This document shows, one piece after another, positions 1 through 64,000 of a stretch of 64,000 nt of DNA (positions are counted from its first letter, which is position 1; each line of letters starts with the position of its first letter). Under the pieces are notes generated by a model. The model did not search any database and had not been told where the DNA came from. It saw only the letters and a list, made by a program, of their open reading frames with translations. A program made the translations under genes and the position numbers. This DNA is from Lytechinus pictus (Eukaryota). The DNA lies in assembly GCF_037042905.1 (NCBI RefSeq), contig NC_087245.1:17422001-17486000 (forward strand). Direction: 5' to 3'.

Positions 1-545
1 AATGATTTGCTGATGACTTAAAAACAAAATAAGAATTGGTACAAGTTAAATTATAAAACCAGAATCATTTCTTTATTTTCAGATTGATAACTACATTGTA
101 TGATATCCATAAAAATAGATGGACATTGTACAATAGAAACCAATAAAACAAGGCTTGAGAGACTGAAAAGGAATAAAACTGAAAACCCAAGTCCTAAAAT
201 GTGTATAACAATTTAATATTACGTTTTATGTATTATTCCTAAAACAGAGAGAAAAATAAGACACTGAAGAAAATGTGTGGAATACACCTTAAAAAAAGTT
301 AAATTCAGGGTCTTCTAAATTTCAAAATTAAATTTTTTGTACAATTTTTCGTTTCCAGTTCAAATAATAAAGTATTTGTATAATCATAAAAAAATCATTT
401 TGAAGAATATAGAATTGAACTGAATTGAATGAGATTGCTTGATTATGTAACTATAAACAGCCCAATTTACTTTATTAAAAGTACTATGACACCATTTAAA
501 AAAAAAAATTTGGGGGGGTACCTCCCCAGTCCCAACTCCTCCCCG

Positions 546-908
546 GGGGTGTCGTGGTCTAGTGGTTAAGACTCTGTCTTTCAATCTGAAGGATGTGGGT
601 TCGATTCCAACACATGGCATGTTTTCCTTCAGCAAAAAATTTACCCACATTGTGCTGCACCCAACCCAGGTGAGGTAATGATAATAACGGTATATTTACC
701 CAGGGTAGCCACTTCAGTTCCGAAAACTGTTATCCCAGCGGGCCCTGCTATTATTAAATGGGTACCGGCAGGAAGTAATTCCTCAAAAAAGCTGTGCGCA
801 CCGGAAACGGTAGACTAGCTTAGCCGGGGTAATATAGTCCTGAGTGCGTTGAGCACCTAGCAAGGTGGATACGTGCACTATACAAATCCTATATTATTAT
901 TATTATTA
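546..908 (+). mobile_element. tRNA-derived SINE (copy 1), interrupted by a short LINE-like 3' end
   Basis: tRNA-like head with A-box (TGGTCTAGTGG) and B-box (GGTTCGATTCC); body CATTGTGCTGCAC-CAACCCAGGTGAGGT-AATGGGTACC shared with the copies at 45223 and 55173; (TTA)n tail at ~892-908. Confidence 0.85.
677..755 (-). mobile_element. Short insertion inside the SINE, resembling the 3' terminal stem-loop and (TTA)n tail of an L2-clade LINE
   Basis: Absent from the other two SINE copies. The minus strand reads CAGGGCCCGCTGGGATAACAGTTTTCGGAACTGAAGTGGCTACCCTGGGTAAATATACCGTTATTAT, with CAGGG/CCCTG and CAGTT/AACTG stems and a TTA tail. The clade assignment is from memory of such 3' ends. Confidence 0.5.
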
Positions 909-1103
909 ATTTACCTAGGGCTAGGAATGCTCCTGTATCTACTCAAAATAAAATGAACAAAGTTCCATCCTCATTTTGTATTTGAATATGTAGATCTATT
1001 GATAGTCGCATTTTTACTTAAAAAAATAACCCTTGACGGGTCTATTGCCTTACAATTTGGTTTAGCTACCTTTAAGTCCTACTTCTACAAAACTAAAACT
1101 TAC

Positions 1104-1238
1104 CTTATCTTCACAGAAATGCTTGATGATACATGTTTTACCCACACCAGCATTTCCAGCAGCAACCACCTTGATCCATACAAGAGAGGAGACTTTCTCC
1201 TTCACAGCAAATGGGAGATGACCAGGTTCACGATCCAT
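1104..1238 (-). CDS. First coding exon of an RJL/DNAJC27-like Ras-superfamily small GTPase (gene continues off the left edge)
   Basis: ATG at 1238 gives MDREPGHLPFAVKEKVSSLVWIKVVAAGNAGVGKTCIIKHFCEDK, then a phase-0 GTAAGT donor. P-loop GNAGVGKT; resembles human DNAJC27 IKVISMGNAEVGKSCIIKRYCEKR. CAG acceptor near 1288. Too short for the ORF track. Confidence 0.75.
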
Positions 1239-1545
1239 TCTGAAGAGTATAGTCTAGCCTATTTAGACTTAAGTGTATTTCTTTGACCTGGTAATAAATC
1301 AACAACAACAAAAAAGATGTCACTACTGACACTAGACTAGGGCCTAGATGTTGTATATACCCAGTTACCCACCATGAATTTCTGAGTTGCCTGTCCTTTT
1401 CACTGCTTTGAAACTCTGATCAAATCTCCTCAAAAAGTCAAAGCAATGTTAGACAGACATTTGACTTAAAAGTATAGTCACGCATTGTATTACTGGACAC
1501 TATCACGATTCCGGACGCGCATATTACTGCGTACGAAAACAATTT

Positions 1546-1575
1546 CTTACCGTAAGACTTCCGCAATTCAATTTC
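1546..1575 (-). promoter_or_regulatory. Putative non-coding first exon/promoter of the GTPase gene
   Basis: GTAAG donor at 1550-1546 and ETS-like CGGAAGT at 1563-1557 in a locally CpG-rich patch. Confidence 0.35.
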
Positions 1576-2192
1576 AAAGAGCAATACATAAAACAAGATT
1601 GCAAACACAAGGCGAAAAAATCAAACTTTTACCTTATTTATCTCTAAAATAACAGAAAATGCTTAAAACATCATAAAACATAGATTTGCATTAACAATCA
1701 ATATTTTTTCTGACGGAAATAGGAGCCTGATTTGCCGAATTTCAATCTCATCCGCTCCTTTGATCGAATGTTGAGGTGTGGTGTATTGTGGGTGATCATC
1801 AACGGCTAGTTCTCAACTAAGTGCACAAGGTTTACCTTGATTAGAGCTAGCCGTCGACAATCTACAGCGCATATACAGAACTTTGAGCGTCACGATACGA
1901 ACAAGCATAATAATGGCAAGTGTCATGGATGGAACATGCAGACTTTGCAGTTAAAAAGAAGGGAAATAAAATAAACAAGGCAAAGCGATTTTGTGTCTCG
2001 CCCACTTCTGAAAATAACCAGAAATATCATGATTTGCGAGGGCACGCAACAGAATTGTATCAAAACTTCATTGTGAAATGACTGGGATGGAATAACACTT
2101 GTCATAAGAGTCTTGGACATAAACTTAAATGTTGACCTCAAAATGAACTTTGACCATACCATATGTGACCTCCCAACACAATAGCATGCAGG

Positions 2193-4962
2193 TCTTCTTC
2201 TTCTTCTTCAGGTTAAATCTGCCTCCTTCAGGATTGAAGATTCTTGCAGATGGTTTATTTGGCATGTGTGTATGGCCAGGTTTAGGTGTGCAGTGCAAAA
2301 TATATACAGGTGCAAGTAAAAAGTCCCATCTGATTTAGCTCTGGCCTTCCGCCAGTCTCAGGCGGAAGGCTTTTGGAGAAGAGGCATTGATTTTGTTGGG
2401 AGGGAGAGTATTCCATGCCTTGATCGTCCTTGGAAAGAAGGATTGACGATGGTGCTCTGTCCTGCAGTGTGGTAGCTGGTAGCCGTTCCCTTGTTGCTGT
2501 GATCGAGTTCTTGTTGATCCAGTGAGTGGTGTGATGTATTCTTCCACTGGGAAGCTGACAAGATTGTGATGCAGCTTGTACATAAGGACCAGTCTAGAAT
2601 CCTCCCTACGTTTCTGCAGTGTGGGCCATTCCAGTTCTTCGAGCATAGATGTAACGCTAGAGGTGTTGTGGTATCTGTTAAGCACGAATCTAGCTGCCCG
2701 CCTTTGGATCATCTCAATCTGGTGGATAAGACGATTGGTTGATGGATCCCATATCGAAGAACAGTATTCAACGAGGGGCCGTACTAGTACTTTGTAGGCA
2801 GTGGCTTTAAGTTCAGGCAGGTTGATGCGGAGGTTTCTGCGTAGGAAGGCAAGGGTGGAATTTGCTTTGCGGCAGATATTATTAACATGCTGGTTCCATT
2901 TCAGATCCGATGTTATTGTGACACCTAGATACTTGGAGGCAGCAGTTACTCTCAGTACCGGGTTGTTCAAGGTGTAGATTTGATTGGCCGCATTCCTCTT
3001 CCTCGTGACTCTGATGACCTCACATTTCTGGGTGTTTAGTTCCATCATCCAATTTGATGCCCATTCACTGATTTTGTCAAGGTCATCTTGGAGCTGTTGT
3101 GTATCTTGCTGGTTCTTGATAGCAAGATAAGTGATTGCGTCATCAGCGAAGAGTCTTACTGGGGATGAGAGTCTATCAGGCAGATCATTGATATAGTGGA
3201 TGAACAGGCAGGGTCCGAGGACTGAGCCCTGGGGGACGCCTGATATCACATCAATGGTTGATGAATGGTACCCGTCAAGGACTACTTGTTGTTTCCTATG
3301 ATGTAGGAAGCTTGAAATCCATCCATTGTTCTTATCTCGGATGCCATAGTATTCCAGCTTATGGAGCAGTCTTTGATGCCCGACCTTGTCGAATGCCTTG
3401 CTAAAATCCATGACAAGGACATCAGTCTGGAGGCTTTGATCAAGGTTCTTGTGAAGGTCAGAGATAAATCCCAGCAGTTGTAGCTCGCAGGACTTGTTTT
3501 GTTGGAAGCCGTGTTGCAGAGGATGAAGGATGTTGTTTGCACTGCTATGTTTCATTATGTTGCTGGCTATAATATGTTCAAGCAGCTTACAACAGATACA
3601 TGTGAGTGAGATGGGTCTGTAGTTTGATGGGTCTGTTCTGTCGCCTTTCTTGTAGATAGGCACTACATTGGCCTCTCGCCAATCGTGTGGTATCTGACCA
3701 GTGTTGTAAGAGATCCTGAAGATAGTGGTCAGAATTGGGGCGATGACATTGGAAAGCTTCTTTAGAACTTGAGGTGATATGCCATCAGGTCCTGGTGCCT
3801 TGTGAATCTTGAGGCTCTTCAGAAGTTTCTCCACACCATTGGTTGTTATGATGATCTCTGGCATGTCTGGGTATGGCGATGCATCAGGCAAGAGATGTGG
3901 CGGGACTGGCATTTCATTGGTGAAAACCTTCTGGAATTGCTGATTGATAATATCAGCTTTGGCAGTGGAGTCCGTCACTCTCCGTCCCTCAGATTTCAGC
4001 TCAGCTATCCCAGTGTTGTCCGTCTGGTTGTGCTTGATAAAACGCCAGAAGCGTTTCATAGAATTAAACTCGGCTGATTCCTCATCCTCTTCATCCACAG
4101 TGAAGATTGACTCAAGGTAATTCCAGTATGCTTTCCTGAGTTCAGCTTGGAGTGTACGCTTGGTGTTCTGCAGCTCTACCTCCATGTTGTGTGGGATGGG
4201 ACCCTGGTTGTTATTTCTGTGGTGCCTGAATTTCTTCCATACTCTGTCTTTCTTTTTGATGAGTCGTCTGACATGGTTGGTGACCCAGGGTAGGCTGCCT
4301 TTAGGGTGTGTCATTTTGTGGGGAATGAAGTTTTCTACTCCCTCCTTGATTGCGTTCTTGAAGGTCATCCACAAATCATTCAGTGTTGAAGTGTTGATTT
4401 TGCTATCAATCTCCTCCCATGCAGATATCATGACTTTTTCGAACTCCTTCCAGTCTGCCTTTCCGTAGAGCAGGACTTTTCTCTGCTTTGAATTGCGTCT
4501 TGTTGCTTTCAAGTCGACGATGATGAGAGGACAGTCATGATCAGACACTCCAGGCACCACTTGGCTATCAAGGACTAACGTAGGGTTGTTCGTGAGAATG
4601 AGGTCCAGCACATTTCGTCCTCTGGTTGGCTCTCTGACGATTTGCGTGAGGCCGCGATCCTCGATGATTGTGCCGAACTTCTGATGTAGGGCTGGATTCC
4701 TACAGTTGCCAATCACATGATCCTCCCAGTTCCAACCAGGCAGATTGAAGTCTCCAGCAACAATCACCGAGTGAGTCGGAGGAAGTCTGTTTAGTGACCT
4801 CTCAAGTTCAGTAAGGCTGTCTGCATCTCTTTCATGTGGTCTGTAAAATGCTGCAACATGCAGAGTCTTTGCTCCAGCCAGATCAATTCTACACCACAGA
4901 ATCTCACAGTCTGTCTCAAGTTCAACTTCCCTTACAGCCATGAATTCTTTTTTGGTTGCAAT
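2193..4962 (-). mobile_element. 5'-truncated CR1-type non-LTR retrotransposon
   Basis: (GAA)n tail at 2193-2209, ~125-bp 3' UTR, ORF2 with APE endonuclease (GDFNLP, LDLILTN, SDHD) and RT. The frame is open to ~4962, where it joins host repeat; no ORF1. Confidence 0.9.
2335..4941 (-). CDS. LINE ORF2 (partial endonuclease + reverse transcriptase), uninterrupted
   Basis: 868 aa; motifs KAPGPDGI, NYRPISLT, DFSKAFD, GVPQGSVLGP, LFADD, KYLGV, LVRPLVEY, IQRRAARFV, SFFPRT. The listed Met is internal; the N-terminus of the endonuclease is missing. Confidence 0.9.
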   Translation of the reverse strand: MAVREVELETDCEILWCRIDLAGAKTLHVAAFYRPHERDADSLTELERSLNRLPPTHSVIVAGDFNLPGWNWEDHVIGNCRNPALHQKFGTIIEDRGLTQIVREPTRGRNVLDLILTNNPTLVLDSQVVPGVSDHDCPLIIVDLKATRRNSKQRKVLLYGKADWKEFEKVMISAWEEIDSKINTSTLNDLWMTFKNAIKEGVENFIPHKMTHPKGSLPWVTNHVRRLIKKKDRVWKKFRHHRNNNQGPIPHNMEVELQNTKRTLQAELRKAYWNYLESIFTVDEEDEESAEFNSMKRFWRFIKHNQTDNTGIAELKSEGRRVTDSTAKADIINQQFQKVFTNEMPVPPHLLPDASPYPDMPEIIITTNGVEKLLKSLKIHKAPGPDGISPQVLKKLSNVIAPILTTIFRISYNTGQIPHDWREANVVPIYKKGDRTDPSNYRPISLTCICCKLLEHIIASNIMKHSSANNILHPLQHGFQQNKSCELQLLGFISDLHKNLDQSLQTDVLVMDFSKAFDKVGHQRLLHKLEYYGIRDKNNGWISSFLHHRKQQVVLDGYHSSTIDVISGVPQGSVLGPCLFIHYINDLPDRLSSPVRLFADDAITYLAIKNQQDTQQLQDDLDKISEWASNWMMELNTQKCEVIRVTRKRNAANQIYTLNNPVLRVTAASKYLGVTITSDLKWNQHVNNICRKANSTLAFLRRNLRINLPELKATAYKVLVRPLVEYCSSIWDPSTNRLIHQIEMIQRRAARFVLNRYHNTSSVTSMLEELEWPTLQKRREDSRLVLMYKLHHNLVSFPVEEYITPLTGSTRTRSQQQGNGYQLPHCRTEHHRQSFFPRTIKAWNTLPPNKINASSPKAFRLRLAEGQS

Positions 4963-5454
4963 GGGTCCCCTAGGTCCCCTTAGGTCCCCTAAGTACTAAG
5001 TACATCTACCATCCAAGTTTGGTTGAAAAGTGATCTAGGGTTGCAGAGTTATGTGTCATAAGAGAGTCTTGCACGGAAACTTTGACGTTGACCTGAAAAT
5101 GACCTTTGACCTTACCATGTGACCTCTGACTGCAGCATAACATGCAGGTCCCCTTAGTCCATCTACCATTCAAGTTTGGTTGAAAAGTGATACAGTTGCA
5201 GAGTTATGTGTCATAAGAGTCTTGCATGTAAACTTTAACGTTGACCTGAAAATGACCTTTGACCTTACCATGTGACCTCCGACTGCAGCATAACATGTAG
5301 GTCCCCCAAGTCCATCTACCATCCAAGTTTGGTTGAAAATTGACTTACGGTTGCGGAGTTAGGTGTCATAAGGTTTGTGACGGACGGACGACAGACGACA
5401 TTTGCCATTTGGATCCCTAAGTCAGCTTCCGCGTCCGTAACGTTGGGGAAGTAC

Positions 5455-5768
5455 AATAAGAAACAAGATGGCGGCGTAAACATCGGGCAAGTCTCTTCCG
5501 TCTTTTCACAATATTTTTTCATTTTTTTGATGAATTCTTGTTTTAAAAATAACAACGAGAGCGTAGAAATGTCGGAAATGAAGTTTTATCCCATGTACAT
5601 GATTTAGAGCTAGATCTTTTAGAAGGAAAGTAGAAATCTCGGAGGTGAAAGTTTCAGGTTTTGGCTGGCTCTGTGTGGGTCTATAAGATAGAAGGCCTGG
5701 CTTCGTATACTATGAGAGTAACCTTATGTTAGTAAATGATTTTTACTCTCTAGAAGCCGCCTGGCTAC
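5455..5768 (+). repeat. Dispersed repeat (one end of a non-autonomous DNA element); second copy at 57760-58078
   Basis: AATAAGAAACAAGATGGCGGCGTAAACATC...GTAGAAATGTCGGAAATGAAG...TTTTTACTCTCTAG..GCC.CCTGGCTA aligns with 57760-58078. Confidence 0.75.
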
Positions 5769-5879
5769 TCACGGCTCAGTTCGCTCGCTCAAACCTTTTA
5801 TACATTTTATCCGGTGTGTCATGTCTGCCGCCTAAGCATTGTTGTCTACTTTCATTGTTCCATAATTGAAATATTAAAA

Positions 5880-5963
5880 TGCCTTGGCCTTGAGGTTTTC
5901 AGGCCTTGGCCTTGGCCTTGGGTTTCCATGCCTTGGCCTCGGGTATTGAAGCCTTGGCCTTGG
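5880..5963. repeat. GGCCTT-repeat cluster, resembling the subterminal region of a small DNA transposon
   Basis: Repeated GCCTTGGCCTTG units. Confidence 0.45.
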
Positions 5964-6685
5964 GTATTGTCACCATTGATATATCTGACAATAGATCAAT
6001 GGATAGACCTCCAAGATTTGTCAAAGTAAAGCTACGATCGTTGAAGACTGACCTTTATTTTATACCCGTGTTACTGGACTTTGATCATCTTTTTGTTGAA
6101 ATGATGGCATTCCAGCAATGTCAATATCAACAAAATATTAACACACCTCCGGATAAAGAACTTTAGAAAAATCATATCTAAATAAATATGAATTTTTAAA
6201 TACTTCTTGGGAATATTGATATTACCATGTGTGCTCCTCTGTGTTAAAATGTTTGAATACTTGGAGGTTTGAGCCTCGACTAAGTACAACACTGGCTGCC
6301 GGCTCATCGAGTCACATGTATTGCGGGGTTAGTTTGCTGTCGGCTGAGAATTTTTCCAAGAAAATCGTTTTCTCCCAAATTTTTATGAAATTTTTGGAAC
6401 ATTTCTCATGACATAAGATTAAGAATATAACTATGAGTATGAGTATGACTATGATGAGGAACATTGTCATTATTATCATTAATATAACACTAACAGAAAT
6501 TTTCTGTGGAATAAAAAGGAAATTCAGGTTCAATCTTAATTTTTTTTTAGGTGCGCAGACATGCCCCCCCCCCCCTAAATGAATAGTTAGTGGCAATACT
6601 CACTCACTAACGTTACTCAGTCGTGTAACTGTGTCAGCGACACTGTCTGTCATGTCTCATGTCCTGTCTGTTACCTCAAGTGATG

Positions 6686-6786
6686 TTCGTGCAGGCTCCA
6701 CTCCACTTCACTACCGCTACACTACGCTCCCCCCACCTACCCGACATGCCCGAGTAGTGTAGCGGTAGTGAAGTGGACTGTGCACG
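6686..6786. mobile_element. Internally deleted ~100-bp relative of the 8053-8734 foldback element
   Basis: GTTCGTGCAGGCTCCACTCCACTTCACTACCGCTACACTAC...GTAGTGTAGCGGTAGTGAAGTGGA..GTGCACG matches both arms of 8053-8734. Confidence 0.75.
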
Positions 6787-8052
6787 TGCATGTGGAGAAT
6801 TGAAAAAAAATATATAAACCTATACGGCTATATCATTGACATCGGGCGGAGCATGTAAGGTAGTCCCTAGAATCTTGTCGGTCTTGAACGAGAAAGCCGA
6901 TTTATAATAATATAATCTCACCTCAGTCATCTAACGTAACTTTGTCGAAAGCAACCATGATCATGATAAACAACACTCAACAGAACTAGACAACAGTCAA
7001 CCCCGGCAGTCAACATGCAACAGAGCAGTGCGCGTGCCAGCTAGTTGCCTAGGCCTAGCCGGCCTAGCCTCGGTCGATCGCGAGCGCGCGAGAGCTGGCC
7101 CTCTGGCCTTTGCCTCTGGCCCCGGGCGAGCAGGTAGCGGCGGGCGAGCAGGTAGCGGCTGGTTCGCCTGAATCTTCGCTCGATTGTTTACAAATTGAGA
7201 GAAGGCGCAATCCATTTTATGTCAGGTTTAGATTCAGACAGTCTTTTTGTTTTTATTATGGAAAAGAATCCTTCAGTCAGTTAATACATCGATAAAAATT
7301 AAAATTATTCAAAAAATGTGTTTAGTTCAATATTTAGTGAGCAATTATCATCCCTTCCTTGTCTCTAATTTAATCACTAAAAAGCTAGTCAAATAATACC
7401 CCACTTTAAATAATAGAATAGTCCAAAGTCCCTAACAAACAACGAAATGTTTAAGATGATTCACTTCACAAAGTATAGTGTATGCTCCACATAGAGATGT
7501 ATACTAAGTTACTAGTATACATCTCTATGATGCTCCATAATAGATCCAGTATCGACGAGCGCGAGAGCCAGAAAATAATGCGATTATATAGACATCTTTC
7601 AATATAGAGTCTTTGTTGTGAGAGCTAGAGCTGTCATCTATCTGAATATCTTTCCTGATTTGTGAGTATTTTTTTAGAAGTAGAATGAGAGAATATTTCT
7701 TTTAGGATGAGGTAAGCTCGTGGGATAACCCCCTGATGTATATGATGGGATTATAACGCAGTGAGGACTACTTTGTCACTGACTGAATGTGTCAGACATA
7801 GACTTAATACTAGTAATAGTGAGACTGAGACTGAGTAGTGAGAGTATAGCCCCATACGTTTAATTTTGTGTCGGACAATTCTGGATAACGACCTAAATAA
7901 CGCTACATTTGGCAGCTCGCCGCGCTGTCTGTTTTGAGGAGTTTTCAAACACTTAAAAAAAAAATTCTCCTTGTACAGTGGAACAACCAATATTATTACC
8001 CGAGGCGAAGGCAAAACTTCCATATGTCCGGGAGTCCCCTCCACCAGTAAGT

Positions 8053-8734
8053 TACCTCGAGCGAAGTTCGTGCAGGCTCCACTCCACTTCACTACCATGA
8101 CTACCGTTACACTACGCTCCACCTACCCGAACTTCGAGACTATGAACTCGATCGGATATTCCGAGTGACAAAAGGTGGGATTTTATGGGGAGAAAATACA
8201 AAATTCATGCAACATCATCACGATCTTTAAAAACAAGTACAACTAATATTCTTACTTTACACAAAAGTCAAAGTTTCACCTCTTTTCCATGCTTCTATCA
8301 GTCTCAAAATTGATGATTTAGAGCCAACATGAAGTTCCTCACACGTAATAATTCGCTGCCGATTTCAGAACATCGCATGCGTGCGAGGGTCCGAGCTCGG
8401 ACCAGACCCGGTACCTCCCGCATGCGATGTTTTGAAGTCGGCAGCGCATTAATATTTATACGTGTGAGGAACTTCATGTTGGCTCTAAATCATCAATTTT
8501 GAGACTGATAGAAGCATGGAAAAGAAGTGAAACTTTGTGTAAAGTAAGAATATTAATTGCACTTGTTTTTAAAGATCCTGATGTTGCATGAATTTTGTAT
8601 TTTCTCCCCATAAAATCCCACCTTTTGTCACTCGGAATATCCGATCGAGTTCATGGTCTCGAAGTTCGGGTAGGTGAAGCGTAGTGTAGCGGTAGTGAAG
8701 TGGAGTAGAGCCTGCACGAACTTCGCTCGAGGTA
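8053..8734. mobile_element. Foldback (palindromic) MULE-like MITE with 9-bp TSD
   Basis: ~320-bp near-perfect inverted arms (TACCTCGAGCGAAGTTCG... / ...CGAACTTCGCTCGAGGTA) around a ~35-bp loop; TSD CCAGTAAGT at 8044-8052 and 8735-8743. Confidence 0.9.
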
Positions 8735-8754
8735 CCAGTAAGTTAGATCTAAAG

Positions 8755-9093
8755 TAACCTAGTCCTAGGCTAGGGAGCTCCGGCCCGCGCAGCGGGCCGG
8801 AGCCCAGCCCCAGGGGCTTACCGTGTATTTGGCCATACTCACGGGACTAGCGTGATTTATGGTCTAAATATTTCTCCAAATGAATTGTGAAAAAAGAAAT
8901 TATGCACTTACCGCGATTATATATGGATGAAGGTCTAACGAGTGGCAGTTTCCTGACATCGAGGCACAGACTGGAACTTCAAAAAAACGAAAAGTTCTCT
9001 CCTACCCCAGTCTCAATCGGCCATTTTGTTATGATTCATAACAAAAATGGCCGATCGAGACGGGGGTAGAAGGAGAAGGAGCTCCCTGGGTTA
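8755..9093. mobile_element. MULE-like MITE with 9-bp TSD; second copy (inverted) at ~58570-58839
   Basis: Termini TAACC...AGGGAGCTCC / GGAGCTCCCTGGGTTA; TSD GATCTAAAG at 8746-8754 and 9094-9102; internal hairpins CTCCGGCCCGC-GCA-GCGGGCCGGAG and ~8998-9074. Confidence 0.8.
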
Positions 9094-9487
9094 GATCTAA
9101 AGTAAAGTAAAATTGAAAAAAAATATGATGAAGTCTTTAATTTTTTTTTATTTAAATTATTCTGAGATTCTGACAGACTTAGAGTCTATATCTAAGACTA
9201 GGTCTAGGAAAAGTTGGATACATCATACCTAAATATGGCTTTATTCCGTCAAATTCTCGAGTGTTTGTAATTCCCAATGGCATCGGTTTATTTAGTCAGA
9301 AAAATAAATACCCAATACTCTTGCAGTTTTTGTCTTTGAGAGTAGTTATTAACGTTAGACTAGAATCCAGTCGTAATGATAACCGTTATGAAACCCATGG
9401 CTTTCAACAATTCCTGCTAGCTCAGTGAGTAAGGCGACAGACTGGAGATGATTTGTCTTCAGCGAGAGGTTCGAATCCAAGTTCCAA

Positions 9488-9776
9488 CCGGAAGTAAGAA
9501 AAAAAGAAAAAGAGAACCAAAGAAAGGGGTTTTGGAGAATAATTTTTTTTTTAATTAGTGGAGGGACAGTCATAAGGAAGTCATTTCATACCGAAGCTTT
9601 TGGTCTAGATTAGGCCCTGCCCTGGCCTAGCTCCTTTTTTTCCCTTTTTTTTCAGATTCAGACAGAATATTCTAACTTTTTGTAGATGTAACGTTAGGGG
9701 TCTAACGTTAGAGTCTAGGTCAATGTTTTTTTTTTAGCCCAGCTTGCACAGTGCATCCACGCTGTCTGTGGTAAGT
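9488..9776 (+). promoter_or_regulatory. Putative BECN1 promoter and non-coding first exon
   Basis: ETS/GABP motif CCGGAAGT at 9488-9495; strong donor GTG|GTAAGT at 9771; CAG acceptor at ~10637 upstream of the ATG; CpG content falls off downstream. Confidence 0.45.
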
Positions 9777-10671
9777 CTATAGTAGATCTAACTTAGATCT
9801 AGTTCCCCTAACGTTAGACCCCTATGCAACATCCAACACACTTTTTAAATTTAAAAAGGTCTTTAAAATATTGTTTTTGTAAGAAAATCTCCTCGGATCG
9901 ATTCCTGATTGATTTAGATCTAAAGTTAGGTCTAACGTTAGATATATGATAATTTGTTATGAAATTGTTCCGGCCTTGGCTTGGGGATCATTTGTTTATT
10001 CACCAGAGTGCTCTTGTATGGGCCCTCTATTGGTGGAAAGTAAAGTTAGTCAGAAATGGAAAACCACAAACTCTCTTTAAATTTAGAAAATATCATTAAT
10101 AAAAGAATTCAAATTTTCAACTTGAATACATGATGTAACTAGTAAATGATGGAAACTGACAGTGTAAAAAAAAATCAAGCATTCGTCCTGGCCGGAATAG
10201 GGGGCATTTGGACCCAGAGTAGTCAGACTTTCAAGCACCATTGTACAAAATCCACAGAAATATTTAATTAAAATTTGTCATTGTGAAATTGTGAACCACC
10301 ATTCACTTCGTAGAGCAGCGCTTTATTCAGTCACGTGCATGGTTCATAATTTCCACCCTCTTTCGCTTTGTACACAAGTGCATGCGTACAAATTGATGAG
10401 TGGTTCCCGAAACCAAGATTTGGCCCAGAATTTTCACCTTAGAAATAATTTGTGATATCTAAACTGCAATAGCAATAACTAATTTCCCTCAAAAAAAGTA
10501 CATAACTAAAAAGAGAACAAAAAATGACTACGTAGTAGGCGGCAGATCTTGTTCGATCAAAGAAATGATAGTGTTGAATGTCCATGTCTAATAGGTCCAT
10601 GATTAGACAAATTTGATTGTATGTTATTGATGACAGGATCTGAAGATTTCTACTTACTGGTATAATCCAAG

Positions 10672-20877
<10,206 letters not shown>

Positions 20878-20928
20878 TGCTAGACTTCTATCATTTTGCT
20901 TTGTTAATTCCAGAGATGTCAACCCTAA

Positions 20929-21414
20929 GGCCCGTATTCTGATGTCGGGTTTAATTAAAACTCTGGTTTAAAGTTGTGGTTTAACTATGGATAGCTAATT
21001 GTGAAACAAATCTCTAATGGTACAGGTTCAATTTATCAGCTCATCTTTTACTCAGATAATTCATAACTGTCTGGGAAAAGTAACAAAATTTGTTTTCTTC
21101 ATCATTATAGTATAGTGAAAGGGTACTGGAAACAAGAAAAATACAATGTAAACAAAATGATGACATTATTTGGCTTCCCACAATGTTAGCAGAGTTAGAC
21201 CATGGTGCAAGTTAAACCTGGTGGCCGTTTCATAAAGCTGTTCATAAGGGTGACTTTAAGAACGACTAGTGATCCTTTCTTGTGGTAAATGATATTCACC
21301 ATAGTTCATTGGTGATTATTTAGCACGTAAGAAAGGTTCACCAGTCGTTCTTAAAATCATTCTTAACTTACGAACAGCTTTATGAAACACCAACCTGACT
21401 TCAGAATACAGGCC
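20929..21414. mobile_element. MITE in the BECN1 3' UTR region with a nested MITE at ~21220-21392
   Basis: Outer TIR GGCCCGTATTCTGA / TCAGAATACAGGCC; inner TIR GTTTCATAAAGCTGTTC / GAACAGCTTTATGAAAC. Confidence 0.7.
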
Positions 21415-22440
21415 CTGTTCAAGTTTTTTTGTAACAGAAACCTTTGTGAAAGCAGAAGACATACAGCTAGATTAATAAGAGAAATGCATATTCACAGGAG
21501 TCTTTGCACTGGTTCTTTCCTGTGCCGTTGCATTTACTCTTCATAACCTAGTGACATCAAAGTTATAAAGAATGCGCCAATTGGTGAATTTGACTCGAGT
21601 TGATTTTTTTCATTCTGCTCCCCTTCCTCTATAATTGTCACTATCTGTATTTTGTATTGCTTTCTTTCTACATGTACCTTTCCTTTGCTATGATATGACC
21701 TTGCCATTAAATTATATTTATGTATATCAAAATTATGAGTATAATATTGCTTTTCAATGAGATATTATAGAGATTTCAAGGTTTCAAGCCTTGATATACA
21801 CTGCACTGATAAAGATTATTGCCAACTTAGATTAAGGAAAAGTTTTTTTATCAACAACTTATGGAATCGTGTAAACACACACATAAATTTCTATATCGAT
21901 GATTCATTTGAACTTCAGGTGTATTTTTTTCACACAGAGGGCAATATATTTAGTGTTATATTAGATGGTTTTTATGTTACAGTCATTGCTAGACGAATTG
22001 ACTTCAACATTCATTTAGATTGGTGTATCCATGGCAGTCATGTGGTGTCATTGTAACATCACAAACGTAGTCTAAAATTAATTGTACTGTTAATGATGTA
22101 AACGGATTGATTCTTCTTTTTATGATAGTCAGTCTTTGGTCTTGCAAACCGGCAAATGGCTAAAACTGGATAAAAATATAACATTTTCACTTAAATGCAA
22201 ACAGGTACATGAATTTGGTATGCATGAACCTCATTCTGTAGAAAGAAATTATTACGTCTTTTTATGTGAGAGCATGGCTATACAATTCAAAGTACATGTA
22301 CTGTTATAATCTTGCTGTAACTAAAAACCAACTTTAAATTAGGGTGGACTTATCCATGAATACAAGTTCCTTTTTGTTTTGTTAACCATATTTGGGGATG
22401 GGTAGTGTTGTTTATTGTAAATTATTGAAAAACACTATGG

Positions 22441-22491
22441 AATAAAAGATGCAATACAATTATCGAAATATTCTCTTGTCCACACTTTATT
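22441..22491. terminator. Candidate convergent poly(A) signals of BECN1 (+) and MED1 (-)
   Basis: AATAAA on + at 22441-22446 and on - at 22491-22486; strand composition switches from T-rich to A-rich around here. Confidence 0.4.
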
Positions 22492-23942
22492 TTTGCTGTA
22501 TATTTTTGTACATGTATAATATTAGCATGCATATCATTATACATGTACTTGTAAATAACAAAAAGCCCAGTGCAGAAACAAATGTTTACAGTTCATGATC
22601 AAAAACTCCTCACAAATACAATATAAATTCAATTTATAGAAAAAAAATAACGATGCATACAGTTATTTTTTACATGTAAATTTACCATTTCTTCACTTGG
22701 GTACAACAGTGCAAGAAGATCAAATTCAGCCTTCACCCAAAGGCTCAACACATCACATTCAGCACATGTACAAGTATATTACATGTAATTCAAATAACCC
22801 TTTTCAAATTTACTTTATCTGCTAAGATTTCTACATGTTTAATCATGCACCTAATATTTACACATTTTCAAAATAAATACATAATGTATATGTAAACTGA
22901 CATTTAATAAAAAAAAAAAAGGCTAAACAATTTATGTCCAAAAAGCTCAAATTGTAACCAGATGTGTTGCTCCTACATATTACAGAAAATAAATTCCAAA
23001 CAAGCAATTTTCTGTGATTTCATCATATCTGCACCTACAGGACACAGACAGCATATTATAATAATGCAATACCAAATTATAGGCCATGTCCACCCCAACA
23101 GAGGAGGATGAAACAATTGTCCCCAGTGCTGAAAAATTGTATTGCAATGGAGTTAAAATTAACTTTGGCTTCATTTCACATATATATAACAGTCACATGC
23201 ACAATTCAATTAGGTCACCAACTCGCTGATTTTGCATTGTATTATTTTTACATGAAACATCAGCCTCCCCCCATACTGTAAAATATGGTTTTGACTCCAA
23301 CTTGATCATATGGAAATGCCATTATTGACTGCTAGTTCATGGAATATGGGAAATATCTACTTTCTTGTTCCATATTTCATAAGGCTGGAGATCCGTATTT
23401 CTTAAGAACAAGCAGGATGTAATGATTTTATCTCTTTAAGTGTACCCTAGGCCTTATATTATTGTAGAATAAGGGGAAATCAAGTCAATAAGTTCTTCAA
23501 AACTGCACTTTGTGAGCATATCTTGAAATGAATGATTCATGGCACAGTACAAAGAAAGCACACTTTGCCATTAAAATTCAATTGATGCGCAAATAGTAGT
23601 GGGCATCGCGATACTTGAATACGCATGTAATGTGGTCTTATATTACATAGTTGAAATCAGCACTGGGCATGCATGTAACAATGAAAACATCAACATTACA
23701 ATAGCTAAACATCAAACAGGTTATACAGCTACCTGTTCGATTTTTGTGACCAAGTAAACTAGGTAAATACTGGTTTGTCTCACTAACAAATCAACCAATC
23801 AGATTACAGAATTCTAGAAAGAAATAGCCCACTAAGAGATAATGTGTGTCTTCGATTGCTCTCCCATTGCACACATTCCTTGCTTGGCATAGATATGTTT
23901 TGTGAAATAAAGCACAAAAAATACATAGTTAGGGAGACTTAA

Positions 23943-24328
23943 AGAAAATAACAGTTGTGGTAACAATATGAAAATGGGTTTGAACGAAATCCAATTAAAT
24001 TATCACCCAAGTGTTTGGATGTATAAATAACAATATGTGCCAAATGTCTCTGGAAGAAAATGCATCATTGCTGAGAAATGAGCAAAATAAGCACAGAATT
24101 CCATGTCGGGTATTTTTCCAAGCAGTATTAATACACTATCCCACATATGGTTTTCTGTGTTAGAGATTATCAGAATTATTAGTTTTGAGCTAAGATTTCA
24201 TGATTTCACAAATATAAGTTTACATTAATGTACCAGATCTAGATATATGATAATATGGTGACAATTAACCTTGATTTAAAAGACTTTCTCATGAAATAAT
24301 TGTTTGCTGCAAATACGTTCTTTTACCT
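23943..24328. mobile_element. Degenerate TTAA-target MITE
   Basis: TTAAAG...TTGTGGTAACAAT / ATTGTTTGCTGCAA...CCTTTAA. Confidence 0.45.
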
Positions 24329-24469
24329 TTAACATTTTAACCAAAATATTTTGCCAATCAGCATTCAAAAATATGTCAAGTCTGAATTTTTTGTTGATTA
24401 TTATGACAAAATGAGTTGCTTTTATATTTTGTTAGTTACATGTACGATGAAGAACTTTGCAATGTTTAA

Positions 24470-24883
24470 AGGCGACCGCACACCTTACGATTGGTCTGCG
24501 ACCCGATTTCAGAATAAAATGTGATAGAATTTGATGCTAATATTGAGACTTGGATTATCTTACTGTGTAATGTTCTAAATCATCGTACGAATTCCTATGT
24601 TCAAATCTGTGACTATGCTCTCATCCTTATTAGAATAAAAGCAAATTTAATATCTAGTCGTAATGACGTCATAGCGGTCGTACGATTGGCTACGATTTGA
24701 AACTTATTTTGCCTTTACTCCAAAATAAAGGCTTGCAATCTTTCAAAATGGTTATATTAGTATTCTTTCAATTAATTTAACCTCAAATAAAATGATATGT
24801 TCCATTCACATTTTCAGAAAATTTGCAAAATGCGATTTTTTCCAAAATCGGATCGCGAACAGTCATAAGGTGTGCGGTGGCCT
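24470..24883. mobile_element. Harbinger/Tourist-like MITE
   Basis: TIR AGGCGACCGCACACCTTACGA / TCATAAGGTGTGCGGTGGCCT, flanked by TAA on both sides. Confidence 0.75.
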
Positions 24884-25205
24884 TAATATTGAATTATGAT
24901 AAAACTTTTTTTAGGTACAGTGAATGTTCACGAATGAATGATTTTCCTGAAGGCTTTATCATAATTATTTTCCTAATAAAAGGTACATGTAACAGACCGT
25001 ACAAGCTGGTGCTTTGATATCACATCCACAGATTCAACATATCAAGATTCAATGTGTAATAGGCAAATTCATGTGAAGAGCTCCTGATAGGTAATGCACT
25101 ATACAACTTTTGTTAACACCTGTGAGGTGCCTCATGATTAAGAAAATCTAGCTCAGCTGGTATTTCAGGATTCTGATTAAATGGAAATACCACTGACAAA
25201 CATCT

Positions 25206-25352
25206 GGGTCCCGTTTCATAAAGCTTGTTATAATACCTAATTGCAATAACAGTTTCAATCTACTGAAATCCTGCAATTTGATTGGTCGATTCAAAATGTG
25301 TCACAGAAATGTTGCACTTGTTACTGTAACAAGTCTTTAAGAAAAGGGACCC
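25206..25352. mobile_element. Small MITE; related elements at ~26050-26210 and ~21220-21392
   Basis: TIR GGGTCCCGTTTCATAAAG / CTTTAAGAAAAGGGACCC. Confidence 0.6.
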
Positions 25353-26850
25353 TGATCTGCTTCTCAGATGAAATTAAATGGATTACTTAACAAATCCACT
25401 TATTTGTCAATGAGGATGCCAACCTCATAAGAAGAATTCAGTCATGTCAGGGTTTAAAAAAATGTATTTTGGGTGGTAAACAGTATCTTTTACTTCTTTG
25501 CGATAGACGTTTGTAAAATGCAAATTTTGGGGGAATAATAAAAAATATATTGGAAAAAAAAATATTATTTGCATTTCTGTTCTTCTATCTGCCTATAGTC
25601 ATTAAAGTAATTCAAAAAAAAAAAATTCCCTTAATCAAGAGTCAGAATAAAAGATTATTCTATTGGGTAATTCTGTATGCACATCCAACCACTTGTATGC
25701 AAGACCTTCCTGGAATGATTCATCTCCACTTTATTCTTTAATGATGAAGAAGTGAAATGATCTCAAATCATCATGACTTGGGTAATTAATGAAGTGGAAT
25801 TAAAGTTGAGAAAAATTGAGGATCTGATGGACAAAATGGATGAATATTGTGAAAATATCCTGCTTTCAAGTGAATCCTAAAAAAAAAAATCAGTCTTACA
25901 GATAGACCAAACACTAATATACACTGCATATTGGAAGAAATTTCTACACATCCCATGCTTATCTGTTTACAGAAATAATAGAATTATATGATAACAAAGT
26001 AAAAACCCAGGAAGAAAAAGACACTTTTGATTGTTTGTTGAATATTACTGGGGTCCGTTTCAAGAAAGTTGTCAGCACTGACAAGTGGTCTTTCTCCGAC
26101 AGTTACCATAGAGACAGTCAGAGGCCAGTGCTCCTTAGCCAATAAAAACCAAGGATTTCACTGAAATATTCAGCACTGACCATTTAGTCAACTTTGATGA
26201 AACACCCCCCAGGTATGTCAGGTTAAGCAATAAATGCTAATCAATGATCGTTACAAGACCTTCAATATATGCTTAATCAGTTTCCAACATTGAAGGCAGG
26301 TTTCATAGGAAAAACAAAATTGAATGTGATTTGAGATTCATAATCAATTTACCTTTATAGTTAATTTGCTGTAATCTTCCTGATTGAATATGAGATAAAC
26401 AATACAACCATCAAATCATCTATGCGGCACAATGCTTGTAGACTTGTGACAGACGTCACACTGTTTGTAAACTCACATACAATCTTGAATTCAAATGATA
26501 GAAATATTGCAATCCAAATGTGTGCCGAAATAAATTCAGAAATATATTTGTGCTATAAAGCAATGCTATAAAATGTCTACCTCTCTGTTTCAAAGTTCAG
26601 ATGAGAAGGTGTAATGCTCTCAAATTATCTTTGCTGGAGCAATTGCAACATGGAGTAAAAATTGAGAAAAACAAGGGTCAGTTTTACAAAAAGTTTGATA
26701 TTTTATGAAAATGCTCTAAAATTGATTTTATTCTAAATACTTGTGAATTATTTGGCACTTCATATTTTATTCTTTCATAAAGTCATACGTAACTTTACAA
26801 ACATTGTGATAAACTATCTCACTTGCCAAATGCGAGGAACTGATAAGATT

Positions 26851-29800
26851 CTAAACATCATCTGTCTGAATACAACTGGTGAGTGCTTCATCCATCAAAT
26901 CATCATCTATCCTACAAGGACTTCTGCTGATACTATCTGAACCAATACTCTTCACTGAGGCAGGAGATCTTCCTATTCCCAAAGGTGATTGGGCAAGCTG
27001 TCCTAGAGGAGAGTGTGCTACAGCACTTCTGGGCGATGTAGATCCACCCTCTGTCTGGGTATTGCTGTTCCTGCTATCCGGCCTAGGGGAGCGTTGAGGT
27101 TTCTGCTGCAAACTGCTTCTGGGAGACTGAGGCATGTCAATGATCATGCCAAATTCATCATCGCTCTCAACTGGGCTGTAGGGTGTTGGAAGTGCACACA
27201 CTTTCTTTGGAGGTGGGGGCTGACTACCTATTGGTGTTGCTGATCGCTTAGTTGTGGCCTTCGGACTTAAAGCACTTCCTGGGCTGGGGACACCGCTGGC
27301 AGATGGAAGCGGGCTTGGTGCTTTGGGTGAGTAAGCAATTACTGGTTTGGGAGAGCTGGCAGGTTTCATCAAAGGTCTGGGACTCACTACAGAGGACTTT
27401 GGACTTGGTACCATAGCGGGACTTGGCACCTTGAAGTCAATTCCTTGAGGTTTTGCTGTAGATACTTTAGTCACCTCTTCAGAAACTTCTTGTTTGTCTA
27501 TTCCCTTAACCTCTGGTACAATGTTCTTGGAATCAGACTTTCTTGGTTCATCTGCTTTCAATTTCTCTTTATCACACTGTGAAACAGATTTGATCAGTGG
27601 AGGAGTGACTTTCGGCTTTTGGACTGGCTCAGAGAGCTTTTGTTCAGATCTAATTGATGTTTTTCCATCCTGGCTTCCACTACTGAATGTAGGCTTCGAG
27701 TCTTTGGATACAGTTCTCGCGACAGCCGCTTTCGGAGACTTTGAATAGTCACCATCTTTGTCTTTACTTGGCCCATGGGAGTCCTTTCTTGCCCTTGGTT
27801 CTGTTGGTTTGGATTCTGGTTTCTTAGAAACGGCAGATGGCATCTTGGAGCTACCACTGTCAGAAATTCCTTTAAAATCTGGGCGCTGACTGCTCTGCTG
27901 AGATTGTGAGCTTGTTTCTTTCCCATTGTTTGGTTTAGTCTTCATCAACAAACTTTGATCTGCTTTCAATGGCTTCGGTATAGGAGCGACTGGCTTGCTA
28001 TCAGGCTTTGTTGTATCTGTTGTCTTTGGTGTTACAGATGATGGTTTCCTGGTTGAGTCTTGAGTTGGTTTGTTAGATGACACAGTCTGATGTTTGACTG
28101 ACGGAGAAGGGACGCGAACCTGGGATGAACCAGCTTGCCCTTTACTGATACTTGATGCAGAAGATCCTTGCCCAGAAACAGTAGAATGTGACACAAGATC
28201 TGAGTGCATGGCAAGTTGCACCTTGGTAACTTTTTGTTGTCCCTTCTCTGGTGACTGGTAAGTTGACAAGGAGTGGCTGAGAATGATTGGTCTGGTTCGT
28301 TGAACAGGGGATGCCCCAGGCCTTGGTTTAACAGGGCTACTCATGGATGTCGGAGTTGAACTACTGCTGCTTAATGGCGACGGTTTGCTTTGTTTCAGGG
28401 ATATATTTTTCCCTGTTGGACTGTTTGATCTTTTCTGAGAGCCAGTCAAGGGTGGGGTGCTTACTTTAGGAGGGCGAGACTGAGACAGAGGCTTCGGAGA
28501 TGATCTACCCTTGACTGAACTGGATCCTTGGCTGGCTGTAGCTGGATTGGGAGTCAATGCACTTGGTTTACTGCTCATTGATGGTGACGGTTGACGGGAA
28601 GGTAACTGATTGCCAGCAGATGATACTTTCGGAATTGTTGTTTTGGAACTGTCCAATTTCGTCAGAGGGATTGTAACAGTTTTGGTCTCCTTACTTGTAG
28701 GATAATCAGCTTTGGAACTAGCAACAGAATTGTCTTCTTTAGATGCTTGAGATTTATTGGTTCCAGTCTCTTCAGTCTGATCAGAGTCTTTAGTTTCCTT
28801 CTCTGGTGCATCCATGGTGTTCTCATCACTATTTCCTGATGTACCAGATCCAATCGCACTGAAGAGCCCTTTTCTTTCAACTTTTTCAGTCTTTTCAACC
28901 TTCTCAACTTTATCTGTCTTTTCAACCTTTTCATTTTTCTCCTTTATCTTATCAATGATGCCCATGAGTGAGAATTTTCTGTTTCCACGCATACCAGACT
29001 TTGGAGTTGCCAGCTTAGCAGAGTTTGGTCCTGCACTATTGGGTGTGCCAACAGATGATGGCGTCGGAGGCGATGTTACTGACGGTGCTGGCACCTTAAC
29101 ATTTGTAGGAATCACAAGAGGCGGTGGTCTATTTGAAAGAGTTGAACTTGTCTTAGTCCCTGTCACAGCAGGTGATGACTTCGACAAAGGAGCCAGGTCC
29201 ATTGGTGGGGGTGTGACTGACTTGGAAACGGGTAAAGTAGTTGCAGTAGCACAAGAAGTAATTGGGCTGGATGTGGTAATTGGTGCAGAAGTTGGAACTG
29301 AAGAAGTAGTTGTTGTTATGCTAGAGGATGTAGAACTTGTGGTTGCTGTAGATACCAAGTGGACTGTTGATGAGCTGGAGGATACAACTGTAGAAACAGG
29401 AGAACTTGAAATGACTTTTGTATTTGAACTTGAACTTGTGCTGCTTGAAGGTGTTGTAGTACTTGAACTTGTTGCAAGCGATGAAGTCTTAATAGAAGAA
29501 GTGACAGTGGTGGCTTGACTGCTTGATAATTTACTTGATGCTGATAAGGATATAGGATTTGTTGGTAGTTTTGATGTTATCCCAGCTGAAGTTTTTGGTA
29601 CAGGGCTCACTGTACCAGATGGCTTAACTTGTGAGCTCATTGTCTTTGTAACTCCAGTTGTTGGACTTGATACCATTTTGCTGGTAGCTTGAACAGCTCC
29701 CACACTTGCCTTGCAGGAATTAAGGCTTTGTATTGGTGTTGACAATGATTTTGAGAGAATATTTGGTCCTGTTTTTCGAATACCCTGGCCTACTGTCACT

Positions 29801-32400
29801 GGGGATCTGTTGCCACTTGAAAATGGTTTCCCTTGTCTCATTGTACCATCTGATTTCCTTCCTGATGGGTTAACTGTGCCAAAACGCTGTGTTGATACCA
29901 ACTTTTTGGTAGATCCCACTTTTGATGGATCTCCTTTACCCCACGCAGACTTCTTTGGAGAAGATGACATTAAAGTTTTATTTGAAGGTGAAGGACTGCC
30001 AGCAGTCTTTGGAGTAGTGAGGGTCTTGGTGTTTGGCAACTGTTTACCCTCTGATGTTTGCTTACTGATTTTTGGAATGCGAGGCATATTTGCCAACTTT
30101 GGAAAGAAATCAGCTATAGGTGACTTTGGAACAGGACTTGGTTTCTGGCCACCTTCAGTCGGTCGAATTTTCTTCATGTGCTCATTCTTTAACTTTGGCA
30201 CATGTGTCATGGGAGATAATTTAGTGATTCCCGTTTGTTTTACAGATGAGTGCTCAGATTTGACAACAGTTATGTCATGGCTGCCTTTAGATAGCTCTTG
30301 AGACATTACTTTGTTGGTGTGCTCTTCATGTCTGTGAGATGTTGGAACGTCCTTCTGAGGTTTTGGCAAACTCTCCTCTTTCACAAGCTTTGGTTCTTTG
30401 GGGATTTCAGTTTTAATTACAGGTGGCTCCGTCTTGGCAGATTTGACGATGGTCTCTACTTTCTCGGGTTGTTCAACCCTATGTTCTGACTTCACAGGAG
30501 GTTTCTCTTCTTTGGTTTCCCTTGCAACAGGATTTGGAGATGGAGTAGCGGAATCTCCACTTGTCATAGCTCTGATCTTGATTTTGGGAGCAGGACCTGG
30601 GTCTTTTGCCTTCACTTTTTGGTCTCTGTCAGGCTTGTGACGAATGGTTTTGAATGTCATTTTAAGTGGTTCCTCTTCATTGACAGCCATGGTTATGCTG
30701 GAATACTGTGCAACATCTTGACATGGTTCTGGGGAGGACTCACTACTGTATTCTGGCAGCCTTCTTTCTTTCCTGAGTCTTCCTGGTCTCCTAAGCTTCT
30801 TGGTCTTTGGAGCATCTGAATCAGAAAATCCTCCAGTATCCTTCAACCCCTTGCGTCCACGTTTCTTAGATTGTTTTGGCTTTTCAGACTGAAATGCAAG
30901 ACTGGACTCAATGAAGTTCTTGGGTTTGCCTTTGGACACTGGAACCCTTGGACGAGTTGCTGGCAATGACTGTGACAGGTTGGTAACACTTTGCATATTA
31001 GGCCCAGGTCGCCCTCTTTGAGCTGTGTGTATAGCTGGGATACTCATGCTCTTTGCAAGGTTAGCTACAGTCAGATCAAGTGCTCCTGCACCCATTTTCA
31101 TGTCTGTCCTTGTTTCAAGCCCAGCTTGGATGGCTGTAGAGAGTGGCCCTGGTGTCAAGGTTGAAAGAGAAACTGGATGAGGCAAGTCTGTAGAAGTTCG
31201 CTGTGGGTCATCAAAGTCTGAGCCTGTCGGAATACCCATACGGGCTATAGCTGAACTAACACTTGGTAAGCCACCAAAATCATCATCATTGTCAAACCCT
31301 GCAGCATCTTCATTAATGTCAAGAGAACCATATTGTGATCTAAAGCTGGATTGTCTATTCATTTCAGGAGAAATGTTTGACCGGGGAGGATCTGGCAACA
31401 AGTCTTCATGAAACATGTTCTTTGAATTTTGTGAGAATATGTCAGAGTCCATACTTGTTCTGGAGTGCAATGGATCACTCTTCACCCCAGCAGGTAGCTC
31501 ATCCATAGATGGATGTTCTGGTGTACTCAAAGTACTGTGGGACATTGTCCTGGGGGGAGCAAAAGTGGGAGTTGTTGGAACTGATGGAGTGCTTGGAGTC
31601 TTGGGGCTCTGACGAGGACCGACACTAGATTGAGAGCTGGTACTGTCTAATCGACAAGGTCGACCTCGCTTGGGTTTAGCAACCGGTATGATAGGGGCCT
31701 CAATCTCTGATAGAAGGGCTGAGAGCTCCCCTGTGTGCACTGCTTTGGGTGGGTCCATTGCATGGCTTCCCAATTTGTGAGGCTCTGAGAGTCTGTGATG
31801 AAGTCCTGGTGGGCGATGAGCATGGATATCATCAAAATCATGTTCCTCTTCACTCTGCTGTCGCTTTGGTGACTTGTCCACACTGACTGATCTTCCACGT
31901 TTTCCCCTGCGTATCATCCTTCCCATCGAGCCAACAGGTTGAGCAATGGCTGCTACAGGAGTAAGAGTATTCTGTTCCTGCAGAAGATTCATCAGCATTG
32001 GGTTCTTGTGAGGCTTTGGTCCGGATGCCAGAGGTGGTGACGACATAGGTGATGGGGACGGAGGTGGAATGGATAGAGAGGATGTGCTGACTGCAAGAGC
32101 CGCATGCTGTAGGAGACTTGCCAACATGGGATTCTGTGCCACCTTGGTGGGTTTATCTCCATGGATATCGAACCCCTCTCCATGAGGCAAGATGGCTGAC
32201 ATGGTGGTGGTAAGATCACTCAGGATACTATGTGATTGGAGTTGGTGTGAATAAGATGATTGGTGTGGGCGATGACTTGGAAAGAAAGTAGTTCCATGGC
32301 CACCACCACCTCCAAGGCCACTATGACGATGAATACCACTCATAGGATCAAAAACGGAACCTCCTGATGGACCAGAAGATGGAGCTGGTGGTAGGCTCAG
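26851..32400 (-). CDS. MED1: MED1 giant terminal coding exon (1849 aa; NR boxes + S/T/P/K-rich disordered region)
   Basis: Phase-0 CAG acceptor at 32403-32401, 19 codons upstream of the ORF-track Met at 32343; open to the stop at 26851. Confidence 0.95.
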   Translation of the reverse strand: MSLPPAPSSGPSGGSVFDPMSGIHRHSGLGGGGGHGTTFFPSHRPHQSSYSHQLQSHSILSDLTTTMSAILPHGEGFDIHGDKPTKVAQNPMLASLLQHAALAVSTSSLSIPPPSPSPMSSPPLASGPKPHKNPMLMNLLQEQNTLTPVAAIAQPVGSMGRMIRRGKRGRSVSVDKSPKRQQSEEEHDFDDIHAHRPPGLHHRLSEPHKLGSHAMDPPKAVHTGELSALLSEIEAPIIPVAKPKRGRPCRLDSTSSQSSVGPRQSPKTPSTPSVPTTPTFAPPRTMSHSTLSTPEHPSMDELPAGVKSDPLHSRTSMDSDIFSQNSKNMFHEDLLPDPPRSNISPEMNRQSSFRSQYGSLDINEDAAGFDNDDDFGGLPSVSSAIARMGIPTGSDFDDPQRTSTDLPHPVSLSTLTPGPLSTAIQAGLETRTDMKMGAGALDLTVANLAKSMSIPAIHTAQRGRPGPNMQSVTNLSQSLPATRPRVPVSKGKPKNFIESSLAFQSEKPKQSKKRGRKGLKDTGGFSDSDAPKTKKLRRPGRLRKERRLPEYSSESSPEPCQDVAQYSSITMAVNEEEPLKMTFKTIRHKPDRDQKVKAKDPGPAPKIKIRAMTSGDSATPSPNPVARETKEEKPPVKSEHRVEQPEKVETIVKSAKTEPPVIKTEIPKEPKLVKEESLPKPQKDVPTSHRHEEHTNKVMSQELSKGSHDITVVKSEHSSVKQTGITKLSPMTHVPKLKNEHMKKIRPTEGGQKPSPVPKSPIADFFPKLANMPRIPKISKQTSEGKQLPNTKTLTTPKTAGSPSPSNKTLMSSSPKKSAWGKGDPSKVGSTKKLVSTQRFGTVNPSGRKSDGTMRQGKPFSSGNRSPVTVGQGIRKTGPNILSKSLSTPIQSLNSCKASVGAVQATSKMVSSPTTGVTKTMSSQVKPSGTVSPVPKTSAGITSKLPTNPISLSASSKLSSSQATTVTSSIKTSSLATSSSTTTPSSSTSSSSNTKVISSSPVSTVVSSSSSTVHLVSTATTSSTSSSITTTTSSVPTSAPITTSSPITSCATATTLPVSKSVTPPPMDLAPLSKSSPAVTGTKTSSTLSNRPPPLVIPTNVKVPAPSVTSPPTPSSVGTPNSAGPNSAKLATPKSGMRGNRKFSLMGIIDKIKEKNEKVEKTDKVEKVEKTEKVERKGLFSAIGSGTSGNSDENTMDAPEKETKDSDQTEETGTNKSQASKEDNSVASSKADYPTSKETKTVTIPLTKLDSSKTTIPKVSSAGNQLPSRQPSPSMSSKPSALTPNPATASQGSSSVKGRSSPKPLSQSRPPKVSTPPLTGSQKRSNSPTGKNISLKQSKPSPLSSSSSTPTSMSSPVKPRPGASPVQRTRPIILSHSLSTYQSPEKGQQKVTKVQLAMHSDLVSHSTVSGQGSSASSISKGQAGSSQVRVPSPSVKHQTVSSNKPTQDSTRKPSSVTPKTTDTTKPDSKPVAPIPKPLKADQSLLMKTKPNNGKETSSQSQQSSQRPDFKGISDSGSSKMPSAVSKKPESKPTEPRARKDSHGPSKDKDGDYSKSPKAAVARTVSKDSKPTFSSGSQDGKTSIRSEQKLSEPVQKPKVTPPLIKSVSQCDKEKLKADEPRKSDSKNIVPEVKGIDKQEVSEEVTKVSTAKPQGIDFKVPSPAMVPSPKSSVVSPRPLMKPASSPKPVIAYSPKAPSPLPSASGVPSPGSALSPKATTKRSATPIGSQPPPPKKVCALPTPYSPVESDDEFGMIIDMPQSPRSSLQQKPQRSPRPDSRNSNTQTEGGSTSPRSAVAHSPLGQLAQSPLGIGRSPASVKSIGSDSISRSPCRIDDDLMDEALTSCIQTDDV

Positions 32401-35400
32401 CTGTATAAAATAGACAAGACAAATACCATTTGTAGCATATATCCAATCCAGTTCTAAAGGAGGACACCAACCTCATTTGGCAATTCAAACTGCTCATACA
32501 AGCGACTTTAACTTAGTGGTCTACAAGTAATCATGACATGAATTCCTTACATTACATTCTCTACTAATGTTTTCATGCAATGATAAAAAAAGAATTGTAA
32601 CAATTAGTATTACTAAGATAAAAAAAGAAGTTATTATTAATCATGAATAAGCAAGAAGGTCTGGAAAACATTCGTACTAGTTTTACTTGTTCATGATACT
32701 TACCGATTTCTTGGATTCATGCGTCTCCAGCCACTGCTCTGCTTTTTTCATGATGGCTCTCATGGTGATAGGAATGGAGAGACACTTCTGAAGCACCTTG
32801 GTTGCATAATCATCAGAACAGAAAGCTTCCTCACCAGGACCACTATGAAGCTTGGCTTTGACTGCTGATTGGTCAGTCAGGTCTAACTCCACTGTAAATG
32901 TACAATAAACAAAGATACCCTAAGAAATTGCTTAAACTTTATTATTATGAATCTAATATTTAAACTGTAAATATTCAACATTATTCTAATATATAAAAAT
33001 GGAAATGCTAACAATCAAAAGCAAATAAACATTTTGCTCATCTGATTCGCAGAAATAGTCATGCTAAATCTTATGTGTAACACTCAAATGCAGGTATTGT
33101 GCAATGCCTACAGATTGTTGCAAAGTCATCTTCTCGTCAATTACATGTTAAGTGGAATAGTTTCCCAAACTCCCCCCCCCCCCCAAACAAAAAAAAAGGG
33201 AACACATATGGGGGGATTAGCATGAATTGTGCTAATGAATATAAAACAGCTGATTATCAGCTGTAAGTATCAGCTTATATTTTTGTGGTCTGCATTTTAA
33301 TTGCAAATCTGTTACATTATGGGGATGATCAGCGGAAACAAGAGTATAGATCCCCTTTTCAATGGCTCTTCCTCTTTAGTATGCTTTCCTCTAAAATACT
33401 AGAAAGTATGATAAATATGACATGAATTTCAAATAAAAGGGATAGCGATTGTGCAATGAATAACTTAGTCTAAATTCTAGTTCAGTCTGGGATTTGAAAT
33501 ATGACCTCATGACCATGAAATCCAGTAATCAGATCAAGCTCTTCAACATACAGAGATAAGAGAAATGTGCTCACCACATGCAACTCCTTCCCTGGCTGGG
33601 TGTTCAAAGGTGACTGTGAGCTTCTGGTTGGTGTAGGGAGTTACTTCAAATAGCACACATTCAGCTGGATCTTAGGAACAAGAAAAGGGCAATAAACAAG
33701 TTTAACTAAACAATTATCACTGATTGCCCTCAATTTTCTGAGCTACAAATGCAGAAATCTCCAATTATTTGACCAATACGGTGCATTAGTTAGCTAACAA
33801 TATCATGTCTTTGGCCTCACCACATGCAGAATTTCAGTTTTTCTCGGTCTTCTTTGTATTGTCCTTGAATCCTTGGACGATCTACAGCCATTAAGAGTTG
33901 AAACCCCGATTAGAGCCTTAGCTAAACAAGGCTTAATTTTTTTGTATGTGCCTAAGCATGGGTTTTCTACACAATTGTCATGATTGCTGTCAATTGAATG
34001 AGCTTGAGGTGATAGCAATTCTTAATCATTCATGAAGAAGGGGAACGGGCAAGTGGTCATTCACACATTGTTTACAATTATATTTCAGACTCCTTACCAT
34101 AAAAAGCAGCGACCAATAGCAAACCTTTGAACATCCAATCAAGATCATTCATGAATTGTAAAATGTGTTTTAAAAAAATCAGTTACAGAGCACAGGGCTC
34201 TGTCTTACAAATTGCAATTGATTCAAATCAAACACATAAAGCAATTAACTACCCAGATTTAGATGAAATACAATTTGAATCACATTTGTATATCTCACAG
34301 CCCTTTGTAAGACAGAGCCAAACAATTGTGAAGGAGATACTCACCTTCGCCTTCTTTGTCCCTGACACAGCTGGCAATGAGAGTATTATAGACAGCCTGT
34401 TGTCTGAGAAGTGAGATGATCTTCACTACCGTGTTAGGTGCTGTGAAGGTGATCTTAGAGAGCAAGGCGCCTTGCATGTCTCTCAGATCATTAGGGTTGG
34501 TGCCATCATTGATGATATATGAGTGATGCTGATCAGGAAGTTCCTGTACAAATCAAGATATACAAAGATTTCAATCTCAGGTTAATTGATAATTAACTGT
34601 AAGACAAAGTAGAATGGATAACATGGATGTAAACACTTGGAATTTCTTTCAATTCTCCAAAACAATCTTTAGCTCAAGACCCAGAACTAATGCTAGACAT
34701 AAAAGGTGGTTTCCTTACTATTTCATCAGGGAATAAGATCAGCTTAAACAAGCATTTTATTCAAACAACTGTTAATTGATAATAAACTGTAAGACAAAGT
34801 TGAATGGATAAAATGGATGTAAACACTTGGAATTTCTTACAATTCTCCAAAACCATCTTTAGCTCAAGACCCAGAACTAATGCTAGACATAAAAGGTGGT
34901 TTCCTTACTATTTAATCAGGAAACAAGACCAGATTAAACAAGCATTTTATTCAAACAAATATCATTTGCGATGATTCATCTACTTCCTTCAATGTTCATT
35001 TTTTTTAAATCAAAAGGTGCACAAAGACTACACAAAATTCAAATCTCACTCATGTCAAATATGTAACCAAATTTCATAGTAAACTTGTTTCTATATACTT
35101 TTCTTTATTACAGATTAAACTAATCTGTACTTAGTGGGCAAAAGGCACTCTATAAAAGTGATTACTACGGCTGTAATTGGTATATGCAATTTAAATACCA
35201 CTCAATCTTGGGTGAAGTTACACCAGGAAGTTTTGGAGTACTCTTCTCTACTCTTAAGCACAACATAAAAGCTTTTCTTGTGAAGACCTAACAATAAGAT
35301 TTGTTCTAACTTAAATTTTGTTCGGAGAAGCCAATACTTGCACCCGAAAAAGCCCATGGTGAAGGGGTGAAGAATCCACCTCTCGGGCATTTGGTTGCTC

Positions 35401-38400
35401 GCATCTACTTTCCAGTCTTGCAAAATCGTTTGAGACAAAAATAGCACCATCTGGGCAAATAGCTCCCATGTCATGCACTATTTGCGGTATTTAAATATAG
35501 AACGAAAGTCCAACCATGTTCCAATAAAATCTGCAATTAGTTACTAAAAAAAAACAGCAAAAAAGATGGCTTACCACAATGTAGTTTTTTGTTTTATTTT
35601 GACGGCCATCTTTCGTCTGATTTTGAAGGAATGTGACAGGGTCCAGGGTGAATCTACAGATGAGTGTATTGAGAGGTGTAGCAGCAGTGGGATCAGCATA
35701 CTGTGTAGAAACACCTGTCACACCAAAAGAGAATGGAGACATTCTTATGCCCAAAATGACGGAACTATCATCAGGCCTACAGCATAATCTTTTAAAGACT
35801 ATAAGACTTTTAAAGACTATAACTCAGGAGAGATGAATGTTATATTAGGGATGATTTCATACATTTCAGCAATATGAATTTTATATCTAAGAGCTCTTCT
35901 TGTAGAAATTTGACCTTGCTATCCACCGACAATCAAACCAAGTTGATGTGCTATGGCTATTTGACAAGATCTTAATCCTTATTACCAGTCCTTAAGAAAA
36001 GGCCTAAAGAGCTGTCACTTTATTTAATTGTATTACTATCATCTCAGAGAGGAACAAAAACAATTTGCACTCTTGTTTACCTTATTAAGAGTATTCACGC
36101 TTAACAGCCACATAATATAACCACCAAAAATCGAGAGAAAGAAAATGTAACATATGTATATCATTCATGAGATCACTGTTTTTCCTGCAGGTGTCTTTTA
36201 ATATCACTAGAATACACTTTTTCTTTGATAGATTTATATTTGCCTTACTTAAACATTATGTACTATTTAATGGCTTGAAAAAAAAACAGCCATGCAAAGT
36301 AAATGACCAAACACTGTAAAATTGAAAATTGCTAAACAGGTATTAAGATACATGTTTAGGGAATGCATCCATATTGTATTGGCAGCGTGCACCCGGCGAG
36401 CGTACGCCTGCACACTCTAAGACGGGATAATAGCGTCGGCCAGCGGCAGCTAGCTGCGATAATTAAAGCACAATAGAACTCACATCCGCTCTCGCAGCTC
36501 CCCCTGTGCCTGCTGCCGCTCGCTGCCATACTTTATAATCCATTGGATTAGAGATTTAATCCCCAGCTCGCTGTATCTAGCGGCAGCTCGCTGCCGCTAG
36601 CTGCGCTGTAGATATCTCAAGCGCTGCCGCTGCTCCCCATTTCTATCAAAATTCGCAAAGGCAATCTCACGTACCCCGCGCCAGCCACGACTAGCCTTCA
36701 ATAATTCCGCGGCTCGCTCTGGAAGAGTTAACATATACGTCGTGGTGCCTGTACTAGCTAGTTCCACTTGTCGTGCTGTTTTACTTCGATTTATTATTTT
36801 TATAAGCATGATAATGAAAGGCGTTCCTCTTTTATGTTCCTAGCAAAGCATGCATGCAAGCACGCTCTATATTGGAAACGACTACAGCTAGCTAGTATAT
36901 GCTCGGCCGCATCGTGTCGCATGGCGACCGAGTACAGATCAACAACCACGTGCGCACGATGTGATTATGACAACAATTCTCGATCTCGATATTAAAGTCG
37001 CGATGGTTCTTGATAGTTTCCGTTGTCAACGAACTGAACTGAAAATTAACACTATCGATAGAAATACTGCCGATTTCGAAAATGTTGCAGCTTGTGAATT
37101 GAGATTGACACAGAAGATTCACACATGAAAAATAAGTTGAATTAATGACTTTTTTAACGTATGATTTTGGGGCCGGATACTGATGGATAATGCATTACAC
37201 GCCTATTTTATCCCGTTTTATCCGAACGTCAACATTGCTTCTTAGCACTGACAACAAAAATATTAATTCTTGAGCATGAAAATCAAGAAGCGCAAGACCA
37301 ACCGTTCGTTTTAAAAGAATATTAATGATCGAGCAGTTGCACGAATGGTGCCCATGCATAGTTTTTACCTCTATTGAGGCCATAGTTTGAGACATCTTGG
37401 TATGAATAGGCCTATATCATCCAACTCGCCGGATAATGTCCACCAAGAGCGTATAAATAGAGTGGTAGGCCTATTCATCTTTGCCATGGGAAGATATTAA
37501 TATTTTTTAGAGGCCAGATAAAATGAGACAATATGAATATGATGCCCGAATGTAACTAAATTAGGGCGAACTATGATAGCAACGGCAGACTAAGTTTTGG
37601 AGAATGATAATGACGCCAAATCATTCAACACGCTAAATCGCAAATCAACAAAATGTCTACTTCTTTTTATTTTGTTTGACATCATGCTGCCTTCCTTTTA
37701 TGTTATTTTTGTTTTTATGTTTTTGACATTTTGATTTTGTTTCTGACATCATATAATTTGTTTGGGTATATTTGTTTTTTGTTGTTGTAACTTTTGCCGA
37801 ATTTTTGATATTGTAGGCACTCTTGATTCTTGAAAATTATTGGGAACGCAATCTGCTTCTGTGGGACTTTATTGGAAAAATACGCGAATTGTATTTCTTT
37901 CAGGAGAATAAGAGTTTACATTGGGAGGTTTTAATCATATTTATATAATTTATTTCCACTTCAAAACAATTTCGAAAATACGTCTCGAACGATCGTGCAT
38001 TATAATCTAAGATGTCGAGTACTTTTATTTCAACGTATTTCCCTTTCTGACTTTATTGGAAAGATAAGCGAATAATATTTATTTCAGGATAAATAGTTTA
38101 TGGTATCTGAAATAAATTCTATATAATTTCCACCTCAAATAATTTTAAAATACGTTCCGATCGTTCATGAGCTGATCTGAGACGTTGAGACCATTATCCA
38201 ATGTATTTAGAATTTAGATTTCTGACTTAATTGAAAAGAGACGTGAATTGTACTATAGGGTTAGGAGGGTTTTTAGGAGAGAGTTTATTCTAGAAGGTAA
38301 TTAAATTATTTCAATATAATTTCCAAATCAAAACAATTTTGAAATAATTTCTGTCCCGAACGATTTTCAATTAATCTGAGACGTTTAATTCTTTTTATTC

Positions 38401-41400
38401 AAACCCTTACCTTTTACCGGACCTAATAAACCGGCCAAAGTCAACGATCAGCACCATTAGCGTACCAAATAAGGGGGGGGGGCAGACTCCCCCCCCTGAC
38501 GAGTCACAGCACATGCAAGTGACGTATCCCTGCCCCCCCCCCCCCCTGACGAGTCAAAAGTGATACCTGACGGGCCATAAGTGACCCCTCTCCTAATGTG
38601 AAGACCTTTTTTTGCTTGTCTTTTTTTTCTGGCGCGAAATGTCATTTACTTGTGGTTCAAGACCTTTTTTGTTTGTCAAAATTTTGGGGCGGACGAATTT
38701 GCACCCCCTTTGAAAAATCTAGGTATACGCCACTAATCAGCACTACTATTTATACCTCGGTCACATTTGCTCTACAGCGGCTGTACGGCGAGTCGAAAAC
38801 AGCCGTTTTAACATTTTTGAACCAGCTGCAAATACATGGTTTGTATTTTAAAAAATGAATAAACGGCTGTTTTTTATTCGCTTTACGGCTGCCGTAGATC
38901 AAACGTGACCGAGGTTTAAGTCTCGGCATAAAAATCAGTGCTTCTCAGTATCAAGAATATTCAATACTGTATTTCTAGGCACGGGATTAAATCCGATCAG
39001 CCTTTCATCCACCAGTTTCCTATTGTGCGCTAACAATTCCCTAGTGACGCTAAAGACCACACGCAGAGTGGGGGGGAGGGATTGCGGGGGCGTTAAGGGT
39101 CAAATGCAAATTATCGCCCATTATCATTAACTTTCAAAGCTAGACAAACGCCGTCTTTTGATCGCTCTGTATCATTTCGAGCAGGAACAATAATAACAAA
39201 CCGGATATGCGGTTTAGTAGTCCATTTTTTTCTTATTAAGAAACATTGAATGAAGAAAAAGAAAACGCTTGGGATCCACAGATGACATCCCCATACAAAA
39301 CATCTTACTTATGAAAAAAAGGGAAACTGTATGATACTCATTGTAACTTCCATACTGCAATATTTGATGACCCAGTATCATTTTAGGTCTATTTTTTAAG
39401 TTTAGCAACATTTTGTGAATAAATAGGCTAGGGCCTTTATACAAATAATGGGAACTGATAGATGTGACGATCCTTTTTTGTGCGCATGTGGTTATTCAAA
39501 TGAGGAAACTCTTCACCCTCTATATTTTGTTATGAACATGATGAATGGGTGCTACTGCGTATTTCGCGAACCAATTCCATTAGATTGTTGGATGCATGGA
39601 ATATCTCTGTCGTTCTTTGATTTTCGCCATCATTTCCGATTGATGTTGTTTTGAGGTGCAAACAATTCAAGATAAATTTCATATATCTTTAGGACTGAAT
39701 TCATGTTCTTTGAGAACATAAATGACACTTTCCCCGACAATATCGGAAAGACAAATGAAATGGAGTTACAAACATCTCAAATTAATGCACGATCGATCGT
39801 GCATGATTTGAAATTTAATTTGAGTGTAAACGATTTAAATAACTGATATTTCCCTAGATGGACGAACCTATGTTTTGTCCGGAAAAAATTAAATTACTAA
39901 TTTTCCCGACAAAGTCGAAAAGGCATTTTTTAATGGAATAAAAGTCGCAAAATTTCTTATTCTTGATCCAATCCAGCATGAGATGAAAGTATTTCAGTAT
40001 GGAATATCGAGTTAAAAGATATCCTCTGTCAATAAAAATATATTTGAAGACTTTCGATGTGGAAATAATTGATTTTTGTAGGATTATGAATATCTATATC
40101 TTCCAACAATATACGATTGTTGTTCTTGATCCGTCCCGTTATAAAATGATGGTCGACTTCAAGAAAATCGTAGATATACCTATACAGAGTTTCGATCTAG
40201 ATGATACTTCTAAAAGGTTTCGAATCGGAAAGAGATCCGACCCGACATAAAATGGCGGTATGAAGTTGACAAATATCGAGTTCATAAAGATCTTAAATTA
40301 TCAAAAATATACTTCTGAAGAGTTTTGGAACGGAAAGAATCTAATTCTCCCTACGCTATAATATCTACATCTTTTAACAAGATGCAACCATTGCTTGTTC
40401 TTGTTCCGATATGAAATTAAGTATAAAAAAGTTACTCCTCCCCCTAATCAAAATTACACTGCTGCCGCCCATCCTCCTACCCCGGATGCCGGGCAAGGGG
40501 ATTTAAAAATATAGTAATGTACATAAAATAATGATCCGCATATATTCATACAATTTGCGTTCAGAATTTTATATTGCTCTAGATGCACATCACAAGGCGG
40601 TAAATGAACGTGGACTGAAAAAGGGACGATATGTTCTATTTCCACTCCATGCAGAATCATTGCCATGTTCGTGCCATTTCTAGTTAATTGATGCATACGC
40701 AATTGTTGATGATTATTTTACATCTCTAACAATTTTGTCCAAAAAGCGTCACTTTTCTCCTGTATCTAATTTGTCAACAAAGTTAGAGCTGCAATGCTTT
40801 TATCCTTTCAACGATAAAATGCGAAGAAACAATATATTTAATTCCCTATAGAAATTAGAGCTATTGTGACAAGTTCGAGCAACTGGCACTTCGTCATTTC
40901 ACAAAGGAGTGATTAGTCCTCATGATCGAATTCATTGAGCCCGAGCTTCATTGAAAACAGTTGGCATCTCGGTTTTTTTTTGTCTGGACGATCTTTGTGC
41001 ATTTCTTGGCAAAAATAACTATTACAAGATTTCTTTGAACAGGAGTGAAAGCAGGAAGCCTGACCAGGTTGACGTTATTCCAATAAACCCCAACATGAAA
41101 CTATGAACAATGAGCACGCAATAAACAGACGAACATTATATTTCAAGTGTTTCGGGTAATTATAATTTTTCAATGTAATTTCAAAAATCGCGAGAGCAAA
41201 AGAAAGTGTGAAAACGGAGAAAAGCAAATAGAATGAATTAAAGGATGTTAAAAAAAAACAAATGTAAAAAATAGAACATGAAGATTTAAAGAACGGGATT
41301 TTAAAAATAGCGACCAATTCAGCCGACATTATATGTTTTGGGTAGTTGGACATCAAACATGTGGTGGGGGGGGGGACACGTCCTTCCAAAAGTCAGTTAA

Positions 41401-44400
41401 GCGTAGAGGACACAAAATTGCCATACATGTACCTCCCTGCTCACCCCCACCCTCTCCCCCAACAAATGGAAGCTTTATTTCATTTGATTATTTACGAACG
41501 TTCTCACTTGTCAAAACTATCAAAATTGTCAAGGATCTGCCTTATAGAAAATTCAAGCGCACTTCGTGTCGTGTTCTCGTTCTTGCGCCATTTACAAAGG
41601 CCAAATGAAATTTGATCTTAGTTATATAGCAATATAATGAGGCATATCTCTTAAAGTAGCTGAAAAGGCGGCAAGGCATTGTGGCCCCGGGTAAATCTAG
41701 GAGTTACACTCATAAGTGCCCACATGAGTATGGACTTGGTTTTATACCCCCCCCCCTATTTTTAAGTTTATCTTTCTTTTAATTATGTTAACAATTTGCA
41801 TAGATTTTGTATCCCCACGCCGATACAAAAGGTAAGTTAGAATCAAAGTAATCTCGCCTTCTAACAAGGTATTCTGTTTGGATGCCTATTGACATTACCG
41901 CCCTAAAAAATATAATTGTACATAATAATACCATAGAGCTATATATACTTTGTTGATTTCAACGTGCCCGGGATTTTATAGGTCTAATAAGTTTCGACCC
42001 CCCCCCCTTTACATGAATTCGCCGACCAAGGGCAAAAAAGTAGAGACTCCACAGGATGTTCCTTCTTATCCCCTTTTAAGATTAACTGCATGATTAAGAA
42101 ATACCTAACAAAGGTGCTGTTTAAGTCATTAAAGATCAAAGCGTCATTTTGCTTTCACCATATAATGCGCGGCGAGTTCTTTTCAAAGAAAGTATCCGAC
42201 TTAGATTATATTGATTAATTATCATTGAAGGGTCATGGGCGTAGCGGACATAAATATTCTGCGAAAGATCCTGCTCTTTTCATTGCGCTTGAGCGTTTTT
42301 CATTAAATTGATTAATTGTGTATACATGTACGTGTATGAAAACAGTCATAATGAATTGCGAAGAAGCACTATTATACTCACCTGCTGCGACCAAATTCAA
42401 TGATTATGTAAAAATGAAATGAAATTACTTGAATACTTTTGCATGAAATATTATGGCATAAAATCACAAATTTTGTAATTTGAACCATCAAATTAATGGC
42501 AAGGTGAATTATATCATTCTAAAACAGGAACAAGCGATTATCGTACATTGGTGGAAGAAATAGTTAATTTTTAAGCAGGGTTAATTAGATATATATGAAT
42601 CCTTCCACCTTGAAACGTACTAGAAGTATTTCTTAGATCGTTTATAAGACAGTTTATGGCTCAATATTTCGCACATTTACACCTTCATTTCGTGTCGGAG
42701 CAGAAATAAACAAACAAGCTATAATCGTTCATTGTTGGAAAATACCGTAGATTATTGCAAAAGGCAGTCAGATGCTTTCCGCCTCATAACTATTTAGAAA
42801 TCTGCTACCCGTTTTATCTAAAAACATTCCAAATATTTTGCTTCATTTCATGTCGGGTCGGATTCAAGAACAAGCTATCATCGTACATTGTTCGAAGAAT
42901 AGAATAGTTATTTTATTTCCGCGTTAAATAATCTAGGACCCGTGTTATCTGTCAATATTCCAATATATTTTGTTTTATTAAATGTCTGGTCGAATTCAAG
43001 AGCAAGCGATTATCGTACATCGTTCAAAGAAATACGTAATTATTTCGCAAGTTTAATTATATGAATACGAATCTTTCCACCTAAAAACGGACCAGAATTA
43101 TTTCTAAACCATTTAAGACACTTTTAGCTCAACATTTCATTCTTTTATACCTTCACTTCGTGCCCGAGCGGAAACAAACACACAGGCGATAATCGTACAA
43201 TGTTGGAAAATACCATAAATTATTACGAAAGGTAATTAGATTCTTCCCGCCTTAAAACTATTTAAAAGTATATTTAGAATAATCTACGACCCGTGTTATC
43301 AATTAACATTCCATGTATTTTGTTTTATTAAATGTCTGGTCGAATTCAAGAACAAGCGATTATCGTACATTGTTCGAAGAAATACGTAATTAATTCGCAA
43401 GTTTAATTACATGAATACGAATCTTTCCACATTGAAACGTACCAGAAATATTTTTTAAAGTTTTTAAGACACTTGTTAGCTCAATATTTCATTCTTTAAT
43501 ACTTTCATTTCGTGCCAAAACGGACCCAAACAAACACGCAAGCGATAATTTTACATTGCTAGAAGATTCTATGCCCTATTTCATGTCGGGTCGTATTAAA
43601 AACAAGTGATGATTGTACTTTTTTGGAAGAAATAGATAATTATTACGCAAGGGAAATAATATAAAACTCATATCAATATGAATCTTTCCACCTCGAAACG
43701 TACAAGAAGTATTTTGCTAAAAATCTAAGAGTCTTTTTAGCTCAATATTTCATAGTTTAATACCTCCATTTCGTGTCGGGCGGACAAGAAAAATCGCCGC
43801 ATCGGTCGCGCACATTTCACCAACGGAAATATAAAAAAGCACATCATTTGAGTACGAGTATTCGCTTGCAAGTTGGCCGCGTGCAAGCTGCGAGAAGCGG
43901 CGAGAAGCTGCAAGGATAAAATCTAGGATTAGATTCTTGTTAATCTGCTTTAATCTGAGCAGCGCGCCGCCGCTAGCTGCGTCTAGCGGGGAGATACATC
44001 CTGTTCACTAATTACCGCAGCGGGGGTGTGCTCGCCGGGTGCACGCTGCCAATACAATATGGATGCTTTCCCTTAGTCAAACTAGAACGATTCGGTCTCA
44101 ATTTCAAAAGCTATTTTGTCAACTATTCTTACCCGATATATTCTGGAGCTGTTTGAGTAGGATGAGAGACATGGGCATAGGTTCACTGAGCTTCAGCACA
44201 AATGTAGCAGGGATATTGATGCTATTTTGATTGCTCAAAGGCATAACACTGCAAATAAAGAAGGAAAATCAATTTATATTGAATAATTGATCAATTCACT
44301 CAGCAACTCATTTAATTATTCATACATTTATTCATTTATTAATCATTTAATGCTTTCTTTTATTCATTCATTCATCGAATCATTCTCCACTGTTCGATTA

Positions 44401-47400
44401 TTTCATTCAATCACTTGAATCATTAAAACAAATTGAGAAATACAAACACCATTTGAAGTTGTTTTAAATTGAGTGGAGATGCAATGATTCAGTTGTAGGG
44501 CAACTGTGCAGGTCCCAAGTTAAACTTAAAGAAATGACGCACGAGTGATGCACTAGTTCCCATACAGGGTCTCGATAGAACCATTTATATATGTAAAACT
44601 GTATTCTTACTTGGTGATCTTGTTGTCTGTAACCATCATGGTAGGAGCTGTCTGAATCTTCCTCTGAGAAGCACTTTCTATACCAACTGTCACAGATAAC
44701 CCAAGGTCTTTGGGCAAAGGTTCTGAAATTGAAACATTGTCAGATCCAATATGAATAATAAGTAGGAACTCTGCCAAAGTTTAATCTCTTGGGAGCACAG
44801 AAATCTGTTTGACTTGATAGAAAATAATAATAACAACAATAATAATAATAATAATAAAAATAATAATAATAGTAAATTGACACAGACAACCTAATGTTTG
44901 CAGAGTCTTCTTGAAAAAATTGCTTCACATAGGCAATAATATGATTCTTGAAAAATGTATTAACATAGATTTAATAACGTTTACACGATATGAAATATTC
45001 GTGTTATATTCAATAGCAAGAATAAAACCCTTGGATTTCCTATTCGTATACACCGATGAAATATTGCTCTTTTTTTTTCTGAAGGATTTAGAGCAATATT
45101 CATTCCCATCAACCTGCACCAACATAGTGATATGAAATATGTAATTTGTAAAATGACTTTTGACAAACCAATTTTAAAATCAAAATAAGGTAAAATTTAC
45201 CATCTTAAAAACACATAAATGTGGAGCGTTGTGGCCCAGTGGATTAGTCTCCGGACTTTGAAACAGAGGGTCGTGGGTTCGAATCCCAGCCATGGCATAA
45301 TTTCCTTCGGCAAGAAATTTATCCACATTGTGCTGCACTCAACCCAGGTGAGGTGAATGGGTACCTGGCAGGAATTTATTCCTTGAAATACGTGTGCGCT
45401 GTAATCTTAGTAATTATGGCTGCCAAGCTACAGCTGGGGTAATAATATCCATGTCCTTTGGAGGCGCATAGAGACATTATTCATAATTGTGATATGCGCT
45501 ATACAAGAACTGTGTATTATTATTATTATTAAATGTATAAATAAACAAAGTAAATGTTTCAAAACCATGCACCATTTTTAATGCACAATTCAGGAATACT
45601 CTCTATTATCCTTTGCAGGAAAAAATGCATCAATGAATAATAGTTTTCAATGTGTCAGGTGTTTGCAAACACAAAATATCTAGAATGTTTGGGTGTATTT
45701 TTAGCAGTGATGTGTTTGACTCCATACAGGCCAATTCGAGTCAAGTCAGTGTCTGGCCTTTCTGAGTGCGAATCCAAGAGTAAACTGCACATGATCATAT
45801 ATATTATGGCTGCTATTTTTCTTAACTAACCTGTCAGAGAGAGTTCTTTCGTCTGCTTTTTTTCCACATCCAGCAAATCATATGGGGACACAAAGTATGT
45901 AAGGCGCATCAGATGACCTAAGCATTAAACACAATGACAATTCAATAAAGAAATGTTTTGAGTTCTGAGGGGATGTGGATTACGAATTCTATAACACATG
46001 TAATATATATTAAATCTATTCAGATGAACTTGATGTTGAGAGTAGACTTTGTCTCAAACAACCAAGTCCACTCCAACAAGATGATTTGAACAGATAGTGA
46101 CAGACCACGTACTTAAAAAGTCACCAAAATTTGATGTAAATCAAGAAAGTTATGACATTTTTAAAATGTAGCATAATTACAGATAAAAAATAATAATTTG
46201 CACAACACCTGCAATATGCAAATAAGAATTGTCATATTTTTTTATCATGAATAAAATATTAATATCGAAAGATTCGGTAATAAATAAAATCTATAAATTC
46301 AACAATGACAATCCCATGTGTTCACAAGTAAGTACATTTTCAGAGATGGAGAAACACAATTTAGGCCATCATCATTAACAAAAACACTATTGAAATTAAA
46401 TGGCAGAAAGCTTACCTCCTACTCTTGGTGTCAGATATCCTACAAAGCCCTTAGTGATATGAAGAAGAGGACTTCCACTGTGAATATGAATACAAATAAC
46501 ATTAGATACAAATGATAGCATAGATTTAAAAATAATTACATATCAAGCAACAACAAAAAAATAGGTTGGTAGAATTTATGACATAATAAAGAATAAAAAA
46601 TGTTTTTAAACCTGTATTAAGTTTGGGTAAATATAATGATTATCATTAATCTTCAAAGTCTGAAATTACTGTCAGATAAATACACTACTCAAAAAAAGTT
46701 AAGGACCACTTTTTAAAACGTACATAAAGATTTTATACAAGGTGTTTTATTTCTGGAAATACCTCAGTACAACTGTCCTAAATGTCCTTAAACACGCTGT
46801 AATCAATTTCACGCATGGGTGGTTTCAGTTGTTGCACAATGTCTCTCGCATCACTGCACATCCTGAAAAGTGGGCCCCGAGGGGTATCAGCTACCGACAT
46901 GAAGTGGTAAAAACGAATGTCTGAGTGTCTTTCAGGCAGTTCAGTAACGAGTGTGACCACCTCCTGCAGCAATAACGGCTTCACAGCGCTGTCTCATGGA
47001 GCTGATGAGGCGATTGATGTCTCTGACGTCCAGTGCATCCCATGCAGCCTCCAGAGCCACACCCAGCTGCTGCAGTCCAAGTGGATGGGCTTCGAGCTGC
47101 TCGAGACTCCTCCCCATCATGTCCCAGACGTGCTCTATCGGGTTTAAGTCCGGGAACCTCGCTGGCCACTCCATACGCTCAATCCCCTGGCCCTCAAGGA
47201 ACTCGGTCACCACCCTAGCTCGGTGGGCACGGGCATTGTCATCCATGAAAATGATGTTTTGTCCCACATTTTCTGCAAATGGCACCACTATAGGTTCAAG
47301 GACCTCATCCCTGTACCTCACTCCTGTCATTGCTCCCCCTGGGACCACGTAGAGACGAGTACGGTTGGCGTAGGTGATGCCTCCCCACACCATGACGCTG

Positions 47401-50400
47401 CCTCCCCCATAACGGTCATGTTCTGCAATACAGGGGTCTGCAAATCTCTCTCCTGGTCGCCTCCAGACTCTCGAACGTCCATCATTGTGGTCAAGGGAAA
47501 ATCTGCTCTCATCTGTGAACAGAACTCTACGCCATTGCTGTCTGGTCCATCTGACATGCTCCCGGGCCCAGTTGAGACAAATTCTTCTGTGAGCAGGGGT
47601 GAGTGGGACACACTGAGCTGGCCGTCTGGCATGCATATTGGCTCTGTGAAGTCGGTTACGGATTGTTTGAGTGGAAACAATCACTCCAGTTGCTGCAGCG
47701 AAGTCATTGTTGAGGCGGCGTGCACTGTGAAAGCGGTTGCGGAGGCTGAGATTCGTCAAGTAGCGATCATCTCTAGGGGTTGTCGAAACTGGTCGGCCAC
47801 TGCGGGGTCTCTCGGAGTATAGCCCCGTCTCTCGGAGTATAGCCCCGTCTCTCGGTGTCTTTGATTTGCTCTGCTAATGACACTGTGTGACACGCCCATC
47901 ATTCTGGCTACTCTTCGCTGACTGAGGCCAGCTTCCAGCATCCCTAGGGCTCTGGCTACATCTGTTTCACTTAGGTGGTGTCTTGGCATTGCTGTTGTAG
48001 GCAAGTTGTTGATTGTACAGACTAAAGACGGAAAATGCTTTGGAAGACACTTGTCTTATGGCCCACTGCAATGATGCCAGAGACATCATGAAAGAACTGC
48101 ATGTGTGAAATTGATGTCATTGTGTTTGATGGCATTCTGGACAGCTGTATCTTGGCATTGCTATTGTCAGCAAGTTGTTGATTGTAGAGACTAAAGACAG
48201 AAAATGCTTTGGAAGCCACTTTTGTACGGGCACATTGCAATGATGCAAGAGACATGAAAGAACTGCATGTGTGAAATTGATTTCATTGTGTTTGATGGCA
48301 TCCTGGACAGCTGTATCTTGGCATTGCTGTTGTCAGCAATTTGTTGATTGTAGAGACTAAAGACAGAAAATGCATTTGAATCCACATTTGTACCACTTCA
48401 CAATGGGCCCACTTTTCAGGATATGCAATAATGCGAGAGACATCATGCAACAACTGAAACCACCCATGTGTGAAATTGTTACAGGGTGTTTGAGGAGATT
48501 CAAGACAGGAGTGAGGTACAGGGATGAGGTCCTTGAACCTATAGTGGTGCCATTTGCAGAAAATGTGGGACAAAACATCATTTTCATGGATGACAATGCC
48601 CGTGCCCACCGAGCTAGGGTGGTGACCGAGTTCCTTGAGGGCCAGGGGATTGAGCGTATGGAGTGGCCAGCGAGGTCCCCGGACTTAAACCCGATAGAGC
48701 ACGTCTGGGACATGATGGGGAGGAGTCTCGAGCAGCTCGAAGCCCATCCACTTGGACTGCAGCAGCTGGGTGTGGCTCTGGAGGCTGCATGGGATGCACT
48801 GGACGTCAGAGACATCAATCGCCTCATCAGCTCCATGAGACAGCGCTGTGAAGCCGTTATTGCTGCAGGAGGTGGTCACACTCGTTACTGAACTGCCTGA
48901 AAGACACTCAGACATTCGTTTTTACCACTTCATGTCGGTAGCTGATACCCCTCGGGGCCCACTTTTCAGGATGTGCAGTGATGCGAGAGACATTGTGCAA
49001 CAACTGAAACCACCCATGCGTGAAATTGATTACAGCGTGTTTAAGGACATTTAGGACAGTTGTACTGAGGTATTTCCAGAAATAAAACACCTTGTATAAA
49101 ATCTTTATGTACGTTTTAAAAAGTGGTCCTTAACTTTTTTTTAGTAGTGTATAAGAGGATTATCGTAAAACAAATATTGTCAAAGATTCAATCTAAGGCA
49201 ACTTGTGAAAAGTCTGTGCTGCCTGCTGCGTCTTTTAGCAGGATTCCTGCAATAAAAATGCTATGCATCTTTTCATTGTAGCTTTGCTGCAGTCCCCATT
49301 ATGTTGTCAATATGGTGACTGTGATGACTTGCAATGAAAAGCTGCTTGCAGGATTCCTGCAGGAAAGATACAGCTCTGACTTTCAACAAGGTGCCTACAA
49401 TATGACACAGACAAAATTTACAATTAAACCATATAAAGTTTGGTTTCCAAAAAAGATGTCAAAATGTGCCGTGTTTCTTTAGAATACAATAATAAAACCA
49501 TTTCTCAATCATGGAATGGAGAAAAAAAATCAGGATCCAATATTGGTAAAAATATTCATCTTTAAATGCCAAAGTTAATCATGTGCAGAGACAATCTTAC
49601 CCTTGTTGGGATGCACCAAACTTGACACCACTGATTTTAAAGAGCGTATTAAGATCCATCTCTAACGCATGAAGACAGTTGAATGATGCCGTTTTCATTT
49701 TACTGTTAAGAAAGAAACATGGTGAATTTCAGTCAAACAAAAGTCCATACCAAAAAGCACAACACACCTGCCACCATAATTTCTAATGAAATAATGGTGA
49801 AATATTATTCAATAGAATTAAAATTGTGCGAGTATTGAGGCATATACATTATTAAACAAAGAATACGATTCATTTTTTTCCTTTTTTATGATATCACCAG
49901 AGAATTAATAGTTGATGATGCTTCTGTATCAGTAGACAATATCAGCATATTATATTAATTCATTGGAAGATTTGTAATTTGAATGGTAACAATTTCCCCT
50001 TCAAAACAAGTCATTACCATGATCAAATGGATCAATGTTTGATTTTACAACCGTCTGATTACAAAAATTACCTCATTCACCTGTTAGGGGGAGGGGAAAA
50101 GTATCTTCCCTGAAAGCTGCCAAAATTTCCCCATGTACTCTCCATATTTCCTTATTAAATAAGTACTTTGATTTAGTTGGAAAATACCAAAAAAATGAAG
50201 AATATTCCATTCTTTCTTGACTCTCAGAGATTGATTTCTGGAACGAAGCTCACCTGTCTCCTCCAAGCTGGTACATTTGACACAATCCTTTTAGATGCTC
50301 TGTGAATTCTTTAAAATCATTCTTCCTTAACACCTCACACATCTCCTCACAACTCTGTCAACAAATAAAACAATGGCAGTGTTAGAAATAATAAAAACAA

Positions 50401-52419
50401 AATAACAATATCAATGTTACTACTAATCATTANNNNNNNNNNNNNNNNNNNNNNNNNNNNNNNNNNNNNNNNNNNNNNNNNNNNNNNNNNNNNNNNNNNN
50501 NNNNNNNNNNNNNNNNNNNNNNNNNNNNNNNNNNNNNNNNNNNNNNNNNNNNNNNNNNNNNNNNNNNNNNNNNNNNNNNNNNNNNNNNNNNNNNNNNNNN
50601 NNNNNNNNNNNNNNNNNNNNNNNNNNNNNNNNNNNNNNNNNNNNNNNNNNNNNNNNNNNNNNNNNNNNNNNNNNNNNNNNNNNNNNNNNNNNNNNNNNNN
50701 NNNNNNNNNNNNNNNNNNNNNNNNNNNNNNNNNNNNNNNNNNNNNNNNNNNNNNNNNNNNNNNNNNNNNNNNNNNNNNNNNNNNNNNNNNNNNNNNNNNN
50801 NNNNNNNNNNNNNNNNNNNNNNNNNNNNNNNNNNNNNNNNNNNNNNNNNNNNNNNNNNNNNNNNNNNNNNNNNNNNNNNNNNNNNNNNNNNNNNNNNNNN
50901 NNNNNNNNNNNTGGCATTCTGCTCAAATCATTTGTGTGATTATAAATGCATGACTTGTGTACTTTATATCAACACCACAATGAAGCATTCCTCTTTATGT
51001 GTAAGATAATAAGTTTGAAGTACCAAGTTAACAAATATATCATGGATATGGATGCCATCCTACCACGTAAGATTTCCAATGTCTTTCTATACTATCTTTA
51101 ATGTATTAAGTGTCTTAACACTCTTTTTCTTTAATATCACAGTTTCAGACTGGTCAAACAATTCTTAGTCCAGATTTGAAAAAGCTATGTACAGGGGAAG
51201 GTGTGTGTTAAATTCAGGGGCGGATCCAGGATTTTCCAAAAGGGGGGGGGCACATTTTCTGAGGAAAAATTTGACAAGCAAAAAAAAAAAAAGGTCTTCA
51301 CTTTCAAAGGGGGGGGGGGCAAACTTCTGTTTTAACAGCATTTTTACATGTATAGTACATCAAAAATTGGACGAACTGGCATTAGACGAATTGGAAATAA
51401 ACCAATTAAAAATACACCTATGTACATGACAAGACAAAGGAACAGATAATTAAATACAACTCTTAACCTTACACAACGTTAACACCACAGAACTACTGTA
51501 CATGCTTACAACTACCAAGTTAACACTGAGCACATAACTCTTACCTGTGTATTACCACTCATGCCATGCACAACAATCACATCTTTAACACCACCATGAG
51601 GTGCTAGCTTCACTTCCACATAGAAGCAGTCTGAACTGAGGTACCCAATGTCAATGCTCCAGTTGGATTTCAACCTGTTGATAAATGTACATGTATTTAC
51701 ATTGTTATATTTGCCAGAATATGTTAAACATTGTTGTTCAAACATGACTAACAATTTCTTTATTTGTTGCCATTTATCCTTTTTCAGTAATTTTTTTTCT
51801 AAAATATACAAGTTTCTGATCCTTCTTCCAACTCTGAAATGGCACACTGCTTAAATTCAAACCATATACATGTACTTTAGGGTAAGAAATCTTTAGGGGT
51901 TACATATACACCATCAGCCCTTTGTGGCATACCAGAAAGGCCTACACAAAATATTCTGTACAGTGATGGAACTTTTATGCAGCCAACAACATACCCTTCC
52001 TCATGCTTCTTTGGACAAAATAATTCAATAACATTTAGCAACAAGACACTTCATCTCAAATTAAAAGGGATAACTACATACTTCGTTCAATAAATGAATT
52101 AGATATGTCAGTTGATCTTCTGTCTAAATATATACAACCCCTTTTCCCTAAAAAAAACAAAGCCCATCAACAGAGCTGCCAAGTTGTATTTTGCATTTTC
52201 AGTATTCTTATCCCCCAAAATCAGTATTTTGACAAAAAAAATCAGTATTTTTACCGTGTGAGATAAATATTTTGTATTTTCCCCCAAAAAAGTGTATTTC
52301 ATAATAAAATGCTTGGTGCACTTGCCCATCACGGGGCTCAAGCTGCATGCAAGCTAAAATGCGCACTGCTCTTGCAGATGAAAAAAAAAAACATTGAAAC
52401 TTGTGTATATCTCATCCTG

Positions 52420-52452
<33 letters not shown>

Positions 52453-55400
52453 AAACGTATTTTTTAAAGAAAAAAAACGAACTGCCATATTTTGGTTGCA
52501 AAAACGTACTAAATACGGCTAAAACGTACTGGTATGCAGGTCTGCATCAACACATCGCAGGTGTGACCATCCTACCCAATAAAATGGTGGGCAGCTATGT
52601 TTGTTTTTACTTTTCTTCTGGAACTTATTGCAAACTGGGGTGCAATTGAATACAACTCAAAAAACCCAAATGCAACTTGACTTTCAACCAATCAGAAGAC
52701 TGCATTTGGGACTAAAGTTTGATCTTGCAGTTGTATTAGAATAGAGCTCATTTTGAAACAGGCCCCCAACATTTTACATTTAAAGGAGAAGTTTCACCAA
52801 GAAGAAAAGTTTGTTGTAAAAATAGCAGAAAAAATGATAAAAAATCTTTATGAAGGTTTGAGGAAAATCAGTTAAAGATTACATGTAAGAAAGTTATTAG
52901 AATTCTAAGATTTTGGATCTGTGACATCATAAATGAGCAGCTGCCTCAAATGTCATATAAAATACATGTACAATGCATTGAATTTCATTTTCTTAATGGT
53001 TCCTGATGACTTATTTTTGTTTTCCTTTCATGTTCGGGTGTGAAATGATTTGTCTATTGATATACATAAAGGTACAGTTAAAATCATTTTCAATTTTCTG
53101 AGAAAATGACATTTAATAAATTTTTTACCATTCCCTACATAGAAATGCTGCTCGCATATGATGTCACAAATCAAATAATTCATATTCCAATAACTTTTTA
53201 ATTCTTGAATGGATTTTTCTCAAACCTTCAGCAATATTTTCTTTCATTTTGTTTCTGTTTTTACAATAAACTTTTTGTTAGGGTGAACTTCCCCTTTAAA
53301 CTCAAATCACGAAATCAAATCCCCAATATGCGTTTTTTTTAAATCAAGTTGAATTTAAAGGTTTTGAGTAGTGTTCGATCGCAACTCTTTCTGCATCTGG
53401 GCCCCTTCATGTACATTCTCCCTGTTTTACATGTCAAATATCCTAAGGATGTGCTCCAAATGGACAAATCTTTGCTTTAATTAAAACAAAGCTTACCAAC
53501 TGAAAGTACATATACATGTAATAGATTTTTTATAATTGATTGCACATGACATGAATGATCATTGATGTAATCAACCATGAAAATCAGTCTTATGATTGAT
53601 TGTTAAGCTGTGTATTACAGACAGCAAGAGAATCCTCGTGCTTGACTTACCCAACTTGTCTTGCAATAGCATCAAGCCTTTCAGTCATTGCTGGTACGGA
53701 TGAAACTGAAGAGAGAAAATACAATAAATGATAAATAACACTGAAAGCTAGTTTCTGCTTATTAAAATTATACAATCAAAATCAGGTTGATGTCATAGTG
53801 AACATTTATTGACATTGAGGGCAATAATATCCAAAGTTCTTTGGAAGCACATACAGGCATAAGTTGACAACATGAAGTGTGCTATACAAAACCAGAATAT
53901 AATTATTATGAATATATGTATGACACGATCAACTGTGAACATGAAAAAGGTAGTGTCAGAAAGGGATAAATCATGTCACTTTATCCATGATACAATACAT
54001 GTACATAGAATGAAAGGATCAAGTACACAATTTCATCTTCTATTAAAAGCAAATGAAGAAAAGACATTTGATTTTGTTCTTGTCCATACTAAGGGCTAAA
54101 GATTATCTGTTTTCCATGATAAATGTACTAGAATTTTACACAAACCTTCAATTGCCATTTTCAGCTTTTCTAAGCACTTTTGAAGACGATTTGGGTCCAC
54201 TGGGTCCGGCTCTGTGTACTTGGACTAAAAAGAAGGAAACAAACAAAAAAAGAGATGTACATCACATGAATGACTTATTTAAAGGGGAATGAAACCTTTG
54301 GAACAAGTTGGCTTTTGTGGAAACAGACAAATCAAAGAAGATCAAAGCAAGTTTGAGAAAAATCGGACAAATAATAAGATATGAGCATTTGAATATTGCG
54401 ATCACTAATGCTAAGGAGATCCTCCAATGCGACAAATATTTGTGATGTCACATGTGAACAACTTTCCAATTGATGGACTATAAAATACCCCGAAAATGTA
54501 TATTTTTGCTCTTTCTTAGGGTGATACAAACTCTTTATCCATAATGTATTCTTTGAAAATATGTATTACATGCCCTCCTATAAAAAGAATACATGTACAT
54601 GATCTACTGATAGATGTGATAAAAGAGGCATTTTAAGTGAAATAAATAGAAAAGTAATGGGAAAATTGTTCACATGTGACATCACACATCTTTGTTGCAT
54701 TGCCAATAGGAGGATCTACATTACAATAATGATCTAAACTTCAAATGCTCATTATTCATTCAATTTTTCTCAAACTTTTGTGTACCCATTTCTTTGATTT
54801 TTCTGTTTTTGCACAAGCTATCCTGTTTCAAGGGTTTCATTTTCCTTTAACATCACAGTACATGTATACAACTTTATAAGCACACATATTGGTGGTACTA
54901 TTAAGCAGTGGAATGTATACTTCACGAACAGGAAACGATAAGTGATATACAGATTGCGTCATATCTGGACAATCAAGAGGTGGTTCTTACCACACTGGCA
55001 CTTAACCCTAAATAGACTGGGCGAACGGGGGGGGGGGGGGGGGGGGTCTGATTCAGCCCCACCATGATCTTCGCTGTCGAATGTGCAATCGCAATGAAAA
55101 TTGACATGTGCATTACCCATATCATAATCTACAAAAATTCTTCGAAAAATCACATTACTAATTTAATTATGCTAATAATAACAATAATAAAAGTCAGTTC
55201 TTGTATAGCGCATAACACATTATGAATAACGTCTCTACGCACTTCCAAAGGACTTGGATATTATTACCCTGCTTCCAGCGCTCGGCATTTCAAGGAATAA
55301 ATTCCTGCCAGGTACCCATTCACCTCACCTGGGTTGAGAGCAGCATAAAGTGGATGAATTTCTTGCTGAAGTAAACTACATGCCATGGCTGGGATTTGAA

Positions 55401-57557
55401 CCCACAACCCTCTGTTTCAAAGTCAGGAGACTAATCCACTGGGCCACAACGGTCAACAACACTAATTTTTGAAAAATATTAAAAATTTGCTCTTATTACC
55501 TAAATACATATAAGGCCTCTAAACTGCTCATCATTTATTCACACACTCTTTGCAGGATTCTCATCAAAATGTACTTGAAAAAAATCAACATCACAAATTT
55601 TTGCATATATTTTATTGTTTATTTTTTTCATTTTTTTCATTTTCTTCTGTATTTCTTAGTTTTTGTTACTTTCGTTTTCATTGCTTTTTCAATGGAGATT
55701 GTCAGCAATTTTATTCTGACCAGAAACAATATAAAATTATTTGACTTAAACCAGCAAAAGCAGAAATAGTGATACATTTATGAACTTTGGCTAAAAACAC
55801 AATTTGCACTTGATTTATACACAAATTCACGTATTTGAACGATTTCGGGTCTGACATGCACTTATGAAATGTTGCGTAATTTTGGATCGAATACCCGGAG
55901 ATCACAAAATTGGTCTCAAAATTTGCACGAGACTTGAAAGTAAAAAGTCAGCAAGCTATGCGGTAAAAAATTCAGCGCGATGGAGTATCGCAAAAAAAAT
56001 TGAAGGGGGGGCTGAATCAGCACCCCCCCCCCCCCCCGGCTTCATGTAATAAGGTTAAAGCGGAATGCAACCAAAATAAAAACTGTTTTAGAGAAAAAAG
56101 AAAAATCAGACAAGTTGATATGTAAAATTTGGAATAAGAAAGTTATACATTTTTAAAAGTTGTAAATATTGGTAATCACTATACCCATGGAGACTTCAAA
56201 TTAACTGCATACATGTACCGTAAGGGCACTAGTATTCAACCCGTTTGGAGAGTTTCCTCAAACATATAGAAATATAGAATTTACCTCAATTTCAGACCTG
56301 TCTTATTTCTAAGAGCAAATGCTGGTTACGGTATTCTTTTTGCATTATTTTTTTCTTCAACCCGTCGACTCTGTGCACGGGCGATCGAATTATACGGCAA
56401 TGGTTTTTGGCATTAGTATTCAACCTAGCGATGAAAGATGGCTCTGTCTCTCAATCTGCCCTCATCCGATCCGACTATGGACTAGACCATTTCAGATGAG
56501 ACCAAACAGGGAATTAGTTAAAGCCAGAGACTTACATAGATCTAGATCTAGTTGAGCAATCTAAACCATTTTGAGATTCGCTATCTGTCATCACTAGGTT
56601 GAATACTAGTGCAATTCAGTGCAAAAGGTCATCGCCGCATAATTCGATCCTCCTCGCATACAGTCGACAGATTGATTAAGAAAATACCGACAACAGATTA
56701 ACCTGGAAATAACAATAGTATGAAATTAAGATAAATACCCTATTTCTAAATATCTGGGGGAATTTCTCAAAATCTTTGAATTATGCCGGGTTGAATACTA
56801 GTGCCCATACGGTATGTGATGTCATAGTGATGTAAGGCAAGGACTACTCTTCCATGTACTCCAATACATAAAATTTCATGTTTTTTTTTCCAAAAGTTTC
56901 AATACAAATTATATATTTCTTTTATGAGGACATAAAACAATATACTACCAGGGTTATATTTGGATTACTGCCCCAGGGGAATGGGTACATGTACTTAGGA
57001 GAAAACAAAAAATCCCTGATAATTAAGTACATGGCCTATGGGAAAGTTGTCCTTGCCCCTTGTCATAAGTCACTTACTCAGTTGCCAATTTGAATCTACA
57101 TAGTTCTGTTTTATTTATTTTTCTCCTCTCTAACACAACATTTTATGAACAAGACTGGATTCCCCTTTAAGAATAAACTAAATCTGTCTAGATCTATACA
57201 AGCACAGTGTAATCTACAACAGTTATATTATTCTACTTAAGTTTGTCAAATAAACAGAAGAGGATATGGCCATAACAAGGGAATGTGTCTATTCCATGGC
57301 AGTTCATGGGCAGTGAAAGGTGGACATTACTTAAGACAATATTCCAAATAAGTGATGCCTAATCATCAATCCCAACATTCAAAGACCTCTTGAAGAAATT
57401 CATTGCTTCCTGCAATTTCTAGTTAAGAAAATCAATCTACTTACCATTGCGAGTCTGAGTTTTTGACTTGTATGTGACCATGCTTTGATCTGCTTAGTCG
57501 TCATCTGTAGCTTCTGCATAAGATTTGGCAGTACAGTATCATGGTCACTACCATTTT
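26851..57557 (-). CDS. MED1: Mediator of RNA polymerase II transcription subunit 1 (coding exons 2-16; ~2380 aa with candidate exon 1)
   Basis: Exons (5'->3') 57557-57445, 54224-54146, 53705-53651, 51674-51545, 50354-50254, 49702-49601, 46477-46416, 45917-45831, 44722-44611, 44248-44133, 35714-35575, 34543-34345, 33670-33575, 32891-32704, 32400-26851. All GT-AG with matching phases. Motifs PAMTERLDAIARQ, SDCFYVEV, VGYLTPRVGGHLM, YNTLIASCV, KVLQKCLSIPITMRAI, NPMLASLLQ, NPMLMNLLQ, IDDDLMDEAL match the MED1 family. Confidence 0.95.
34581..34958. repeat. 190-bp direct tandem duplication in a MED1 intron
   Basis: GTTAATTGATAA...AAACAAGCATTTTATTCAAACAA at 34581 and 34771, with only a few mismatches. 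Confidence 0.9.
38754..38915. mobile_element. Small MITE nested in the 7.7 kb element
   Basis: TIR ACCTCGGTCACATTTG / CAAACGTGACCGAGGT. Confidence 0.7.
42520..43785. repeat. Degenerate tandem array (~351-bp higher-order unit) inside the 7.7 kb element
   Basis: GACCCGTGTTATC at 42937 and 43288; AACAAGCGATTATCGTACATTG-like motif recurs about 7 times. Confidence 0.75.
45223..45529 (+). mobile_element. tRNA-derived SINE (copy 2), full length with TSD
   Basis: A-box TGGCCCAGTGG, B-box GGTTCGAATCC, shared body, (TTA)n tail; TSD TAAATGT at 45216-45222 and 45530-45536. Confidence 0.9.
46941..47989 (-). pseudogene. Tc1-family transposase, frameshifted by a 20-bp tandem duplication
   Basis: HTH N-terminus MPRHHLSETDVARALGMLEAGLSQRRVA; catalytic VLFTDESRF, MDDNARAH, PDLNPIEHVW with D-34-E spacing. 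Removing one 20-bp unit at 47807-47846 restores RPRSGRP and a 342-aa frame. Confidence 0.92.
47982..48378. repeat. ~168-bp unit repeated ~2.4 times in the Tc1 5' leader
   Basis: CTTGGCATTGCT.TTGT..GCAA.TTGTTGATTGTA.AGACTAAAGAC.GAAAATGC at ~47982, ~48150, ~48317. Confidence 0.85.
48504..48891 (+). pseudogene. Inverted duplicate of the Tc1 transposase 3' portion
   Basis: TGVRYRDEVLEP...RSPDLNPIEHVW...GGGHTRY, identical to the minus copy except S vs F in R(S/F)PDL. Confidence 0.9.
50433..50911. other. Assembly gap
   Basis: Run of N. Confidence 1.
51215..51345 (+). repeat. G-tract dispersed repeat (CAGGGGCGGATCCAGG family); relatives at ~38450-38735, ~62735-62972, ~63200-63270
   Basis: CAGGGGCGGATCCAGG followed by poly-G and poly-A tracts; the complementary CCCCCTGGATCCGCC end occurs at 62956-62970. 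Confidence 0.55.
52784..53295. mobile_element. TTAA-target MITE (Kolobok-like)
   Basis: TTAA|AGGAGAAGTTTCACC ... GGTGAACTTCCCCT|TTAA. Confidence 0.75.
54283..54846. mobile_element. TTAA-target MITE (Kolobok-like)
   Basis: TTAA|AGGGGAATGAAACC ... GGTTTCATTTTCCT|TTAA. Confidence 0.75.
55006..56054. mobile_element. piggyBac-like MITE (TTAA TSD) containing a SINE
   Basis: TTAA|CCCTA ... TAAGG|TTAA; subterminal GGGGG-CTGA.TCAGC-CCCC motifs at both ends. Confidence 0.65.
55173..55454 (-). mobile_element. tRNA-derived SINE (copy 3)
   Basis: Reverse complement aligns with 45223-45529, including head, body and TTA tail. Confidence 0.88.
56059..57166. mobile_element. TTAA-target MITE (Kolobok-like) hosting a nested element
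   Basis: TTAA|AGCGGAATGCA ... TGGATTCCCCT|TTAA; shares the TTAA at 56055-56058 with the preceding element. Confidence 0.6.
56218..56812. mobile_element. Tc1/mariner-pogo-like MITE with TA TSD
   Basis: TA|CCGTAAGGGCACTAGTATTCAACCCG ... CGGGTTGAATACTAGTGCCCATACGG|TA. Confidence 0.85.
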
Positions 57558-57759
57558 CTGCAAAAAAAGCAAACAGTTCAAAAGAATTACAAGAAGAAAC
57601 ATCAGTATTGACACAAGCAAATACTGGTTTTTAAATTGGTTTTAATTGATCCAGAGATTGACATGGGTTTATTGTAGGGATCGGGATGATTACCGATTTT
57701 CCAATCTCCTAGAAAGACACCAAATTGTAGCTGTAGGCAGACACCACGTTGGCGAAGAA

Positions 57760-58078
57760 CAATAAGAAACAAGATGACGGCGTAAACATCAAGCAAGTTT
57801 CCCCCATCTTTTCATAATATTTTTCTAGATTTTTTAATTCAACAAGAATTATTCTTGTTTAAAAATGAAATCCATATCGTAGAAATGTCGGAAATGAAGT
57901 TGTATCCCATTTACATGATTTAGGGCTAGATATTTTAGAAGGAAAGTAGAAATCTCAGGGGCGAAAGTTTCAGATTTTTTCACGGTACACGCACATGAAT
58001 GGGACGCAATCCCTGGCTCCGTGGAGAGTAAGCATACATTAGTAAATTATTTTTACTCTCTAGGAGCCTCCTGGCTAC
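57760..58078 (+). repeat. Dispersed repeat, copy of 5455-5768
   Basis: Direct alignment with 5455-5768. Confidence 0.75.
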
Positions 58079-58569
58079 CCCCCCCCCCATCCTACCGAGT
58101 GTAGTCAATACGCTTTAGATCTAATGTCTTTTTTTTCTTACATTACAAAAGATAAAGTGACACAGTTTGTCACTGGTTTTTGAGAGTGAATATTTATCGC
58201 CCGATGGTTCGGGAAGGTGTAGCGGAGGGTAGCAGTACAAGTGTAGATCTAGCGGAGCCTACACGAACCATCACCTAACTGAGGAAGTCGCGGTCTAACA
58301 TAGCCAGGAGGTTCCTGGAGATTAATGTCATATCACTGACGTGCTTAATCTCCACGGAGCCAGGGACAGGATGCCATTGCTCTACACAACCAAGGAATTG
58401 GGCAACAATAATGTTGCTCCAAAATACTTGTTTTCTTTAGGGTTTTGAGCCCAAACTTATGTAAGGCCCCCATTCCAGAGGGGAGACCTTTGAAGGACCT
58501 TTCAAAAACCAAAAATTGGCAAGGTCTTACAGCTGTCTCCAAGATCACTGAAATTTGTCATCTCTGTAC

Positions 58570-58839
58570 GATTCATAACAAAAATGGCCGATCAAGACGG
58601 GGGTAAAAGGAGAGAACTTTTTTCGTTTTTTTGAAGTTCCAGTCTGTGCCTCGATGTCAGGAAACTGCCACTCGTTAGACCTTCATCCATATAATCGTGG
58701 TAAGTGCATAATTTCTGTTTTCACAATTCATTTGGAGAAATATTTAGACCATAAATCACGCTAGTCCCATGAGTATGGTCAAATACACGGTAAGCCCCTG
58801 GGCTCCGGCCCGCTGCGCGGGCCGGAGCTCCCTGGGTTA
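58570..58839 (-). mobile_element. Inverted copy of the 8755-9093 MITE
   Basis: Reverse complement aligns over ~270 bp, including the GCTCCGGCCCGC hairpin and the GGGTTA terminus. Confidence 0.8.
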
Positions 58840-59071
58840 CCCTGGTGAGTAGCGGAACGGGTTTCGGCTAACATCATTCACGTTATGAAGCGATGTTAAC
58901 GACAACTCTAAAATCCACTACAAAAACACGATAGACCTTATCGCAAATAGATTCACGCAAAGGATCATGGGATCGCAAAGGGAGCAATAGCGCCGCTGTT
59001 GTCCGGATGCGACCATGCGAGCGCAAGCAGCCGACAATAAAGCGTAAGATTTCCATAGTGTATCAAAATAC

Positions 59072-59093
59072 GATCGACGCCTGCAGCCAACAT
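59072..59093 (-). CDS. MED1: Candidate MED1 first coding exon (MLAAGVD+1 nt)
   Basis: AAAATG context in a CpG-rich region. The 22-nt exon gives the phase-1 junction that exon 57557 requires, but the donor C|GTATTT is weak. Confidence 0.4.
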
Positions 59094-59609
59094 TTTGCTA
59101 ACTTCCAGGAAACGCCTCGTCATATTTGTTCCAGAGTCTAACATCACTTTTCTTCTTAATCATGGGTGGCAGAGATAGATGTGCTGTCTATAGCTGCAAG
59201 AATTACCACATATTTTATGAAGACAAGTGCAATTTTCTTTCATTTTCGCGCACTGTCTGTGCGTATTTTGAGCTGTGCAGCTGCTGTGCAAATCGTGCTT
59301 GTATGCACGGACCGCGGGCATGCACTCTCGGCCCAGGGGTACGTCGGCGAGGCAGTGGAGGAAACTGGTCCCGGAATTCCAAGCAATAATAAAATGATGA
59401 TCAATAAAACAAACTCTGCAGTAGATTTGATTACTTTATTCTAGTTATATATTTTTGTAATATCAATCGATCAATCAGTCAAGAATACATGTTTTATAAA
59501 TAATTATCTCAATCATGATTTTATTCAGAGTAGGCCTATAAACCGAGCTGTGTTTTCTTTTTCTCTCCACAGATAGGCTACATAATATTATTGCATATTA
59601 TTCAGGATC

Positions 59610-59712
59610 GTGGTAGCCGAACCGCCGAACCGAACGGTAGTTCGCCGAACATGGCACTTCCGAACCGAACAGAACCGAACCGAACACTAAGACTTAGTTC
59701 GGAAGTTCGGCA
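59610..59712. repeat. CCGAA(C) repeat cluster, hAT-like subterminal region
   Basis: About 7 direct CCGAAC copies plus inverted GTTCGG. Confidence 0.5.
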
Positions 59713-62700
59713 AAAAAAAAAAAAAAACTGCTTTCAGTTTATAATTTATTTATTTATTTATTTATAAGTTTACACCCTTTCTAATCATTATATTTGCGCA
59801 TTCACTATTTAATCTTCTTTGCAATTGTATGTTGGAAGTATGCGCTTATTTTGCGGTTACTAGATTTTGTTTTCATTTTCATGTTGACATTGTGGTTTTT
59901 ACGGCCCTGATTAAGAAAGGAGATCCGATGAATGATGTTGCGCGAGCTTGCGCTATAATCATTTTACTGGCTTTCATCATCTCTCGCTCTGTGGCCGAAT
60001 CGCCGAAGCATGGTAAAGAAAACAAAAACTGTATGAGTATTCATTGGTTAAATATAATTATCTAAAATATTGTTGTTTTTAGGTGGCGAACAAGATTCTT
60101 GTTTGAAAATCTTCAAAGTATTTTGAATGAACGAGCTCAATAAACTCAAAGTGAAAGATGAAGTACCATTAATATTACGAATTACGATACGATGTGATTA
60201 AGATCGTAACTTGTGTATTGTTGCGGCGGAGAATAAAGATCTGATTGAGGTGATTGACATTATTATTGAGGTGTCGGCTCGCTACTGTCTAGTTTTCATG
60301 ATTTTAGAGAGAAGTAAAGAGTTTTGAAAACGAGAGATCCAGTGAAAGTGGGAAATAAAGTGAGTGACTGTTAGAGATGAAAAGGAGAGACGCAAAACAA
60401 ATAATATAGAAATGAGATGAGGTGAAGTTATCTTTTTTATTATTAACAATCAGATGAAAATAAAAATCAAACACTCATGAATGATTACGGTATAGCATAT
60501 AGCAAGATCCCATTCCCCTCGTTGACAAGTTGAATGAAGATAAAGCCATGCGGAAACATTCATCTCTTGGGGAAAATGACCCCCAATCTTTACTTTTTTT
60601 TCCTTTCTTATCAACTTCTCAAATTAACCATAAACAATTCGATGATCACTCTACTCCCCCTGTCCCATTACAGTCGTAAAACTTTGCATCCCACTTGGTC
60701 TGTATGTTCATGGTCGAATGAAATCTGACCAATGAAATCATAGAAATCTCGGGAATTGCTCTTCAATCAGTGAGCTGAGTTTCGCGAGCAGACAAAGCAC
60801 GTGGCTGTATGTACCGATGCGACAATCAGCGACATGTGATTGGTGGTTTAGTTCACCCATTGAGCCAATTAGCGAAAGGCGCATTACATAAGCACGTTTT
60901 CTTCGACACGCCCCTGGCCCTACTATGCCTACAGTTCAGTGCACTGGCGCTGGCCGCCTCGTATGTGATGCAATTGCCAATCACGTTTGGCCGGACTGTA
61001 TATATAAATATTCATGAGCTCAGAGTCCCGCTACAAGGGGACTGCATGCGCTGGCCTAGCTGGTACGAGTGCGAGCGTAGTTAATTTGGCAAGTATCCAA
61101 AGTGTGGTCCAGGTATGGACGACTAGGAAGAGTCGCCATTTTAGAACTGAGTTACCCAATAAATCTGTCATCAGATAATCAAATTCGAGATAACAGTTGA
61201 TTCGTTGAGCACAAGATAGAGATAAAATGGTTTGATGTGACAGAGGTACACGCGAGCACATGCAGTCAATCAAGTACAAATTGTCTACCGGTACGCTACG
61301 TATATCTGAATGAACTATAGCCTATTAGGGTGTCCGGACCTGATTTATATCTTCGGATCGGGTTTGAATTACGTGTTATGACTGTATTCAATTGAAAGAG
61401 AAAATTTCACTCTTACCAACTGCTAAATTTGATGTGGTAAATCCATTTCACAGCAAAATTATAAGCGAACGAAAATTTACATTTTTTCCGCCGATTAGAG
61501 CCCAAAAGCCTCTCAAAATGTGGTCATCCACGGTACGCGATCATGTCTTTTTCAGGAATCTCCGGAGGAGGAGTCTCCGCGAATGTTGCTTATGACGTCA
61601 GCGCGCCATGTTTATCACGCGCCACAGCTCATGAATATACATCAAAAGTTCGCTTAACGCACCCGTACGGGTGCGTTTAGGTCAAATGCATGTCACGTCG
61701 GAGATATGAGAGAGTCAGGAGCAACGCTCCTTGGAGAGAAAGGGAGAGAGAGAGAGCGAAGGAGACAATACTTACGTGCAGAGCCCACGGGATTTGAGAG
61801 AAGATGAGAGAGACAGACAGAAAAATTATAATGAAATGTGTCTGGATTTTGTGTGCATCACGAGTGTGTGCATTTTCGTGGAGTCAATGTACATGTGAGT
61901 CTGAATAACATGCAACACGTGGCTCTTGACCAGTCATGGAAATTTCCATTGTTGATGTTTATGTCTGAGCGTGGTGTCTGGGCTGAGAGAATGTGGCACG
62001 TGTATGTGATTTGCATGTGATGTACAATGCATTTTATCGAGTGTATCAATTACAGATCAACTTGATTCACTCTAATGTATTCCCCTAAAGGCGAGATGGG
62101 GGGGGGGGGCGTCAAAGAGTGAGAATATGTCCGATCGTAAGTATTTTAATGGTTTGCCATTTTAAGTTAATGCCTGAATCTCCCTTTTTCGTATGATTCC
62201 AGTTGATTCTTAAAAACTATTAAATGTTTGTAATGAGGCGCTGGTTGGGGAGCAAGGTGGAGGGGGGGGGGGCATATTCCCACCCCAGTCCTGCCCGCAA
62301 CCATTCAATCACTTTGTGCATGATTGTCAGAAAATTCTTGAGTTGCCAAGTGTTTCCGAGAATGGTTACCATTTTTTATTGTTGTATTTTGCTAGTCAAA
62401 AAAGTCTTCCCCCCCCCCCCCATTCTGCTAATTCCTGGTAAATTGACCCCTTTTCTTTATATCTTGTAAAATTTCAATCTCCATTGGTTGGTGTTGATTC
62501 CAACTTAACTTCATGATTTAATTGATTGGCGTGCATTGCGAGTTGTAACTTTTTATTCAATGATAATTCAATCTCCCTGGTTTTGATTTGTATAAGATCT
62601 ACTGGAGCTATAACTGGGATCCATTTCATTATCCGAATATGGTAACGGGGTTCGTGCTCTACAATAATCCACTTTTTCCCACGATATAAACAAATATTAA

Positions 62701-64000
62701 AGACTCACTATAAATCAGGCCATCTGGACAAGAGACGGATCCAACATTTTCCAATGGGAGGGGGGGGGGCACATTTTCCCCGATGAAAAAAAAAGTTTTC
62801 ACGGAAAACGAAGGGTATTTCGTCGACAATAAAAGTTTGTCCTCACTTTTAAGGGGGGGGAGGGGGAGGGACATTACTGTTTTAACGGCATTTAATTTTC
62901 CATTTCAAATTTTAATTGTACCTCTCAAAAGAGGGGGACGCCCCGGCTGTACCCCCCCCCTGGATCCGCCAGTGATCTGGACCCCTGCAGTGGCAGATCT
63001 ACCTCTTTGCTAAGGGGGGTGACAAGTTGGTTTGACACAACGAGCTGCGACGAGTAATTGCGTCCTACCTCCCCCCCCCCTTTCTGTTCGCGCAACTGTC
63101 TTAAAGACCCCTAAAGAGTGAAAGGGGTGTTGAAGTTTGATCCTACACCCCCGGTCCTATACTCCGTTATTATTATTATTATTATTATTATCATTTAGGT
63201 TAGCCCTGAGCTGGCCACCACCACCCCCCCCCCCCCCCCCCCCCCCCCAGATCCGCTATACCGCCCTGGGAAAACGCTCATTTTACATGAAGCCATCCTC
63301 GTATCATGTCACTCATTCATGCATGCCCCCATTCTGACCTCTACTCTCATTCCAGACTAAATGTAAACAATGGTCACCTGCATACTATCTTGACCGCCGG
63401 TCACCATGGTAACTGACATTCCAACGTATGCTCAGTCGAAGTAGGGTCCGTAGTTGAATGATCTCGGTCAAAATGAGCAAAATATTTAGAGACGGCTCTT
63501 TTGTTGGATTTACTGAACGGTAATTGGATTTACTTGGAATATTAGAGACGAAAAGCTTGTGGCTTGTTTGCCCCTCGTCACTTTGGATAATCTCTGGTAG
63601 GGTAACAATTTGAGTGGACGGTTTTTCACGGGGGGGGGGGGGTTCCATACCTCTCAAAAGCTTATTTGAACATGCAGATACTTAGATTGTACATCAGGTG
63701 AGATACACGAAGACGTGATGATTTTTAGCTATTTTGTGACCGTGACTGTAAGGGTGCAAGTTGGTGTCGAGGGGGGGGGGGTTGAATTTACAACGGTGCA
63801 TGCGATCTGCATTGTTTAGAAATGCTCTTTTTTTTACAAGTGAAGTAATATTGACATTAACCAAAACTTTATTTAATATGGCCATCATTTTGTATTTTTG
63901 AATAAAATGTAATTTTTTGTTCATAGCTGAGTCGGTTGCTCCGGCATCAGCGGATGCAGACCAATGGAACATCGCCGGCCGACTCTTCAATATTTTGTCT

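Follow-up and report, generated by a model that had tools for sequence, protein, structure and literature searches.

A Tc1-like transposon with an inverted duplication of its 3' end in an intron of the predicted MED1 gene of Lytechinus pictus

The element and its host gene

The window analysed here is a 64-kb stretch of the Lytechinus pictus genome that contains a DNA transposon of unusual structure (Table 1). Protein matches identify the host gene, which is read from the minus strand, as an orthologue of MED1, and the element lies in its intron. The Med1 family of Pfam was matched in an exon ORF at 34298-34552 (E 3e-8), and this and the PDB match uphold a preliminary description of the locus that had put the element between two MED1 exons. 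A further candidate exon (49600-49728) was dropped since it had no support in the PDB search, and the placement of the element rests on those at 46399-46485 and 51515-51850.

The transposase matches DDE_3 (E 8e-18), HTH_Tnp_Tc3_2 (E 7e-16) and HTH_38 in Pfam and has a catalytic spacing of D-90-D-34-E; as judged from its sequence, the element is a DD34E Tc1-like member of the Tc1/mariner superfamily. A 20-bp tandem duplication splits the open reading frame, and this copy is non-autonomous. The duplication is private to it, a contig from run X1 being without the 20 nt at that place. The triplicate of about 166 bp, as judged from contigs of the same run that span the region with 0-3 differences, is a feature of the whole family.

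Table 1. Features of the element and of the neighbouring MED1 exons (positions in the 64-kb window)
Feature	Position	Strand	Remarks
MED1 exon immediately downstream (gene orientation)	46399-46485	-	~200 nt from element; top PDB match human MED1 residues 197-219
Left TA target-site duplication	46681-46682		Direct sequence reading; mirror of TA 49150-49151
Left arm, authentic 3' end of element	46683-47328	-	3' terminal inverted repeat (TIR) and non-coding sequence, then last 388 nt of transposase CDS
Transposase gene, DD34E, frameshifted	46941-47989	-	About 342 codons; ORFs 46941-47759 and 47756-48004
Left-arm private derived substitution	47155		Ser to Phe in WPARSPDLNPIE motif; G there in 9/9 related contigs
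Foldback loop	47329-48503	-	Rest of CDS, 5' UTR, inner 5' TIR
20-bp tandem duplication, frameshifts transposase	47807-47846	-	Repeat family D8, two identical units
~166-bp unit, three tandem copies	47918-48393	-	Repeat families D1-D3; spans start-codon region and inner-TIR-like sequence
Remaining inner 5' TIR	48405-48508	-	~105 nt; 88.6% complementary to 46773-46877 (3' TIR)
Right arm, inverted duplicate of 3' end	48504-49149	+	C-terminal CDS and complete 3' TIR
Breakpoint microhomology GACAG	48504-48508		Common to 5' TIR and inverted CDS; reverse complement of 47324-47328
Right-arm private substitution T	49142		Position 8 of right terminal repeat; G in 79/80 RNA reads and both X1 contigs
Right TA target-site duplication	49150-49151		Direct sequence reading
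Upstream MED1 exon within open frame	51515-51850	-	Weak Pfam Med1 match, profile positions 47-79

Structure of the arms and of the breakpoint

A repeat search of the window gave two inverted arms, 46680-47328 and 48504-49152, separated by 1,175 nt. At either side the outermost 3 nt consist of the target-site TA and one chance base, so the element proper extends from 46683 to 49149, a length of 2,467 nt. Its termini are CACTACT... and ...AGTAGTG, and the TA and terminal inverted repeats of Tc1/mariner are present. By blastn the arms are 99.69% identical across 646 nt, and a base-by-base comparison revealed two mismatches only, at 46690 vs 49142 and at 47155 vs 48677. An inverted repeat of this length and near-perfection is far outside chance. 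No second copy of the element was found by blastn within the 64-kb window.

The left arm passes uninterrupted into the remaining coding sequence at 47329. The right arm is made up of 388 nt encoding the transposase C-terminus (48504-48891, with the stop codon) and 258 nt of 3' non-coding and TIR sequence, and it stops precisely at the TIR terminus, which is followed by TA. The outer 90 nt or so of the 5' TIR are gone, and the inverted copy of the 3' end stands in their place, the cut lying at 48503-48508. In canonical copies, as represented by an independent contig and by the loose ends of RNA reads, the sequence past 48508 runs through 56 different letters before reaching the common terminal 30 nt; these last 30 nt are identical between the two types of TIR. 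The preliminary description, of a Tc1 element with its 5' TIR cut near 48503 and 646 bp of its own 3' end inverted in its stead, agrees with the repeat search, the blastn alignment and the base comparison alike. It had also given each arm 388 bp of transposase coding sequence and the 3' TIR, with two differences between the arms and a loop of about 1.2 kb, all of which the measured values reproduce.

When the element sequence was combined with the canonical 5'-end continuation from the contig and the RNA loose ends, the two partners of the junction were seen to share GACAG. By chance, an overlap of 5 nt or more would arise at the breakpoint with a probability of about 0.006. There is one private derived substitution in each arm, and private changes amount to about 0.2% in the loop, which suggests that arms and loop are similar in age.

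The assembly itself has to be considered. The locus could in truth hold a simple element, the inverted arm having arisen by mis-threading through repeat copies; the identity of the last 30 nt of the two TIR types would let an assembly graph enter either end from the flank, and no independent read crossing the junction was found. This explanation is nevertheless highly improbable. An overlap of 5 nt at the junction is too short for an assembler to invent, the right arm rejoins unique intron sequence exactly and in the correct orientation, and the one private derived base in each arm argues against an artefact. Junctions of the same kind also occur in independent assemblies.

Related rearrangements in the lineage

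Inverted junctions were present in three of the nine metagenome contigs of the same lineage that were fetched (L023, L025 and L030). Their breakpoints differ from one another, with an overlap of 7 nt in L023 and 2 nt in L025, and in all three the 3' ends point outward. In L023 the two arms show 4 differences over 145 positions, and its inverted junction is therefore not a library artefact. Judging from these contigs, rearranged copies with two 3' ends are a recurrent class in the lineage, of which the MED1 element is one member.

The MED1 junction itself was sought in several collections. A 60-mer across it, of which only junction-spanning words were considered, matched no sequencing run; with 2 words sampled this is a weak sign of rarity. 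An ORF of 173 aa spanning the junction had no entry in an exact look-up of protein records, and among 834 matches in a homology search none extended over its 45 TIR-derived residues, coverage being confined to the transposase part. A 24-mer just inside the breakpoint was unmatched in a scan of JGI metagenomes, and the transposase had relatives there at 45% identity or less, i.e., members of other families.

Proposed origin

The element is probably a passive, non-autonomous foldback derivative with two 3' ends, belonging to a young DD34E Tc1-like family, which arose by snap-back synthesis and was transposed afterwards as a single piece. While a copy of the element was being repaired, DNA synthesis would have proceeded as far as GACAG in the 5' TIR. 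There the nascent strand may have come off its template and annealed to the complementary CTGTC, which lies 1.18 kb back within the transposase gene, to prime synthesis again. It would then have copied the 3' end in reverse, up to the terminal repeat, leaving a composite with a complete 3' TIR at either end. This composite could have been excised and reinserted as one unit, by transposase from other copies, into a TA of the MED1 intron, and one substitution in each arm and the frameshifting duplication in the transposase gene would have followed. The right arm ends at the TIR terminus and is followed by TA, as expected of transposase-mediated integration of a composite. The TA flanks are silent on history, and independent reads or contigs across 48503/48504 were not found, so that for this particular junction we only infer movement as a unit.

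The same structure could have been formed in situ, by two close insertions in opposite orientation within the intron and loss of the intervening DNA through microhomology-mediated end joining. At this locus the expected trace of such a joining deletion is the same as that of snap-back synthesis. The family's copies agree with one another to 99% or more, and 2 differences in 646 nt are therefore no less compatible with separate copies; GACAG is equally compatible with end joining and with template switching, and the TA flanks do not discriminate. This origin is unlikely, however, for it demands two insertions in an intron of roughly 0.7 kb as well as a deletion, and the 3'-ends-outward layout is found again, with different breakpoints, in samples unrelated to this one, as would be expected of a process inherent in the element.

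Transcription and editing of the family

PolyA RNA reads from three runs, about 4,000 million letters, were aligned to 47329-49800, a stretch that includes one arm. No reads came from the locus, depth on its own flank being zero in these samples, where polyA selection captures little intron RNA and the runs possibly represent another species. Every RNA read that crossed a flank went to some other insertion site, and of 80 RNA reads no more than 1 could have the private T at 49142. The Tc1 family is transcribed in the polyA samples, with canonical transcripts among those of organism H. Family transcripts also include derivatives with internal deletions (joints 47423/48496, 47451/48387 and 47198/48240), deletions of a kind that abortive gap repair usually produces. 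An RNA joint between 48240 and 48634, apparently on opposite strands, had been a candidate for a second foldback; it was rejected as a plain internal deletion of 47199-48239 on comparison with the canonical joint between 47329 and 48504.

In run X24 the changes in family RNA were strongly skewed, with 28 A>G and 23 T>C vs 5 G>A and 2 C>T. They were grouped in multiply changed reads, were located in the TIR regions and were absent from the X1 contigs (organism A). G was depleted as the 5' neighbour of the changed sites (1 of 25 vs 15 of 93 in the background). By their sequence signature the A>G clusters appear ADAR-like, and they indicate the formation of TIR dsRNA in the family. In these reads, which came from other copies, the 40 changed sites with the best support all lay outside 48470-48952, an interval that contains the coding portion of the arm.

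Since the element lies inside the MED1 intron, MED1 pre-mRNA would carry a foldback of about 650 bp, as the preliminary description had anticipated; in the predicted fold 645 of the 646 arm positions pair with their mirror partner, at a duplex energy of about -1372 kcal/mol. On transcription of MED1 the intron RNA would fold into this 646-bp stem. In view of the ADAR-like clusters in the family TIRs, this hairpin RNA would most probably be hyper-edited from A to I and lost with the excised intron.

The preliminary description had gone further and suggested a silencer like Mu killer of maize, whereby a hairpin driven by MED1 would be diced and the resulting small RNAs would silence the Tc1 family as a whole in trans. 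The element does have one feature of such a locus, an inverted duplication of part of itself with 646-nt arms that are 99.7% alike. The predicted stem is very strong, and it takes in 388 nt of coding sequence for which a canonical copy offers no intramolecular pairing partner. Broad expression of the host gene may be expected of MED1, and RNAi is set off in C. elegans by dsRNA from read-through of Tc1 TIRs (Sijen and Plasterk, 2003, cited in the review PMC3878927). This suggestion found no support all the same: in the three polyA runs the family was expressed and no transcript of the locus was seen, and similar rearrangements occur in the three metagenome contigs described above, which speaks against a special standing of this copy. 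Editing of dsRNA by ADAR-type enzymes tends to counter dicing, and pairs of inverted repeats are common in animal introns without silencer activity. Trans-silencing by this locus is thus very unlikely.

Significance

Taken alone, the MED1 locus represents an ordinary by-product of transposition by cut and paste. Together with the related contigs it suggests that in a marine animal a young, transcribed Tc1 lineage gives rise again and again to long hairpin derivatives, some of them in introns of housekeeping genes. Such loci form a natural series for asking what becomes of long intronic transposon hairpins in a deuterostome that is not a model organism: dicing, entry into the piRNA pathway, or no more than editing by ADAR. 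The series also bears on the question why duplication involves the 3' ends. RNA of this locus could be told from the remaining RNA of the family by its private bases, A at 47155 and T at 49142.

A broader proposal is that the lineage regularly converts itself to mobile foldbacks with two 3' ends, which in transcribed introns would jointly be a source of dsRNA for RNAi or piRNA defence against the family. We regard this as decidedly unlikely. If true, it would represent a self-generated brake, an animal counterpart of Mu killer that arises repeatedly and not once.

Comparison with known systems

In the maize work attributed to Slotkin et al. in 2005, the Mu killer hairpin transcript, its siRNAs and heritable silencing are all said to have been demonstrated, whereas the MED1 element is known from its sequence. 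Both are partial inverted duplications of an autonomous DNA transposon, MuDR in the case of Mu killer, from which a host promoter could transcribe a long hairpin.

The Goblin MITE of Aedes aegypti was derived from the Tc1/mariner element Ozma by inverse duplication of 3' subterminal sequence, with a microhomology of 6 bp, and its authors proposed template switching in gap repair (PMC3814204). The MED1 element resembles it in the inverse duplication, in the microhomology at the breakpoint (5 bp here) and in the explanation offered, namely template switching during gap repair and subsequent mobilisation in trans. Goblin, however, is a miniature, multicopy element with 54-bp TIRs, while the MED1 element retains nearly the whole transposase gene, has 646-nt arms and was without a second copy of its junction in the searches of runs, protein records and JGI metagenomes.

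In the C. elegans work on Tc1 cited above, host-driven read-through of a Tc1-type element yields intramolecular dsRNA, as is predicted for the MED1 element. The duplex there is that of the 54-bp TIRs of normal copies, in contrast to the predicted 646-bp duplex with coding sequence that the rearrangement created here.

Other non-autonomous elements with long TIRs or foldback structure include Tc7, which is mobilised by Tc1, and the Galileo/FB type (PMC3814204; Galileo diversity, PMC4168063). They share with the MED1 element long inverted arms, termini recognisable by a transposase and the need for transposase in trans. They differ in being established multicopy families with non-coding arms, whereas of the MED1 element one copy has been observed, and part of the transposase gene lies within its arms.

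Structure of the element

An inverted-repeat search of the window returned two long arms flanking a central loop (see table). On each side the outermost three positions comprise the TA target duplication and one base that happens to match; the element itself thus occupies 46683-49149 and is 2,467 nt long. Its left arm is its own 3′ end and its right arm the inverted duplicate. Position-by-position comparison showed two mismatches between the arms, 46690 against 49142 and 47155 against 48677, and blastn gave 99.69% identity over 646 nt, with no additional copy of the element within the window. The preliminary description, which had proposed an inverted repeat with 646-bp arms, a loop of about 1.2 kb and two differences, is exactly reproduced by these three comparisons. 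The sequence from 48504 onward likewise agrees with its reading of a 5′ TIR cut at about 48503, with the element's own inverted 3′ end (388 bp of transposase coding sequence and the 3′ TIR) in its place.

The transposase contains the Pfam domains DDE_3, HTH_Tnp_Tc3_2 and HTH_38, and the D-90-D-34-E catalytic spacing places the element among DD34E Tc1-like transposons. With these domains and this spacing, its TIRs and its TA duplication, it fits that group throughout. The element is non-autonomous. The tandem units upstream of the start codon are a family feature, since they are spanned by assembled contigs of run X1 (organism A). The 20-bp duplication is absent from the 1,498-nt X1 contig. Near the transposase C-terminus some family copies carry a 6-nt in-frame deletion at 48865 (6 of 17 reads of polyA RNA run X23). 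The junction also creates a predicted open reading frame of 173 codons (48370-48891, plus strand, antisense to MED1), made of 45 TIR-derived codons and the last 128 of the transposase; it includes the second D and the E and lacks the DNA-binding domain. Exact look-up of this frame in protein records gave no match, and none of its homologues covered the TIR-derived part.

Features of the element and its host gene in the window, with inverted junctions of related metagenome contigs
Feature	Position	Details
Inverted arms	46680-47328 and 48504-49152	1,175 nt between; inverted-repeat search
Right arm	from 48504	reverse complement of 46683-47328; 388 nt C-terminal coding + 258 nt 3′ non-coding/TIR
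Transposase gene	47989 to stop codon 46941-46943	minus strand
Perfect 20-bp tandem duplication	47807-47846	splits transposase gene
Three tandem ~166-bp units	47918-48393	upstream of start codon; start-codon/5′ UTR region
Inner ~105 nt of 5′ TIR	48405-48508	remnant 88.6% complementary to 3′ TIR
MED1 last exon	26854-32472	open frame; very large, serine/proline-rich
MED1 exon match	34298-34552	Pfam Med1, E 3e-8
MED1 exon	46399-46485	best match among solved structures: human MED1 residues 197-219
MED1 open frame	51515-51850	weak Pfam Med1 match
L023 (Tara Oceans)	1-756	46867->47010 then 47309->46693; GATGAGG (7 nt) shared at joint
L025 (other ENA metagenome)	1-1006	47428->47590 then 47356->46919; 2-nt overlap
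L030 (Tara Oceans)	1-836	47212->47424, short 5′-region piece, then 47246->46691

Host gene

The host gene is the MED1 orthologue, on the minus strand, and its exon matches place the element in an intron. The location between two MED1 exons that had been claimed for it is confirmed by the Pfam Med1 matches and the structural match of the neighboring exon. A 3′ splice site lies about 200 nt downstream of the element, and the intact gene copy is oriented as MED1. The interval holding this intron contains a run of N (50433-50911). A candidate MED1 exon at 49600-49728 received no support from the structure search. Elsewhere in the window, an 886-aa open frame at 2338-4995 (minus strand), with Exo_endo_phos endonuclease and RVT_1 domains, is a LINE-type retrotransposon fragment.

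Breakpoint and origin of the foldback

The canonical structure was obtained by aligning X1 contigs and the raw reads of three polyA RNA runs from organism H to 47329-49800. In the 1,498-nt X1 contig, 48504 is joined to 47329 on opposite strands, which is the ordinary continuity of the transposase gene. A 251-nt X1 contig follows 48344-48508 without difference, then has 56 other letters and ends in 30 nt common to 49116-49145; loose ends of RNA reads at 48508 continue in the same way. Together these indicate that the canonical 5′ TIR continues through GACAG (48504-48508). These five letters also open the inverted arm, where they are the reverse complement of 47324-47328, giving a microhomology of 5 nt (P = 0.006 for an overlap of at least 5 nt at random breakpoints in the element).

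Misassembly would account for the junction, and no independent read across 48503/48504 is shown; a run search with two sampled words of a junction-only 60-mer listed no sequencing run. It is nevertheless very improbable. A junction formed from five shared bases is beyond what an assembler can create, unique intron sequence resumes precisely after the right arm, and each arm bears one private, derived change, as differences from the family reveal. Position 49142 is T in the window and G in 79 of 80 RNA reads and both X1 contigs; 47155 is A against G in all nine related contigs and alters a conserved serine of the WPARSPDLNPIE motif. Private changes are of similar density in the loop, where 47579, 47846 and 48030 differ from X1 and from the reads.

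Internal-deletion derivatives are classic products of abortive gap repair. Such derivatives of this family are expressed in organism H, with RNA joints at 47423/48496, 47451/48387 (with TTT filler) and 47198/48240. The MITE Goblin of Aedes descends from the Tc1/mariner element Ozma, whose 3′ subterminal sequence was duplicated in inverse orientation at a 6-bp microhomology; the authors of that study attributed this to template switching in gap repair (PMC3814204). Microhomology-guided template switching is also the favored model for sequence capture by animal TIR elements (PMC8277862). By analogy, the origin of the present element fits the Ozma/Goblin scheme on a larger scale: after a snap-back or strand switch at GACAG, the 3′ end would have been copied as far as the terminus. 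The composite would later have integrated in the MED1 intron. It most likely did so as a unit, through transposase from other copies, because the right arm stops exactly at the TIR terminus and is followed by TA. Two nearby insertions in opposite orientation, followed by a microhomology-mediated deletion, are a possible alternative.

Expression, folding and editing

The foldback of about 650 bp anticipated for MED1 pre-mRNA is upheld as a predicted fold. In minus-strand (MED1-sense) RNA of the element, 645 of the 646 arm positions are predicted to pair with their mirror partners, with an MFE of -1711.6 kcal/mol; the arm duplex alone comes to about -1372. The polyA runs are uninformative on this locus, since depth at 49155-49652 is zero in about 4,000 million letters from organism H, which may be another species than that of the window, and all reads leaving the right terminus enter other flanks. 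The Tc1 family is transcribed from many sites.

In run X24 there were 28 A>G and 23 T>C changes against 5 G>A and 2 C>T (51 versus 7), and X22 and X23 were skewed similarly. The changed sites cluster in the TIR regions at 48402-48469 and 49003-49092, several per read; none of the best-supported 40 of 74 lay between 48470 and 48952, and the clusters are absent from the X1 contigs. G as 5′ neighbor of the changed A is depleted (1/25 versus 15/93). The changes in these RNA reads look like ADAR hyper-editing of duplexes formed either between TIRs or between sense and antisense strands. We infer that MED1 hairpin RNA would be edited too. Dicing of the hairpin into silencing small RNAs is an unsupported possibility.

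Related elements and comparison with known systems

The foldback form is not unique to this element. Nine ENA/JGI metagenome contigs encoding close relatives of the transposase C-terminus (78-99% DNA identity) were compared, and three of them (L023, L025 and L030) have inverted junctions with 3′ ends outward and differing breakpoints. The arms of L023, 145 nt long, differ at 4 positions. The apparent 3′ bias is partly one of ascertainment, since the search started from the C-terminal portion of the transposase. A palindrome of 90 nt (89% self-complementary) occupies 325-414 of contig L027; a truncated transposase from a related subfamily lies downstream of it. Of the sampled 31-mers of 48200-48800, a fraction of 0.86-0.95 occurred in runs with six coded organism labels (A-F), and 0.26-0.91 in marine and echinoderm metagenome runs. 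Near-identical family sequence across organisms reflects either close relatives or recent horizontal spread.

The interest of the element is modest and lies mainly in its class, less in this locus. Mu killer, the model for its proposed role as a silencing locus, is defined by an inverted partial duplication, a hairpin transcript, siRNAs and trans-silencing; of these, the first is established for this element and the other three are predictions. In the inverted duplication of its 3′ end and in the breakpoint microhomology it resembles foldback derivatives of the Goblin type; Goblin itself is multicopy, and no second copy of this particular junction came up in the run search or in protein records.
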